In this document: positions 1 to 64,000 of the stretch, one piece after another
How positions within the stretch are numbered: the first letter of the stretch is position 1
Layout: every line of letters starts with the position of its first letter
NCBI GenBank assembly: GCA_021734995.1
Contig: JAIPHX010000002.1
Span: forward strand, 16,189-80,188
Reading direction: 5' to 3'
DNA length: 64,000 bases
Source of the DNA: Minisyncoccota bacterium
GTDB taxonomy: Bacteria > Patescibacteriota > Minisyncoccia > Phycocordibacterales > UBA9973
The notes under the pieces: generated by a model
What the model saw: only the letters and a program-made list of their open reading frames with translations
What the model was told of the DNA's origin: nothing
Database searches by the model: none
Translations under genes and position numbers: made by a program

Positions 1-69
1 TACTTTGGCTCATTAATATTTTTAAATAAAAACAAATTGCTAGCAGACCAACTAGACCAACTATAAATT

Positions 70-666
70 TTACTTATGTTTAAAAAAAGAAAAAACCGCA
101 GGAACAAAAGAAAGGAAAATAATCCCCAAAATAATTGGAAACAAATATTTATCTATATTTGGAATCCATTCCCCCAAAAAATATCCAAGTAAAGTGACTC
201 CCCCTCCCCACACAAGAGCTCCTATTATATTGTATGCACTAAAAGTTTTACGAGGCATATTGCCTACTCCTGCAAGAATGGGTGCAAAAGTGCGAACAAC
301 GGGAATAAATCTAGCTAAAATAATTGTCTTTTTACCATACTGTGCATAAAAATTTTCTGCTTTTTTTATATATTCTTTTTTAAACCAAAACGAATCTTCT
401 TTTTTAAAAATCTTTGGACCAATTTTGTTTCCAAAAGTATAGCCTACCTGATCCCCAATAAAAGCACCCAAAATTGTCAGCGCACAAACCCACCAAATAT
501 TAAAAAATCCTTGCGAAGCAAGTAACCCCACAGTAAAAAGCAAACTATCCCCAGGTAAAAAAAATCCAAAAAACAAACCTGACTCAGCAAATATAATCAG
601 GAACAGACCAATATATCCAGCCGTTTTGGCGAGTTCCATAAGATCAATATGTAATAAAGCTTCCAT
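70..666 (-). CDS. DedA/TVP38 family membrane protein
   Basis: Multi-TM 198-aa protein. Motifs (FAESGLFFGFFLPGDSLLF ... ILARFIPVVRTF) are typical of the DedA/SNARE-associated family. Confidence 0.7.
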   Translation of the reverse strand: MEALLHIDLMELAKTAGYIGLFLIIFAESGLFFGFFLPGDSLLFTVGLLASQGFFNIWWVCALTILGAFIGDQVGYTFGNKIGPKIFKKEDSFWFKKEYIKKAENFYAQYGKKTIILARFIPVVRTFAPILAGVGNMPRKTFSAYNIIGALVWGGGVTLLGYFLGEWIPNIDKYLFPIILGIIFLSFVPAVFSFFKHK

Positions 667-698
667 TTGTATATTATATCATCGCACAAAACACAGAC

Positions 699-1403
699 TT
701 ACTTTTTATAAAAAGGAGCAGATTGAATAGTCTTAATAATCAAATCTTCGTCATCTGTCAGTATTATAAGATCCATATCTTTTGGAGAAATAGTTTTTTC
801 TTCCCCTAGCATTTTTGCTTTAATAAAATCAAAAAGTGGACTCCAGAAATCTACCCCCACAAAAATCATAGGCACAGCAGGTATTTTCCCTGTCTGCATT
901 AAAGTAGTAACTTCAAAAGCTTCGTCTAAAGTACCAAATCCTCCTGGAAAAACAAGAAAAGCGTCAGCGGTAAAGGTCATTGCCACTTTACGAGTAAAAA
1001 AATAATAAAAAGGAATTTCTCTAGTAACAAAAGGATTAGTATGCTGTTCTGATGGGAGCTTAATGGTAAATCCAAAAGAATCTCCTCCTGCATTATGTGC
1101 TCCTTCGTTTGCTCCTTGCATAATACCAGGACCTCCTCCAGTCAATACTGCACACTGTGCTTCTTTTACTATACGGTCAGCAAGTCTTTTTGCTTTTTCA
1201 TAATATGGACTTGAAACATCTGTACGAGCAGAACCAAAAATAGTAACTGCCCTGTCTACATCTTTAATAATATCTAGACCTTGGCGAAATTCTTCTTCCA
1301 TTGCACAGATACGGATTTCATTTTCATCTCCTTCATGAGAATGAATACACCCATCTCTAATTTCTTGAACTGTTAATCTTGGTGATTGATTTGGATTTTG
1401 CAT
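699..1403 (-). CDS. LOG family protein (TIGR00730-like Rossmann fold, putative cytokinin riboside 5'-monophosphate phosphoribohydrolase homolog)
   Basis: Carries LTGGGPGIMQGANEGA and the PGGFGTLDE motif characteristic of LOG/lysine-decarboxylase-like proteins. Confidence 0.75.
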   Translation of the reverse strand: MQNPNQSPRLTVQEIRDGCIHSHEGDENEIRICAMEEEFRQGLDIIKDVDRAVTIFGSARTDVSSPYYEKAKRLADRIVKEAQCAVLTGGGPGIMQGANEGAHNAGGDSFGFTIKLPSEQHTNPFVTREIPFYYFFTRKVAMTFTADAFLVFPGGFGTLDEAFEVTTLMQTGKIPAVPMIFVGVDFWSPLFDFIKAKMLGEEKTISPKDMDLIILTDDEDLIIKTIQSAPFYKK

Positions 1404-1481
1404 AAAGAGATTATATCAAATCCAAAATTAAAATCTACCTACAATAAAATGAATATCTTTCACTGGTTTTACAAAATATAT

Positions 1482-2276
1482 TTACAAAATCATATCAGAA
1501 GAATTAATACTAAACTTTTTTGCAGTATCCCCTCCTTGAGTCACAAACTCTACCAGTCGCATATCATTTATCCCTGAACTACCTGTAATCAAAGCAGACA
1601 CTTGATCAGGCACATCTTTTAATTTTTCAAAGTAAGGAAAATTACCAAACTTTGTAGATATATTTTCTCCTTCTTGTAATTCATTTTTTAATAATGTGGT
1701 CTTACAATTACCAAAATTATCAACATACCACACCACAGAAGGCATATCTGGAAAATCTTTTATATTCATCGCTTCACTTTCTACCACAGTATTTTCTGTG
1801 CCTTTATTTTTCAACAAGTATTCTGCGATTCTCGGTAAAAATTCATAACTTCTAAATTGAGTATGCATAATGTAATTGCCCGTTTCTTTAGAGAGAATCT
1901 TTTCATTTACAAATCTTTCTACCACAGTAGGGATATCTAACACATTTACTTCTTGTATTAAATTTAATTTTTTTACTAAAGATAAAGTATATCCATCAAT
2001 AGAAGATACTACTAAAATATTTTTATACCAAAAATATCCAAAGGGTGTACCATTCGCCCATTTTTTTGCAGTTCCATTTCTAGGCGCAACATTTACCAAA
2101 ATTAAAGCAGGACTATCTTGGTATGCATCCAACACATCAAGGAGATTCCCAGAAGCTTCTATGTCGCTTTGAACTCCAACAAAAGAAATATTCCCCTCTA
2201 TTAAAGAAGAAACTCGAGCGATCTGTCTACCTTTTGCATTATCATCTCTACAATCATTTATTATGGTTATGTTCAT
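1482..2276 (-). CDS. SAM hydroxide adenosyltransferase-like (DUF62) family protein
   Basis: Has a C-terminal VDNFGN motif, a central NVAPRNGT motif (similar to iDPGVGT) and an N-terminal INDCRDDNAKG motif (similar to TDFG..PYVG). All resemble DUF62 proteins. Confidence 0.45.
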   Translation of the reverse strand: MNITIINDCRDDNAKGRQIARVSSLIEGNISFVGVQSDIEASGNLLDVLDAYQDSPALILVNVAPRNGTAKKWANGTPFGYFWYKNILVVSSIDGYTLSLVKKLNLIQEVNVLDIPTVVERFVNEKILSKETGNYIMHTQFRSYEFLPRIAEYLLKNKGTENTVVESEAMNIKDFPDMPSVVWYVDNFGNCKTTLLKNELQEGENISTKFGNFPYFEKLKDVPDQVSALITGSSGINDMRLVEFVTQGGDTAKKFSINSSDMIL

Positions 2277-2368
2277 AAAAATATAATAACATAAAAAATT
2301 TAACTTAAAAAACTTAAATTAATTTTGCACAGGAAATTATTTTTGCCAAATTGAATTGTTACCCACAC

Positions 2369-2397
2369 TTGACTATACCCCCTAGGGGGTATAGTAT
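2369..2397 (+). promoter_or_regulatory. csoR-copA promoter with CsoR-type operator
   Basis: A -35 TTGACT (2369-2374) and a -10 TAGTAT (2392-2397) are separated by 17 bp. The spacer holds a perfect 20-bp palindrome TATACCCCCTAGGGGGTATA (2374-2393), resembling GC-rich CsoR operators. Confidence 0.6.
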
Positions 2398-2403
2398 ATA
2401 AAT

Positions 2404-2667
2404 ATGCATACAAATAAACAAAAACTTACAAGGAGGTTAAAAATCCTTGAGGGTCAAATAAGAGGTATCCAAAAAATGATTGCAGAAGATACTTATTGTA
2501 TCAATATTATTACTCAAACTTCTGCTATCAAACAAGGGTTATCCAACATAGAAGATATTCTTCTGAAGGAGCATCTAGGGCATTGTGTGGTCAATCAAAT
2601 AAAAAGTGGCCAGACAAATAAAGCTACTGAAGAAATTTTAAAAGTTTATCAACTAAAAAGAAAATAA
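2404..2667 (+). CDS. csoR: CsoR/RcnR-family metal-sensing transcriptional repressor
   Basis: 87-aa protein of the DUF156 type. It sits directly upstream of a copper P-type ATPase and overlaps it. Confidence 0.75.
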
Positions 2668-2671
2668 AATA

Positions 2672-4963
2672 ATGCAAACAACAAACTACAAAATAAAAGG
2701 AATGCACTGTGCTTCTTGTGCTTCTATTATAGAAAAAACTATCAAGAAAATAGATGGAGTGAACGATATCTCCGTAAACAATGGGACAGAAAAAGCAAAA
2801 ATATCTTTTAATACAGACAAAATAAATCCTGAAATTTTTAATCAAAAACTAGAACCCCTTGGTTATTCCCTACTTATCCCCACAGCAGAAGAAATGAAAA
2901 TGTCTGAAAGTGAACATTCTGAACATTTAGGAATAAATCAATCCAAAAAAGAAAAACTAGCTGAAGTAAATGACATGCGTTCAAAAGTTTTGACTGCAAT
3001 CCCTATTGCCATAATAAGTATTTTTATAATGACTTGGGACATCCTAGCTCAATATAAAATATCCCCAGAAATGAGCTATGTAGTAAAAGAGTTTTTCCAT
3101 CACTTGCTTCCCATATTTGCTACCTATGTTTTGTTTGTTATTGGTAAGCCATATTTACTTGGTTTTTATCGCTTCCTTCGATATGGAAAAGCAAATATGG
3201 ATACTTTGATTGGTATTGGAACATCTGCTGCCTTTTTATATAGCTTTGCAGTATCGGCATTTGAAGAAACCCTTAGACCTTTTATTGATGTCAATCATAC
3301 ATACTATGATGTGACCATTGTCGTCATTACATTTATCGCTCTTGGAAAATATTTAGAAGCTAAATCAAAAATAAAAACAGGAGATGCTATAGAAAAGTTA
3401 CTAAATCTCCAAGCTAAGACTGCTCTGGTCCTTCGTGACGGAAATGAAATTGAAATTTCTATCAATGATGTTGTTCATGGAGATTCCATTTTAGTAAAAC
3501 CTGGATCAAAAATCCCTGTAGATGGTGTCATTACTGATGGTGTATCTTTTGTTGATGAATCAATGGTTACAGGAGAACCAATGCCTGTACAAAAGAAAAT
3601 CGGAGATACTGTAGTAGCAGGAACAATAAACACAAACGGTTCTTTTACTTTTAAAGCGACAAAAATCGGATCCGAAACACTTCTTTCTCAAATTATAAAA
3701 ATGGTAGAGGAGGCTCAAGGAAGTAAAGCTCCTATCCAAGCATTGGCTGATAAAATTTCAAGTATCTTCGTCCCAATTGTGCTTGCTCTATCTTTTGTAA
3801 CTCTTGCGGTGTGGCTTTTTTTTGGTACTGGACCACTGGGATTTTCACAAGCTCTTTCCTTTGGATTGGTTTCTTTTGTAGGAATCTTGGTTATCGCCTG
3901 CCCATGTGCTCTTGGCCTAGCTACTCCGACAGCAATTATTGTTGGGGTTGGGAAAGGAGCAAAAGAAGGAATTTTAATCAAAGATGCTGCTACTTTAGAA
4001 AAACTTCATAAAGCTGATACTGTGATAGTAGATAAGACAGGTACAATTACAATTGGGAAACCAACTCTTGTTGATATCAAAAACCTTTCCAGTATAGAAG
4101 ATGTTCATTTGATAAGCATACTTACAACATTAGAAAAAAAATCAGAACATCCTATAGCTCATGCTATCGTAGCGTATGCAGAAGAAAAAAACATTAAAAC
4201 ATCTGAAGTTACAAATTTTGAAAACATTCAAGGAAAAGGATTGAAAGGAACAATAGATAACACAGAATACTTTGTAGGTAATACAAAACTTATACAAGAT
4301 TTAAATTTATCTTTTGATCACCAACTAATCGAAAAATTTACGGAAGAAGGAAAAACTCCTGTCATTCTTGCTACTAAAGAAAAAGTGCTTGGTTTTGTAA
4401 TGGTGGCTGATGAAATAAAAAAAGAATCTATTCAAGCAGTTACTGACCTGCACAATCTTGGGATTAAAGTTATAATGCTTACAGGAGATAATGAAAAAAC
4501 TGCAAAATACATAGCCTCTCTTGTAGGGATTGATGAAGTGGTGGCTCATGTACTTCCAGAAGACAAGCTCACTAAAATAAAAGAGTTACAATCGGCAGGA
4601 CATATCGTAGCCATGGCAGGAGACGGAGTAAACGATGCTCCTGCATTGGCTCAAGCAGATGTAGGAATCGCAATGGGAACAGGAACAGACGTAGCAATAG
4701 AATCAGCAGGGATAACTCTTCTCCATGGAGATATTTCCAAACTTGTAAAGTCAATTAAATTATCAAAAATGACAATGCGAGGTATCAAACAAAATTTATT
4801 TTGGGCATTTATTTACAATGTTGTAGGAATACCTCTAGCTGCGGGAGTTTTCTATCCAATGTTTGGGTGGCTCTTAAATCCAGTATTTGCAGGTATGGCT
4901 ATGGCTCTATCAAGTGTCTCAGTCGTATCAAATTCATTAAGAATTAAAAGTAAAAAATTATAA
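2672..4963 (+). CDS. copA: Copper-translocating P1B-type ATPase
   Basis: N-terminal HMA domain (GMHCASCAS), a CPC membrane motif, DKTGT phosphorylation site and GDGVNDAP hinge. Confidence 0.9.
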
Positions 4964-4965
4964 TT

Positions 4966-5985
4966 ATGAAAAAATATACATTTCATGTTTCTGGTACTCA
5001 TTGTGCTTCGTGTAAGATATTGATAGAAGATACTTTAAATGAAGAGGACTTTATTCATACAGCGACGGTAAATTTAAATAATAAAATAGTAGAAGTTGAG
5101 ATTTTAAATGAGCAAAGTCCTGAAGAAGTTCTCATAATTCTTGCAGAAAAGATTAAAGTAAATGGATATACTCTATCACTAGAGAAAGAACTAAGGGAAA
5201 CTAAAAAAGATGACACTATTTGGAAAGCTATCCCAATCGGTTTAATTTTTCTTCTTCTATTTTTCCTATTACAAAAATCAGGTCTCCTCAACCTTGGGAT
5301 AGGTGGTAAGACCACTCCCCTTACAAGCTTTATCATAGGGTTGATTGCTTCTGTATCAAGCTGTCTAGCTGTAGTGGGTGGATTGGTTTTATCACTCTCA
5401 GCAAAAATATCTGAAGACAAGGTAAACGACAAAAAAACTTTTATTCTTTTCCATATCGGTAGATTGGTCAGCTTTGCTTTGTTGGGTGGAGTTTTGGGAA
5501 TGATAGGTAGTGCTATTGGAATAAGTTTTACCTTTGGATCAATACTAGGAATCATCGCTTCTTTAGTAATGCTAATACTTGGTCTAAATTTAATAGGAAT
5601 ATTTGAAAAAAATAAAATAACATTACCTTCAGGGTTTTTTCAAAAAGTTTTTACCTTCTTTAAAAAAATTGAACACAAGACAATCTCCCCTTTGATTGTA
5701 GGATTTGCAACTTTCTTTTTGCCTTGTGGTTTTACTCAAGCTATGCAAATATCAGCAATCGGAAGTGGCTCGTTTACTTCTGGATTTTTAATCATGTTTG
5801 CTTTTGCTCTTGGAACACTACCAGTCCTTGCTATTTTGTCTTTTGGTTCAGCTTCTTTTGCCCACAGCAAACACGCCCCACTCTTTTTTAAATCTGCAGG
5901 AATTGTAGTTATAGGACTTGGTGTATTCACTTTGCTTGCAGGATTGGTCGGACTTGGTATTATAAATCCATTATTTAATATTTAA
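4966..5985 (+). CDS. HMA-domain fused to DsbD_2/TauE-like multi-TM permease (putative metal transport/detox membrane protein)
   Basis: N-terminal GTHCASCK HMA motif followed by about 8 TM helices with Gly-rich repeats. Located within the cop operon. Confidence 0.45.
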   Translation: MKKYTFHVSGTHCASCKILIEDTLNEEDFIHTATVNLNNKIVEVEILNEQSPEEVLIILAEKIKVNGYTLSLEKELRETKKDDTIWKAIPIGLIFLLLFFLLQKSGLLNLGIGGKTTPLTSFIIGLIASVSSCLAVVGGLVLSLSAKISEDKVNDKKTFILFHIGRLVSFALLGGVLGMIGSAIGISFTFGSILGIIASLVMLILGLNLIGIFEKNKITLPSGFFQKVFTFFKKIEHKTISPLIVGFATFFLPCGFTQAMQISAIGSGSFTSGFLIMFAFALGTLPVLAILSFGSASFAHSKHAPLFFKSAGIVVIGLGVFTLLAGLVGLGIINPLFNI

Positions 5986-5989
5986 TTTT

Positions 5990-6379
5990 ATGAACAAAAA
6001 AGTTTCAATAATTATCACCCTAAGTCTTATCATCGCTATTGGTATTATATTTATTAGTAGTGGTAACACAACAGACAATACTGCCTCTGTTCAAAATACA
6101 GAAATAAAAGATGGTGTCCAATATATAACTATTGACGCACAAGGTGGATACTCCCCCCAAAAAAGTAAAGCTCAAGCTGGCATCCCGACAAAATTAATTG
6201 TAAAAACAAACGGTACTTATGACTGTTCGTTATCTTTAGTTATAAGATCAATCAACTATCAAAAAATTCTTCCACCGACAGGAGAAGAGATAATTGATAT
6301 TGGTATTCCTACAGCAGGAGTTCCATTTAGAGGAGTATGCGGTATGGGAATGTATAATTTTGAAATAGAGTTTAGTTAA
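5990..6379 (+). CDS. Secreted cupredoxin-like (Cupredoxin_1-type) protein
   Basis: Signal/TM N-terminus and a C-terminal GVCGMGMYNFEIEF motif resembling the CGMxM cupredoxin-like domain proteins found next to copper ATPases. Confidence 0.5.
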   Translation: MNKKVSIIITLSLIIAIGIIFISSGNTTDNTASVQNTEIKDGVQYITIDAQGGYSPQKSKAQAGIPTKLIVKTNGTYDCSLSLVIRSINYQKILPPTGEEIIDIGIPTAGVPFRGVCGMGMYNFEIEFS

Positions 6380-6574
6380 TTCACTTTTTACTCCAACAAA
6401 AGAAACACTTCCTTCTGCACGGAAACCGACTCCAACTACTTCAAAGTGTGCTGATTTGCAGGTACATTTTGTATAAGTCCACGCATTTTTGCACTCCTTG
6501 AGTAAATTAATCCAAACAATAATCCTATTCTACATATTCTAGAAAACATACATTAGAAATGCTAAAATAAATAT

Positions 6575-7150
6575 ATGAAAAGAGTAATTATTGTACATCG
6601 ATGGGAGGGAGGATCGCATGATGACTGGTATCCGTGGTTGAAATCAGAATTTGAAAAACTTGGATATGAAGTACAGGTCCCAAATATGCCAGACACTGAA
6701 GTTCCTATTATTAAAAAATGGGTTGATACCCTTACCGAGATAGTCGGAACTCCAGATATAAACACCTATTTCATAGGACACTCAATTGGCTGTCAGGCAA
6801 TTCTTAGATATTTGGAAACTATTAATACTCCAGTCGGAGGTGCTATCTTTGTAGCAGGTTGGTTTAATCTTGAAAATATAGAAGATGAGGAAGCACAAGA
6901 AATCGCACGACCATGGATTGAAATACCAATCAATCTTGTTAAAGTAAAATCTATCCTACCAAAGGCAACACTTATCATTTCAGAAAATGATCCTTATGGC
7001 TGTCTAGAAGAGAACCAACAAAAATTTTCAAAAGTGACTACAAACGAAATAGTGATCTCTAATGCAGGACATTTTACTAGTGAAGATGGTTATATAGAAA
7101 TTCCAGAAGTAATAGATGAACTTGTAAGATTTATGGCTAACCTACCCTAA
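6575..7150 (+). CDS. YdeN/RBBP9-type alpha/beta serine hydrolase
   Basis: 191-aa protein with a GHSIGC nucleophile elbow and an overall profile matching the Ser_hydrolase family. Confidence 0.5.
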   Translation: MKRVIIVHRWEGGSHDDWYPWLKSEFEKLGYEVQVPNMPDTEVPIIKKWVDTLTEIVGTPDINTYFIGHSIGCQAILRYLETINTPVGGAIFVAGWFNLENIEDEEAQEIARPWIEIPINLVKVKSILPKATLIISENDPYGCLEENQQKFSKVTTNEIVISNAGHFTSEDGYIEIPEVIDELVRFMANLP

Positions 7151-7195
7151 TTATTGAGAGCAGTTGAACATTAAAATTCAAAGAAATAAAAAATT

Positions 7196-7723
7196 ATGCG
7201 TAAATTTCTTTATAAACAAAACAATATATTTTGGCTTCCAAAAACAATAAAAGCTGAAGTTGAGACATATTTATCCGATGAGTTACCGACCCTCAAACTA
7301 TGCCCATCGTCTTATGCTCTTGTTTTCAAAAATGGAGCATTGTTACAGACAGATCTCCGTAAAGGTGAGCGTGCCATAAGATCTTTAGATATACCAGGCG
7401 GACACATTGAAAAAGACGAGACTCCTGAACAATCTGCTATCCGAGAAACATTTGAAGAAACAGGTGTTCGTGTAAAGAATCCAAAACTTGTTGCATATAA
7501 AAAAATCACTATATATGGTTCAAAACCTAAAGAATATAAGTATCCATACCCTATCAGCTATATGTTATTTTATCTTTGTGAACTAATAGAGGAAACAAAC
7601 TTTAAAGGAAATCATGACACCTATGGTCGTGTTTGGCTTGAGAGTGGACAATATGAAAAGTCCAAATGGTATTGTGGTGACAAAATCATGGTTGATAAAA
7701 TCATAAAGGAATATAAAATCTAA
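7196..7723 (+). CDS. NUDIX hydrolase
   Basis: Nudix box GGHIEKDETPEQSAIRETFEETGV. Confidence 0.8.
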   Translation: MRKFLYKQNNIFWLPKTIKAEVETYLSDELPTLKLCPSSYALVFKNGALLQTDLRKGERAIRSLDIPGGHIEKDETPEQSAIRETFEETGVRVKNPKLVAYKKITIYGSKPKEYKYPYPISYMLFYLCELIEETNFKGNHDTYGRVWLESGQYEKSKWYCGDKIMVDKIIKEYKI

Positions 7724-7779
7724 TTTTTAATATTTTCAATTAAAATATTAAATCCTTCGTTTGTTGTATAAAAATATAG

Positions 7780-8526
7780 CTACTTTATCTGATAAATGAA
7801 TCCATTCCTACTCCAAAACCAAAGTGGTGAGTGCATATCTATCGGATTAATATCACTGTCTTCTAAAATATCCCTCCATCGTTTCGATATTTCTTCTTTA
7901 GAGATAATTTTTGCTTCTTGCTCAGTGACAATCCCTAGCTTTACAGAGCATTGAGTTATGTGAGTGTCAGGCGCGATCTCAATAAATTGTCGATTAGATA
8001 ATTTGACTCCTCCATAAGTACTCATAATAAATGACCAGTAATTAAAAATTTTTGGCCCCGACAAATATGGAAATCCTTTCTTGTATTTTACATTAATAAT
8101 TTCTTTTAGAATAAGGAAGTCTCCACTGATAAAATCAAAGAATTTTGTAAATGATCCCCAATGATCATTTACGGTTTTGGCGATTACTATCCATGTCCTG
8201 ATATGTTTATTTGGCTGAAGTGCTAATTTATATTTTAGCAAAGCAGTACGCACTTCTAATTCTGATTTTTCGACAACTTTATCAACTTCAAATACGAATT
8301 TTGTTTTTGGGTCATTAAAAGTTTTTAGTGCAGCCTTCCAAAGATTATAACTATCGCGCTGATAATTAAGTGCCATAGGAAGTGTAAAATATGCAATGCG
8401 AAGTTCTGGAGTCATTTTTTCTAATCCTGGATTAGAATCTTCTGGCATTATTGTTTGTCCAAGAAAACCGTTTTTATATGCCTCAAGCAATTGAGAGCAA
8501 GTTTGTATAAAATGTGTTTTATCCAT
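7780..8526 (-). CDS. HhH-GPD superfamily N-glycosylase/DNA lyase-like (Ogg2/AGOG-like)
   Basis: 248-aa protein with an IAPDTHITQCSVKLGI segment matching the pvDtHv.rv..rLG motif of HhH glycosylases. Confidence 0.35.
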   Translation of the reverse strand: MDKTHFIQTCSQLLEAYKNGFLGQTIMPEDSNPGLEKMTPELRIAYFTLPMALNYQRDSYNLWKAALKTFNDPKTKFVFEVDKVVEKSELEVRTALLKYKLALQPNKHIRTWIVIAKTVNDHWGSFTKFFDFISGDFLILKEIINVKYKKGFPYLSGPKIFNYWSFIMSTYGGVKLSNRQFIEIAPDTHITQCSVKLGIVTEQEAKIISKEEISKRWRDILEDSDINPIDMHSPLWFWSRNGFIYQIK

Positions 8527-8903
8527 AATGTAAAATCCTTTAGAGTCTTTCCTATTTTATCATTTTTTAAGAAAATTAATCGACGCATCTCGTGCGCTTA
8601 AGTTACTGCATTATTTGTGTAATCGTCCAGAACAACAAGATAAATCTGAATGAGATCGAGGTCAAAGAAAGAATAAAAACTGAAGTTGAACGGTTCTCTA
8701 AACTGCAAAAATTTCTCCTTGGAACTAAAGAGAAAATTAATATTCCAAGCATCGATATTCGAGGGTATTCGAAGTACGTTTTGAAAGAGGGATCAAACCT
8801 TAAAAAGCGATAAATGCTCGGTTGTTTGAAGAGTAAGATCCTGCTCAGCCAGAAGAAGATTAGTCTAGAGAAATAAACCTGAAAATGTTAAAATGGGTTT
8901 GTT

Positions 8904-9227
8904 ATGAACTCAACTCATGTAAAAATCGTGGTATTCGTCCCAGAAACCCATACAGACATAGTTCGCGAAGCTATGGGTAAGGCTGGTGCAGGAAAGATTG
9001 GCAATTATAACTACTGCTCTTTCTCTTCAAAAGGTATTGGTCGTTTTAAACCTGAAGATGGAGCAAATCCCCACATTGGTGAAGTTGGAAAATTTGAAGA
9101 GGTTGTTGAGGAAAGAATAGAGACTGTCTGTCCAAGAGAAAAACTTCAGGAAGTTATATCTGCTATTAAGGATGTTCACCCTTATGATGAGGTCGCCTTA
9201 GATGTATATCTACTAGAAACTATATGA
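8904..9227 (+). CDS. NIF3 C-terminal-domain-like / PII-CutA-like small protein (COG3323-like)
   Basis: GAGKIGNYNYCSF..GIGRFKPEDGANPHIGE ... VHPYDEVALDVYLLE matches the NIF3/YqfO C-terminal domain consensus. Confidence 0.5.
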   Translation: MNSTHVKIVVFVPETHTDIVREAMGKAGAGKIGNYNYCSFSSKGIGRFKPEDGANPHIGEVGKFEEVVEERIETVCPREKLQEVISAIKDVHPYDEVALDVYLLETI

Positions 9228-9817
9228 TTGAAATTAAAGCACTATTTGGAATACTCTCATCATTCTTTGTTCTCATTGGAGGAATTCCATATCTAAAAGA
9301 TATTCATCAAGGAAAAGCACATCCACACGTGTTAAGTTGGCTTGGCTGGGCATTTATTACCGCACTTGGAGCAAGCGCAATGCTTGCCGAGGGAAGCACT
9401 TGGGCTGTAGCAATTTTGTTTGCAAACACTCTTTTGTGTTTGTTGATTGCTGGATACTCAATAGTTCGAAAAGTAGGTGTTTGGTCTACGGGTATATACG
9501 ATTTTATATTCTTCGGGTTTGGAATTATTGGTCTTGTTCTTTGGCAAGTTCTCAATATGCCAGTTATTGCACTTGTATGTGCAATCATGGCAGATCTTTC
9601 ATTTGGACTACCAACGATTATCAAAACTTATAAAGACCCTTCAACGGAGACTCCTTTTGTCTGGGCAACAGCAACAATATCAGGCTTGTTAAGCTTGTTT
9701 GCTGTTCAAAGCTTTGCCTTTCACGAAGTATCGTATCCTCTCTATCTTTTCATATATGACACTCTAGTATTACTACTTGTATTGAAAATAATTTACCGTC
9801 CAAAGAGCAATATCTAA
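9224..9817 (+). CDS. Hypothetical integral membrane protein
   Basis: Six predicted TM helices. Its start overlaps the upstream gene (ATGA). Confidence 0.4.
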   Translation: MIEIKALFGILSSFFVLIGGIPYLKDIHQGKAHPHVLSWLGWAFITALGASAMLAEGSTWAVAILFANTLLCLLIAGYSIVRKVGVWSTGIYDFIFFGFGIIGLVLWQVLNMPVIALVCAIMADLSFGLPTIIKTYKDPSTETPFVWATATISGLLSLFAVQSFAFHEVSYPLYLFIYDTLVLLLVLKIIYRPKSNI

Positions 9818-9849
9818 TTCCTACTGTGATACTCATAAGTAATTAAACA

Positions 9850-9880
9850 AAAAAGCACCTCTCGGTGCTTTTTTGTTTGG
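9850..9880 (+). terminator. Rho-independent terminator
   Basis: AAAAAGCACCTCTCGGTGCTTTTTTGTTT: a GC hairpin flanked by an A-run and a T-run, so it may be bidirectional. Confidence 0.7.
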
Positions 9881-9890
9881 TTTATTATTG

Positions 9891-10014
9891 AGCCCTTAGC
9901 ATAGGTCCAATACTAAAACATGTTGGCGCCGTCGCGCCTCCGGCTTTCTCATCTCCTATTCTCACGCAATGATGCTCCACTCGGACTGCATTTAGCAGTC
10001 CTCGCGGATCATTG
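9891..10014. other. GC-rich structured element A, abutting the tRNA-Ser 3' end
   Basis: Contains nested inverted repeats CGCAATGAT...ATCATTGCG and GGACTGC-TAAAT-GCAGTCC, plus a GGCGCCGTCGCGCCTCCGGCT core. That core is shared with element B at 25881-25975. It also contains CATCTCC, as at the tmRNA 3' end. Confidence 0.35.
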
Positions 10015-10101
10015 CGGAGACGCAGGGATTCGAACCCTGGAAGGTTTTTAGGCCTTACCTCGTTAGCAGTGAGGCGCTTTCGACCACTCAGCCACGTCTC
10101 C
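10015..10101 (-). tRNA. tRNA-Ser (anticodon GCU)
   Basis: 87-nt cloverleaf with acceptor GGAGACG/CGTCTCC, anticodon loop CUGCUAA, long variable arm AAGG...CCTT and T-arm CAGGG-TTCGAAT-CCCTG. Confidence 0.85.
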
Positions 10102-10151
10102 AAAAAACATTAGAACATTATCACTTTATCATATATTCATTTTTTTTACAC

Positions 10152-11255
10152 CTATTTAAAAATGATTACCACAATCTCAGAATGAGTCCCAATTCTCATT
10201 GGTGGACCCCATGTCCCTACCCCATCAGTCACAAGCAACTGCATTGATTTAAAATATTTCAAACCATAATCATACCCTTTGTAGACATAATTACTAATTA
10301 AAGTTAGAGGAAAAACTTGTGCTCTGTGTGTATGCCCAGACAACTGCAAATCCACTCCCTGACTTTCTGCCTCACTCAAATTCAAAGGAACATGCTTTAT
10401 CAAAATAAAAGGTTTTTCTTTTTGAACATTTTGGAAAAGATCTTTTAATATTTTTCTAAAATTATCAGTCTTCTGAGTAGTTTCATAATCTGCCCCAGCA
10501 ATATACACTCCATCTACTTCTACTACTTCGTTATCCAACATTTTAATGCCTGCTTTTTTTACAGCTTCTTTGTACTCTTGAAATGCTCCATAACTTTCAT
10601 GATTACCAGATACTGCATAATATCCCAAGGGTGGTTTTAGTTGAGTTAGGGGTTCAATCAAAGAAAAAGCTTCTCCTTTTACTCCATCATACAAATCACC
10701 CGAATCAAAAATAATGTCAGGATTTAATTCCAATATTTTTTTCGCAGTTTTTTCAGCAAATTTATTTCCATGAATCTGACCTAAGTGTATATCTGAAACA
10801 AAAACAGCCCTTCTACCTTCCCATGACTCTGGTAAATTAGGCAAAACCACTTCCCTTTCTGTGACCTTTATAACATGAGCATTATAAAATCCATAAGCAC
10901 TTATCAAAATCGCTAAAGCAAACAAAATTTTCCCTATCAATTGGACAGAAATATTTAAAGAAATTAAACTAGCTCCAAAAAGAAAAAGTCCATAAAAAAC
11001 ACTAGCTATGAAAAAATAGAACATTAATCCTGCCCACACTGCTGAAAGCGTGTAAAAAATATTAGTAAACCAATTGTCATAGTTTTTTACTAAAAAAGAT
11101 GCAATGGGGAAAAATAATGACATTAACCCAAAAAATGTCCTCACAAAAGATAAATGGGTAGCATAAAAATCTGGAAAAATCGCAATGAAAGTTTTAAAAA
11201 CCGTAAAATGAACCAAGAAAATAACGGTCAAGGCACTCATGAAAAAATAAATCAT
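10152..11255 (-). CDS. Membrane-anchored metallophosphoesterase (calcineurin-like)
   Basis: N-terminal TM helices. Shows GDLYDG, SGNHE and GHTHRAQ motifs. Confidence 0.75.
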   Translation of the reverse strand: MIYFFMSALTVIFLVHFTVFKTFIAIFPDFYATHLSFVRTFFGLMSLFFPIASFLVKNYDNWFTNIFYTLSAVWAGLMFYFFIASVFYGLFLFGASLISLNISVQLIGKILFALAILISAYGFYNAHVIKVTEREVVLPNLPESWEGRRAVFVSDIHLGQIHGNKFAEKTAKKILELNPDIIFDSGDLYDGVKGEAFSLIEPLTQLKPPLGYYAVSGNHESYGAFQEYKEAVKKAGIKMLDNEVVEVDGVYIAGADYETTQKTDNFRKILKDLFQNVQKEKPFILIKHVPLNLSEAESQGVDLQLSGHTHRAQVFPLTLISNYVYKGYDYGLKYFKSMQLLVTDGVGTWGPPMRIGTHSEIVVIIFK

Positions 11256-11328
11256 TGGTATATACTAGCATTTCTTTTAAAAATATCAAAAAATAATCTT
11301 TTTTTTAAAATGATATAATATAAAACAT

Positions 11329-13497
11329 ATGAATTTGCAGGATTTACTCACACAGCATTTTCGTCTTGATGAAAATCACAAAAAAGCCCTAAGAAAACTA
11401 GGATTAAAAGACATCCAAGACCTGCTTTTCTATTTCCCTATTAGGTATTCTCATGTAAGTGAAATAAAACCGATCAATGAACTCACTGAAGGTGAACAAG
11501 CTACAATATATGGTAAGTTTCAAAAATTAGATATAAAAAAATCATATCTTAATAAAAAAATACGTGCTGAGGGTGAAGTATTGGATGAAACAGGGAAAAT
11601 AAAAGTAATATGGTTCAATCAAGCGTATATTGCAAAAATGGTACATGAAGGACAATTTGTAGAGCTTACAGGACGAGTAACCAAAAGCAAAAATGGTATT
11701 TACCTAGCCAATCCAGAGTTTAAAAAAATGAGTACTATGCCTATTGATGTTCACAACTCTCTCTTTAGCACAGAAAACAAAAATAAAATATTTGGCTTTC
11801 CTATATATGCAGAGACTCGTGGTATATCTTCTAAATGGTTTTATCATGCTATTTTAAAAATATTAAAAGAAAAAAATATTCAAAATATTGAAGACTATTT
11901 ACCAGAAGAAATTTTAAAAAAATACCATCTTCCCTCTTTAAAATCTGCTCTAGTCTGGATTCACGCTCCTCAAAACGACAATGATGCTGAGAGCGCTCGC
12001 AAAAGATTTGCCTTTGAAGAAGTCTTTTTTATCCAACTGAAGCTTCAAAAAGACAGAAAAGAATATCGTCAAAACCAATCCTTCAAAATTGAAATAGAGA
12101 AAAAAGATGTAGAACGATTTACAGAGCGTTTCCCTTTCTCTTTTACTGATGCTCAAAACAAATCTATTGATACTATCTTAAAAGATATTCAGAGAAACGT
12201 CCCGATGTCTAGACTTCTTGAGGGAGATGTCGGATCAGGAAAAACAGCAGTAGCTTCTACTGTCTCTTATGCAATCATTACCCAGAAAAAAGCGGATCTC
12301 CCTGCGAATCTTCAGGTAGCATACATGGCTCCTACTGAAATTCTAGCTACTCAACACTTTGAATCTTTCATTAAATATTTCAATCACCTTCCCATCAACA
12401 TTGGACTAATTACCGGATCTGGGTGTAGAAAATTTCCCTCAAAAGTAAATCCTTCTGGCTGGACAGATATCTCAAAAAAACAACTTTTAAAATGGACTGA
12501 GGAAGGATCTATCTCTATCGTCATAGGCACTCATGCCTTGATTCAAAAAACTGTAAAATTTAAAAATTTAGCTCTTGCTATCATAGATGAACAACATCGT
12601 TTCGGCACAGAACAACGTAAAAAATTAATACAGAGAGATTCTAAAGGAAAATGGATTGCTCCACACCTATTATCAATGACAGCTACTCCAATCCCCCGCA
12701 CTCTTGCTCTTACTATTTACGGAGATTTAGATTTATCTATCTTAGATCAAATGCCTTCCGATAGAAAACAAATTATCACTGAAATAATTACTCCAGAAAA
12801 AAGAGAGGAAGTGTATGAAAAAATCAGAACTGAAATGCAGAAAGGAAGACAGCTTTATGTTATTTGTCCAAGAATTTTTGAACCAGACCCTCAAAAAGAA
12901 TTAGCCTTGCAAGCCAAGTCCGCAGTAGCTGAAGCAAAAAGACTAAAAAAAGAAATCTTCCCTGAATATGAGATAGATGTATTGCATAGCAAAATGAGTA
13001 AACAAAAAAAAGAAGAGGCGATGCAGAAATTTTCTAATGGCGACACACATATACTATGTGCCACTTCAGTAGTAGAAGTAGGAGTGAATGTCCCCAACGC
13101 TACTATCATCATCATAGAAGGAGCTGAAAGATTTGGTCTAGCTCAATTGCACCAACTTCGTGGACGAGTGATCCGAAGCTCTCATCAAGCATATTGTTAT
13201 GTGTTTGCTGAAGCAAAATCTCAAAAAACTTTGGATAGACTACGGGCTTTAAAAACAGCAAAAAATGGGTTTGAATTAGCCGAGCTTGATCTTACTTTGC
13301 GTGGGTCAGGAGAATTACTTGGCGGTAAGCAATGGGGTATCAATGATCTTGGAATGGAAGCAATCAGAAATATAAAAATGGTAGAAGCAGCTAGAACGGA
13401 AGCAAAAAATCTAATAGAAAAAGACACCGAGCTAAATGAATACCCTATTCTTCAAGCAAAATCAAAAAACAAAACAGAGAGGCTTCATTTTGAATAA
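11329..13497 (+). CDS. recG: ATP-dependent DNA helicase RecG
   Basis: Wedge domain, GDVGSGKT Walker A, DEQHRFG motif II and a C-terminal helicase domain. Confidence 0.9.
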   Translation: MNLQDLLTQHFRLDENHKKALRKLGLKDIQDLLFYFPIRYSHVSEIKPINELTEGEQATIYGKFQKLDIKKSYLNKKIRAEGEVLDETGKIKVIWFNQAYIAKMVHEGQFVELTGRVTKSKNGIYLANPEFKKMSTMPIDVHNSLFSTENKNKIFGFPIYAETRGISSKWFYHAILKILKEKNIQNIEDYLPEEILKKYHLPSLKSALVWIHAPQNDNDAESARKRFAFEEVFFIQLKLQKDRKEYRQNQSFKIEIEKKDVERFTERFPFSFTDAQNKSIDTILKDIQRNVPMSRLLEGDVGSGKTAVASTVSYAIITQKKADLPANLQVAYMAPTEILATQHFESFIKYFNHLPINIGLITGSGCRKFPSKVNPSGWTDISKKQLLKWTEEGSISIVIGTHALIQKTVKFKNLALAIIDEQHRFGTEQRKKLIQRDSKGKWIAPHLLSMTATPIPRTLALTIYGDLDLSILDQMPSDRKQIITEIITPEKREEVYEKIRTEMQKGRQLYVICPRIFEPDPQKELALQAKSAVAEAKRLKKEIFPEYEIDVLHSKMSKQKKEEAMQKFSNGDTHILCATSVVEVGVNVPNATIIIIEGAERFGLAQLHQLRGRVIRSSHQAYCYVFAEAKSQKTLDRLRALKTAKNGFELAELDLTLRGSGELLGGKQWGINDLGMEAIRNIKMVEAARTEAKNLIEKDTELNEYPILQAKSKNKTERLHFE

Positions 13498-13557
13498 CCT
13501 AAAAAGTTAGATAAAATCTAAAACTGCCACAAAATCACAACCCCCTAAAACATTGTG

Positions 13558-13630
13558 TCCGCCCTCTTGGGTTCGAACCAAGGACACTTCGAGTATAAGT
13601 CGAATGCTCTACCAACTGAGCTAAGGGCGG
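13558..13630 (-). tRNA. tRNA with anticodon UAU (tRNA-Ile2-like)
   Basis: 73-nt cloverleaf. Acceptor is CCGCCCT/AGGGCGG, D-arm GCUC-AGUUGGUA-GAGC, anticodon stem UUCGA/UCGAA with loop CUUAUAC, and T-arm CUUGG-UUCGAAC-CCAAG. Body is Ile-like. Confidence 0.7.
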
Positions 13631-14297
13631 AAATGATGTTCATTAACATCCTCAAAATACTTTAAACAGGCCAATATGTATTCCCATAATGGTTTGTTTC
13701 CTATTATAACACTACAAGTCCCTTTTCCAAAACCTGTTTTATATTTAACTGAAACGATTTTTGTTTTCTTTATGTATGGTTTATAAAACTGGCTTAATGG
13801 AATTTTAAGCTCTTTTCCCCAAAAATCAAGTGTCTTTGTTATATCCATATCTGAGTAAAGATGTACTTTCACTTTTAAATCTTTCTTTTTTATATTAAAC
13901 AAAGAAAGCCATTTAATAAAGAATTTTAACATTGCTGGATTTGTGTTTGTAAGAGTAACCATTGAATCTTGTTTTTTAGTTCCCTCTCCCCAATACAAAA
14001 ACAATCCTGCCAAAAATAAATCTCTTTTAGAAAAAAATCCAACATCTTTGGAAGCCTTTTCATATATCTCCAAAAATCTTTTTTCTTTTCTTTTATTAAG
14101 AGTCTTTTTATAATTTTCAATTCTTTTCCTTTTAGATTCCAATAACCCTATAGGTGATAAAGAATAATCTTGGAGCCAATAACTCAAAGTACTTTTACTA
14201 ATTTTTAGTTTTGCTTTTATTTGGCTGTATGTGTATCCAGAATTTCTCAGCTCTATCGCTCTTTTTTTATTTTTTCTTTTTTCAACTTTTTATAACT
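13621..14297 (-). CDS. HTH-containing protein with LAGLIDADG-like motif (possible degenerate homing endonuclease/transposase remnant)
   Basis: The open frame begins just after the ftsH stop. The upstream in-frame extension encodes an HTH (LRNSGYTYSQIKAKLKISKSTLSYW) but has no ATG; the first TTG is at 14187. Downstream there is an FLAGLFLYWGEG motif. The stop codon overlaps the tRNA 5' end. Confidence 0.3.
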
Positions 14298-14310
14298 TTA
14301 TTTAAAAACA

Positions 14311-17300
14311 TTATCCTGCAATATCCACAGCAGGTAAATCTTTTTTCTTTAATTCTATACCATGAGCAACTAAAATCTTTTCATATTCTTCTTGTTCAAG
14401 AGTCTCTACTTCTATGAGTTTTTTAGCAATAGCATCTAAGGTCTTACGATTTTCAGTGAGAACTTTCTCAGCAGATTTTAATCCCCCATCTACTATTTTT
14501 GATATTTCATCATCCACCTTTGCTGAAACAGCTTCAGAATATTCTTTATCTCTGGAACCCTCCCAAGCAGAACCACCTCCAGATCCCACAAGCGCAATTG
14601 GACCTATTGCATCAGACATCCCAAATCTTGTAACCATTGCTCTAGCTACATTGTTGACCATTTGCAAATCACTAGAAGGACCAGTGGTAACATCTCCAAA
14701 CACCATTTTTTCTGCTACATATCCACCTAAAGACATCGCAATATCATCAAGAAACTCTCTTTTAGACTGAAGTCTTCTGTCTTCAAGAGGAAGTTTTAAG
14801 GTATATCCTCCTGCCCTACCACGAGCAATAATAGATACTTTGTGTACTGGGTCAGAAAAAGGCAATACTGATGCTACTAGCGCATGCCCTGCTTCATGAT
14901 ATGCAGTAATTTCTTTTTCTTTTTTTGAAAGAAGATGACTTTTTCTTTCTGGCCCAAGCATTACCTTTTCTATCGCTCGGATCAAATCAAACTGAAATAC
15001 TTTTTTACGATTTTCTCTTGCAGCCAAAATAGCTCCTTCGTTCATCAATGAATATAAGTCTGCTCCAGAAAATCCAGGAGTTCGCTCTGCGATAACTTTT
15101 AAATTTATATCTTCAGCTAAAGGTTTACTGTTTGAATGAATCTTTAAAATCTCCTCCCTGTCTGCTCTATCAGGTAGATCAAGAATAACTTTTCTATCAA
15201 ATCTTCCTGGACGAACTAAAGCAGGATCTAGTACATCGGGTCTGTTGGTCGCTGCCATTACTATGATCTTTTCATTTGGTTCAAATCCATCCATCTCTAC
15301 CAAGATTTGATTGAGTGTCTGCTCTCTCTCGTCATTTCCTCCACCAAAACCACCACCACGAGTGCGTCCAATAGCATCTATTTCATCTACGAATATAATA
15401 GCGGGAGCAGATTTTTTTGCCATTTTAAATAAATCTCTTACTCTAGATGCCCCAACCCCCACAAACATTTCTACGAATTCAGATCCAGACAAATGAAAGA
15501 ACGGGACACTCGCCTCACCCGCCACTGCGCGTGCAAGCATTGTATTGTGTGAAATAAGTCCATTTGAAATAAAAGAATGTGTTTTAGGAACAGTAAAATC
15601 ATAAACCCTTGCTTTATTATTGGTAATCTCTTTTACAGGTGAAAAAAATAATTTAGCTTCTAAAATTGAATTTAGATACTCTGTATTTTCATTATGAAAT
15701 CCCATCTTTTTACATCTGTCTAAAAACAATTCCAAAGAATTTCTACTGATCGTTTTTCTTGTCTTTACTTTATGAATTAACTTTGAACACCACTCATTGC
15801 TTAATTTTCTATCACTTAACTCTTTCCATGTGTCATGCACAATATGATGTATGTCATAAAATAAATCTATGTTTGTGTTTCTTTTAGTATGTAAAGACAA
15901 ATATTTATTCATTTCTTTTTGTTTTCTAGACAAACGAAATCCTACATTTTTAGAAAACTTTTCAAGCTCTACCCCAGAAACAGTAATCTCATATACATCT
16001 TTTAAATGACTATCATCTTTATGACGTTTGATTCTTCTTTTTGGTACAATACCCATATTCAAAAGTATTGCAAATACCTGATCAGATAATTTTTTACTTA
16101 CAGTTGAGTAGCCAAAAGAATATCGATGGAAATATCCATCTGAGTCAAATAATCCTTGCAAAAATGCAATTAAAACATGTTTTGGAGCTTGCAAAACAGA
16201 AGATGGAATAGCTTTATCATATGAGAGCAAGTAACTCATTCCCATCTCATATAAATCTTTTTTCATCTTCCAAGATGTCACTAAATGAGTAATACCGTCT
16301 CCTGCTAATCCTATATTAGTATCAGGATAATTTTCTGATACATAACTTTTAAAAGAACCTACTAACTCTTCATCTACAGAGGTAAAACCAATTCTACTAG
16401 CATGGCTTAAATTTCCATCACCTGTTAGGAGTCCCATAATATAAGCTTGGTCCGAAGAAACTTCTCTTGAAACACCATATACTTCTGTCCCAAATTTAAT
16501 AGCCACGTTGTCTCCTTCTTTTATTTCTTCTAATTTTTTAAACACGAGATCCCCTTTACTATCCATTACAATTACTGGATGTTCTGGTGTTCCCTCTAAA
16601 TCAACTCCTTGTTTTAAAGTAATCTTAAAAGTATTTTGTTCGCCCAAATCATACCAGTGAGAAGCCTCTTGGTCTGTTGTACGAGAACGAGTAACATCAA
16701 AAGTGGGCAATATTGCTCCTTTTACTGTGTGATCTTTTGGATTAACCCAAAAATATTTTGGGATATCTTTAATTTCAACCAACCCTTTATTTGTTAAAAC
16801 CAAAGAATCCCCTGTAATACATTTCCCTGTTCCGGGAGCCCCTGTAAGAATTACTCCTTTTGGGATTCTTGCTCCTATCTCAAGAAATTTTTTAGGACTT
16901 TTTAGAAAATCTACTATTTCTTTTAATTCTTCTTTTGCTTCTTTGCAACCCGCTACGTCTTTGAAAGTTACTTTGTTGTTTTTGTCATTAGGATCAGTAA
17001 TGCGAGCTTTGGATTGACCAAAAGTAAAAGCTTGCATCCCTGCGCCTTTTACTTGTCTTGATAAATACCAGAAAATAAAAATAATAAAAATAATCGGTAG
17101 TAAAAATGGTAAAATATTTAAAAGCCAAAATCCTAGACCGCTCTGATCTTTAATCTCAAGAGTAGTCCCTGCTAAAGCTTCTGCGCTTACGCCATAATTT
17201 GCTAAAGTCTCAGACAAAGATGACTCTACTTCTTTTTTTGCTTTCTTTACCTCTTCATTCTTGTAAGTCACAGTAATATCTCCTCCTGAAACTACAATCT

Positions 17301-17508
17301 TCTGCACTTCTCCTGCTGTAATAGCCTTTGCTAAGTCTGAAACAGGTATCTCTTCACTTTTCTTTGAAGAATTAGCGACAAAGAGATACAAAGCAGTAAT
17401 AATCATCAAAATTAAAATAACAGAGGCCATACTGCCAGATAATCCTGGGCCTGCATTTTTTTTTCCACCCTTCTTCCCCCCTTTTTTATTTAAAATATTA
17501 AAATCCAT
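14311..17508 (-). CDS. ftsH: ATP-dependent zinc metalloprotease FtsH, interrupted by an intein (precursor)
   Basis: Two N-terminal TM helices, AAA module (Walker A GAPGTGK|T split by the intein, Walker B IIFVDEID), HEAGH zinc motif and an FtsH C-terminus. The likely start is MDFNILNKK at 17508. The mature protein is about 639 aa. Confidence 0.9.
15544..16821 (-). mobile_element. FtsH intein (426 aa, with LAGLIDADG homing-endonuclease domain)
   Basis: Begins with Cys directly after GTGK and ends ...SHN, followed by Thr, the P-loop Thr. Internal LLTGDGN and [12 protein letters not shown] dodecapeptide motifs are present. Confidence 0.8.
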
Positions 17509-17570
17509 AGTTGCATTGTAGCATGAAAATTTATTAAAAGAAATTATAAAAATTATGCTAGAATAGCTAT

Positions 17571-18017
17571 ATGCCCAACTACGCAGAAAATAAAAAAGCA
17601 AGATTTGAATACGAGATTTTGGAAAAATATGAAGCTGGCATAGAGCTTACAGGAATGGAAACAAAATCCGTCCGACAAGGAAAAGCCTCTTTTGAGGGTG
17701 CTTTTGTAATTGTGCGTGGAGGAGAAGCTTTTTTAATAAATGCAAACATCACTCCTTTCCAACCCAAAAATGCTCCTGAAAATTATGATCCACTTAGAAA
17801 CAGAAAACTATTACTGACAAAAAAAGAAATCAGAGAGTTAGCTGAATCTGAGGCAAATAAAAGTTTGACAATAGTGCCTTTAACGATGTATAATAAAGGG
17901 AGAAAGATAAAGATCCAAATAGCATTGGTAAAAGGTAAGAAAAAATTTGATAAGAGAGAAACAATCAAAAAACGAGAAACCGATCGTATAATCAGAAGAA
18001 CTTTGAAAGATTACTAA
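17571..18017 (+). CDS. smpB: SsrA-binding protein SmpB
   Basis: 148-aa protein with RFEYEILEKYEAGIELTGMETKS. The start overlaps the ftsH promoter region. Confidence 0.85.
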   Translation: MPNYAENKKARFEYEILEKYEAGIELTGMETKSVRQGKASFEGAFVIVRGGEAFLINANITPFQPKNAPENYDPLRNRKLLLTKKEIRELAESEANKSLTIVPLTMYNKGRKIKIQIALVKGKKKFDKRETIKKRETDRIIRRTLKDY

Positions 18018-18041
18018 CGCACTTCGCGTCAGTATATATAT

Positions 18042-18437
18042 GGGGATGATAGGCATAGACAAGAGTCTTGTTTATCTGAATGCATGTCGAGAATGAACGT
18101 AATCTCGCTAAACTTCGTTCAAAACGTTAATTGCAAAATTGACTTCAAAAGTAAAGGCAATCACTTCTCCATACTTCGGTATGCAGGATTTTGCTTTTGC
18201 TCCAGCACGCGCTTAAGTGGGCTGGTGTCTTTCTCGTAGACTTCCGATATACGAAGAGAGGCATAATATTATCGGGATAGGAAAAGAAACTTCCCACTCT
18301 TCTTCCAAAACTTAGGGAATCGTTTGAAAAATATTTTGCTTACTTTATAATTTTTCAAACTAAACATAAGGTAAGACACACATGTAGAAATTCAAATATC
18401 AACCTTTTGCACGGGGATTCAATTTCCCCCATCTCCA
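18042..18437 (+). ncRNA. ssrA: tmRNA (ssrA)
   Basis: Lies immediately downstream of smpB. The 5' GGGGAUG pairs with the 3' CAUCUCC to form the acceptor stem. The T-arm is GGGGA-UUCAAUU-UCCCC, with discriminator A. A candidate internal tag ORF ends at TAA (18214-18216). Confidence 0.7.
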
Positions 18438-19962
18438 CATCAAGGGTATGACCAGCCTCAATTCGGTCAAATAGCTTATAAAGACAGGACTTTTCAGGGG
18501 TTCGATAACCCATTTCATGTACAAAGACAATTTTGTCATCAAACATGAAAGAGAAAAGCTCCTGTTTTTGCTTTACGGTCCCTTTTTCCCATATTTTATA
18601 AGGGCTTTTTATCATGCCCGTTATCTGATCATACGAAGTTCGATAAGGAATAACGTAGTCAATTTCTTTACCTAGTTTTTCCTCTATTTTCTCTAACTCA
18701 ATAGATTTTTCTTCAATTCTTTTCTGATAGCTTCTTTTCACTATCAGATTTTCTATTCCAATCGACTCATCTGCCAAACCGCCGATCTCCTCTTCAAGTT
18801 TACTTTTCTGTTTAATTAACAATTCCGATTGTTTACCAATTCCTTTTATTTCGTCATTCCATAAATCTTCAAACATCATCCCAACAATACCCACTAAGTC
18901 TGATTTAGGTTTATTATCTTTTACAAGTTTCTTAAATCCATCATCAATGTCCTTTTGCTTCACAGTCTTACTTCTCAATGCACACGATCGATACTGACAT
19001 GAATAATACGGGTGACGCTTACCAGTTTTACTTCTAGAATAATAAGCAGTCATCTTTCTGCCACATTCTGAACAGCAAACTAATCCTCTTAATGGAAACT
19101 CTTCTCGGATATCTTGCCTGATTACCGCATCTCTAGCTTCGCCATTAATTCTTTTCACATTTGCAAAATAAACCTCTTCAGAAATTACACCTTCGTGTTT
19201 GCCTTTCTGTCTTCTTACATCCCACTTCTCATATTCAATAAAACCAGCATAAAAAGGATCAAGAAGAAGTTTCTTTGTTGTCTCTAAGTATTTCTCAGCG
19301 TGACATTTTTTAGAAAAGAAACCTTTCTCCTGGAGAAATCTAGCAAGATCGATAATCCTTACAAACCGCTTATAGGCAAAACCTTCTAAGCCTTCCTTTA
19401 AGATTAATCCTGCACTATTTGGAAAACATGTGTTTCCATATTCAGTTCTACGCATCTCATAACCTTTAGGGGCATGGAAAGCCCAATAACCCCTCTCTAG
19501 ACGAGCCTTTTGCTTTTGAATAACTTGTCTCTTGTTCTGGTTCCTTTCAAGCTCTGCTCCTGCGGCAAGTATCACTTCTACATACTGACCTTCAGGACTT
19601 TCATCAAAGCTGAAATTCAAACACTCAGGCACAATCCCTCGTGTTCTAAATGCCGTTCTAAGTTTTAAGTGGAACTCGACATCTCGAGCAAAACGTTTAA
19701 GATTGTCAAAAACAACAACGAAATTATGATGAGGTTTTGAGTCTACGTATTCAAGAAGAGATCGCATTGCTGGTCGTGCCATAAAGTCTCCTCCACCTGT
19801 AAAGCTATCTTTAAAGACCTTTGTAGGCTCGCCATACCCCCTATTAACACAATAAGTGCGACATCTCTGTTCCTGAGACTCTAAACCACCACCTTCACGC
19901 ATTTGGCGCTCTGATGAGACACGGCAATATATGATTGGTATTCGTTTAATTTCTTCTTTCAT
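18355..19962 (-). CDS. Large serine recombinase (integrase)
   Basis: N-terminal resolvase catalytic domain (YCRVSSERQ), a recombinase domain and a Zn-ribbon (CSECGRKM...YYSCQ) with a coiled-coil C-terminal region. The last ~27 codons overlap the tmRNA 3' portion. Confidence 0.85.
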   Translation of the reverse strand: MKEEIKRIPIIYCRVSSERQMREGGGLESQEQRCRTYCVNRGYGEPTKVFKDSFTGGGDFMARPAMRSLLEYVDSKPHHNFVVVFDNLKRFARDVEFHLKLRTAFRTRGIVPECLNFSFDESPEGQYVEVILAAGAELERNQNKRQVIQKQKARLERGYWAFHAPKGYEMRRTEYGNTCFPNSAGLILKEGLEGFAYKRFVRIIDLARFLQEKGFFSKKCHAEKYLETTKKLLLDPFYAGFIEYEKWDVRRQKGKHEGVISEEVYFANVKRINGEARDAVIRQDIREEFPLRGLVCCSECGRKMTAYYSRSKTGKRHPYYSCQYRSCALRSKTVKQKDIDDGFKKLVKDNKPKSDLVGIVGMMFEDLWNDEIKGIGKQSELLIKQKSKLEEEIGGLADESIGIENLIVKRSYQKRIEEKSIELEKIEEKLGKEIDYVIPYRTSYDQITGMIKSPYKIWEKGTVKQKQELFSFMFDDKIVFVHEMGYRTPEKSCLYKLFDRIEAGHTLDVEMGEIESPCKRLIFEFLHVCLTLCLV

Positions 19963-20058
19963 AATCCTCGATTTCTTCTTTTATTACCTTCTGTATCAGA
20001 GCTTCCAGATAACTCACAGTTTTCACTGCTTCCTCTCGAGTTAGATGAAGTTTCTTCA
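19945..20058 (-). CDS. Small ORF (37 aa) overlapping the recombinase start
   Basis: Encodes MKKLHLTREEAVKTVSYLEALIQKVIKEEIEDYERRN. Its stop overlaps the first codons of the recombinase. The role is unknown; a directionality or regulatory factor is possible. Confidence 0.2.
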
Positions 20059-20176
20059 TGCATAACTCAATATATTTTTCTTTTACCACAAGCCATTTGC
20101 TGTGGTTTAGCTCTAGTGCATCTAGCGACCTTACCTTATTTCTTATTTAAAACGTCTGAGGCATTCAGTACGTTGG

Positions 20177-21061
20177 TTATGGTTTTTCCATAACATCTGT
20201 CTCTACCGACACAAATTTTCCATCTTTTATTTGGAATGTAATGCTTCCAAATTCTCCTCCATTCTTAACAATTTCTCCCAAGACTTTGTAAGGGTTAGGA
20301 TTATTCTCAATATCCTTTTTAGATATATGACTTACAATTCCATTTTTAAATTTAATGGTTACGGCTTTATATTCACCGGACCGAATAATATCGAGAACAG
20401 AAAGCTCCTTGTCTTCAAGGTATGAGGGGATATTTTCTTTCGAAATCAAATCCGCCTTATCTTTAAGGAAACGATTTTTAATGATATTGAAATTTATTTT
20501 TATATAGTTAGAGTCGATATATCCAACCAACTCAGAAAAATCAATTTCATCTCTAGTACCCACATCTGCCCTACCGTCAGGAGCAACAATCATGAAAAAG
20601 TCTTTGTCTTTCTGAATGAATGATCTCAATAAATATGTTTCGAGAATAACTGCATTTGAATTTTTAAAAAATGACTCCTTTGTAGTCTTTATATTTTCAA
20701 GAGGGACACCAAAGCGTCTAAGTTCCATAGCAATTTGAAGCCAAAACAACTCTAAAAAGCTAAGCATTGTAGTTGCATTCTTTTCTCGTGTATCAAGTAG
20801 CCCAGCTTGTTTCCAATGACTTAAAACTCGGCGATTTATTTTCAACTCTGACGGTTTAAATTTCTTTTCTCGGACCTTATTCAGAACAGGCTTTTTCTCA
20901 CCTCCAATCATTCCTAAAACTAGGTAACTAAAACCCGATCTTATGATATTAAATTTAGGCAAATTTGATGTCGCTTTCATGTTACATAAATTGTAACACA
21001 TCTGTAACATAATAAAAATACCCAACCTGTTTGTAACTAAGGCAAATGGTACATCCTCCAA
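20177..21061 (-). CDS. MerR-like HTH regulator with unknown C-terminal domain
   Basis: SELKINRRVLSHWKQAGLLDTRE...LSFLELFWLQIAMELRRFGVPLENIK resembles the MerR N-terminal HTH and dimerisation helix. The C-terminal ~180 aa is unassigned. Confidence 0.45.
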   Translation of the reverse strand: MEDVPFALVTNRLGIFIMLQMCYNLCNMKATSNLPKFNIIRSGFSYLVLGMIGGEKKPVLNKVREKKFKPSELKINRRVLSHWKQAGLLDTREKNATTMLSFLELFWLQIAMELRRFGVPLENIKTTKESFFKNSNAVILETYLLRSFIQKDKDFFMIVAPDGRADVGTRDEIDFSELVGYIDSNYIKINFNIIKNRFLKDKADLISKENIPSYLEDKELSVLDIIRSGEYKAVTIKFKNGIVSHISKKDIENNPNPYKVLGEIVKNGGEFGSITFQIKDGKFVSVETDVMEKP

Positions 21062-21089
21062 CCTCCCACACTGTTTTTCACACTGTTTT

Positions 21090-21310
21090 TTGATATCTTT
21101 CGAGTTTCTTTCGATTATTTTTGTGCTTTGCTGTTTTTTGTTTTGTCGAGTAAATGTCGAGTTTTTTGCTTCGTTTCGATTTTCTTTCGATTATTTTATA
21201 TTAATTGACCCAGTTTTTACCGAGTATTTTTATTTAACTTTTCTGAAACTTTCGGTTTTCTTTCGGTTATTTTTTGCTTTTTGTCGATTATTTGTCGATT
21301 TTTTCAATTT
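21090..21310. repeat. Iteron-like array of degenerate direct repeats T(T/G)TCGA(T/G)T(A/T)TTTT (about 12 copies)
   Basis: Examples: TTTCGAGTTTC, TTTCGATTATTTTTG, TGTCGAGTAAA, TGTCGAGTTTTTTG, TTTCGATTTTC, TTTCGATTATTTTAT, TTTCGGTTTTC, TTTCGGTTATTTTTTG, TGTCGATTATTTGTCGATTTTTT. All lie in the intergenic or promoter region of the MerR-like gene. Confidence 0.6.
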
Positions 21311-21983
21311 AAGAGATTGCGATATCTATGTTTTTGATACCACTAAAGTCGAGAGGATTTTCTACTTTACTCAAAATAAACAGATTTACATTCCAAATAT
21401 AAGGATTAGCCACAGTAAAGATCGATGACTTTTGTCTGCCTGTAGTTGCAATCTCAATAGCATCAGAGTGCATCTTTATCTCTATAATCTTTGAAAGTGG
21501 TATGACTCGATTTTCCATAGTGCCCCTGAATACGAGCTTTTTGTTTGTAATTATCAAGTCTCCACTTTCTACCGATCTAAGCTCCTGATTGCTCTCAGAT
21601 TGCCCCTTATAGCCTCCCACATGCACACCTTTCATAACTCTGAAGCCAATCCCTAAACCTACTGAATTCCTAATAGATTTTGACTCCATTAAAACAGTGT
21701 TTTCTTTCAAAAAAGCGTACTCATCTTTTTCTAATAAAAGCGAAGTTGAGATAGGTTCGAGTTTCTTTTCTAACTTGATCTTCTCGACCAGATTTCGAGC
21801 CTCATCTTTCTGTTGCTGATCTACTAGCGCCTTGTTTTTAACACTACCTTTCTTCGATCCATACCAGAATAAAACGATACCTGCAATCAAACCGAATACA
21901 CCAAGAGCGGGATCGATGACCGAGGATATCAACCATATACAAACGGCAATAAGTGCCAATTTGGTCTTACTTAAATTTTCCAT
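21309..21983 (-). CDS. Membrane protein with bacterial PH (bPH_2-like) domain
   Basis: Two N-terminal TM helices. C-terminal LIITNKKLVFRGTMENRVIPLSKIIEIKM...IEIATTGRQKSSIF matches the bPH fold profile. Confidence 0.5.
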   Translation of the reverse strand: MENLSKTKLALIAVCIWLISSVIDPALGVFGLIAGIVLFWYGSKKGSVKNKALVDQQQKDEARNLVEKIKLEKKLEPISTSLLLEKDEYAFLKENTVLMESKSIRNSVGLGIGFRVMKGVHVGGYKGQSESNQELRSVESGDLIITNKKLVFRGTMENRVIPLSKIIEIKMHSDAIEIATTGRQKSSIFTVANPYIWNVNLFILSKVENPLDFSGIKNIDIAIS

Positions 21984-22002
21984 TTTTGTAGCGAGTTTTT
22001 AT

Positions 22003-22140
22003 TAATAAAATACTTTTGGGCAGACAAAAAGCCCGCCGCCAAGCTGATGGTCCGAGGACCACCCATGCCCGTTTCCAGACATGACTCGCTACAAGCAACC
22101 CTGACGACGGGTTCTTTATCTTGTAGCGAGTTTTGCAACC
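22003..22140 (-). ncRNA. GC-rich structured leader / putative small RNA upstream of the bPH gene
   Basis: The ACTCGCTACAA motif occurs three times, twice direct and once inverted, so two mutually exclusive 11-12-bp stems are possible. There are additional GC hairpins (GGTCC..GGACC, GGGC..GCCC). GC content is far above the local background. Confidence 0.3.
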
Positions 22141-22210
22141 ATATCCTTTTGTGTTTACACAAAAGGGGTTAGGTCGACTGATATTCAGTTGTAATTCTAT
22201 TTTAACATAA

Positions 22211-22564
22211 TTACGACCAAATTCTATCGGTAAGTTCTTGCGTTAATATACCTAAACTTGTACCAGTAGTATCAACAACATTTATAACAATCATGTCAAA
22301 AACAAATTTACCAGTATCATTAGTAATCAATTCAACATAGAAAACGAGATCATAAACTTCTGGCAGATTACGAGAGTAGGTTTTCCCGTCCAGTTTAGTT
22401 TTTATTTGTATAAACTTTATGTTTCTTCCTTTAATCGCAATTAAATCATTACCACTATCTTTTATTGGTGGCGCGGCTTGAATACCAAACTCAAGAAGCT
22501 GTAACTGTGAGAATATTTCTCCTATTGCTCCCACGTATGTTGTTTTTGGTAGAGGATTTCCCAT
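22211..22564 (-). CDS. Small hypothetical protein, possible PD-(D/E)xK-like fold
   Basis: 117-aa protein. GNDLIAIKGRNIKFIQIKT resembles a D...(E/Q)xK core. It is the last gene of the defense operon. Confidence 0.25.
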   Translation of the reverse strand: MGNPLPKTTYVGAIGEIFSQLQLLEFGIQAAPPIKDSGNDLIAIKGRNIKFIQIKTKLDGKTYSRNLPEVYDLVFYVELITNDTGKFVFDMIVINVVDTTGTSLGILTQELTDRIWS

Positions 22565-22582
22565 ATGTATTAAAGGAACTTT

Positions 22583-24328
22583 TTACTTATCGTAGTCAAC
22601 TTCAATATCAAGACCGAGCAATTTCTCTTCTGGTGAGCCATCCTTTAGGGCAAGAACTTCTTTACTTTCAATATATTTGATCTCGTCTGCTGAAAGATAT
22701 TCTTGGTTCTTAATTTGATCCAAAAAGTCTTGGTTGATTGTGAGAATATACTGAAGATTATTTTCCTCACAAATCTCAGAAACAAGTTTTAGGAATACTG
22801 CGACTTGTCTAGCATCTGTGTCACTAAGAATACGGCTGTCATGCGCCAAGAACTTTATGCCATGATTTGTCCCACCCATAACAAAAATAGTTAGATCGAA
22901 GCAAAGCATCTTTACACCAGCTATTCCATCCGAACTGTCATATTTGATGCGAGCATCCAGGTCAAATTGAGTTTGGTTATCTTTTGTATTTTCTTTAACG
23001 GTAATACCTGCGGTGGAAGATGGATAAAATGTTTCAGAAAGTTTAGTAAAGAAAGCATTATTTTTTTCATTCAAAGTGTCAACACTCAGCTTATAATCCA
23101 GCGCTTCTTTTTCTGCTTCTGCTCTTTCGATTTTAATTTCACTCTTTCTTTTCTTATTGTGATCAATGAGATTTTTGTACCTCTGTAATGACTCTAGTTC
23201 TTCTTGGGCTTGAGTTTTTTGTTGCACCAAAACAGAATAATCTTCCAGGGCACCGCCACTTCCTAACATACGAAGATAATCATCAAGCTCTTTATTTTTT
23301 AAAGAAAGACTGCCTTTTATCTTTTTTATTTGAGGTAATAATTCCGCTTTCTGTTTATTGAGTTGAGTAACTCGTTTGGTAGTTATTTGATTATGGAAAG
23401 ATAGAGTGTCTTTCAGGTTTTTCTTTAAAAGTTCAGGAAATTCAACAGATACTTTCTTGTACGCTAAAAGTACCTGATTTTTTTCAAGATCAAGTGGTAC
23501 AGCATTTTCAATTGTCTTATTTATATTTTGTAATCTCTTTTCAAGAATGAGTAATTCATTGATCAATGATTTTCGCTGATAGGATACCTGATCAGCTTCA
23601 CTTTGAATTTGTCTATTATTTTCTGCAATTTCATAATTCTTCAATCCGTTTTCAGCATCTTTAATCTTCACTCTGAGCTCTCTGAGTGCAATATCGACAT
23701 CGCTGTATTTAAGGAGAATACTCCTTACCTCATTGTCTTTATCAAGGGCATCTAAAACCACCTTTATCTTGTCAGCTTCTTCTTTAAGAACTTTCTTTTT
23801 AACTAAGTAATCAATATCAAAACCCAATAAATAGAAATTATTTATCAATTTCTGAAAAGGTTTTTCTCTTAAAAATACAGTATCCCAACTTACATAGCTT
23901 TGTTTCTTGGCACGCAAAAACCTATTCATTATTGTGCGGTAGCTGATATAAGGGTACTTACCTAGGTCAATATTAAAAAGCATCTCCTCCATTCTTTTAT
24001 TAAAAAGATCGAGTGATAATTCTTCTTCATTTAAATAAACTCTGTTTGTTTCCTCAGCAGGTCTTCGAACGGTGTAAGTCTTTCCGTCGTGTTCAAAATC
24101 AAGATAAAAGACCCAACCTTTTAGGCTATTTTTAAAAGCGTTATTATCTGATCCAAGACAAAAATCTATTATTGAGAGAAGAAGACTTTTACCTACTCCA
24201 TTAAAAGTTTTAGTGGTTGATTTGTCTTTGGGGTCTTTTTTTCCACCAAAAATAATATTCAAACTATCCGTTTTGAAGATGACGGTCTTAAATGTATCTT
24301 TGTTTGAATAAACTTTTAATAATTGCAT
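22583..24328 (-). CDS. SMC-like ABC ATPase with central coiled coil (LmuB/ABC-3C ATPase-like)
   Basis: N-terminal Walker A (FNGVGKSLLLSIIDF), a long coiled-coil middle region and a C-terminal Walker B/D-loop (MLCFD..FLAHDSRILSD). Confidence 0.6.
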   Translation of the reverse strand: MQLLKVYSNKDTFKTVIFKTDSLNIIFGGKKDPKDKSTTKTFNGVGKSLLLSIIDFCLGSDNNAFKNSLKGWVFYLDFEHDGKTYTVRRPAEETNRVYLNEEELSLDLFNKRMEEMLFNIDLGKYPYISYRTIMNRFLRAKKQSYVSWDTVFLREKPFQKLINNFYLLGFDIDYLVKKKVLKEEADKIKVVLDALDKDNEVRSILLKYSDVDIALRELRVKIKDAENGLKNYEIAENNRQIQSEADQVSYQRKSLINELLILEKRLQNINKTIENAVPLDLEKNQVLLAYKKVSVEFPELLKKNLKDTLSFHNQITTKRVTQLNKQKAELLPQIKKIKGSLSLKNKELDDYLRMLGSGGALEDYSVLVQQKTQAQEELESLQRYKNLIDHNKKRKSEIKIERAEAEKEALDYKLSVDTLNEKNNAFFTKLSETFYPSSTAGITVKENTKDNQTQFDLDARIKYDSSDGIAGVKMLCFDLTIFVMGGTNHGIKFLAHDSRILSDTDARQVAVFLKLVSEICEENNLQYILTINQDFLDQIKNQEYLSADEIKYIESKEVLALKDGSPEEKLLGLDIEVDYDK

Positions 24329-24567
24329 AAATGTAAATTGAAATTCTTATCGACCTCTACTGCACCAAAAGAATAGAGTAAGTCTAAGGCTAAAACAAAA
24401 TTTTGATGATTGTGGTAACTTGGACAGCGTTTAGTATTGTTGACAGCACTAAACTTTACCCAAAGCCCTTCAATTGAAACTGGTTTATCCAGTAATTCAA
24501 TAAGAACCCCAGAAAGTCCGAATATTGAGTCGTATAAACTAACATGTTTTGATGGAAAAATTATCAT
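24316..24567 (-). CDS. Small middle component (83 aa) of the ABC three-component system (LmuC-like)
   Basis: Small helical protein whose coding sequence overlaps both neighbouring genes. Its position is typical of an ABC-3C/Lamassu middle component. Confidence 0.4.
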   Translation of the reverse strand: MIIFPSKHVSLYDSIFGLSGVLIELLDKPVSIEGLWVKFSAVNNTKRCPSYHNHQNFVLALDLLYSFGAVEVDKNFNLHLCNY

Positions 24568-25499
24568 TTTGGTTCTTTGTATATATCACAACTTTCAAAG
24601 TAAAGCGCCATGAGGCTCAGTGCCGCTTTTCTTATCGCTGGCTCCATCATGCTATGAGATGAACTGCAGGTAAGAATGTCAAAAAATATATTGTCGGAAC
24701 ACTCCTCGTCTGCAGGCTCTCCATATTTTTTGACTGCTGAATTATATAGATGAGTAAATTTCTCTTGCAGTTCTTGTTTCAGCTCTTTATCGTCTATTTC
24801 TGAGAAATATTTTTCTACCTCTGATATGTTTTCATAATGCTTCTTCAGCATTTCGGTTGAGGATGCACTTAGGTGGTTAAATGCAATTTTTTCTTCGAAA
24901 TCAGGTGCGATAAGCTTGGCGCTTACATCATCAGGAATTTCCAATGATTTAAGATGTTCAGCAACAATATTCAGAGACTCGTAACTTAGTATTGTCTCGT
25001 CTGAATTTAAATGCAAAATTTCATCTTGTTTTTCTGGAGATAACTCTCTAAACATTCTTTGCAGATCATCAGCGTTGAATAGGTGAAATTTGATCTCAGA
25101 ATACTTTTTAGTTTTTTGAAGTTTGCTTAAAGCGCTACGTAGATCAGGATAAGCACCCTGAAACTTATCGTTAAAAGCAAAATAGAATTCCTTTATCGGA
25201 TCAATATCATTCCAAAACTTGTAAAGACCACCGAAGTCAGTGATCATTTTCTCTACCGCTTTTTGAGCGTTCTCTTTGGGATTTTCTGGGGAATAAACTT
25301 GATAAAAAATCCCTTCACCTTCTCTGTAGCCATCATTCTTCTTATCTCCCTTTGAGCCTTGTGGTTTAACCTTTTTAAAATTAGTGAAAGCAGAAGTAGC
25401 AACCTTCCAGAATAAATCCTGAAATGCTTGGGCATTGGCTTCGGTGATTAAGCCTCTCAAAATTTTTCCTGATATACGTTGATATTCAATCTGGTTCAT
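24564..25499 (-). CDS. Putative effector component (LmuA-like) of a Lamassu/ABC-3C-type system
   Basis: 311-aa protein. The N-terminal GDKKNDGYREGEGIFYQVYSPE region resembles a restriction-endonuclease-like core. It is the first gene of the operon and overlaps the next gene. Confidence 0.4.
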   Translation of the reverse strand: MNQIEYQRISGKILRGLITEANAQAFQDLFWKVATSAFTNFKKVKPQGSKGDKKNDGYREGEGIFYQVYSPENPKENAQKAVEKMITDFGGLYKFWNDIDPIKEFYFAFNDKFQGAYPDLRSALSKLQKTKKYSEIKFHLFNADDLQRMFRELSPEKQDEILHLNSDETILSYESLNIVAEHLKSLEIPDDVSAKLIAPDFEEKIAFNHLSASSTEMLKKHYENISEVEKYFSEIDDKELKQELQEKFTHLYNSAVKKYGEPADEECSDNIFFDILTCSSSHSMMEPAIRKAALSLMALYFESCDIYKEPK

Positions 25500-25834
25500 G
25501 CTCTTACTATTTTATCAGAAAGTAACATACAAAGAAATGCTTTGAACAGTTGATTGAGTACTTTTTAAATCAACGAACTAGTAAGAGTAACTTGTTCGTA
25601 TTCTCTATATGAAATCCAAGGTCGCTATACAACCCAGCCCAGTCAAAAGTTCGAAATCATACCTCCAGACGAGTAAAGACTCAATACTCAACCTTATATT
25701 CAATACTAGGATTGTGCCTATTAATTAAAAATTAATTATTGTAAAACAACATTTAAATTAGCGTTCTGTGGATCATTAAAATATTGATACCACTGATACA
25801 TAAAGCTTTTTATAGAGTTCAGTAGATTTCGGCT

Positions 25835-25846
25835 CATCTCCACATC
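25835..25846 (+). repeat. Third, degenerate copy of the tmRNA 3'-end core (CATCTCCACATC)
   Basis: Matches 18429-18440 exactly. The flanking sequence GATTTCGGCT resembles the tmRNA T-arm 3' strand AATTTCCCCC. Confidence 0.5.
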
Positions 25847-25852
25847 GCTCTG

Positions 25853-25880
25853 AAAAACTGCCTTAATGGCAGTTTTTTGG
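25853..25880. terminator. Bidirectional rho-independent terminator
   Basis: AAAAACTGCC-TTAAT-GGCAGTTTTTT. Confidence 0.6.
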
Positions 25881-25975
25881 TGCGACTGTGGTGCACAAGT
25901 GGGAAATTGAATAGCCGGAGCGCGACGGCGCGAGGCGGGGTCGCGGGTTTTGCCAGTAGGCAAAAACCTGTGACT
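25881..25975 (-). other. GC-rich structured element B (homolog of element A), adjacent to the distal att repeat
   Basis: On the minus strand: GGTTTTTGCC-TACT-GGCAAAACC, CGCGA-CCCCGCC-TCGCG, then GCGCCGTCGCGCTCCGGCT (shared with A), then ATTCAATTTCCC (identical to the tmRNA T-loop region), ending ...GCACCA before the terminator. Confidence 0.35.
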
Positions 25976-26002
25976 CATATTTCCCCCATCTCCACAAACA
26001 AC

Positions 26003-26548
26003 TTACCCAGAACAAGGTATCTCTGTATAAAGTATTTCTATTGGAAAACTTTCTCCTTGACCATTATCTGTAACCGAATCATCAATACGGAGTGTATTTG
26101 TTGAAAAATCTTCTTTATAAGAGTAACGCAATTCTGTTAAAGTTTTGTCTTTTAAAAAATATCTTTCTTCTTGATTGTTCCCACCTCCATCAAAAATAGT
26201 TATCGCTGTGATTGCATTAATCATACCATCATCAGATATTATTCCCTCTATTAGTCCTTTATATCCCACACTGTATTCTTGGGTTTGATTATATCCAGTT
26301 TTGATCCCTGTTATTTTAGAATCACTAACAATTAACTCTATGTTCCTTTTATCAATGATCTCAGAATCATCTTTAGAATATCCAAAACAATAAGTTCCAT
26401 TAGATATACGAAGTGGCTGGCTTGGTTTATTTTCATCAACAATTACTGGATCATCAAGTGAATCAAATTTTTTACCTTTATTAAAATAAAAATAACTAGT
26501 TACTCCTAGTAATAATAAAATAATTGTAAAAATTAGTATTTTTTTCAT
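26003..26548 (-). CDS. Secreted/lipoprotein-like hypothetical protein
   Basis: N-terminal signal-like hydrophobic segment. No recognisable domain. Confidence 0.35.
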   Translation of the reverse strand: MKKILIFTIILLLLGVTSYFYFNKGKKFDSLDDPVIVDENKPSQPLRISNGTYCFGYSKDDSEIIDKRNIELIVSDSKITGIKTGYNQTQEYSVGYKGLIEGIISDDGMINAITAITIFDGGGNNQEERYFLKDKTLTELRYSYKEDFSTNTLRIDDSVTDNGQGESFPIEILYTEIPCSG

Positions 26549-26615
26549 ATAAACCCATTGTACCTATTTATTTGATATACTACTATACCATTTTATTTAT
26601 TACATCCCCCTTTCT

Positions 26616-27104
26616 TTACCTCCTAAACCCTCCTCCTACTGGATGTATGTTACCCTTTTGAATATAGCTATTCATCATTCCTTTCATGGGACCACGATGC
26701 ATTAAAGTATTATTCAAACCAATAGCATCAATGGTAAAACCCGCCACTATCACAGCAAGAGTGAAAAATAAAATCACCACCCAAGGTTTTAATTTATAAG
26801 AAAAGTCATATCTCCGAATAAGCCAAATACCCAGAGCTAATCCCACTATTGCAAACACTATTGTCCACCAAGGAAAAGAAGAGAGCATTTGCTCCAAACG
26901 ATACTCTGCCCTCCACCCATTATTTGTTCGCAAAAAAAATCTAGTCAATCCTACCAAAAAGACAGAAACAAAAATAGTAAAAACTAAACCAAAAAAGGTA
27001 AGGATAGAACCCGCAATAAAATACATTTTGGGTTTCATTTTAACCTTCCCTGCTTTGATTTGAGTCATTACACTCTCTGTAATATTTTTTACTTCTTCTG
27101 ACAT
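26616..27104 (-). CDS. Membrane protein, putative anti-sigma factor partner
   Basis: Four TM helices. Its start overlaps the ECF sigma gene by 16 nt. Confidence 0.35.
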   Translation of the reverse strand: MSEEVKNITESVMTQIKAGKVKMKPKMYFIAGSILTFFGLVFTIFVSVFLVGLTRFFLRTNNGWRAEYRLEQMLSSFPWWTIVFAIVGLALGIWLIRRYDFSYKLKPWVVILFFTLAVIVAGFTIDAIGLNNTLMHRGPMKGMMNSYIQKGNIHPVGGGFRR

Positions 27105-27631
27105 ATCTTTTTTATTATTTTTTTAGCTCTACTAATACGAGTAGCGACCGTCCCCATAGGAATTCGCAAGATATCACTTATCTCTTCATATGATTTTTCA
27201 TCAATATAATACAACGAAAGAGGCTCCGAATACAAAATAGGCATTTCCCCCAAACACTTCCGCACCATCTCAGCTATTTCTTTTTTCCCAAAATTATCTT
27301 CAAGGTTTTCTTCACTTCTAAAATCCCAATCATCTTCTAAAAGAATTTCTTTTTTTTCTCTTTTTAAAACATTTAACATTTGATTATGGGCGATTCGATA
27401 AATCCAGCTAGAAAATTTTTTCTCTAAATCAAAGCTTTGCAGATTGATAAAAGCTTTTATGAAAGACTCTTGTACAATATCTATCGCTTTTTGTTCATCT
27501 TTTGTTAATCCAAAAGCATAACGCATTAATTTTTTCTGATATCTCTCTATTAAAAGAGCATACAAAGATTGATCAGATGTTCTGACTTTTTCAACAATCT
27601 CTTCATCTGATAATTTTTCACTTTCATTCAT
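27089..27631 (-). CDS. ECF-type RNA polymerase sigma-70 factor
   Basis: Sigma-70 region 2 (WIYRIAHNQMLN) and a region-4 HTH (SYEEISDILRIPMGTVATRISRA). The likely start is MNESEKL. Confidence 0.75.
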   Translation of the reverse strand: MNESEKLSDEEIVEKVRTSDQSLYALLIERYQKKLMRYAFGLTKDEQKAIDIVQESFIKAFINLQSFDLEKKFSSWIYRIAHNQMLNVLKREKKEILLEDDWDFRSEENLEDNFGKKEIAEMVRKCLGEMPILYSEPLSLYYIDEKSYEEISDILRIPMGTVATRISRAKKIIKKICQKK

Positions 27632-27708
27632 ATTTAAATAATAACAAGAATAAACAAAGAACACACCAACCTGAGAATTTAAACAAAGATTGATGTGCTA
27701 TTTGTAAT

Positions 27709-28122
27709 TTAACGATTCATTCCACCTCTATGCATTCCACCTCTATTCATTCCTTTGTAAGATGAACCTTTCCTGTCTTCATTGAAAGAATTTCTCATTC
27801 CAAGACCAAGATCCTGTCTAATCTTTTGAGCCCCTACAAAATCTCCTTTTTCTGCTAGATTGTGAGCCTCAGCAAATTTTGCAAAATTATCTTGAGTGAT
27901 AACTTCCAAAACTCTACCCCTCCCTTCCATTAAATTTTTCCAAGCAGTATAGTCATTTGTTTCAAAAGCTTTTTCCATTGCAGTATGACGCTCAACAGAA
28001 TAGTTGGGTCCGTTTACAGAAGGATTCATCATATAAGCAGATGCTTGACTGGCTAGTATTCCATAAACCCCTAGAAATAAGGCAAATGATCCTAAGGCTA
28101 TCATCGTATTTTTTTTACTCAT
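27709..28122 (-). CDS. Small secreted protein with Gly/Met/Arg-rich C-terminus
   Basis: Signal peptide present. Lies upstream of the sigma/anti-sigma pair. Confidence 0.35.
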   Translation of the reverse strand: MSKKNTMIALGSFALFLGVYGILASQASAYMMNPSVNGPNYSVERHTAMEKAFETNDYTAWKNLMEGRGRVLEVITQDNFAKFAEAHNLAEKGDFVGAQKIRQDLGLGMRNSFNEDRKGSSYKGMNRGGMHRGGMNR

Positions 28123-28372
28123 ATATTTTTAATTAATTTTTAATATACCCAATCGACCCATCTATAAGTAATACAAACAAAGCGTCCTTTTTCTTTCATT
28201 TCTTCTTTTATCCCCAAGAATCAAACAATCCACACACAAAATACTTTTAAAAAGAAGTACTGAGAGAGGTTTATTTTTCAAACACTCATCCCCTAATCTA
28301 TTATATTTTTCACCCCACAAGGCTAAAACTGTACAGTTTGTTTTTTAATCAAAAAAGAATAATATATAAACC

Positions 28373-29017
28373 ATGAGAACTAATGCCTATGTTGATGCGT
28401 CTAACCTATTTTACGGAGGGAAAAAATCTCTAGGGTGGAGTATCGATTATAAAAAATTATACAAATATCTTGAGAATAAATACGACGTAACCGAAGTCTA
28501 TTTTTTTGGTGGCGTAGAGATTTATAAATTCCCCTTTGATTATATTACGGATGATTCTGTTCCTATAAAGGATCTAGAAAAATATCTTGCTAAACTGATT
28601 GAAGAAAAGGGCGCGTTTTTGAGTTAGGTAGAACTTAAATTACTGGACAGGCATTTAAAACGAGTTCGCTTTTATCTTACGATTGAGAAGTTTGGGTATA
28701 AAATGATTTTAAAACCAGTTAAAACTTTCTTTGATTCAGAAGGTTTACCTAGCAGAAAAGCTAATTGTGATGTCGACATGGCTTTCTTTTTGATGCGAGA
28801 CAGAAAGTCATATAATCGTGCAGTCATTCTTTCAGGTGATGGGGATTTCTTGCCTGTATTAAAATATTTACGAGAAGAAGACAAAAAAGAAATCTTTATA
28901 CTTGCTCACGCATCAAGAACAGCAAAAGAGATAAAAAAATTCGCTTCTGATAAATTCCTAGATTTCACCTATTTGAGAGAACGCTTAAAGCGTATAGATA
29001 AAAGAGAAACCATCTAA
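28373..29017 (+). pseudogene. NYN-domain (LabA/DUF88-like) ribonuclease gene interrupted by a single in-frame TAG
   Basis: ORFs 28373-28627 and 28703-29017 are in the same frame. They are separated only by TAG at 28625-28627. Read through, the N-terminal part (YVDASNLFYGG) and the C-terminal part (CDVDMAFFLMRD...ILSGDGDF) form one NYN domain. Confidence 0.5.
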
Positions 29018-29199
29018 ACAGCGAAAGGCACCCATTTAGGATGCCTTTCAGGTCTGATATAATCAGTATAACAAATTACTCTTGAGAGTCAATACCAAGT
29101 TGTAGACATTGACTTTAATTCCAAAATAAGTTAGACTTCATATTGTTGAATTCCTCCTGAAACTTATAAATTATACCTTCAGGGAGTTTTTATTTACAA

Positions 29200-29706
29200 T
29201 TGCGAGAACGAATAAACAACCAAATAAGAGCTAAAGAACTACGAGTAATAGGTAGCGGAAATGAAAACCTTGGTGTTTTAAGCCTTAATGAAGCACTTGC
29301 AATAGCCGAAGAACAGGGTTTGGACTTGATAGAGATATCACCAAATGCACTTCCTCCGGTAGCGAAAATAATGGAATTCGGCAAACATCAATACGAGACT
29401 AGCAAAAAACAAAAAAAAGCTAGAGCTGGTAGTAAGCCCACAGAGACAAAGTCCATTCAAATAAAAATAGGTACAGGAGAGCATGATTTGAGTCTAAAGG
29501 CAAAAACTGCTTCCAAGTGGCTTAATGAAGGACATAGAATCAAAATTGAACTTTTCTTGGTAGGTAGAAGTAAGTTTATGGATGAAAAATTTCTACAAGA
29601 AAGATTAGATAGGGTTTTAAAACTAATAACTGAAAACTACAAAGTAGCTGAAGGTTATAAAAGAGGACCAAAAGGTTTAACAATTACAATAGAAAAAGCA
29701 AAATAA
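29200..29706 (+). CDS. infC: Translation initiation factor IF-3
   Basis: RINNQIRAKELRVIG...LDLIEISPNALPPVAKIMEFGK. The start is probably non-AUG: TTG at 29200 preceded by an AGGGAG SD, or an upstream in-frame ATT at 29170. Confidence 0.85.
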   Translation: MRERINNQIRAKELRVIGSGNENLGVLSLNEALAIAEEQGLDLIEISPNALPPVAKIMEFGKHQYETSKKQKKARAGSKPTETKSIQIKIGTGEHDLSLKAKTASKWLNEGHRIKIELFLVGRSKFMDEKFLQERLDRVLKLITENYKVAEGYKRGPKGLTITIEKAK

Positions 29707-29891
29707 TGAAAACAAATAAATCATTTTCAAAAAGATTAAAGGTAACTCGTACAGGCAAGATCATATCTCGAAAGCCAGGTTTTAACCATTTCAACGCAAA
29801 ACAATCCCGCTCTACCCAGCTTGCGGGCAGAAAAGGAAAAGCATTCGTTATTAGCAACAAGTCAAAAAGTCATTTATTACCATTTGCATAA
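29706..29891 (+). CDS. rpmI: 50S ribosomal protein L35
   Basis: 61-aa basic protein placed between infC and rplT. Confidence 0.75.
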   Translation: MKTNKSFSKRLKVTRTGKIISRKPGFNHFNAKQSRSTQLAGRKGKAFVISNKSKSHLLPFA

Positions 29892-29901
29892 ATAAAAAGT
29901 C

Positions 29902-30246
29902 ATGACAAGAGTAAAAAAAGGAGTACACGCTCTAAAAAGAAGAAAAAGTGTTTTAAAACAAACTAAAGGATTCCGCCACGGAAGAAGTACCAAGGAACGC
30001 CAAGCAAAAGATGCATTACTGCATGCAGGAGCTTATGCTTTCGCTCACCGAAGAGACAAAAAGTCACACAATAGAACTCTTTGGAACATAAAAATAAACG
30101 CATCCGCAAGAGAAAATGGCTTTAGCTACTCAAAGCTTATCAGTGCTTTAAAAAAGAAAAACATAGAGTTAGATAGAAAAATTTTATCTGATTTTGCTGA
30201 AAACAACCCAAACACCTTTGCGGAAGTTTTAAAAGCTGTAAAATAA
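29902..30246 (+). CDS. rplT: 50S ribosomal protein L20
   Basis: MTRVKKGVHALKRRKSVLKQTKGFRHGRS... Confidence 0.9.
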   Translation: MTRVKKGVHALKRRKSVLKQTKGFRHGRSTKERQAKDALLHAGAYAFAHRRDKKSHNRTLWNIKINASARENGFSYSKLISALKKKNIELDRKILSDFAENNPNTFAEVLKAVK

Positions 30247-30249
30247 TAC

Positions 30250-30285
30250 CCCAAAAACATCCGTATACTAAAAACGGATGTTTTT
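30250..30285 (+). terminator. Rho-independent terminator of the infC-rpmI-rplT operon
   Basis: AAACATCCGT-ATACTAAAA-ACGGATGTTTTTATTT. Confidence 0.7.
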
Positions 30286-30291
30286 ATTTAT

Positions 30292-31281
30292 ATGTCTATA
30301 AAAAAAATCAACATAGTGACAGTAGGTGGTGGCACAGGAAGCTACACCGTCCTATCTGGTATCAAAACCATCAAGAATACATCTATCTCAGCTATTGTAT
30401 CAATGGCTGATAATGGTGGCTCTACAGGAGACCTGAGAGATGAGCTTGGGGTACTTCCCCCAGGAGATGTTCGTCAATGCCTTGTAGCACTAAGTGAACA
30501 TACAGACATTGTGAGGAAACTCATAAACTATAGATTTGATAATGGCAAACTTTCTGGGCATAGTTTTGGAAATATATTTTTAGCAGCTCTTGAAAAAGTC
30601 ACAGGAAGCTTTGCAAAAGGAGTAGAGATAGTGTCCGAGATATTAAAAGTAAGAGGAACTGTAATCCCTGCGACCAACAACAAAGCTGAGCTAGTAGCTA
30701 TTTTAAAAAACGGAAAAAAAATATATGGTCAAGTAGAAATAGACAAGACCGACTTTCAAAAAAACCCACTAAAAAAAATATTTTATAAAAACAAAGTAAA
30801 ACTCAACCCACGCGCCAAAGAAGCAGTTCTTTCTTCCGACTATATAATCATAGGTCCTGGAAACTTTTATGAATCTATTGTGCCCAACTTAATCATAGAT
30901 GGATTTACTACCGCAATTAAAAAAACTAAAGGAAAAGTAATCTTCATGATGAATCTTACCAATAAACACGGACACACAGGATACTGGAATGCTAGTGATT
31001 ATGTTCAAAACATAGAGAACTATCTCAATCGTAAGGTTGATATTATTTTAATCAACAATGTCTCCCCTTCCAAAGCACAAATCAAACGTTATCAATTGAA
31101 AGAAGGAGATGGGGTGCTGATCAAAGACGACATGCAAGACGATGAAAGAGTGATGCGTTCAGCTTTGATTTCTCACTCTTTTTTTAATAAAGAAAAATCA
31201 GATGCTAGGGCTCAAGCTAGAAGTTTTATCAGACATGACTCTCAAAAAATTGCAGAGTGTGTAATGAAAATATTAAAATGA
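30292..31281 (+). CDS. YvcK/CofD-like (UPF0052, gluconeogenesis factor family) protein
   Basis: VGGGTGSYTVLSG...MADNGGSTGDLRDELGVLPPGD. Confidence 0.7.
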   Translation: MSIKKINIVTVGGGTGSYTVLSGIKTIKNTSISAIVSMADNGGSTGDLRDELGVLPPGDVRQCLVALSEHTDIVRKLINYRFDNGKLSGHSFGNIFLAALEKVTGSFAKGVEIVSEILKVRGTVIPATNNKAELVAILKNGKKIYGQVEIDKTDFQKNPLKKIFYKNKVKLNPRAKEAVLSSDYIIIGPGNFYESIVPNLIIDGFTTAIKKTKGKVIFMMNLTNKHGHTGYWNASDYVQNIENYLNRKVDIILINNVSPSKAQIKRYQLKEGDGVLIKDDMQDDERVMRSALISHSFFNKEKSDARAQARSFIRHDSQKIAECVMKILK

Positions 31282-31850
31282 AGTTTATCTTTGATTTTGA
31301 TGATACTCTTTTTTTAAATACCGAAAAGTTCAAAAAAAAGATGTTTAGTGTTTTAGAAACAAAGGGTGTCCCCTATTCTTTTGCTTTAGAAAAATACAAA
31401 GAGAAAAGAGCAAAAGAATTCTCTCTAAAAGAATTTATTGCTAAATGTTTTGAGCAAAAAACAATACCAGCAACAGAAATCTTATCTACCTATGAAGATA
31501 TCATGTCAGAATGCAAAGAATATGTAGATCAAAATCTTTTGGCTATTGTACACCAAGCGGGTAAAGAAAATTGTTTTATCGTCACCAATGGAGACAAAGA
31601 ATTTCAAGAAGATAAAATAAAAAGAAGTGGTGTTGCTCCACTTTTCCAATCAATCCATATTGTACCTGAAAGTAAAAAAGAAATTATTGAAAAAATCTGC
31701 TCTACAGGAAACGAAAACGAAGAGATCCTTTTTATAGAAAACAGAGAACATTTTTTTGCAGACTTAAATACAAAGAAATATCCAAATCTACATCTTATCT
31801 TGTATGACAAAGATGGTTTAGCAAAAGTGCAAAAATTTCTAGAAAAATAA
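31278..31850 (+). CDS. HAD-superfamily hydrolase
   Basis: FDFDDTLF DxD motif. The ATG overlaps the upstream stop (ATGA). Confidence 0.6.
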   Translation: MKFIFDFDDTLFLNTEKFKKKMFSVLETKGVPYSFALEKYKEKRAKEFSLKEFIAKCFEQKTIPATEILSTYEDIMSECKEYVDQNLLAIVHQAGKENCFIVTNGDKEFQEDKIKRSGVAPLFQSIHIVPESKKEIIEKICSTGNENEEILFIENREHFFADLNTKKYPNLHLILYDKDGLAKVQKFLEK

Positions 31851-31920
31851 TTATTTCTAGAATTTTTTTTAAATAGTTTTATAAATTATATTTTTGCCAC
31901 ACCCTGATAGTTTTAAAAAA

Positions 31921-32541
31921 TTAGACAATCTTGTACTCTTGTACTTTGTATTTCTTTACCATTGCAATCACATCTTCTACAAGCTTTTTTGGGTCTTCAT
32001 TCGTCACAATCTTTTCATTTGACCGATGGCTTTTTTCTACAATACTCTTTAATTCTGTATCCATATCCCAAGGACCTTCATATATTCCAATAGTCTTGTT
32101 GTCTTCGAAAGCAATAGTGAACTCATGAATAGTGCCAATGCGTCCACAGCCACAGATCACTGCATCTACAGAGCGAGTAAGAAGTAAATCTCTTCCTGGA
32201 TATCCAAAACCTGTGTAGATAATAAAATCCATATAATCAAGCGGAAGCTTATACACTTCTACATGCTCTCTTTCAGAAGCTGCAGGAGAAACACCAATAG
32301 ATATTCCACCTTCCTCTTTTGCACCTATAGCAGACCAAAATGGAAAACCTGTAGTAGCTCCTGTGACGAGCATTGCTCCCTGACGGGCGATTTCTCTGCC
32401 CAGCTCTTTTGCTTTATCAAGAGCATTTGCTCCACAATGCCCTGTCTCCGCTGCCCCTGAAACACAAATCTTTATTTGACTGTGTCCATGTTTTTTATAA
32501 TTTTCTAAAATTTGATTATTTTGCATATTTATATTATACAA
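31921..32541 (-). CDS. TIGR00725/LOG-related Rossmann-fold protein
   Basis: ICVSGAAETGHCG...MLVTGATTGFPFWSAIGAKEEGGISIGVSP. Confidence 0.5.
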   Translation of the reverse strand: MYNINMQNNQILENYKKHGHSQIKICVSGAAETGHCGANALDKAKELGREIARQGAMLVTGATTGFPFWSAIGAKEEGGISIGVSPAASEREHVEVYKLPLDYMDFIIYTGFGYPGRDLLLTRSVDAVICGCGRIGTIHEFTIAFEDNKTIGIYEGPWDMDTELKSIVEKSHRSNEKIVTNEDPKKLVEDVIAMVKKYKVQEYKIV

Positions 32542-32565
32542 TATTTTTAATACATTCGGAAAAAA

Positions 32566-33945
32566 TTAACAATCAAGCTCTACCACATCATCTTGTTCTG
32601 GTGCATAAGCTTGCAATCCTAGATTGTCTCTAATCTTTTGAACCAAAAACATTGAGGATTTTGATTCTCCCATTACCACAAATATTTTTTTTACTGAATT
32701 TTGCATTTGTTGCACAAAGCCTAGTAGTCCATCTGAATCTTTGTGTCCTGAATATCCATAAATAGTAACAACATTTGCTTTTACTTTTACATATTCTCCT
32801 GTAACCTTCACAGTTTTAGCTCCTTCTTGAATCAATCTACCTAGAGAACCTACAGTCTGATATCCTGTAAGCAAAAGAGTATTTTTTGGATCTGGTAAAT
32901 AATGTCTTTCGTGGTGTACTACTCTCCCACCAGAAGACATTCCTGAACCAGCGATAATTATTTTTGGGTTTGGAGCAGCTTGTATTTTTTTTGACTCTTC
33001 TGAATCCATAGTAAACTTTAATCCAGGAAAATCAAAAAGATGAGGATCTGTGGTCATAATCTTTTGAGCGGTTTCATTAAAATAGCTTTGGTACCTCTTG
33101 AAAACTTCGGTTAGTCTGATAGCCAATGGTGAATCCAAAAATACAGGCATCACAGGAATTCTTTTTTCCTCTACAAGATTGTTTAATTCAAAGAGTAACT
33201 CCTGAGATCTTTCTAAAGAAAAAGTAGGGATCACTAAAGCCCCTCCCTTTTTGAAATTGTCTTCTATGGTAGCTTCCAGCTTTTTCCTGCGTTCGTTTCT
33301 GGACTCATGATTACGATCACCATATACACTTTCCATTATTACATAATCTACATTTTCTACTATCTCAGTATCTGGCAAAAGAGGAGAAGGGCTGTTCCCC
33401 AAATCTCCAGTAAAAAGTATTCTTTTCCCTCCTACTTCAAACAAAATCATAGCGGAACCAAGAATATGTCCAGCATTGTAAAAAGAAAAATAAATATTAT
33501 CTGTGATTTGTTGTCTTTGGTGATATTCAAAATCTTGCCACAAAGACAAAGATTTGCTTACATGAGCTTCAGAATATATTTCCTCTAAATTGTACTTACC
33601 GTCTCTATCGTTTTTTGAAAGAATTCCTGCTGTATCAGCAAGCATTGGAGATGCTAAAGCTTTTGTAGGTGGAGTAGAGTATATCTTTCCGTTAAAGCCC
33701 TCTGCAACAAGCTTTGGTATCCGACCAATGTGGTCTATATGAGCATGAGTGATAAAAAGAATATCAATGGTCTTTGGATCAAAAGTAAAAGGAAGCCAAT
33801 TAATATCATCAGCTACTTTTGAAGATTGATTGAGCCCACAATCTACAAGAATTTTTTTATCTGCTATTTCTAAAAGAAAATTGGCGCCTGTTACAGAGCC
33901 AGCCCCACCACAAAAAGTTATTTTTACTTTTGTATTCATTACCAA
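32566..33945 (-). CDS. MBL-fold beta-CASP family ribonuclease
   Basis: HAHIDHIG metallo-beta-lactamase motif. The beta-CASP region carries the conserved D/H residues (GDLGN..., ...SGHKD). Confidence 0.6.
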   Translation of the reverse strand: MVMNTKVKITFCGGAGSVTGANFLLEIADKKILVDCGLNQSSKVADDINWLPFTFDPKTIDILFITHAHIDHIGRIPKLVAEGFNGKIYSTPPTKALASPMLADTAGILSKNDRDGKYNLEEIYSEAHVSKSLSLWQDFEYHQRQQITDNIYFSFYNAGHILGSAMILFEVGGKRILFTGDLGNSPSPLLPDTEIVENVDYVIMESVYGDRNHESRNERRKKLEATIEDNFKKGGALVIPTFSLERSQELLFELNNLVEEKRIPVMPVFLDSPLAIRLTEVFKRYQSYFNETAQKIMTTDPHLFDFPGLKFTMDSEESKKIQAAPNPKIIIAGSGMSSGGRVVHHERHYLPDPKNTLLLTGYQTVGSLGRLIQEGAKTVKVTGEYVKVKANVVTIYGYSGHKDSDGLLGFVQQMQNSVKKIFVVMGESKSSMFLVQKIRDNLGLQAYAPEQDDVVELDC

Positions 33946-33962
33946 ATATTATATCACAAAAT

Positions 33963-34406
33963 TTATTTTTCAACTGAGGAAACAGAATTTTTGTTGTATG
34001 TAAAGAAATATAAATACAAAACTGCAACAAAAGCACCAAAAGTATCAAAAAATACATCCGATAAAGTATCTATCATATCAAAATCGTCTTTGACAGTGAC
34101 GCTGTTTAAGGAAATTTCAAAAAATTCCCACATAATACCGATAAATAAGACAAACCCAACTATTTTTAAGACAGATTGCCAAGAAACTTTGTTGGGGATA
34201 AATAAAAAAACAGCTAAAATTGCTACCCAAAATCCACCCAAGAAGTGCATAAGCATATCTAGCCAATGGATAGAATAATACCAATGGAATTTAATTGCTC
34301 CTAGATTTGCCAAGAATATAAAAAAAGCTAAAGAAACAAGTAATGCAGATATATTTTTACGGATTATCATTGTATATATTCTAAACAAAAATCCCCTCTT
34401 ATGCAA
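33963..34406 (-). CDS. Hypothetical membrane protein
   Basis: Four TM helices. Confidence 0.35.
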   Translation of the reverse strand: MHKRGFLFRIYTMIIRKNISALLVSLAFFIFLANLGAIKFHWYYSIHWLDMLMHFLGGFWVAILAVFLFIPNKVSWQSVLKIVGFVLFIGIMWEFFEISLNSVTVKDDFDMIDTLSDVFFDTFGAFVAVLYLYFFTYNKNSVSSVEK

Positions 34407-34687
34407 AGATGGGGTTCTTGTTTAGGGTTATCCGCAATATATTACCTTAGCCTATTAGATAGGTGGGTACCAGACACCTTATACCAAGGTATAAGACGAT
34501 CGAAGTTCCCTAAAGATATTGTACTAGGTAATAATTGAAAATAACCCTACTTTTAGTATAGACTAAAGAGAGAATATTACAACTAGACGAAATGTTTTTT
34601 TTGTTTTTCAATAAAAAATTAAAAAATGCAAAGGGTTAACTTCGCATTTTTTAAAAAATTCACAAACTATTTGATTAAAATCATATT

Positions 34688-35272
34688 TTATTCATCTACT
34701 CCAAATCTTTTGTAATCATATACTTCAGATTCTCCAAACCAATGCTTGATCTCATGCTCTGCTTCTTCAGGAGTCTCGGAACAATGCACAATATTCATCA
34801 CTGCTCTTTTTTCTTTGTTGGCTAGTGCGGGTGAATCAATAGAAAAATCTCCACGGATAGTCCCCATATCTGCTTTGTAAGGCATTGTATCCCCTGCAAT
34901 TTTCCTTACTACATCTACTGCGTGTACTCCTTGCACTACCATCTTTACCAAAGGAGAGCTTGCCATATAGTCTATAAGCCATTTGCGAATCTCTGGGCCA
35001 ATTTTTGCTGGTTCTATTGTCCCAAAATCTACCATTGCATCATAGCCATACTTTTCATAAGTAGATAAAGTTTTGTTACCAAGACGAGTGATCCACTCTT
35101 CATTTTTTGGATAATGATCGTTTATTTTGTCATGCGCAGGATTAAACATTTCAAGAGCTACAATCTTAAGATCTCTTTGCTCAAAACGTCTAATAATCTC
35201 GCCTGTAAGCCCCTTACGGACACCGTCTGGCTTTATCATCACATATGTTCTTTCTTCTTTAGGATGTTTCAT
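34688..35272 (-). CDS. ndk: Nucleoside diphosphate kinase (with insertion)
   Basis: ERTYVMIKPDGVRKGLTGEIIRRFE and the catalytic-His region NIVHCSETPEEAEHEIKHWF. The likely start is MKHPKEE. It carries a ~40-aa insertion relative to canonical Ndk. Confidence 0.75.
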   Translation of the reverse strand: MKHPKEERTYVMIKPDGVRKGLTGEIIRRFEQRDLKIVALEMFNPAHDKINDHYPKNEEWITRLGNKTLSTYEKYGYDAMVDFGTIEPAKIGPEIRKWLIDYMASSPLVKMVVQGVHAVDVVRKIAGDTMPYKADMGTIRGDFSIDSPALANKEKRAVMNIVHCSETPEEAEHEIKHWFGESEVYDYKRFGVDE

Positions 35273-35307
35273 ATAAATAAAAAACAGCTTTCGCTGGTAA
35301 TAATTGT

Positions 35308-35340
35308 AATATTTATATATTAGCACATCTCTAAAAAAGT
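35308..35340 (-). promoter_or_regulatory. Conserved 33-bp promoter-like repeat (copy 1, upstream of ndk)
   Basis: ATATTTATATATTAGCA(C/T)ATCTCTAAAAAAGTT. On the gene strand this gives an extended -10 (TGCTAATAT) just upstream of the start. Confidence 0.4.
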
Positions 35341-35466
35341 TTCTACCCTACTGAAACAAAACACCAATCTTTGATAAAACTTCTTGCATTTCAATATCAC
35401 CAGCTCTGCCAATCTTTTTTTTCATTTATATATTAAATACTTTATATACACAGGGGGCAGAAACTT

Positions 35467-36012
35467 TTACTTTAATTTTATATTTCCCCTCCAATTAGGC
35501 TTAATCCCTTTTTGTTCTATAATATCTGAGCTGTGTATCTGAGACTTAGGTGGGAGTATATTGACCACAATTTTGTCTGCAAAATACGTTTCAAAATATT
35601 CTTTCATGCGTTTCGGACTGGTCTCATCATCTTCTGTTGATTCAGACAAAACTAAAACATTTGGATTAATTTTTTCAATAGATTCATAAATATCTGTTAC
35701 ACTTTTTACTACCAAAATATAATCTATAATCCCTTTATACTCTTTGGCATTAAAAAGTTGACTAGCCCTGTCTATTGCAATATATATTGGTCTAGGTTTT
35801 TCTTTTGTCCCTTTCCTTTGCCCAACCAATTCATCAGACTGCAAAAGCACAATCAATATATCTCCCCTTGATTTTGCGTCCTTTAAATATTCTTTGTGCC
35901 CATTATGTAAAACATCAAAACAGCCCGTAGTTAATGAAATTATTTTACCACTTTCCTTTTTTAATTTATCCTGTAAATCATTTATATCTGTGAAAAATTT
36001 ATCCTCTAACAT
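35467..36012 (-). CDS. Cytidylyltransferase-family nucleotidyltransferase (paralog 1)
   Basis: GCFDVLHNGH HxGH motif. Confidence 0.6.
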   Translation of the reverse strand: MLEDKFFTDINDLQDKLKKESGKIISLTTGCFDVLHNGHKEYLKDAKSRGDILIVLLQSDELVGQRKGTKEKPRPIYIAIDRASQLFNAKEYKGIIDYILVVKSVTDIYESIEKINPNVLVLSESTEDDETSPKRMKEYFETYFADKIVVNILPPKSQIHSSDIIEQKGIKPNWRGNIKLK

Positions 36013-36043
36013 ATTTATATATTAGCATATCTCTAAAAAAGTT
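36011..36043 (-). promoter_or_regulatory. Conserved 33-bp promoter-like repeat (copy 2, abutting the start codon, so leaderless)
   Basis: 32 of 33 bp identical to copy 1. The ATG of the cytidylyltransferase follows immediately. Confidence 0.4.
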
Positions 36044-36141
36044 CTAACTTGAAATACAAACGTGCTATAATTATACGCGATTAGAGATAAGCAGAGTTTT
36101 TAAAAGACCTTTTATAAGGTTTTTTAATTTTAAATTCTGTA

Positions 36142-36603
36142 ATGAAAAATTTCTCAAATTACGAAAACACAAAAAATAGTGCTAAATATTTTTATAAAAA
36201 GATAGGAAAAATATTTTCTCCCGCTCTTAACAGAGACATATATTTTAACTCTAAAGGATTTAATCATATTATTTTTAAAAAATCACGGTCTGAAAGAGAA
36301 AGATCTTCTCAAACATTACGATTTAAATTACTACGGCTTGCTGTAAAATTAATAAAGATATCTACAACATACCAAGAATTTGAAGAAATTTCGAAAAAAG
36401 AAAAAGAAACAACAAAATTTAGAACTACCAGATATTGGGGAATCATTGCTATTATTGAACAAAGGAAAATAAAAGTTATTTTGAAACAATGTGGAGACAA
36501 TGGTAATATACATTTTTGGAGTATTATTCCTGCTTGGACTACAAATAAATACAGGGATGAAAAATTATACAAAACTATGAAAGGCACTCCTGAACAGGAT
36601 TAA
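36142..36603 (+). CDS. Hypothetical protein
   Basis: 153-aa basic protein followed by a terminator hairpin (36610-36640). Confidence 0.3.
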   Translation: MKNFSNYENTKNSAKYFYKKIGKIFSPALNRDIYFNSKGFNHIIFKKSRSERERSSQTLRFKLLRLAVKLIKISTTYQEFEEISKKEKETTKFRTTRYWGIIAIIEQRKIKVILKQCGDNGNIHFWSIIPAWTTNKYRDEKLYKTMKGTPEQD

Positions 36604-36881
36604 AACAAAAATACTACCAATTAAGGTAGTAGTTTTGTTGTGCTTGCCTTCAGCTTATATATCATCCGAATAGGGCTAATGCCCCACAAGTACAGATACA
36701 TTATATAATATATAATAAAATGTGCAAGAAAAAATAAACTATTTGTATTAAATTACCAAATTTCTTTACCTCTAGCTTCATCATACTCCCAAAAAACTTT
36801 CATTTTTTTCTTAGGACTTTTTTCCATATCATCTAATGTAAAAATTAGTATATACATAAGTCAAGTTATTACAAAAAAACC

Positions 36882-39650
36882 TTACACATCCGAAGCGCTA
36901 TACCTAGACATAATCTCTTCTTCTACTTCTTCTCTTTCTCTCCCATACTTGAGATATGACAATTCTTTTAAGCTATCTACAATATCAAGATTACCTTTTT
37001 CAGGTGCCAGGGTCTCTATATTAAAAGGTTTTGAAGGCTCTCCTTTTATAAGCATATTGACATAAGCATTAAAATTATCTATCTTGCTGATATCTTGAGA
37101 AGAAAAAGTTGGCTTGAATTTTGGCTCCAAAAATTGAGCGTCTTCTGTTCCTACCCGAAAGACTGCCATAGATCCCACGTTTCCAAACACTGCATTTTTA
37201 ATTCCCTCTTCAAGCTGATTGATATATTGGTGGGCGATGTTTAAAGAAAGACGATACTTTCTAGCTTCGGAAAGAATAGAAGAGATAGAATCTGTAGTCA
37301 CATTCTGGAACTCGTCTATATACAGATAAAAATCATTCATTGGCTTACCAAACATATCTACACGAGAAAGAGCAGCCATTTGAATTTTACCCACAAGCAC
37401 AAGACCAATAAGGTTGGCATTAATATCTCCAAGTCTTCCTTTTGAAAGATTCACAAGTAATATCTTTTTTTCATCCATTATTTTTCTAAAATTAAATACG
37501 GATTTTTGTTGAAGCACCACAGGACGCATAATATCGTTGGAAATAAAGTTATCAAATTTTGAAGAAATATAAGGGACGAAGTTGGCAAGAGATTGATCTC
37601 CTGTAGTCTGCTCAGCAGAAACCCAAAATTGTTTGATAATAGGATTTTTACATTTAGCGAGTTTCATATCTCTAAATTCTTTATCTCCCAATACTCTAGT
37701 AATCTCAAGCAAAGTAGAGCCAGAATCAGGATCCTCCATCACAAGAAAAGCACTATTTCTAAAATACTGCTCAAACATCGCTCCTCCACCCACTTTCATA
37801 TCAAAGAGCTTATTGAAAATACTCATCAATTCATTCACCACAAAAGTTTTTTGCTCAGGATATCGTATATCATACTCAAGCATATTTAATCCCATAGGAC
37901 GAGGAGTGTAGCTAGGATCAAAGTAAATAACATCATCCATTCTTTCTTTTGGAATACGGGAAAGAATAGTCTGAATATCTGTCCCGTGTGGATCAATATA
38001 ACAACAACCATCACCATTTCTGATGTCTTGTGTAATCATATTGAGTAAAATATTAGTCTTACCTGTACCAGTCTGCCCGATCACATAAAAGTGTCGCACT
38101 CTGTCTTCACGAGTCATATGGACCATTGTTTCCCTACCGCGATATTTATTGACTCCAAGAATAATCCCTTCGTCCCCCATAGTAATAGGAGCAGGAGCGA
38201 TACCGGATTTTGCTTCTTTAAGCTGAGGCATAGTCCCGACACCCACAGGAAAATGAAAGATAGAAGCAAGCTCTTTTAGATTTAAAGGCAACACGTTGTC
38301 ATAAGAAAAAGTACGGTAAGAATAGTCCCTAAAGAAACGCTTAAGACTTGATCCTTTAATCTCGTTGAAAACAATAGAGTTACTAGCTGTCTCAGTAAAT
38401 TGGTTGAAAGCGGATTGTACCTCTCGTAAAATCAAATCAGCTCTTTCTCTACTTTTAGCAGAAGCGACTACTCTTATGTTGGTCCTTAAAATACTGCTTT
38501 TAATTTTATTAGAAATCTTCTCTTGTGCTCCTTCATCTACTGCCTTCCTTCCTGACATATTTTTTTCTGACTTTTCTTCTTTTGGTTTTTGACCAAATAT
38601 GAATTCTTTAGAAATACGCATGAAGGCTTTATTGAATTTGTAAAAATTATCAGCAGCGTGTTTTACAGACATTCCGTCTTTTACATCCATTAAAATTTCA
38701 TTGTATTCTTTTATAAATTTATCTCCTGCTGGAGCAATCAAAATCTGGATAGATGCCCCCTCTCCTTCTTTGTCTAATTTTGAAAATACATTGAGCAATG
38801 TATTCATTGGATCATGATCAATGTTTTCGTAAGTCTTTAACGGCAATACTTCTCGCTCTGTAAAAGATGCATAGGCTCCAATAGATACTCCTTCTTCATT
38901 GAAAACATTGTAATCATCTTTTACTTCTCTTATTTTTGCATCATGATAAAAAGCTAAAATCTGTTTTTCAAAAAGAGAAATGAATTTATTTGGGATAGCC
39001 ACATACACCACCACTTCATCTCCCACATGCGCAAGTGCTATCTCTATCACATAATAGTTGCCATTGATATTGTCTTTACCAGAAGAGATGGATTGCATCC
39101 CTGCATAAAACTGCTCCATTGCTCCAATGAATTCTTTGAATCCTTTAGAACTATCTGGACCATCATCAGGAGGAGGAAGAGTTATTTCAAACAAAGTCAT
39201 ATTGAATGATTTATAAAAAGGAGTTCCTTCTTTGAAAGGAAAACTCACTCCTTCTGCTCGCAAGTATTGGATAAGGATACGATGAAAATCATCTTCTATG
39301 TGAGGATTGTTCATTGCTTCTACTACAGACATCGCGTTCTTTATTCCTTTTGTCATTACAATACCTAGAAGCTCCTCCATGACATGGTCATGCTTCTCTG
39401 GAGCAAGATCAAGGACAATGCCTTCTGTTTCTTCTTTTGTGATCGCCTGATCTTTCGGCACCACATCTTTTGTAGGCACATCTTTATATACTTCTATGAC
39501 ATCTTTTGCTGACTGATCCCCTGCTGTCTCAAAGTGTCCCAAATCAGTAAGCTCTTTTTCTCGCTCTGCCATCTTGGCACGCAAATACGCCAGCTCTTCT
39601 TCTGGGTTTTTGAACTGAGGTATGTCTTTTAGGATTGAGTTTTCAATCAT
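36882..39650 (-). CDS. Soluble VirB4/VirD4/HerA-superfamily P-loop ATPase (TraG-D_C-like C-terminus)
   Basis: 922-aa protein with no TM segments. Walker A GQTGTGKTN near residue 535, Walker B LYIDEFQNV and a C-terminal RKYRLSLNIAHQYINQL block. Confidence 0.5.
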   Translation of the reverse strand: MIENSILKDIPQFKNPEEELAYLRAKMAEREKELTDLGHFETAGDQSAKDVIEVYKDVPTKDVVPKDQAITKEETEGIVLDLAPEKHDHVMEELLGIVMTKGIKNAMSVVEAMNNPHIEDDFHRILIQYLRAEGVSFPFKEGTPFYKSFNMTLFEITLPPPDDGPDSSKGFKEFIGAMEQFYAGMQSISSGKDNINGNYYVIEIALAHVGDEVVVYVAIPNKFISLFEKQILAFYHDAKIREVKDDYNVFNEEGVSIGAYASFTEREVLPLKTYENIDHDPMNTLLNVFSKLDKEGEGASIQILIAPAGDKFIKEYNEILMDVKDGMSVKHAADNFYKFNKAFMRISKEFIFGQKPKEEKSEKNMSGRKAVDEGAQEKISNKIKSSILRTNIRVVASAKSRERADLILREVQSAFNQFTETASNSIVFNEIKGSSLKRFFRDYSYRTFSYDNVLPLNLKELASIFHFPVGVGTMPQLKEAKSGIAPAPITMGDEGIILGVNKYRGRETMVHMTREDRVRHFYVIGQTGTGKTNILLNMITQDIRNGDGCCYIDPHGTDIQTILSRIPKERMDDVIYFDPSYTPRPMGLNMLEYDIRYPEQKTFVVNELMSIFNKLFDMKVGGGAMFEQYFRNSAFLVMEDPDSGSTLLEITRVLGDKEFRDMKLAKCKNPIIKQFWVSAEQTTGDQSLANFVPYISSKFDNFISNDIMRPVVLQQKSVFNFRKIMDEKKILLVNLSKGRLGDINANLIGLVLVGKIQMAALSRVDMFGKPMNDFYLYIDEFQNVTTDSISSILSEARKYRLSLNIAHQYINQLEEGIKNAVFGNVGSMAVFRVGTEDAQFLEPKFKPTFSSQDISKIDNFNAYVNMLIKGEPSKPFNIETLAPEKGNLDIVDSLKELSYLKYGREREEVEEEIMSRYSASDV

Positions 39651-39683
39651 AATGAATATTATAGCATAGAAAATTTTTGAAAA

Positions 39684-40136
39684 TTATTTTCTTTTATCTT
39701 TTTTACTACTTACTTTAGAAATTTTTACAAGCTCAGAAGAACTACGGATCTTTTTTCCCCCTACATTAAACACGAGTTTGATTCCAAGCCTGTTGCACAA
39801 ATCATACTCAGGAATATTGTCTGCTTTTCTGTCTCCCCCATTCGCAAAAATATCTGGTTTTATTTTTAATAAAGCTTTGCAAACAGAATCATCCAAATCA
39901 TCTTTTTTGTGATTTGTAAGAAACACCCTGTCTACACAACTAAAAGCACTTATGAGCTCAAGTCTATCTTTTTCAGGCATAAAAGAATATCCTTTTTTGC
40001 TCTTAAGCCAATTGTCGTTGTTTATCACCACTACAAGCTCGTCTCCAAGCTTTTTAGATTCTTTAAACATCCTTAAATGCCCAATATGTACAGGATCAAA
40101 ACCTCCTGAAACTACTACTATTTTCTTCTTTTTCAT
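39684..40136 (-). CDS. Cytidylyl/adenylyltransferase (RfaE-II/TagD-like; paralog 2)
   Basis: SGGFDPVHIGH motif. Confidence 0.6.
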   Translation of the reverse strand: MKKKKIVVVSGGFDPVHIGHLRMFKESKKLGDELVVVINNDNWLKSKKGYSFMPEKDRLELISAFSCVDRVFLTNHKKDDLDDSVCKALLKIKPDIFANGGDRKADNIPEYDLCNRLGIKLVFNVGGKKIRSSSELVKISKVSSKKDKRK

Positions 40137-40181
40137 GCTTTAATTATATCAAGATTAGAATAATATGTAAAAGTATCAAAA

Positions 40182-40670
40182 ATGATAACAAAAATAAAAC
40201 AAAAAAATAAAACAAAAAAAGCAGATACCCAAAAAATCACTGGATTTACTTGTGGCTCATTTGATCTGACTCACGCAGGACATTATTTAATGTTTAAAGA
40301 ATGCAAAAAACATTGTAATTATCTAATCGTTGGGTTACAAACAGATCCTACTATAGATAGACCAGAGAAAAATAAACCTGTTCAATCTATTGTAGAAAGA
40401 AAAATCCAATTAGAATCTTGTAAATATGTAGACCAAATTATTTTATACAAGACCGAGAAAGATTTATTAAATATATTGAAAAATACAAAGATAGATACAA
40501 GATTTATTGGCAAAGACTGGAAAGGAAAAAATTTTACGGGAAAAGAACTAAGCATAAAAATCTTTTGGAACAATAGAGACCACGGATACTCTTCTAGAGT
40601 CTTAAGGACCAAAGTCTTTCAAGCAGAATTAAGAAAATTACCATCAAAAAAAACATCCAAAAAAGACTAA
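40182..40670 (+). CDS. Cytidylyltransferase (TagD-like; paralog 3)
   Basis: CGSFDLTHAGH motif. Confidence 0.6.
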   Translation: MITKIKQKNKTKKADTQKITGFTCGSFDLTHAGHYLMFKECKKHCNYLIVGLQTDPTIDRPEKNKPVQSIVERKIQLESCKYVDQIILYKTEKDLLNILKNTKIDTRFIGKDWKGKNFTGKELSIKIFWNNRDHGYSSRVLRTKVFQAELRKLPSKKTSKKD

Positions 40671-40732
40671 CCTAAAATGATTTTTTGTGCTAATATATTA
40701 AAAAACAAAGCACCCCTAAAGGGTCTAAAAAA

Positions 40733-42031
40733 ATGAGAAAATTAGCCATAAAATCCCGTATGTTTTTCATATTTATTGCCGATATAGCTATATCTATAGT
40801 GGCTCTTTTCTTGATGCTTTTATTTAGATATGGCACAGAAAATGTAGCCACCCAGTGGTCAACACATTTTATCCCGTTCATATTTGCATCTTTAATTTTT
40901 ACTATTACTTTTTACATATTTAATCTATACTCTTTTAGATTTAATAAAAACATCACAGAATTTATCGGCTCTTTTATAAAAAGTATCATTATAGGTCTTT
41001 GTTTTTCAATATTAATCTTTTACATTTTTGGAGATTTTTTTAAACTCACCCCAAAAACAAACCTCTTGATATTTACTAGTATCTTTGGAATTATTGATTT
41101 CTACTTTAGAATAAAAATTAAAAGATATTTTGACAGACAAGGATTTAATAGAAAAATAATTTTAATAGCAGAAGAAGAAAATAATTTAATACAAGAAATT
41201 AAAGATAATAAAAATGCTGGATACACAACCATTGATACCCTTAAAGTGCTTGATATAGACAAGATATTTTCACAAAACCCAGACCTAATCGTAACAGATG
41301 CTGTCAAAGAAAATAAACAAATATTTACTTTAATGAAAAAAGGAGTTTTTGTGTATACAATAAAAAATTTTTACGAAGAAGTCTTTCAAAAGATCCCTAT
41401 CAAAGACATATCTAAAGAAGAAGCCCTGCATTATGTTTTACAAAACAAAACAGTATTCAATTTTTTCAAAAGAAGCTTAGATATCGTTTTGTCTGTAACT
41501 CTATTTGTTATATTTATTCCTATTTTTATTCTTCTTGCAATTGCAATCAAAGTAACATCAAAAGGGCCTGTATTTTTTAAACACAAAAGAATTAGCTTAA
41601 ACGATGAGGAATTTATTATTTATAAATTTAGATCTATGTATATAGATGCTGAAAAAAACGGAGCAGTATGGACCAAAGACAATAAGACTGATGTGCGAAT
41701 TACTCCTGTGGGTAGATTTATAAGAGAAACTCATTTAGATGAAATACCACAGCTTATCAATATAATAAAAGGAGATCTGTCTTTTGTGGGGCCAAGACCA
41801 GAAAGACCAGAATTCACTCCACAACTTTCAAAAGATATTCAATATTATGATTTGAGGCATTCTGTAAAAGCTGGACTTACTGGCTGGGCTCAGGTAAATT
41901 ACAAGTATGGAGCATCTACAGAAGATGCTTTAGAAAAATTAAAATATGACTTTTATTACATCAAAAATAGAAATATATTTTTTGATATATTAATCATATT
42001 AAAAACAATTGCAAAGATATTTAATTATTAA
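40733..42031 (+). CDS. Polyprenyl-phosphate sugar phosphotransferase (WbaP/EpsL-like bacterial sugar transferase)
   Basis: N-terminal TM helices and a C-terminal KRSLDIVLS...KGPVFFKHKRISLN...PQLINIIKGDLSFVGPRPERPEF region. Confidence 0.85.
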   Translation: MRKLAIKSRMFFIFIADIAISIVALFLMLLFRYGTENVATQWSTHFIPFIFASLIFTITFYIFNLYSFRFNKNITEFIGSFIKSIIIGLCFSILIFYIFGDFFKLTPKTNLLIFTSIFGIIDFYFRIKIKRYFDRQGFNRKIILIAEEENNLIQEIKDNKNAGYTTIDTLKVLDIDKIFSQNPDLIVTDAVKENKQIFTLMKKGVFVYTIKNFYEEVFQKIPIKDISKEEALHYVLQNKTVFNFFKRSLDIVLSVTLFVIFIPIFILLAIAIKVTSKGPVFFKHKRISLNDEEFIIYKFRSMYIDAEKNGAVWTKDNKTDVRITPVGRFIRETHLDEIPQLINIIKGDLSFVGPRPERPEFTPQLSKDIQYYDLRHSVKAGLTGWAQVNYKYGASTEDALEKLKYDFYYIKNRNIFFDILIILKTIAKIFNY

Positions 42032-42033
42032 AA

Positions 42034-42858
42034 ATGAGTACTCCTACAACAATCATCAGACCAAAAAAATTGTTTAGCCTTTCAGATTTAAAAGAACTCT
42101 GGGAATACAGAGAGCTGTTGTATTTTTTTACTTGGAGAGATCTAAAAGTAAGATACAAGCAGACATTTATTGGTGCTCTTTGGGCAATCTTTCAACCTTT
42201 TATCACAATGGTAGTATTCACTGTATTTTTTGGAGGATTATTAAAAATCCCCTCAGATGGAGTTCCCTACCCTATATTCGTATATACAGGATTATTATTT
42301 TGGCAATTTTTCTCTGGAGCATTAGCTGATACAAGCAATGTGCTTATTACAAATCAATCCATCATCACTAAAGTATATTTTCCAAGACTAATACTCCCCT
42401 TATCTTCAGTAGCCACAAAATTTGTAGATTTTTTTATCGCTTCTATTATCTTAATCGGAATGATGTTTTATTATGGATACGTTCCAAACCTAATTGGCCT
42501 TTTGGTCATACCAGTTTTACTTTTGATAACTTTTATGGCATCCGTTGGGCTTGGACTTTTCTTTGCTTCAATCAATGTAAAATACAGAGATGTAAGATAC
42601 ATTCTTCCTTTCTTTATCCAAATACTGATGTTTGTAACTCCTGTAATCTATCCAGCCGGCATTGCTGGTAAATATTCTTGGATACTAGCACTAAACCCTA
42701 TGATGGGAGTTATTCAAAGCGCTAGAGCAGCACTACTTGGAACTACAGTTTTAAATTGGCTTCTAGTGGTAATATCTCTAGTAGCCACTGCTGTGTTGTT
42801 GTTATTTGGTATATATATATTTAAAAAGACTGAAAAATATTTTGCAGATTTAATTTAA
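42034..42858 (+). CDS. ABC-2 type polysaccharide export permease (Wzm-like)
   Basis: Six TM helices with the ABC-2 signature. Confidence 0.75.
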   Translation: MSTPTTIIRPKKLFSLSDLKELWEYRELLYFFTWRDLKVRYKQTFIGALWAIFQPFITMVVFTVFFGGLLKIPSDGVPYPIFVYTGLLFWQFFSGALADTSNVLITNQSIITKVYFPRLILPLSSVATKFVDFFIASIILIGMMFYYGYVPNLIGLLVIPVLLLITFMASVGLGLFFASINVKYRDVRYILPFFIQILMFVTPVIYPAGIAGKYSWILALNPMMGVIQSARAALLGTTVLNWLLVVISLVATAVLLLFGIYIFKKTEKYFADLI

Positions 42859-42862
42859 AATT

Positions 42863-44110
42863 ATGGAAACAATCATAGAAGTAAAAAATATAAGTAAGAA
42901 ATACAACATAAATCATCAAAAAGGTGGTTATGTTGCTCTACGTGATGTTTTAACAAACATATTTAAGAACCCTTTTAATTTTTTAAAGTCTAAAACCAAA
43001 GAAATTATTGGTCTTGATAGGAAGGAGGAATTTTGGGCATTAAAAGACCTGAATTTTGAAATCAAAAAAGGAGAGATGGTAGGAATCATAGGTAGAAATG
43101 GAGCTGGTAAATCTACTCTTCTTAAAATATTATCTCAAATCACTCCCCCTACTACAGGGGAAATAAAAATCAAAGGTAGAGTAGGCTCTCTTTTGGAAGT
43201 AGGGACGGGTTTTCATCCTGAATTATCTGGAAGAGAAAATATTTTTTTAAATGGAGCAATCTTGGGAATGAAGAAAAAAGAAATTGAAGAAAAATTTGAT
43301 GATATTGTAGAATTTGCCGGAATTGAAAAGTTTATTGATACTCCTGTAAAATATTACTCTAGTGGAATGTACGTTCGTCTAGCTTTTTCTGTCGCAGCAC
43401 ACATGGAACCAGATATTCTAATAGTAGACGAAGTCCTTGCTGTGGGAGATGCAGAGTTTCAAAAAAAATGCCTTGGCAAAATGGAGGATATCACAAAAAA
43501 CAAAGAGAGAACAATTTTATTTGTGAGTCACAATATGGGAGCAGTCAAACAACTTTGCAACAAAACTATTCTAGTACAAGATGGTAAAATAATTGATTTT
43601 GGAGAAACAGAAAAAATAATAGAAAAATATTTATCTATTTCTAAAGAAAATTCTTCAGAAAAATGGGAAAACAAAGGAGATGAGTTTAATAATGACTATT
43701 TTAAACCTGAGAAATTTTACATTTCAAAAGATACAGATGAAAATATGTGGATTAACATTGAAGCTACTATTAAAAAAATTGACGATTCATTGACCATAGG
43801 ATATGCTCTATATTCAGAAGATAATATTTTATTATACTGGTCGTATCAAACAGACACAAAAAAAGCAGATTGGCCAAAATTAAAGATTGGGGTAAATTTA
43901 ATAAAAAGCAAATTACCTACAGATATTTTAAATAGTGGTATATTTTATATTAAAATGATAGGGGGGTTACATAAAACAATGTGGATTTTTTCTCCCAACA
44001 AGCCAAGTCCAACAATTACATTAAATTTAGAGAAAAATTTCACCCAATCAGCTTATTGGACACAAAAACGAATTGGAATATTAGCCCCAGCCATAAACTG
44101 GGAAAATTAA
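42863..44110 (+). CDS. Polysaccharide ABC exporter ATP-binding protein (Wzt/TagH-like) with C-terminal substrate-binding domain
   Basis: Walker A GRNGAGKST, the LSGG-like signature YSSGM and Walker B ILIVDE. A ~170-aa C-terminal extension follows. Confidence 0.8.
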   Translation: METIIEVKNISKKYNINHQKGGYVALRDVLTNIFKNPFNFLKSKTKEIIGLDRKEEFWALKDLNFEIKKGEMVGIIGRNGAGKSTLLKILSQITPPTTGEIKIKGRVGSLLEVGTGFHPELSGRENIFLNGAILGMKKKEIEEKFDDIVEFAGIEKFIDTPVKYYSSGMYVRLAFSVAAHMEPDILIVDEVLAVGDAEFQKKCLGKMEDITKNKERTILFVSHNMGAVKQLCNKTILVQDGKIIDFGETEKIIEKYLSISKENSSEKWENKGDEFNNDYFKPEKFYISKDTDENMWINIEATIKKIDDSLTIGYALYSEDNILLYWSYQTDTKKADWPKLKIGVNLIKSKLPTDILNSGIFYIKMIGGLHKTMWIFSPNKPSPTITLNLEKNFTQSAYWTQKRIGILAPAINWEN

Positions 44111-44122
44111 ACTGTAAAAAAC

Positions 44123-44866
44123 ATGGAAAACATAATATCAAAAATTAAAAAAAAATTAAACAACATAATATCAAAAAAGATAGATACTAGCGAAAATTAC
44201 ACTATCCATGAATCTTGCCAGATCCCAAACCTTAACTACATTTATAAGCAATATTTTTCATTCATCAAAAATGGCACTTTTGTAGAATTTGGAGCATATG
44301 ATGGAGAACAAAATAGTAACACTAGTGGATTAGCTGATATTGGCTGGACTGGATATTATATAGAACCTATTCCAGAATACTACAAAAGATGTGCGCAGAG
44401 ACATCAAAATAATAAAGACATTAAAACATTTAACTTGGCAATAGGGAGTGAAGAGAAAACTATTGAAATGAACATAGGTGGCGTATTGTCAACAAGTATG
44501 CCTAAAATAAAAGAATTATTTGAACAGATGGATTGGTCAAAAGGTTATCATTTAGGAGAAAAAATAAAAGTTAAACAGATAACATTAGACAATTTTTTAA
44601 CTTCAAACAATATTAAAAATATTGATTTATTAGCTATTGATATCGAAGGCCAAGAATGGGATGCCCTGAAGAAATTTGATATTAAAAAATGGAATCCGAA
44701 AATGGTTATTATTGAATTGCATGATCAAAATGATAATTATTTAATTATCAGAGAAGAATGTAATAATATTGTAAATTATTTTGACATAAATCAATATAAA
44801 ATAATTTACAAAGATTGGACAAACACCATTTATGTTCAAAAAAAATTATATCCTATATTTAAATAA
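44123..44866 (+). CDS. FkbM-family methyltransferase
   Basis: FVEFGAYDGEQNSNTSGLADIGWTGYYIEP. Confidence 0.65.
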   Translation: MENIISKIKKKLNNIISKKIDTSENYTIHESCQIPNLNYIYKQYFSFIKNGTFVEFGAYDGEQNSNTSGLADIGWTGYYIEPIPEYYKRCAQRHQNNKDIKTFNLAIGSEEKTIEMNIGGVLSTSMPKIKELFEQMDWSKGYHLGEKIKVKQITLDNFLTSNNIKNIDLLAIDIEGQEWDALKKFDIKKWNPKMVIIELHDQNDNYLIIREECNNIVNYFDINQYKIIYKDWTNTIYVQKKLYPIFK

Positions 44867-44881
44867 ATATTTAATAAAAAA

Positions 44882-45775
44882 ATGAACAATAAAGAAGAAA
44901 CAAGATACGATTATTTTTTAATTTGGGGAAATGGACTCCATCACAAAGATGGAATCTTAGATATAATTCGTGAAGAAAAATCTCTTAAAATTATAAAAAT
45001 CTTTGAGCACAAAATTAAAAACATGAAAAAATTTGTCAAAGAAGTTTATTCCCATGATTATGCTCCATATCAACATTTAAAAGATAAAACTAAATATCTT
45101 TTATCTACAGATCCAAAAGTTATTTTCATTTTCGTGAAAAACAAAAATAAAGATGAAGACTATTTTGGTGATAATGAATACAGACACATAGAATCAAAGA
45201 CAATAAGAAAATTAAAAGAAATCATACGTAATAAATATAATGAAAAAAAAGAAGAAAAACGTACAGAGAATCATGTTATACACGCATCTGATAATGAAAA
45301 TCAAACAGATTATATTTTAAAATATTTAGGACACCAAGAAGGGATAGATTTGTTTGAACCTTACTCAGACATAATTTCTATAAAAGAATTACAAACGACA
45401 GGTGTGTATGTTGTAAAAGAAATTCCAATGCAAAACATATATTGTTCTATTATATCTTCTGACTACCCCAAAAAAATAAAAACAATAACAAAAATAGAAA
45501 ACTCCCCCCATTTTAAGTATGTAGATGGAGACAAAGATTCTTATATAGAATATATAAATAAATTTCAAGGGACACTTCTTCAAGACAACCATAACCCTGA
45601 AGTATTTGATAATTTAATAAAATCTTTCCATTATTTAGATAAAGATAATTCAACTGGTTACATACTTACTAAAAAATTAAGAGATCAAAAATATATTATA
45701 TTAGATGGGCTACACAGAGCATCTATTTTGAAACATAAAAATGAAAAACATATAATAAGTGCAGTATTAGAATAA
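44882..45775 (+). CDS. Hypothetical protein with C-terminal ParB/Srx-like DGxHR motif
   Basis: YIILDGLHRASIL near the C-terminus. Otherwise unassigned. Confidence 0.3.
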   Translation: MNNKEETRYDYFLIWGNGLHHKDGILDIIREEKSLKIIKIFEHKIKNMKKFVKEVYSHDYAPYQHLKDKTKYLLSTDPKVIFIFVKNKNKDEDYFGDNEYRHIESKTIRKLKEIIRNKYNEKKEEKRTENHVIHASDNENQTDYILKYLGHQEGIDLFEPYSDIISIKELQTTGVYVVKEIPMQNIYCSIISSDYPKKIKTITKIENSPHFKYVDGDKDSYIEYINKFQGTLLQDNHNPEVFDNLIKSFHYLDKDNSTGYILTKKLRDQKYIILDGLHRASILKHKNEKHIISAVLE

Positions 45776-45779
45776 AATT

Positions 45780-46424
45780 ATGAATGATAAAAATTTAAAA
45801 AAAATATTTGACTATATTCAAAATGATGAATATATTGTTATAAAGTTGGATGAAAATACCTTAGGGGACCATGGTAAAGATGTGGATATATATTGCAAAA
45901 ATATTTCTATTATTGGAAAAAAAATAATGCACATCGCTAATTCTTTATTAAAAACAAGAGAATACGATCAGATAAAGTTAATCGAAAACAAAAATGAAAA
46001 ACACGTCTATATAGACTTTTATAAAAACAATAATCTCAATTTTCGTTTTGATCTTTTTGGAAAATCACCAAATTTTAAAAATTTAACTATAAAAAAAGAA
46101 TTCTTTAGTGATTGTTTAAAGAACCGAATAAAAAAGACGATCATTAAAAACACAAGTACTTTTAATATTTTTATTCCAAATGAAAATCATGACTTGTTAT
46201 TTCGTTATATAGAATACACAGAAAACCATGCAGAAAGACCAGAAAAGATAAAGCATCTGCATTATGTTTCAAGCATGCTGACTGATAAAAATAAAATTTT
46301 CATTTTTTTATCATCTATATCTTTATATGTTTTAAAAAAAGATACCGAAAGAAAAAACACCTTATATATTAAAAATTGCATATTTTCTATTAAAAGAATT
46401 TTGAAAAAACTTCTAAGAATTTAA
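45780..46424 (+). CDS. Hypothetical protein, possible Pol-beta-type nucleotidyltransferase fold
   Basis: LGDHGKDVDIY fits the minimal G[SD]x..DhD NTase motif. Confidence 0.25.
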   Translation: MNDKNLKKIFDYIQNDEYIVIKLDENTLGDHGKDVDIYCKNISIIGKKIMHIANSLLKTREYDQIKLIENKNEKHVYIDFYKNNNLNFRFDLFGKSPNFKNLTIKKEFFSDCLKNRIKKTIIKNTSTFNIFIPNENHDLLFRYIEYTENHAERPEKIKHLHYVSSMLTDKNKIFIFLSSISLYVLKKDTERKNTLYIKNCIFSIKRILKKLLRI

Positions 46425-46433
46425 ATAAAATTA

Positions 46434-47213
46434 ATGAATAGTGAACTAAAAAATAAAATAGATGCAATTATACCAGCATACAATGGAGCGAGATTTATTT
46501 TGCAAGCCTTGGATTCTGTTGTAAATCAAACACTCCCCCCAAACAAAATCATTGTGGTAGATGATGGATCAACGGACAACACAAATAAAATTGTATCTAA
46601 CTATGCAAAAAACTCCAAAATAGAAATCAAGATAGTTCAAAAAGAAAATGGAGGGTTAAGCTCTGCTAGGAATGCAGGCATAAAAGAAAGCAATGCTTAT
46701 TTTATTGGATTTTTAGATGCTGATGATGTTTGGACACCTGAAAAACTCTCTGAACAGATAAAGATTTTTGAAGATACAGAATTTGGGAATTTAGGTTTAG
46801 TATATTGTGATTATTTTATAATAGATAAAAATGGTAATGTAAATAAAAAAGAAAAAAAAATTCCTCTAAACCAAGGTATTAGAGGTTCTGCTTTTCCTTT
46901 TTTATTGGTAGGAAATAAAGTTCTTTCTAGTGGAAGTGGTGTCTTAATAAAAAAAGAAGTATTTAATACTGTGGGATATTTTGACGAGTCATTAAAATAT
47001 GCAGAAGATTGGGATATGTGGCTCAGAATTTCTCAAAAATATGAAATTGATTACTCTGTAAAAAGATTAGTAAAAATAAGAAGACACGACGAAAATATGA
47101 CAAAATCAAAATTAAACAAAATAAAAGGAGAAGCTAAATTCTATAAAAAATGGCTTGGTAAGAATAAAATACAACTGCAACATATTTTTAGAAGAATTTT
47201 TAAATTTATTTAA
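46434..47213 (+). CDS. Family 2 glycosyltransferase
   Basis: IIPAYNGARFI...VVDDGSTDNT and a DAD motif. Confidence 0.8.
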   Translation: MNSELKNKIDAIIPAYNGARFILQALDSVVNQTLPPNKIIVVDDGSTDNTNKIVSNYAKNSKIEIKIVQKENGGLSSARNAGIKESNAYFIGFLDADDVWTPEKLSEQIKIFEDTEFGNLGLVYCDYFIIDKNGNVNKKEKKIPLNQGIRGSAFPFLLVGNKVLSSGSGVLIKKEVFNTVGYFDESLKYAEDWDMWLRISQKYEIDYSVKRLVKIRRHDENMTKSKLNKIKGEAKFYKKWLGKNKIQLQHIFRRIFKFI

Positions 47214-48060
47214 TAAAATGTTTTTTCTCTTTTTTAAAAAAAGCTTTTATTTTATTTAAAAGAGGGCGAGAAACAGGTAAAAAGGGATACATTATAATAA
47301 AAGAAGTTTTAACAATACTTATAAAAACCTGTTTTAATTTATCTGAATATAAATTGCAATATCTTAAACTTATTTTAAAGGTTCTCCATGCTTGAATATT
47401 TCTATTGGAAGAAGAGATAGAATTGCCCCTACTTACCAAAAAAACCGAACAAAAAGGGATGTTTGCTAATTTACCTTCTAGTCCAAGCCTCAACCACAAG
47501 TCATAATCTTCCACATGTCTTGCTGTAATATCTTCACTATAACCACCCAACCTGACAACTGTTTCTTTTCTAAAAAATACAGACGAATGTAAAAAACAAT
47601 TCATCCCGATAATCCTTTTTTTAATTTCTTTATTGGTGGTAGGAGGAATATATTCAACCGAGTTACCACTTTCATCAACAGCCACCACCCCTGTCCCCAC
47701 CAAAACATAATCTGGATTACTATCAAGAAACTCTACCTGTTTTTGTAGTTTGTCTTTATCTATCCATAGATCATCATCATCTATTCGAGCGATATATTCC
47801 CCTTTTGCCAAACCCAACCCTTTATTTAAAGTTTTTTGAATTCCTAAATTTTGTTCATTTTTTATATAGATAATCCTAGAATCTTTACTTTTTAAATCTT
47901 CAACTACTTCCTTTGTATTATCTGTAGAGCCATCATCTATTACTAATAGTTCCCAATCTTTAAAAGATTGCTCAGTCACACTTTCAATTGATTTTTGAAT
48001 TCTTTCGGCTCCATTGTATGTCGGCAATATTATTGAAACTTTTATTTTTTCTATTCCCAT
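47206..48060 (-). CDS. Family 2 glycosyltransferase
   Basis: SIILPTYNGAERI...LVIDDGSTDNT and a DDDD motif. Confidence 0.8.
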   Translation of the reverse strand: MGIEKIKVSIILPTYNGAERIQKSIESVTEQSFKDWELLVIDDGSTDNTKEVVEDLKSKDSRIIYIKNEQNLGIQKTLNKGLGLAKGEYIARIDDDDLWIDKDKLQKQVEFLDSNPDYVLVGTGVVAVDESGNSVEYIPPTTNKEIKKRIIGMNCFLHSSVFFRKETVVRLGGYSEDITARHVEDYDLWLRLGLEGKLANIPFCSVFLVSRGNSISSSNRNIQAWRTFKISLRYCNLYSDKLKQVFISIVKTSFIIMYPFLPVSRPLLNKIKAFFKKEKKHFIK

Positions 48061-48063
48061 ATA

Positions 48064-48885
48064 TTATATTCTAATCCATTTTTCAGGAATTAAATCATTT
48101 GTATTGATAGACTCATCTGCAAACCATTTTTTAGGACAAACCACCATACTAGACCCAGAAAGCCAAGCCCCCCACCAAGAAAAAGTACTGTTTGGGATAA
48201 TAAAATATTTACACAAACTCATTAAAAATAAATTTCCTTCACCTTTTTCTCCACTATATTCATTCCCCACAAATACTGTAGGTATAGGGAAATTCATATT
48301 ATTCCTACACCAATCTATATCATCCGAGAAAATATACACTTTATCAATCTTCACTTTTTCTTTTAAAATATCAAAAGCTTTTTTGTAAAAATCTTTATCC
48401 AATACATCATGAAAAGTATTTCCAACAAAATCCCCTCTTCGCACATGCACACACAAAGATTTTTTGTCTTTTATCTCTTTTGCTAAATTTTGAATCTCTA
48501 AAGAAAAATCTTTTTTAAAAGAAAAATCTTTTTTAATTATATCTTCATATCCTTCAAAATATTTAGGACTTTGCCAATATCCTTCCAAAATAGCATTATC
48601 CCCGATTTTAAAAATTTCAGAATCAAAATGAAAAAACTTTTCTTTTATCACCTTACCAGACATACCAAATAAAAATCTTTTGAATATATTTAATTTTTTT
48701 TCAATTTTTAAATCTGAAAACAAATTAAAAACGTCTAAATCATATTCCCTCTTTGGCTTTAAATCTAAATCATAAAAACTTGTATCCAGCACCAAAGGAA
48801 CTTTATTTTTCATAGACAAAACCCTCCCAAGAGCATACTGAAACATCTGATTACCCATTCCTCCTTTTAAATATATTTTAATCAT
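48064..48885 (-). CDS. Alpha-1,2-fucosyltransferase (GT11)
   Basis: [12 protein letters not shown]-terminal motif and a C-terminal SxFSWW motif. Confidence 0.75.
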
Positions 48886-49813
48886 TTTTATTATCTAAAT
48901 ACCATTCATAAGTTGATTTTAATCCATCTGCAAGCTCTGTCTTATGTTTCCACCCTATTGAATTTAGTTTAGAAACATCCAAGAGTTTTCTTGGGGTGCC
49001 ATCCGGTTTTGTGCTATCCCAAACAATATCCCCATTATACCCTACAACTTCTTTTATCATTTGAGCTAGTTCCTTTATTGAAAGGTCTTCTCCTGTGCCA
49101 ATATTCACGATCTCACTTTCATCATAATTATTCATTAAAAATAAACAAGCATCTGCTAAATCATCCACATGCAGAAATTCTCTTTTAGGCATACCAGTCC
49201 CCCAAAGAACAACTTCTTTTTTATTTATACGCTTTGCATCATCAAATTTTCTCAACATTGCTGGCAATACATGAGAACTTTCCAAATCAAAATTATCATT
49301 AGGCCCATACAGATTTGTAGGCATGACACTAATGTATTTAGTGCCATATTGCTTGTTAAATGCCTGACACAAAGCAATCCCTGCAATCTTAGCAATTGCA
49401 TAAGGAGCGTTTGTTTCTTCCAAAGCCCCAGTCAAAAGATACTCCTCTTTGATAGGTTGCTCTGCAAATTTTGGATAAATACAAGAACTACCAAGAAAAA
49501 GAAGTTTCTTGACATTGTTTTTATAAGCACTATTTATGATATTTGTTTCAATCATCAAATTTTCATAAATAAAATCAGCTGGTCTTTCTTTGTTTGCTAA
49601 GATCCCTCCCACCTTAGCTGCTGAAAGAAAGACATAATCTGGTTTTTCTCTAGCAAAAAATAAGTCTACCTCTGCTTGATTGAGTAAATCAAGCTCTTCT
49701 CTTGTCTTTTTTATAATCTTTGAATACCCCTCTTTTTCTAACACTCTAACTAAAGCAGAGCCTACCAATCCTCTATGCCCTGCCACATATATTTTTGAAT
49801 TTTTATCCATCAT
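48878..49813 (-). CDS. fcl: GDP-L-fucose synthase
   Basis: [13 protein letters not shown]...YxxxK short-chain dehydrogenase/epimerase profile. Lies adjacent to gmd. Confidence 0.85.
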
Positions 49814-50877
49814 TATTTAATATACTCATTAAAATCCAATCCTTTTTCTTTAAATTCTTCTTGCACCATAAGTAAAATTAAATCTTTAAATTTAGTCTTT
49901 GTCTCCCAGCCAAGCTTTTCTTTTGCTTTAGTAGCATCTCCCAGCAGAAGATCTACTTCTGCTGGTCTGTAATATTTACTATCAATGGCAATTAATTCTC
50001 TCCCACTTTTTTTATCAAATCCAATTTCTTCTAATCCATTTCCTTTCCACTCTATTTCATATCCTAAAAGAGAAGCAGTGTATTCTACCAATTCTCGCAC
50101 GGAATGAGTTTCTCCTGTAGCAATAACATAATCATCTGGCATATCTTGCTGAAGCATAAACCACATAGCTTCTACATAATCTTTAGCATAACCCCAATCT
50201 CTTTTAGAATCTAAATTTCCTAGATAAAGTATCTCTTGCTTGCCAAGTAAAATATTTACCAATCCTTCTGTTACTTTTTTTGTTACAAAAGTTTTTCCTC
50301 TTCTTGGAGATTCGTGATTAAATAATATTCCATTAGCAATAAACATTTTATAAGAATCACGATAATTTTTGCAAATAAAATGAGAGAAAACTTTTGCACA
50401 AGCATAAGGACTTTGTGGATTGAAAGGGGTAGTCTCTTTTTGGGGAGTTTCCAACACTTTTCCAAACATTTCACTAGACCCTGCTTGATAAAATCTAATA
50501 GGTAAGCCACTATCTTTTACTGCATTTAATAATCTCAAGGTTCCTAATGCATCTACATCTACAGTATATTCTGGAATATCAAAACTAACTCTCACATGAC
50601 TTTGTGCACCCAAGTTATACACTTCATCTGGTGACACATTTTTAATGATATTATGCAAACTACTACCATCAGACAAGTCTCCATAGTGTAACACTAATTT
50701 TTTGTCTTCTTCGTGTGGATCCTGATATATATGCTCTATACGGCCTGTATTGAAGCTAGAAGAGCGTCTTATGATACCATGCACCTGATAGCCCTTCTCT
50801 ATCAAGAAATCAGCCAAATACGAGCCATCTTGACCTGTTATTCCTATTATTAAAGCTTTTTTGATGTATCTAGTCAT
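49813..50877 (-). CDS. gmd: GDP-mannose 4,6-dehydratase
   Basis: [42 protein letters not shown]. Confidence 0.9.
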
Positions 50878-50878
50878 A

Positions 50879-51565
50879 TTATTTATATTCTTTTAGTTTA
50901 ACTAATAAATCTTCAGGGTGCAACACTTCTACAGCATCAATGACACCCAAAACTGTCTCATCATTACCACCTGAAAATAATGCATCTCCATAATAAATAC
51001 ATTCATTTTTATCCCAGCCAAAACGTTTTAATAATTTTTCAATATTTTTCCCTTTAGTAGAATCTTTATAAGTATAGTCTAGACAAGTAGTACCCCCTAT
51101 TCTACATTCAAGATCTTCACTATTAAAAGGAAACTTTTCCAACAAAGATCTTCTAAATTCACCCTTTGGGTCAAAAGTTCTTTTTTTATCTAAATCAGAA
51201 TTATGGCCCAAAAAACTAAAAGCCATTTGAGATCCCCTGTCTTGAAGCAGATCCTCTTCTATACCAAGAATATCTTGGTCTGATAAAAAATCTTTTATTT
51301 TTTGTAAATGGTCTATTACTTCTTTCTTGTTATTTTCATCAAATGTTCTCTGCCAAAAAGGTGTATCACTCCCAGACTGTGCCAATATATAATCCACAGA
51401 ATTAGAAAGCTGTTTTAACATTTGCTCTCTAGAAGCACCACTAATAGCAATAGTAATATTGCCTTTATTTCTTAAAGAAGCTAGCATTTCTGCCATTTCT
51501 TGCTTAATTTCTTGCCTACTAGGAGTCAACGTCCCATCCATATCAAAGAAAAAATATTTTTTCAT
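50879..51565 (-). CDS. Eukaryotic-type phosphomannomutase (HAD-IIB PMM family)
   Basis: [15 protein letters not shown] ... [23 protein letters not shown] ... [15 protein letters not shown] parallels PMM (FDVDGTLT ... GGQISFDVFP.GWDK ... FFGDKTMPGGND). Confidence 0.7.
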
Positions 51566-51583
51566 AAATCAATCTATGTTAAC

Positions 51584-52582
51584 TTAATAATCAAACCCGT
51601 TTGGATTATTTTTATACCATCTAGCCAAAGAATTAATGCTATCTTTCAAATCTTTTTTTGAATTAAATCTAAGAGCATCTTTTGCTAGAGAATTATCTGC
51701 ATAAATCACAGTATACTCTCCTTTTCTAGCTTCCCCTGTATCTAATGGAAAATCTACCCCTAGCTCATCTTTCACTTTTTGAATCACTTCCTTTACTGAA
51801 AGACCATCCCCGTTACCAATATTACACACCAAAGATTTATCTGCATCTATATATTGCAAAGCTTTAAGATGAGCTTCCACAAGATCTTCTACATCTATAT
51901 AATCCCGCACAGGAGTGCCGTCTTTACTTTCTACTTTTGGACAAGTTAGTTTAAAATCTTGCAGTCCTAATGCTCCCCTTACTGCATTTTGCACCAAAAG
52001 TTCTGATGGTTTTTTACTATCTCCTATCTCTCCTTCCATGTCTGCGCCACACACATTAAAATATCTTAAGATTGCATAATTAAAATTATACAACTCTCCA
52101 TACCATTTAATTATTTTTTCACACATAAGCTTGGATTCACCATATGGATTGGTAGGATTGGTAGGATGTTTTTCATCTACTGGTAAATATTGAGCATCAC
52201 CATACACCGCACAAGTAGAAGAAAAAACAATCTTTCTGACATTATTGTCTTTCATTGCATTCAATAAATTTAAGGTTCCAAAAACATTGTTTTCAAAATA
52301 CATTTCTGGCTTCTCCATTGATTCATTCACAAGGCACAATGCTCCAAAATGCATGACCGCATCTATTTTATTTTCCTCAAAAACCTTTTGAACATCTTCT
52401 TTGTTTTTAAGATCTCCATTAAACACAACCAGCTCTCCATATTTTTTTAAAATTTCTAAAGGTTTTTTATATCCTCTAAAAAAGTTATCAAACACGACTA
52501 CACTATGACCTTCTTTCAAAAGCTTTTTGACTGCATGACTACCTATGTATCCCCCTCCACCTGTTACTAAAATTTTTTGCAT
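51584..52582 (-). CDS. galE: UDP-glucose 4-epimerase
   Basis: ILVTGGGGYIGSH and YxxxK motifs. Confidence 0.85.
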   Translation of the reverse strand: MQKILVTGGGGYIGSHAVKKLLKEGHSVVVFDNFFRGYKKPLEILKKYGELVVFNGDLKNKEDVQKVFEENKIDAVMHFGALCLVNESMEKPEMYFENNVFGTLNLLNAMKDNNVRKIVFSSTCAVYGDAQYLPVDEKHPTNPTNPYGESKLMCEKIIKWYGELYNFNYAILRYFNVCGADMEGEIGDSKKPSELLVQNAVRGALGLQDFKLTCPKVESKDGTPVRDYIDVEDLVEAHLKALQYIDADKSLVCNIGNGDGLSVKEVIQKVKDELGVDFPLDTGEARKGEYTVIYADNSLAKDALRFNSKKDLKDSINSLARWYKNNPNGFDY

Positions 52583-52586
52583 GGTG

Positions 52587-54659
52587 TTAACGAAAATCTA
52601 CATTGGGCCAAATGTCTTTATTTACGTAAAATAAAATCCCATCTATTACATTAGAATCAGCATATTTGTTTAATTTTAACCTATTAGAAACCTTAATAAA
52701 ACTTTCTTTGTCTTTAATAGAATAAAAATATTTAAGGAAACTTACATAAATAGTGTTAACTTCTTTACTTTTTGTTAAGAAAAAACTTGGACTAAGATTA
52801 AAAGATTTTTCGAAAGAATATAAAGACTCTGCATATTTTTTTTGAAACATTAAATTTAATGCTAAGCCATAAATTACATCTGGTCTATTTGGAGCAAATT
52901 CTAATAATTTATTGAGATAATATTCACCTTTCTTTAAAGAATATTCATTATCCATATTTTTACCGTAATTAGAATATCCTCTAGCAATAAATACAAGAAA
53001 CCTTATATCAAATGGATTTTTTTTTACATAATCTTCTGCTTGCAAAAAAGCAGTATCTGACAATTTTACCAAAAACTGGTTCTCTTTATTATTCAAACCT
53101 TCTGTATAAGATAAGAAGTCTTCTCTTATGTTCATTTGGGCTGAAGTAAATGGTTTAAAAATTGAATCTAAATTTTCCGATATAATTTGTGGGTCGTCAA
53201 CATCTTTAAGTAATATATACTTTTTCATTTGAAAATATGCAGATAAATCATTTCTTACAAAAACAAAAGATGTAAATATACTTAGAACCAAAAAAAATGT
53301 GCCGTAATAAATGGTATCCGATTTATTAATTTTATTATTTTGCATGGAACGATAATTTCCTTCTTTTTTGTCAAAGTTTTCATATAAAAATAAGCAAACA
53401 ATGAAAGAGAATATGACAAATAGTGGTATTGATGTGACTATTTGATCTGGTGCAAAAGAAAGGTGAGTTAAAAGTGAAACAAAAAACAAAAGTAACCCCG
53501 CATTCAATAAAGAAGGTTCTTTCTTTAAGAGAATTGTTTTAAAGAAAGAAAAACAAATAAACAGAAAAGTGATTATCCCTAAAAAACCATTCATTACTAA
53601 AATATCAAGAAATTTATTATGCGATCTATCAAACCACCTCATTTCAAAATCAAATTGTTTTGGGTTAAAATACTGCCCATAAGCAAGGCTAAAGTTATCA
53701 GGACCCCACCCAATTAAAAACTTTTTTAAACCATTATTTACAGGATTTACAGACTGGAAGCTTGTTTTCATCGTAATTAATCTTGTTTGAGTAGTTGAAT
53801 CCTCTCCCCCTATTGTTGTTATTCTTGAAACTCCTGGAAACTTTTGCCAAAACAAATTTTCTCGTGTTGAGACAAAAACTGCTGAAAGAACAATAGCCAA
53901 AGAAAAAATTATAATAGATACTTTTCGTAAATTTATTTTTTTATAAAAGATATTCTTACCTTTAAAAAAAAGGTAAATTAAAATTGTAAAAAAACCAATA
54001 AATAACCCGACAATCGTCCCTCTAGTTTGAGTTACAAAAATCCCTAAAATAGATAAGATAAAAATAATTACTGCTGAATACCCCCAAAATTTATTTATTT
54101 TATCATTAAAAATAATCATAGAGCAAAAAATTGAAAAAAGGAGGTGTCCAGCTAAAAAAGTAGGATTATCTAAAAAAGAACTGGGTCTTGTGTCCCCACC
54201 AAAAAACTGCACAAATTCCTTAAACAACAAAAGAAAAGAAACAAGTAAACTTACTTTAAAAAAAATTATCCAGTCTTTCCTGTCAAAAATTAACAAACCA
54301 AAAACAAAAAAAGCAAACAGAAAGAGGACTCCAATTAGCCCTTCTCCTCTTTCAAGAGTTCCCCAAAAAGCATTATATTTATTGACAGCAAAAATCGTAC
54401 TTACAATAAAAATTAAAACAAAAGACAAGATAGCCCATACTAATGGATTATATAAAACTATTTTTATTTTTTTAATTATTAAATTACGGAATTCTTGTTT
54501 ATAAAAAAAGTTAATTAAAAATAAAATACTTATCAAAGTCAATAATCCTCTAGCAAAAGTATTTTCCCCTGTCACATAAGGGAAAAATCCAAATTTATTA
54601 ACTGCAAGAGGAGTAAAAGCAAGTGCCCACAAACATATTTTCATTATCTTGTCGATCAT
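52587..54659 (-). CDS. O-antigen ligase/polymerase-like (Wzy_C) multi-TM protein with C-terminal TPR-like region
   Basis: About 12 TM helices in the N-terminal 430 aa. A soluble helical-repeat C-terminus follows. Confidence 0.5.
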   Translation of the reverse strand: MIDKIMKICLWALAFTPLAVNKFGFFPYVTGENTFARGLLTLISILFLINFFYKQEFRNLIIKKIKIVLYNPLVWAILSFVLIFIVSTIFAVNKYNAFWGTLERGEGLIGVLFLFAFFVFGLLIFDRKDWIIFFKVSLLVSFLLLFKEFVQFFGGDTRPSSFLDNPTFLAGHLLFSIFCSMIIFNDKINKFWGYSAVIIFILSILGIFVTQTRGTIVGLFIGFFTILIYLFFKGKNIFYKKINLRKVSIIIFSLAIVLSAVFVSTRENLFWQKFPGVSRITTIGGEDSTTQTRLITMKTSFQSVNPVNNGLKKFLIGWGPDNFSLAYGQYFNPKQFDFEMRWFDRSHNKFLDILVMNGFLGIITFLFICFSFFKTILLKKEPSLLNAGLLLFFVSLLTHLSFAPDQIVTSIPLFVIFSFIVCLFLYENFDKKEGNYRSMQNNKINKSDTIYYGTFFLVLSIFTSFVFVRNDLSAYFQMKKYILLKDVDDPQIISENLDSIFKPFTSAQMNIREDFLSYTEGLNNKENQFLVKLSDTAFLQAEDYVKKNPFDIRFLVFIARGYSNYGKNMDNEYSLKKGEYYLNKLLEFAPNRPDVIYGLALNLMFQKKYAESLYSFEKSFNLSPSFFLTKSKEVNTIYVSFLKYFYSIKDKESFIKVSNRLKLNKYADSNVIDGILFYVNKDIWPNVDFR

Positions 54660-54689
54660 ATAAATTTATGATAGCAAAATAAACAACAA

Positions 54690-54722
54690 AAAACCACCCG
54701 CGAAGGGGTGGTTTTTTGTTAC
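54690..54722. terminator. Bidirectional terminator
   Basis: AAAAAACCACCCGCGAAGGGGTGGTTTTTTGTT. Confidence 0.7.
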
Positions 54723-54762
54723 ATATTTTCTATATATAATCAAAATCTATTACTAAATAATA

Positions 54763-56685
54763 TTATTTAGCTAACAATGTTGATGAAGTGTAGAAATCTG
54801 AGATTGTAGCAGTAGGATTATTATTTGGAGTACTTTCTGTTGTCTCATAAGATAATCCTGTCATAGTAACTTTACCATAAGCATCGTTACCCTTTAGAAC
54901 TACAGACAATGTAAATTGCTGTGATACACCTGCGTCAATTCTGTAAGAATTTGACTCAGTAATATTACTTAAGCTATCAGAACCACTGTATTGTACAATT
55001 GCACTAATTACAGTAGCACCACCTGTTACAGTATATTGAACACCTGCTGTTCCAGCAGTAGCATAACTAAATGAATCTTTTGGAACATATATTGCTGCAT
55101 CCTCTGGAGCAGTAATAGTGAATTTCAATGTAGCTGTATAAAGATCTTCTGCACCAGAACCAGTACCATCTGTATGTGTACTTGGTATTGAAGGTAATGA
55201 TGCACTAACCATTGCTAACAATGGTACACCATTTACAAATTTTTGAGCTGAACCAATAGCTGAACCTGTGTCTGATAAAACATCACCATTTGGTCCTTCA
55301 GGTGAGAAAGAAGCAAAACTTACTGTCAAAGCAGCACCTGATGTGAAATTACTTTGAGAATTAATTTTTGCGTAAACCTTAAATGTTTCTGTATCACCTT
55401 CTGACACAGTGAAAGTGTCGTCAAGAGTAAATGTCTCTGTTCCATCAAGATCAGATCCATCAAGTGTTGCTAATACATTTGAACCATTCTTCATTTGCAA
55501 CTCACCAACAATGTCAGAATAAGTATCTGCACCAGCTGTTGTCAATGCTGTTGTTATGTTAAGAGTATCAAATGTAACATCTGCACCTGTTGCTTTAATT
55601 TTAAACTCAAGCATCAATACATCAGTTGAAGAAGTATCAGATACTTCTACATTTTGAGTTGCAGGACTTCCTGTTCCCTTTGAAACAACAACCTTAACAT
55701 CTCCTGAGCTTGAAAGACTTTGGTATTGGAAAGAAGAAGTTTTTGAATAATCATCAGTTAAAATAACTCCTGTTCCGTCTTTAAAACGAATACTACTTGC
55801 TGTCATTGTCCAAGTTGCATTAAAGTCAGTAGAATCAATATTGTCATTTGCATCAACTGTTACATAGAAAGTTGCTTTATTTGAAGTTCCTTCTTTAACA
55901 ACTGCATCTGAAAGCGCTATTGTCTTTGAATAAGTATTTCCATCTTTTGCAAATTCAGAAACATCTGCAGAACCAACTTTTTTTGAACCCATCCATACAC
56001 TAACTGAATCAGCATAGTGATTTAGGCGGTATGAAGATGAGGATGCTCCGTCAGCAACTAAAGAAACTTTAAGGTTTGTAACTGCAATATCTGAACCGTC
56101 AGCTGTTACTTTGAAACCATGCACCTTAACGTCGCTAGCACCTTCATTAACATTAGTTTCAACATCTGTTGATGTTTCCACTATTGATGCATCTCCAGCT
56201 CCACCAGTCAAAGTAGTGTTTGCAGGTGTTTCACCACCTGTGCAAGAAGCACCATTTAATGGGCTAAATGCATATCCTGGCATACATCCAGCAACTGAAG
56301 AAGCAGCAACGGCACAGGATAGACCTGTTGTTGAACTAAATGGAGAAGTTGAAGTACATCCAGCAGGAAGATTTCCTACTACTACAGTAGATCCTGCTAA
56401 TGATGAACGAGTCATCATTCCAACTACACCGTCAGCAGACAAGCCTTTTGAAGCTTGGTATGACATAACAGCAGCTTTGGTCATAGGACCGAACTTTCCA
56501 TCAGCGTTAATACCTAATTTTGTTTGTAAACATGATACCTCTGCTCCCATTGAGCCTACTCTTAAAGTAGAAGACAATGAACATGCAGATTGCGCATTAG
56601 CTGTACTTGCAAAAGCACCTACAACTAACAAAGCAACTACCAACATTGTTCCTAAGAGGAATTTTGATTTTAGTAATTTACTCAT
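54763..56685 (-). CDS. Secreted Ser/Thr/Gly/Ala-rich cell-surface protein with peptidoglycan-binding (PG_binding_1) domain; candidate S-layer/glycoprotein
   Basis: Signal peptide present. LQTKLGINADGKFGPMTKAAVMSYQASKGLSADGVVG is PG_binding_1-like. The remaining ~550 aa is low-complexity and S/T-rich. Confidence 0.5.
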   Translation of the reverse strand: MSKLLKSKFLLGTMLVVALLVVGAFASTANAQSACSLSSTLRVGSMGAEVSCLQTKLGINADGKFGPMTKAAVMSYQASKGLSADGVVGMMTRSSLAGSTVVVGNLPAGCTSTSPFSSTTGLSCAVAASSVAGCMPGYAFSPLNGASCTGGETPANTTLTGGAGDASIVETSTDVETNVNEGASDVKVHGFKVTADGSDIAVTNLKVSLVADGASSSSYRLNHYADSVSVWMGSKKVGSADVSEFAKDGNTYSKTIALSDAVVKEGTSNKATFYVTVDANDNIDSTDFNATWTMTASSIRFKDGTGVILTDDYSKTSSFQYQSLSSSGDVKVVVSKGTGSPATQNVEVSDTSSTDVLMLEFKIKATGADVTFDTLNITTALTTAGADTYSDIVGELQMKNGSNVLATLDGSDLDGTETFTLDDTFTVSEGDTETFKVYAKINSQSNFTSGAALTVSFASFSPEGPNGDVLSDTGSAIGSAQKFVNGVPLLAMVSASLPSIPSTHTDGTGSGAEDLYTATLKFTITAPEDAAIYVPKDSFSYATAGTAGVQYTVTGGATVISAIVQYSGSDSLSNITESNSYRIDAGVSQQFTLSVVLKGNDAYGKVTMTGLSYETTESTPNNNPTATISDFYTSSTLLAK

Positions 56686-57171
56686 AATAATTAAATTATA
56701 ATCCTTTGAAAATTTCTTTGATTTAAAATCTCAGAAAAAATCTCAGGTGTTATGTGCCATTAATTTAGTTTCGACTTGTCTCAATATTTTTATTATAAAG
56801 AGACAAAACTAAGAGCACATGATCTCTATCATTGTTTCCCTACCCGCCGAATTAATAATAAGTAGGCGGACCGAGAAACAATGAACAGATTAAAATTAAA
56901 ACGCAATCCGTGAATTTCAATTTGAATATTTTTAATATATTCAAAGCTACTCTCCACATCATGCAGTAACAATATAATATACTGGTGTAAACAATACAGC
57001 AATATATTATGTGGAAAACCTTATCACGCAAATTAAAACAATTTACGCAATTACATATATAGACGAGTTAGTCCACTAAATGTTACTTCATTTTTAAGTA
57101 TATCACAGATATATATCTTGTCAAATAAAGCTGAAACGAGATTTTGGGTATTTTTGAACCCTATCGGACAG

Positions 57172-58059
57172 CTACTTATTTAGGACAAAATATCTACTCC
57201 ATCGCTTGTCTCCTTCTTTCTTAAGGACACCATCTTTGACCATAGATACTAGCTCTCTTTGGAGGGTTTTTTCGCTATAATTTGCCAATACCCCTACCCC
57301 CTTTTCTTTGATTTCTGTAATAGTCATTCCGTCTGTATTTTGGGTTGATTTTAAGATATTGATGATGTTTTCTCTCCTTCCCTTTTTAAGGACATCAAAG
57401 CTTTCTTTTGATCTTTGGCTTGTCTCGGACATAGAATTGCCTCCTGTTTGGTTCGCTTTTATGTTTCCTTTATAAAATCCCTGTCCTTTATCTTGTCCTT
57501 TGTAACCCCCTATTTGAGCTTGCTTGTTGTTTAAAAAATGAGTGCTTAAGTCTGGTGCATTTTTGGGTTCATTTAGAGATGTGTTTGCATTTTTTTTCTG
57601 CATAAATTCATCCATCCAATCTGTGTTGATTTGATTGAATTCTTGCACTGCTTTTTTTAGTTCAGCAAATTCTTTTTTTAAAATATTTAGATTCATCTCA
57701 GAGATAATATTGATAGAAAAAGCAATTTCTAAAAAAGATACAACCTCAGAGACTTTTGTCTCTATACTAGCAAAGAGACTCGCTTTACTGATTGTTCCTG
57801 TCCTATAGAAAGAAGATGCAGAATATATGTCCGATAGGAGTTCTGCACCTAGCAATCTAAGCTTTGTGCGAATTGGCTCGTCTCTGTCCAATATGTCTGT
57901 TACTAAATATAGGGCGGTAATGAGCTTGTCTGATTTTGTATATGAACCGATTTTGACATCAGAAGATAGATCTAAAGATTGATAAGAGACAGGCATAGAA
58001 TCTGTGTCTTTTAGAGTTTCGGTGGAGTTGTCCTTTAAGTTTTTTTCTTCTCCAAACAT
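57172..58059 (-). CDS. Hypothetical protein with C-terminal winged-helix-like domain
   Basis: C-terminal GMTITEIKEKGVGVLANYSEKTLQRELVSMVKDGVL. Confidence 0.3.
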   Translation of the reverse strand: MFGEEKNLKDNSTETLKDTDSMPVSYQSLDLSSDVKIGSYTKSDKLITALYLVTDILDRDEPIRTKLRLLGAELLSDIYSASSFYRTGTISKASLFASIETKVSEVVSFLEIAFSINIISEMNLNILKKEFAELKKAVQEFNQINTDWMDEFMQKKNANTSLNEPKNAPDLSTHFLNNKQAQIGGYKGQDKGQGFYKGNIKANQTGGNSMSETSQRSKESFDVLKKGRRENIINILKSTQNTDGMTITEIKEKGVGVLANYSEKTLQRELVSMVKDGVLKKEGDKRWSRYFVLNK

Positions 58060-58152
58060 ATGTCCATTATATATAGGACACCAGAAAAAGCAAGGGGGAT
58101 ATATGTAATTTTTCTAAATTGAATTTTTTTAGAATACATATATAATAAAAAT

Positions 58153-58389
58153 ATGTTTGATTTATCCCAATACAAAATAGAATATAAAACAGACAAAGAA
58201 ACATCTCAAGTTATTGCTACTATTCCTGCCTTAAACCACATTTCTTCTTTTGGTGATTCTTTTTCAGAAGCAGAAAAAAATATTAAAGAAGCTGGTTTGG
58301 CGTATCTAGAAGCTATTAAAAAGAAAAATATTGCTCATTTACAAAAAGACCAAAAATATTTAAAAGTTCTCAGCTCAAAGTTTAGTTAA
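58153..58389 (+). CDS. hicB: HicB-family antitoxin
   Basis: 78-aa UPF0150-like protein (IPALNHISSFGDSFSEAEKNIKEAGLAYLE). The adjacent gene is HicA. Confidence 0.6.
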   Translation: MFDLSQYKIEYKTDKETSQVIATIPALNHISSFGDSFSEAEKNIKEAGLAYLEAIKKKNIAHLQKDQKYLKVLSSKFS

Positions 58390-58399
58390 CAGAAAGTCT

Positions 58400-58621
58400 A
58401 TGCCAAAACTAAATAGACTTTCTTCAAGGAAAATAATAAAGAAACTCCTGAAGATCGGCTTTGTAAAATCTCATCAAAGAGGTAGTCATTTAGTCATGAT
58501 GAAAGAAAAGAAAATTGTTGTGATTCCCATACATGGATCCAAAGATATACCTATTGGTACACTTTACAATATTGTGGTAAAGCAAGCAGGGCTATCTATA
58601 GAAGAATTTAATAACTTATAA
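58400..58621 (+). CDS. hicA: HicA-family mRNA interferase toxin
   Basis: SSRKIIKKLLKIGFVKSHQRGSHLVM... shows the YcfA/HicA motif. Confidence 0.65.
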   Translation: MPKLNRLSSRKIIKKLLKIGFVKSHQRGSHLVMMKEKKIVVIPIHGSKDIPIGTLYNIVVKQAGLSIEEFNNL

Positions 58622-58642
58622 AAAAAGTGCTACAATATACAA

Positions 58643-60823
58643 ATGGCAAAGAAAAAAAATAAAAATAATTCTCAAAAAAATTCATCTTATACTCCCAGAA
58701 ATCCAGTCTTAAAAAGTGAGACCAAATACGGTATCTTGGCAGTCATTTCGTTTATGCTTTCTATCTTCTTCTTGATGTCTCTTTTTGATTTCGCGGGAAA
58801 AGCAGGAGAGCTTACTTATGAGTTCTTTCATTATTTAGTTGGAGTAGGATACATTCTACTGCCAATACTTTTAGGAATGCTTGGCTCTTCCCTACTAAGA
58901 GGAGAACAAACAAAATTTGGATGGATGCAAATGGTAGCATCTGCTCTCTTTCTTTTATCTGGACTTGGGATGATAGATGTCGCTTCAGGTACTCATGCAG
59001 GAGGAGCTATTGGTAAAGTTCTTGGTGTTCCTTTTGTAACAGTCTTTGATGTCTACGCAAGTATCATTTTCTTGGGAGCAATTCTTCTCATCTCAATATT
59101 TACTATGTTTGATACCAAGCCTGACCTTGTCCCAATATTCAAAAAAATCTGGGCATTGATCAGTCGCAAAAAAGAAATCCTAGATGAAAAGATCGAGCAA
59201 GTTTACAAAGATGAAGAAGTAGAGAGCAAAGAAGAAGAACCTGAGGTGGAAGAAAAAGAAGCTATCAAAAAAACAACCAAGAAAGAGGAATCTAAAGAAA
59301 GCAAAAATGAAGAGGAAGAATTTAATATTCTCAAAAGTTTGCGTTCCAAAACTTCATCAGGATACACCCCTCCCCCAATCTCTCTACTAGAAGAAGACAA
59401 AGGAAAACCAAACACAGGAGATGTAAAAGCAAACTCTATCATCATCAAACGCACTCTTCAAAACTTCGGCATTGAAGTAGAAATGGATGAAATCACTATC
59501 GGACCGACAGTTACAAGATATGCTTTAAAACCAGCAGAAGGAGTGAAGTTGTCTAAAATAATAGGTCTTCAAAATGATCTAGCCTTGGCTCTAGCTGCTC
59601 ACCCTATTCGTATAGAAGCCCCTATTCCTGGAAAGTCGTTGGTAGGAATAGAAATACCAAACAAAGCGAAGTCTATTGTAGGGCTTGCTACTATGCTTCA
59701 AGATGAGAAGTTTTACAATTCAGGCAAAGCTCTGACTGTCGCTCTTGGTAGATCTATTTCTGGTAAAGCAATGTTTGGTAATCTTGCAAAAATGCCTCAT
59801 TGTCTAGTAGCAGGAACCACTGGTAGCGGTAAGTCTGTGGCTATTCATGCTATTGTCGCTTCCCTACTATATAGAAATGGCCCAGATGACTTGAAGCTTA
59901 TATTGATAGACCCAAAGCGTGTAGAGCTTACTTTGTATAAAAACATTCCACACCTACTTACTCCTGTCATTACTGATGCTAAGAAAGCTATTCTTGCTTT
60001 GAAATGGGCAGCCAAAGAAATGGATAGACGATATGATATATTGGAGCAAGAGACAGTGCGAGATATCGGCTCTTATCATCAAAATATAATCAATAAAAAG
60101 ACAAAGAAGGATAAAGAAGGAGAAGAACCAGACAGAATGCCTTACATTGTCATTATTATAGATGAGCTCGCTGATATTATGAGTTCATATCCTAGAGAAT
60201 TAGAGTCTGCGATTGTGCGTCTAGCCCAAATGTCTCGTGCTGTCGGTATTCACCTTATCCTATCTACCCAAAGGCCAGAAGTAAATGTTATTACAGGTCT
60301 TATTAAAGCCAACATCCCTGCTAGAATTGCATTGAAGGTATCTTCTCAAATAGACTCTCGTACTATATTAGACGCAGGTGGAGCAGAAAAACTCCTTGGT
60401 GCAGGAGATATGCTATATTCTTCCGGTGAGGCCTCCCCTGAAAGACTACAGAGTGCCTTTATTTCTGAGACTGAAGTCAAAAAAGTTGTAGAATATCTTA
60501 CTGATGCATATAAAGATGAGCTTGCTTCTGAGATATTACTTTCTGAAGGATCCATCTCTCATGATAAAAGTATCTTTGATAGTAGTCTGGTAGATGAAGA
60601 CGAAGATGAGATGTACGAAGAAGCGCGTGCTTGTGTAGTAGAGGCAGGCAAAGCATCTACTTCATTCTTGCAAAGAAAGTTAAAGCTTGGCTATGCTAGA
60701 GCTGCTAGACTAATGGATATGCTAGAAGAGCGAGGAGTAGTCAGCGCAGGAGATGGAGCAAAACCAAGAGAAGTATTAGAAAAAATTGAAAGAGATTCTG
60801 AGGGGAATAATACTGTAATGTAA
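58643..60823 (+). CDS. ftsK: DNA translocase FtsK
   Basis: N-terminal TM helices, an acidic linker, a motor domain (GTTGSGKSV Walker A) and a C-terminal gamma winged helix (TSFLQRKLKLGYARAARLMDMLEERGVV). Confidence 0.9.
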   Translation: MAKKKNKNNSQKNSSYTPRNPVLKSETKYGILAVISFMLSIFFLMSLFDFAGKAGELTYEFFHYLVGVGYILLPILLGMLGSSLLRGEQTKFGWMQMVASALFLLSGLGMIDVASGTHAGGAIGKVLGVPFVTVFDVYASIIFLGAILLISIFTMFDTKPDLVPIFKKIWALISRKKEILDEKIEQVYKDEEVESKEEEPEVEEKEAIKKTTKKEESKESKNEEEEFNILKSLRSKTSSGYTPPPISLLEEDKGKPNTGDVKANSIIIKRTLQNFGIEVEMDEITIGPTVTRYALKPAEGVKLSKIIGLQNDLALALAAHPIRIEAPIPGKSLVGIEIPNKAKSIVGLATMLQDEKFYNSGKALTVALGRSISGKAMFGNLAKMPHCLVAGTTGSGKSVAIHAIVASLLYRNGPDDLKLILIDPKRVELTLYKNIPHLLTPVITDAKKAILALKWAAKEMDRRYDILEQETVRDIGSYHQNIINKKTKKDKEGEEPDRMPYIVIIIDELADIMSSYPRELESAIVRLAQMSRAVGIHLILSTQRPEVNVITGLIKANIPARIALKVSSQIDSRTILDAGGAEKLLGAGDMLYSSGEASPERLQSAFISETEVKKVVEYLTDAYKDELASEILLSEGSISHDKSIFDSSLVDEDEDEMYEEARACVVEAGKASTSFLQRKLKLGYARAARLMDMLEERGVVSAGDGAKPREVLEKIERDSEGNNTVM

Positions 60824-60881
60824 ATTGGTCTTATGCAGGTAGGCAATCTTAGGAGGGTAAATAAAACAAATTGAAACAATT

Positions 60882-61226
60882 ATGGATACTGACGCAAAAA
60901 AAATACTGAAGTTTTCTTTTCTAGGTGTTTTTTTTATATTTATCATAGTATTCTCTTTCTTTAAAACAAAAGACCTTATCTTTGGTGTAAAAATATCTGG
61001 TGTAAATATCGTAGATGGATCCACAATAAAAGATAGTGTACTGAAGCTTACGGGAAACGCAAAAAATGCCTCCAAGTTGGTCTTAAATGGTAGAGAAATA
61101 TATATAGAAAAGGACGGAAACTTCAACGAGACAATTGCCCTGCTTTCGGGGTATAATAGAGTACACATCCAAGCGGAAGATAAATTCGGCAATAGAGATG
61201 AAAAAAATTATCAATTAATATATTAA
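60882..61226 (+). CDS. Small membrane-anchored hypothetical protein
   Basis: One TM helix, then a ~80-aa extracytoplasmic domain. Confidence 0.3.
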
Positions 61227-61231
61227 ATTAT

Positions 61232-63409
61232 ATGGCAAAAAAAACCAAAAACGAGCCTAAGGACGAAGCAAAAGAGGCCGAAAAAAATACCGCAAAAAAA
61301 GAATCTGCGGGTGCTTCAATATTAAACGACACACTGAAAGCTCTTCAAGCAAAATTTGGAGAAGGCTCTATTATGAAGCTAGGTGATACTCCAAAAGTAA
61401 ACATCAACGCAATTCCTACGGGTTCTATGGGCTTAGATATGGCTCTTGGAGTAGGAGGAATCCCAAGAGGAAGAATTATAGAGATATTTGGACCAGAGTC
61501 ATCTGGAAAGACTACTCTTTCTCTACATATAGTAGCTGAAGCTCAAAAATTAGGAGGAGTGTGTGCATATATAGATGCAGAACACGCAATGGACCCAGAC
61601 TATACAAAAAAACTAGGAGTAAACATAAGTGAACTTCTAATTTCCCAGCCAGACACAGGAGAGCAAGCTTTGGAAATAGTAGAAAGCTTGGTGCGAACAG
61701 GAAAAATAGATGTGATAGTCATAGACTCCGTCGCTGCTCTTACTCCAAAAGATGAGATAGAGGGCGATATGGGTGCATATCACGTAGGAAAGCAAGCAAG
61801 ACTAATGTCTCAAGCTCTTCGTAAACTTACTGCTATTGTGGCTAGATCTAAAACCGTAGTTATATTCATCAATCAAATCAGAATGCAGATAGGCGTTATG
61901 TTCGGTTGCTTTTCTTATGACACAAAAATTATGCTAGCGAATGGCAAGAAAGAAAAAATTGGTACTATTGTAAACCAAACAAAAAAAGTAAAAGTTTTAT
62001 CTTATAATTTTGAAAAAAAATGTGTTGAAGAAAAAATGATTACAGATTGGCATATAAATGGTGAAACAGATAGTTTTTTACAATTTTTTATCCAAAATCA
62101 TACAGGAAATGGAAGGAGGGGGTTTTCTTGTACTCCAGATCATAAAATATATACACCTTATGGATGGAAAAAAGCTAAAGAACTAAAAGAGGGAGATGAA
62201 GTTTCTGTAAATATTACCGATACTTCTTTGACTGCTCAACAAGAGGAAATAATTATTGGCTCTTTGCTTGGTGATGGTAATATAAAAATGAATAATGAAC
62301 AAACTGCATATTTCAGAGAAGAACATGGGCCAAAACAAAAAGAATATGTCTCATGGTTGAGCAAAGAACTAGGTGATATCACAAGCAATGTTAATTTAAA
62401 CACAAGTAGAGACAACGCTATTGTAGAGACTAAGCATCTATTGAGAATAGGAGATTTATATGGATTGTTTTATCCTCAAAATAAAAAAATTGTCCCAGAA
62501 TTTTTAGTAGAACAAATAACACCAAGAATGATAGCTCTGTGGTATTGCGGTGATGGTACTCTACAAGGTGGCTATTCCAACTGGAAAGAAAAAAATTACA
62601 AAAGGACACCAAGAGCAACCCTTTATGCGAATGCATTTGGTGATGACCCTTTGAATGTTGACAGAATAGACAGAATGTTTAAAAAATTTAATATTAAAAC
62701 ATCCTGGAGAAAATGTGGGGTCTACAAAGTGCTTAATTTTAATGTTAAAGAATCTGAAAAATTCTTTGAGTTAATCTCCCCTTTTATTCCTAAAGTAATG
62801 GAATACAAACTTCCAGAAAAATATAAAGGAAGATATCATCAAACAAACGCAAACCAATCAGTTCAAAGCCAAATACTGAGAGGAATGAGAATAAAAAGTA
62901 TTCAGACAAGAATTCCATATCAAAATGGAGAAAGAATTAGCAAACAAAGATTTGATATTAGTGTAGCTGACAACCATAATTACTTTGTAGATGGCTGTTT
63001 GGTAAGCAACTCACCAGAAACTACCCCTGGAGGTAAAGCTCTTAAGTTTTACACTTCCGTCAGATTAGATATTCGCAGAACAGCTCAAATTAAAAAAGGA
63101 GAAGAGGTGGTAGGCTCTCGTACCAAAGTAAAAGTAGTCAAAAACAAAGTCGCCTCCCCTTTCAAACAAACTGAGTTTGATATTATTTACGGAGAAGGTA
63201 TTTCAAGAGAGGGTGAGCTAATCGCTCTTGGTGAAAAATATAAAATTCTAGATAAAAGCGGTTCTTCATATTCATACAAACCAGAAGTAGGAGAAGATAT
63301 GAAGCTTGGCAGAGGTTATGACGCTACTCGTACTTTTCTAAAAGAAAATCCTAAGGTTGCCGACCAAATCATGAAAGAAATCCGCAAAAAGTTTGCAGAA
63401 GAAGCCTAA
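61232..63409 (+). CDS. recA: Recombinase RecA, interrupted by an intein (precursor)
   Basis: GPESSGKTT Walker A and [15 protein letters not shown]|...|[23 protein letters not shown]. The mature protein is 357 aa. Confidence 0.9.
61907..63010 (+). mobile_element. RecA intein (368 aa, LAGLIDADG type) at the RecA-b (MFG/SPE) site
   Basis: Begins with Cys after VMFG and ends ...LVSN, followed by Ser. Dodecapeptide motifs [10 protein letters not shown] and [10 protein letters not shown] are present. Confidence 0.8.
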
Positions 63410-63494
63410 GAAAATATCAGGGTTCTTCCCCTGTCTAGACAACAAAATATAAAAAGATTTGCAGAAGATGCCTAATTCTGTTAATATCGTTTAT

Positions 63495-64000
63495 ATGTTG
63501 CAATATAATGAAGTGCGAGAAAAAAAGATAATTATTTACGATGATGAACCCTGCGAAGTAGTAGATTCTCATGTAGCTCGTACTCAGCAAAGGAAACCTC
63601 AAAACCAAGTAAAACTAAAAAGTTTGATCTCTGGCAAAACAATCTCCGCTACTTTCCATGTATCTGACACCGCAGATGAAGCTGATATTGAAAAAAAAGA
63701 AGTTAAATTCCTTTATGAAAACAAAGGAGAGTATTGGTTTTGTGATATTGATGACCCAAAAAATCGCTTCCAGCTCAGCAGTGCTATTATTGCTGACTCT
63801 GGAAAATTTCTAAAATCAAACGAAAATGTTTCTGTAATGGTATGGGATAACGATGGTGAAGAGCAGATCATCAAGCTTGCTCTTCCTATCAAAATGGAAT
63901 TTAAAGTAAAAGAGGCCCCACCTGCTGTGCGTGGAGATACTTCTAAAAGTGGAAACAAGGTAATTACTCTAGAAAATGGAACTACTCTAAATGCTCCTAT
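63495..64000 (+). CDS. efp: Elongation factor P (5' partial, runs off the window)
   Basis: MLQYNEVREKKIIIYDDEPCEVVDSHVARTQQRKPQNQVKLKSLISGKTI...LPIKMEFKVKEAPPAVRGDTSKSGNKVITLENGTTLNAP parallels the EF-P domain I-III motifs. Confidence 0.8.
   Translation, partial: MLQYNEVREKKIIIYDDEPCEVVDSHVARTQQRKPQNQVKLKSLISGKTISATFHVSDTADEADIEKKEVKFLYENKGEYWFCDIDDPKNRFQLSSAIIADSGKFLKSNENVSVMVWDNDGEEQIIKLALPIKMEFKVKEAPPAVRGDTSKSGNKVITLENGTTLNAP

Follow-up and report, generated by a model that had tools for sequence, protein, structure and literature searches.

A probable type II Lamassu (ABC-3C) cassette on a tmRNA-gene island of a Candidatus Pacebacteria genome, followed by a separate gene of predicted PD-(D/E)xK fold

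The ABC-3C systems, reportedly described by Krishnan et al. in 2020, correspond to the type II Lamassu systems (LmuA-LmuC-LmuB; DdmABC of Vibrio cholerae). The template for Lamassu function is an LmuB2:LmuA:LmuC complex that senses DNA ends, and the activation of which involves LmuA tetramerisation via the C-terminal domain (10.1101/2025.06.23.660979). The Walker B motif of LmuB is deviant, generally by an E to Q replacement, the catalytic glutamate being missing (PMC10586767); a deviant LmuB Walker B has also been described in a second study (10.1101/2025.06.23.660979). Many LmuB proteins possess a CPxCG-like zinc hook at the apex of their coiled coil, a feature that is not obligatory (PMC10586767).

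The window analysed here, a stretch of 64,000 nucleotides from contig JAIPHX010000002.1, carries on its minus strand four genes taken from the ORF list: an LmuA-like effector of 311 amino acids (25499..24564; Pfam CTD10), an LmuC-like middle component of 83 (24567..24316; Pfam MC6), an LmuB-like SMC/Rad50-type ABC ATPase of 581 (24328..22583; DUF2326, PADLOC), and a small PD-(D/E)xK-fold protein of 117 (22564..22211; AF2 and Foldseek). A sequence-only reading had proposed these four ORFs, and its coordinates proved exact. It had described all four as overlapping, which holds for the first three (overlaps of 4 and 13 nt) and fails for the fourth, which starts 18 nt past the ATPase stop codon. 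As each of the four has numerous homologues and significant family matches exist for three, sequence comparison indicates that they are real genes, and chance ORFs are ruled out. The proposed assignment to Lamassu/ABC-3C is upheld by the Pfam CTD10, MC6 and DUF2326 and the PADLOC LmuB and PDC-M68B matches, and the LmuA-LmuC-LmuB order by the succession of effector, middle component and ATPase, which is kept in five related loci (L009, L011, L015, L066, and L067). The locus is thus most probably a type II Lamassu (ABC-3C) cassette of CTD10/MC6/DUF2326 composition on a tmRNA-gene island, the 117-aa gene being separate and no conserved component. An anti-phage/anti-plasmid role is suggested by homology.

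The suggestion that the operon may be a new variant finds no support. The triad with the same effector N-terminal domain makes up a large family already on record: PADLOC carries the CTD10/MC6/DUF2326 triad as candidate system PDC-M68, and source records call the triad proteins “ABC-three component system protein”. Proteins with this N-terminal domain amount to 1738 cluster representatives at 50% identity, most of them ~305-325 amino acids long, the length expected for the N-terminal domain plus CTD10.

The effector is composed of an N-terminal α/β domain (~1-165) and a helical C-terminal CTD10 docking domain (175-308). Pfam detects CTD10 at 8.1e-16, with CTD12 as a weak second match (0.008), and CTD10 was found in 39 out of 39 effector homologues scanned; in the AF2 model (pLDDT 87), segment 173-303 is predicted to be all-helical. 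The N-terminal domain has zero Pfam matches across the 39 homologues scanned. It harbors the conserved motif GDxKNDG...YQVY.PE...K84...N110, present here as GDKKNDGY and IFYQVY, in which G51, D52, D56, and G57 are invariant among the 39 homologues and K54, N55, and Q67 nearly so. All the motifs quoted earlier for the effector and the ATPase were found and are conserved among homologues. The restriction-endonuclease-like nature attributed to the effector N-terminus holds weakly at the level of fold: Foldseek returned weak matches to viral “Restriction endonuclease” models (E 2.6e-3, prob 1.0) and to XPF, Mus81, and Bse634I in the PDB, with weak E-values for this link, between 2.6e-3 and 0.1, and without display of the aligned region. 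The canonical (D/E)xK lysine is lacking, Q67-V-Y69 having a tyrosine in its place, and hhalign of the domain against one Mrr sequence gave no match. The same domain also forms the N-terminal part of nSTAND3, NACHT, and NB-ARC+TPR proteins (E 1e-47 to 1e-62). Since it tops STAND NTPases, it appears from sequence to be a portable effector domain, and its effector-type position in these proteins supports a function for the predicted effector N-terminal domain. A nuclease activity of the effector is presumed by analogy.

The 83-aa protein matches MC6 (4.1e-13) and MC7 (7e-5) in Pfam, and its gene sits between those of the effector and the ATPase, overlapping both; the MC6 middle component is likewise kept in the five related loci. 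The 581-aa ATPase matches PADLOC PDC-M68B over its full length (2e-75) and LmuB over residues 4-547 (3.2e-14), as well as Pfam DUF2326 (3.9e-29), the NCBIfam TrlF-family ATPase (3.9e-9), and the phage-encoded family PHROG 5467 (1e-51); the solved LmuB chains lie beyond the reach of phmmer. Its Walker A, TFNGVGKS at residue 44, is invariant in the alignment. The C-terminal Walker B, FLAHDS at residue 493, is without catalytic glutamate, and FLAHD-S-R is invariant in four ATPases sharing 31-73% identity (alignment A7). Segment 171-430 contains 3% Pro+Gly and 55% EKQRLA and forms two heptad-like arms according to composition and a heptad scan. The C-terminal Walker B anticipated for this protein is present, and the middle segment is coiled-coil-like, as also anticipated. 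A CxxC zinc hook was found nowhere in the 581-aa sequence. Homologues are distributed patchily across metagenomes, adjoining AIPR, Fic, and methylase genes.

By homology to the solved Vibrio and Bacillus Lamassu systems, a working mechanism can be drawn. A dimer of the ATPase would hold one middle component and one effector, the latter via its helical CTD10, and the effector would be kept monomeric and inactive inside this complex. Invader DNA, in the form of DNA ends or replication structures, would be sensed by the complex and trigger the release of the effector, which would then oligomerise via its C-terminal domain. The N-terminal domain, putatively a divergent restriction-endonuclease-fold module that is also found in STAND NTPases, would attack nucleic acid, and infection would be aborted. 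The 117-aa gene would be a separate, self-contained small nuclease-like gene that joined the 3' end of the cassette in this sub-lineage.

A 7.56-kb serine-recombinase island, inserted into the tmRNA gene (ssrA; 18042-18440, 116.9 bits) at its 3' end, carries the cassette as cargo. The genome belongs to Candidatus Pacebacteria (CPR), the name borne by a protein of 100% identity. A repeat search identified an 18-nt direct repeat, ATTTCCCCCATCTCCACA, which corresponds to the 3' end of the tmRNA gene (attL, 18422..18439, plus strand), and an exact second copy (attR, 25979..25996, plus strand); together they bound ~7.56 kb, and the chance expectation of such an exact repeat within 8.8 kb is ~6e-4 by our own estimate. 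The island integrase, adjacent to the intact tmRNA gene, is a large serine recombinase of 535 amino acids (18355..19962, minus strand; Pfam Resolvase 1.9e-19, Zn_ribbon_recom 1.1e-7, Recombinase 0.0039). The tmRNA gene, the exact repeats, and the recombinase thus identify an integrative island.

Within the island, the cassette is flanked by a conserved 5' element on one side and by a LOOT RNA on the other. The LOOT RNA (Rfam RF03000; 22046..22175, minus strand) was detected over its full length, 1-121, with 79.8 bits for a gathering score of 46.4. A spacing of 36 nt separates it from the 117-aa gene upstream, and it occupies the same position relative to cargo in L001/L002, L009, and L015, marking the cargo 3' boundary. 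Right after it, a consensus scan alone indicated a terminator-like hairpin and T-run (22030..22045, minus strand), possibly the end of the operon transcript. At the other side, BLASTN and alignment revealed an element (25588..25673, minus strand; 35-nt core at 25622-25656), after which comes a hairpin; the element is 79% identical to L001 4225-4311, and its core recurs in L001/L002, L066, and L009/L010. A scan placed a promoter-like site nearby (25684-25656), and the element may serve the cargo slot as a promoter or 5' leader.

The 117-aa protein has zero Pfam, PADLOC, or NCBIfam matches. Its AF2 model (pLDDT 88.9) has as best Foldseek matches SPARDA chains (labelled from the PDB entry title only), I-Ssp6803I, the tRNA-splicing endonuclease, Hjc, and NhoI (best E 4.5e-3, prob 1.0), top PDB neighbours that are taken here to be PD-(D/E)xK enzymes. 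The motif E16...D40 (GNDLIAI)...Q53-x-K55 is intact: E16, D40, and K55 are invariant among 45 homologues and Q53 nearly so. With low probability, hhalign aligned KDSGNDLIA...IQVK of this protein to ADGGIDLIL...VQCK of a Mrr_cat protein. The structural neighbours and the four conserved residues agree with the PD-(D/E)xK-like character first suspected for the protein, which is modelled as a nuclease-like PD-(D/E)xK fold with a presumed nuclease activity.

The fourth gene had been regarded as non-canonical, and its distribution agrees. The family counts 149 homologues in a 90%-identity protein-cluster database and 53 genome loci in many phyla, with a patchy occurrence in CPR bacteria, Proteobacteria, Omnitrophota, Nitrospira, Acidobacteria, and archaea, at 40-60% identity. 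The triad is found without it in L009 (69% effector identity), L067 (66%), and L011 (37%). Compared by BLASTN, L009 and L067 lose their similarity to the window precisely at the stop codon of the ATPase gene, and the 117-aa gene is a precise presence/absence polymorphism between this codon and LOOT. Elsewhere, homologues are located beside unrelated defence genes, directly after DndB/DpdB and an MTase (L001), Shedu SduA (L003), a type I R subunit (HsdR), DruA, Mrr, or type IIG enzymes, and some homologues stand alone with their own upstream gap. An all-vs-all BLAST of the neighbours at 50 related loci and the window (drawn from the 53 genome loci plus L001, L003, and L005, the family ORF not being callable in three) yielded no recurring partner gene, and ABC-3C adjacency was seen at only 2 of the 53 family loci and the window. 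Because triad relatives lack the gene, its homologues follow unrelated genes, and no partner recurs, these comparisons indicate a promiscuous add-on and not a conserved Lamassu subunit.

This distribution makes it rather unlikely that the locus is a true four-component Lamassu variant, in which the 117-aa protein would be a functional subunit that the LmuB-like complex recruits or licenses. It would then act as either a second effector or, the effector N-terminal domain having no canonical catalytic lysine, the real nuclease. Such a variant would fit the same-strand arrangement, with a gap of 18 nt that contains no terminator-like site between the ATPase and 117-aa genes, the latter probably being co-transcribed with the cassette. 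It would also fit L066, the closest relative examined, where triad and 117-aa gene form one 3.5-kb block that is 83% identical, and a 4068-nt contig with P0001 and P0066, where all four genes probably lie together. At L015, a family member adjoins a second ABC-3C system; however, it is convergent with that operon and paired with a different, 241-aa gene. Given the tight placement, the L066 block, and the L015 adjacency, a functional link within this sub-lineage is possible. The 117-aa protein, moreover, has an intact E...D...QxK, whereas the effector has Q-x-Y. Conversely, more than 1700 clusters of the effector N-terminal domain stand against the 149 homologues of the 117-aa protein, a rough comparison between databases clustered at different levels; on this count most of them cannot possess a neighbouring 117-aa gene, so that the N-terminal domain must act alone.

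A reading that concerns the 117-aa gene only, and that is compatible with the Lamassu reading of the first three genes, is that of a selfish homing-endonuclease-like gene or a one-gene defence nuclease, self-spreading and landing at operon 3' ends in mobile/defence islands. This is conceivable, at somewhat less than even chances: the PD-(D/E)xK homing endonuclease I-Ssp6803I and Hjc-type resolvases are among the structural neighbours, and the patchy spread at 40-60% identity, the want of a fixed partner, the precise polymorphism from ATPase stop codon to LOOT, and serine recombinases near family members at five loci all point this way. However, a target site, flanking repeats, or an intron/intein context were not found around the gene, and the very strong conservation of its N-terminal half is unusual for homing endonucleases. 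As for the ATPase, its general SMC/Rad50-like architecture could be that of a housekeeping SMC/RecN-like chromosome-maintenance protein with unrelated neighbours, but this is highly improbable. The best profiles, PDC-M68B and LmuB, are defence-specific, and the searches did not place the protein in a non-defence SMC/RecN family, the outcome named beforehand as refuting: RecN, SMC, and SbcC were all below threshold in Pfam and NCBIfam. Its place within a mobile island that direct repeats delimit, its patchy occurrence beside AIPR, Fic, and methylase genes, and its match to a phage-encoded family also argue against housekeeping.

The type II Lamassu cassette adds a clear Lamassu/ABC-3C example for the Candidate Phyla Radiation (Pacebacteria), on a small tmRNA-gene-targeting island, and would illustrate how abortive-infection systems based on SMC proteins reach tiny-genome CPR organisms as exchangeable cargo. 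The understanding of Lamassu is unchanged, and the by-products are more interesting than the cassette itself: an effector domain without Pfam model common to Lamassu and STAND NTPases, an unannotated conserved family of small nuclease fold recurring next to defence genes, and the placement of the orphan LOOT RNA in CPR prophages/islands, at the 3' edge of defence cargo. A broader and doubtful proposal is that the 117-aa family may consist of autonomous one-gene nucleases, defensive or selfish, attaching themselves at the 3' side of defence operons of unrelated kinds (Lamassu, Shedu, Dnd/Dpd-like, R-M, Druantia), with a cargo slot between the conserved 5' element and LOOT in CPR phage-derived serine-recombinase islands. 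If true, a widely spread and hitherto undescribed family of minimal PD-(D/E)xK nucleases would have the 117-aa protein as its founding member, and LOOT, an orphan RNA until now, would gain a first role in genomes through the slot.

Compared with small PD-(D/E)xK nucleases (the Mrr catalytic domain, Hjc, I-Ssp6803I, and the chains of the SPARDA structures), the 117-aa protein shares a predicted αβββαβ core. As in the D...QxK pattern of Mrr, an acidic residue lies in helix 1, an aspartate starts strand 2, and Q-x-K is in strand 3. It differs by a distinctive and nearly invariant N-terminus, MGNPLP...GTIGELLVQLRLLEYGVQAAPPIKDSGNDLIAIKG, a variable C-terminal half, its occurrence as a solitary gene, and the lack of a significant model match. 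The candidate system PDC-M68, on which no paper was found in the literature searched, is matched by the ATPase end to end (2e-75) and by the co-located effector, whose C-terminal domain (169-309) aligns with the C-terminal half of both PDC-M68A models (2.6e-12 and 1.3e-10), whereas its N-terminal 170 residues are unaligned, the module being either different or uncovered. With antiviral STAND NTPases (Avs/NLR-like), the effector shares the same N-terminal domain at the usual effector position, coupled here, in contrast, to an ABC-3C C-terminal domain with an SMC-like sensor as partner.

The cassette also compares closely with type II Lamassu. Both have three genes ordered as effector, small middle component, and SMC/Rad50-like ABC ATPase, an effector combining an N-terminal domain, enzymatic in Lamassu and presumed so here, with a helical C-terminus of the ABC-3C CTD series, and an ATPase that has a coiled-coil insert and whose Walker B lacks the catalytic glutamate. 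In the window cassette, CTD10 and MC6 take the place of the CTD7 and MC3 of the Vibrio system, and its effector ends in CTD10 instead of the CTD12 of the Bacillus type I system. Its effector domain is unnamed and restriction-endonuclease-like, with Q-x-Y replacing (D/E)xK, and is not Cap4 (DUF4297), and its ATPase has a D-S Walker B instead of D-Q and no CxxC zinc hook. Like type II Lamassu, the cassette rides a mobile element, but its host is a CPR bacterium.

The four minus-strand genes encode the effector (311 aa, 25499..24564), the middle component (83 aa, 24567..24316), the ATPase (581 aa, 24328..22583) and a small PD-(D/E)xK-fold protein (117 aa, 22564..22211). The ORF list reproduces exactly the coordinates of the sequence-only reading, and all the motifs quoted there are found in the four proteins. 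The genes had also been described as overlapping, which is correct for the first three (by 4 and 13 nt) but not for the fourth, beginning 18 nt past the ATPase stop codon. The four ORFs are not a chance pattern, since each protein has many public homologues and three of them yield significant family matches. Pfam analysis assigns effector residues 175-308 to the CTD10 domain of ABC-three-component (ABC-3C) systems (8.1e-16), the 83-aa protein to ABC-3C Middle Component 6 (MC6; 4.1e-13), and the C-terminal head of the ATPase to DUF2326 (3.9e-29). In PADLOC, the ATPase matches PDC-M68B end to end (2e-75) and LmuB over residues 4-547 (3.2e-14), and the C-terminal half of the effector matches PDC-M68A; the sole addition from NCBIfam is a distant match of the ATPase to the TrlF-family ATPase. 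A phmmer search against all PDB chains returned no LmuB or Rad50 match to the ATPase, and membership of the triad formed by genes 1-3 is therefore based on its PADLOC and Pfam profile matches. In the literature, ABC-3C, type II Lamassu and DdmABC all name one superfamily, with the order LmuA, LmuC (the "middle component"), LmuB (PMC10586767; 10.1101/2025.06.23.660979; 10.1101/2025.03.14.643221). The triad order and its overlaps recur in loci from other genomes and metagenomes (L009, L011, L015, L066 and L067), and together with the profiles they support the Lamassu/ABC-3C assignment. The idea of a new variant is not supported: Pfam (CTD10/MC6) and PADLOC (PDC-M68) already catalogue the large subtype to which the triad belongs, the source databases name its proteins "ABC-three component system protein", and the fourth gene is promiscuous in its neighbours.

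The Walker A TFNGVGKS, the DSSDG/CFD block and the Walker B F-x-x-HDSR are invariant in an alignment of four ATPases sharing 31-73% identity. The Ser following the Walker B Asp indicates an ATPase devoid of the catalytic glutamate, and a deviant Walker B is given as typical of LmuB (PMC10586767). A composition scan reveals that residues 171-430 are low in Pro and Gly and high in E, K, Q, R, L and A, with a proline-containing apex between two heptad-like arms. A CxxC hook is absent from the 581-aa protein.

The 117-aa protein has no match in Pfam, PADLOC or NCBIfam, and a single weak one in PHROG, to a family with no assigned function (1.2e-4). Its homologues, at least 149 in number and 115-130 aa long, possess an extremely conserved N-terminal half (MGNPLP..GTIGELLVQLRLLEYGVQAAPPIKDSGNDLIAIKG..KFIQVKT) and a variable C-terminal half; the alignment has N3, E16, Q20, D36, G38, N39, D40 and K55 as invariant positions and Q53 as a nearly invariant one. 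The AlphaFold model (pLDDT 88.9) displays a helix followed by a beta-sheet. The closest PDB folds returned by Foldseek (best E 4.5e-3, prob 1.0) are chains of SPARDA structures, identified by PDB entry title alone, together with the homing endonuclease I-Ssp6803I, tRNA-splicing endonucleases, Hjc resolvases, NhoI and HincII; these neighbours are PD-(D/E)xK enzymes. The alignment profile of the family gave spurious matches only against PDB sequences. The conserved D40, Q53 and K55, combined with neighbours of the PD-(D/E)xK type, confirm at both motif and fold level the "D...QxK core" that had been proposed for this protein, and this orphan small PD-(D/E)xK family is worth keeping.

The evidence says that, as a rule, the fourth gene is not part of the Lamassu system. 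The triad occurs without it at L009, L067 and L011 (effectors 69%, 66% and 37% identical, respectively), and in both L009 and L067 the stretch that BLASTN aligns with the window breaks off precisely at the stop codon of the ATPase gene (22583). The 117-aa homologues, in turn, follow unrelated genes: at L001/L002 the homologue (70% identity) lies 3 nt after a DndB/DpdB-like gene with a methylase, at L003/L004 it lies 4 nt after a Shedu SduA gene, and at L005 it is preceded by nothing obviously related. A neighbour survey of 53 loci in GTDB genomes (CPR phyla, Gammaproteobacteria, Omnitrophota, Methanoperedens, Nitrospira, Acidobacteria, Verrucomicrobia and others) finds upstream of the family, among others, the type I R subunit, DruA, Mrr_cat, type IIG enzymes, SduA and DndB, and downstream GmrSD, Schlafen-AlbA_2, TIR, ParE and DUF2326. 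All-vs-all BLAST of four genes on each side rules out a conserved protein partner, no such family recurring; the serine recombinase is the only neighbour family seen repeatedly (5 loci). At L015, a family member stands beside another ABC-3C triad, in convergent orientation to it, and forms a pair with a 241-aa gene of its own lying upstream.

These triads without the 117-aa gene, and the homologues placed after unrelated genes, make it unlikely that the four genes form a genuine four-component system, although some observations favor one. At L066 (effector 86% identical), the segment 25665-22185 of the window is kept as one 3.5-kb block at 83% identity, which takes in the upstream element, the four genes and a further 26 nt; its genomic surroundings there are different and include neither a recombinase nor the LOOT RNA (Rfam RF03000). 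Moreover, no terminator-like site was found between genes 3 and 4. The homologous proteins P0001 and P0066, encoded on one 4068-nt contig, suggest a third case of the four genes occurring jointly. Within the sub-lineage of the window, the 117-aa gene has thus joined the cassette as an acquired add-on, with probable co-transcription. The view of the 117-aa gene as a strict island-backbone gene is also weakened, as L066 has it with the triad and without LOOT or recombinase.

The cassette resides in an island inserted in the tmRNA gene, ssrA (18042-18440, plus strand, 116.9 bits), downstream of SmpB (17571-18017). The attL site (18422-18439) is ATTTCCCCCATCTCCACA, with which the tmRNA gene ends, and an exact second copy of these 18 nt at 25979-25996 (attR) sets the bounds of a 7.56-kb island. 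Along the minus strand it comprises a conserved 5' element, the effector, MC6, the ATPase, the 117-aa gene, LOOT, a terminator-like hairpin (22045-22030), a 224-aa ORF, iteron-like repeats, a 294-aa ORF and a large serine recombinase (535 aa, 18355-19962, minus strand). The recombinase ORF crosses attL, its last ~22 codons being antisense to tmRNA, and its C-terminus would thus differ in the excised form. The 224-aa and 294-aa ORFs have no Pfam or PHROG match and no homologues across the compared islands L001, L003, L009 and L015; among 80 LOOT loci, the 224-aa protein has one ORF match only. Between these two ORFs, a repeat of ~23-43 nt, TTTCGATTTTCTTTCGATTATTT, is present in four copies at 21086-21312 (spacing 76-76-32 nt), which look like iterons or operators. 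A partial additional copy of the att repeat, CATCTCCACA, is located near 25836-25845, and a GC-rich patch (ccggagcgcgacggcgcgaggcggggtcgcggg..., 25846-25978) lies just inside attR in a genome of 33% GC; an Rfam scan of 25480-26060, including this patch, gave no match at E<=1.

A Candidatus Pacebacteria MAG encodes an annotated protein with 100% identity to the 117-aa one. At L067 (4021-5741, effector 66% identical), ~570 nt separate the end of the triad from the 3' end of a tmRNA gene that stands beside SmpB and FtsH, and this interval contains neither a recombinase nor LOOT nor the 117-aa gene. The cassette seems to have landed repeatedly at the ssrA locus. To note, the FtsH homologue of the window (14311-17601, minus strand) is 1096 aa long, and its sequence suggests an intein in the Walker A loop (GAPGTGK|CITGDSLV...ISHN|TMLARA). 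On the other side of the island, adjacent short plus-strand ORFs of 84 and 104 aa (28373-28627 and 28703-29017), the second matching the C-terminal part of a NYN domain, may form a split or frameshifted NYN ribonuclease gene.

LOOT (22175-22046, minus strand, 79.8 bits), an sRNA whose Rfam entry names no function, is found directly 3' of variable defence cargo in several serine-recombinase islands. It follows the 117-aa homologue at L001/L002 (L001 7389-7507) with a ~35-nt spacer as in the window, MTase/DUF87 cargo at L003 (13250-13374) and, immediately, the ATPase at L009 (9111-9227); at L015 (4477-4591) it occupies the same position, directly 3' of cargo. A general partnership of LOOT with the 117-aa family is rejected, LOOT being detected in 5 (plus one weak match) of 59 sources. 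Scanning metagenomes for a LOOT sequence pattern yielded 80 loci (L070-L149), where LOOT is accompanied by a ~430-aa N6_N4 DNA-methylase protein (27/80), serine recombinases (25/80), a small-terminase-like protein (21/80) and a ~494-aa protein (8/80) whose Pfam match is a weak DEAD-helicase one and which, from position and motifs, we guess to be the large terminase. These recurrent methylase, recombinase and terminase-like neighbours point to LOOT as a component of CPR prophages and phage-derived elements, and the island of the window looks like a small member of this group with a defence cassette as cargo. The 117-aa gene is present at one of the 80 loci and ABC-3C at none, so the associations of LOOT are modular and not obligatory. 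This genomic context for the RNA is worth keeping.

At the other end of the cargo, the conserved 5' element (~35-87 nt, 25588-25673, minus strand) is common to several islands with differing cargo. Its 35-nt core, TTTCGAACTTTTGACTGGGCTGGGTTGTATAGCGA (25656-25622), recurs 5' of cargo at L001/L002 (L001 4243-4277), L066 (370-404) and L009/L010 (L009 5045-5079), and the element may provide these islands with a common promoter or leader, or else mark a recombination boundary at a cargo slot. A hairpin follows it, with arms CGAACAAGT/ACTAGTTCG in the window and AGCGAG/CTCGCT in L066; by eye, these differences look base-pair-preserving. The L015 contig (2763-8734), labelled SAR86 (Gammaproteobacteria MAG), harbors an ABC-3C triad, a convergent 241-aa and 118-aa pair and LOOT; this architecture is like that of the CPR islands, and the contig may thus be mis-binned or horizontally transferred.

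The first ~170 residues of the effector have no Pfam match in any of 39 homologues. In the effector alignment, G51, D52, D56, G57, P71, K84, W96 and N110 are invariant and K54, N55 and Q67 nearly so, defining the motif GDxKNDG ... YQVYsPE; one distant family member carries GDGGNDG, which is reminiscent of the Mrr motif. Profile-profile comparison with hhalign gave no signal between this domain and either an Mrr_cat protein or the 117-aa family, and membership of the Mrr family is therefore not claimed. The AlphaFold model (pLDDT 87, pTM 0.84) joins an N-terminal alpha/beta domain to a helical CTD. No Foldseek match at E < 1e-3 was obtained: in the PDB, the XPF, Mus81 and Bse634I nucleases score best (weak, E 0.06-1.3), and in BFVD the top matches come from phages and carry the annotation "Restriction endonuclease" (E 2.6e-3, prob 1.0; several others reach prob 0.94-0.98). 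The effector-alignment profile gave spurious matches only against PDB sequences. A profile of the N-terminal domain alone retrieves 1738 proteins at E<=1e-3 among 1.84 billion representatives, most of them ~305-325 aa long, as expected for this domain plus CTD10. Some long matches carry the domain N-terminal to nSTAND3, NACHT or NB-ARC+TPR NTPases, and others N-terminal in a HATPase_c_3/HD-CE protein and in TPR-GreAB-C-PIN proteins. Conflict systems have their effector modules at just this N-terminal place, and we conclude that the domain is a portable effector module, its fold weakly restriction-endonuclease-like and its predicted active site non-canonical. This unannotated domain, common to the cassette and to STAND NTPases, is worth keeping.

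We infer a mechanism from the homologous Lamassu complexes of types I and II whose structures have been solved (10.1101/2025.06.23.660979), the present analysis itself covering family membership and architecture. A dimer of the ATPase would hold at its coiled coil one middle component and one effector, the latter via its C-terminal domain, monomeric and inactive. The DNA ends of an invader, or its aberrant replication structures, would act as the trigger; the effector would then be set free and oligomerise via its C-terminal domain, and the activated N-terminal domain, a putative nuclease, would degrade nucleic acid and abort the infection. Its predicted active site differs from that of canonical restriction endonucleases in displaying Q-x-Y instead of (D/E)xK.
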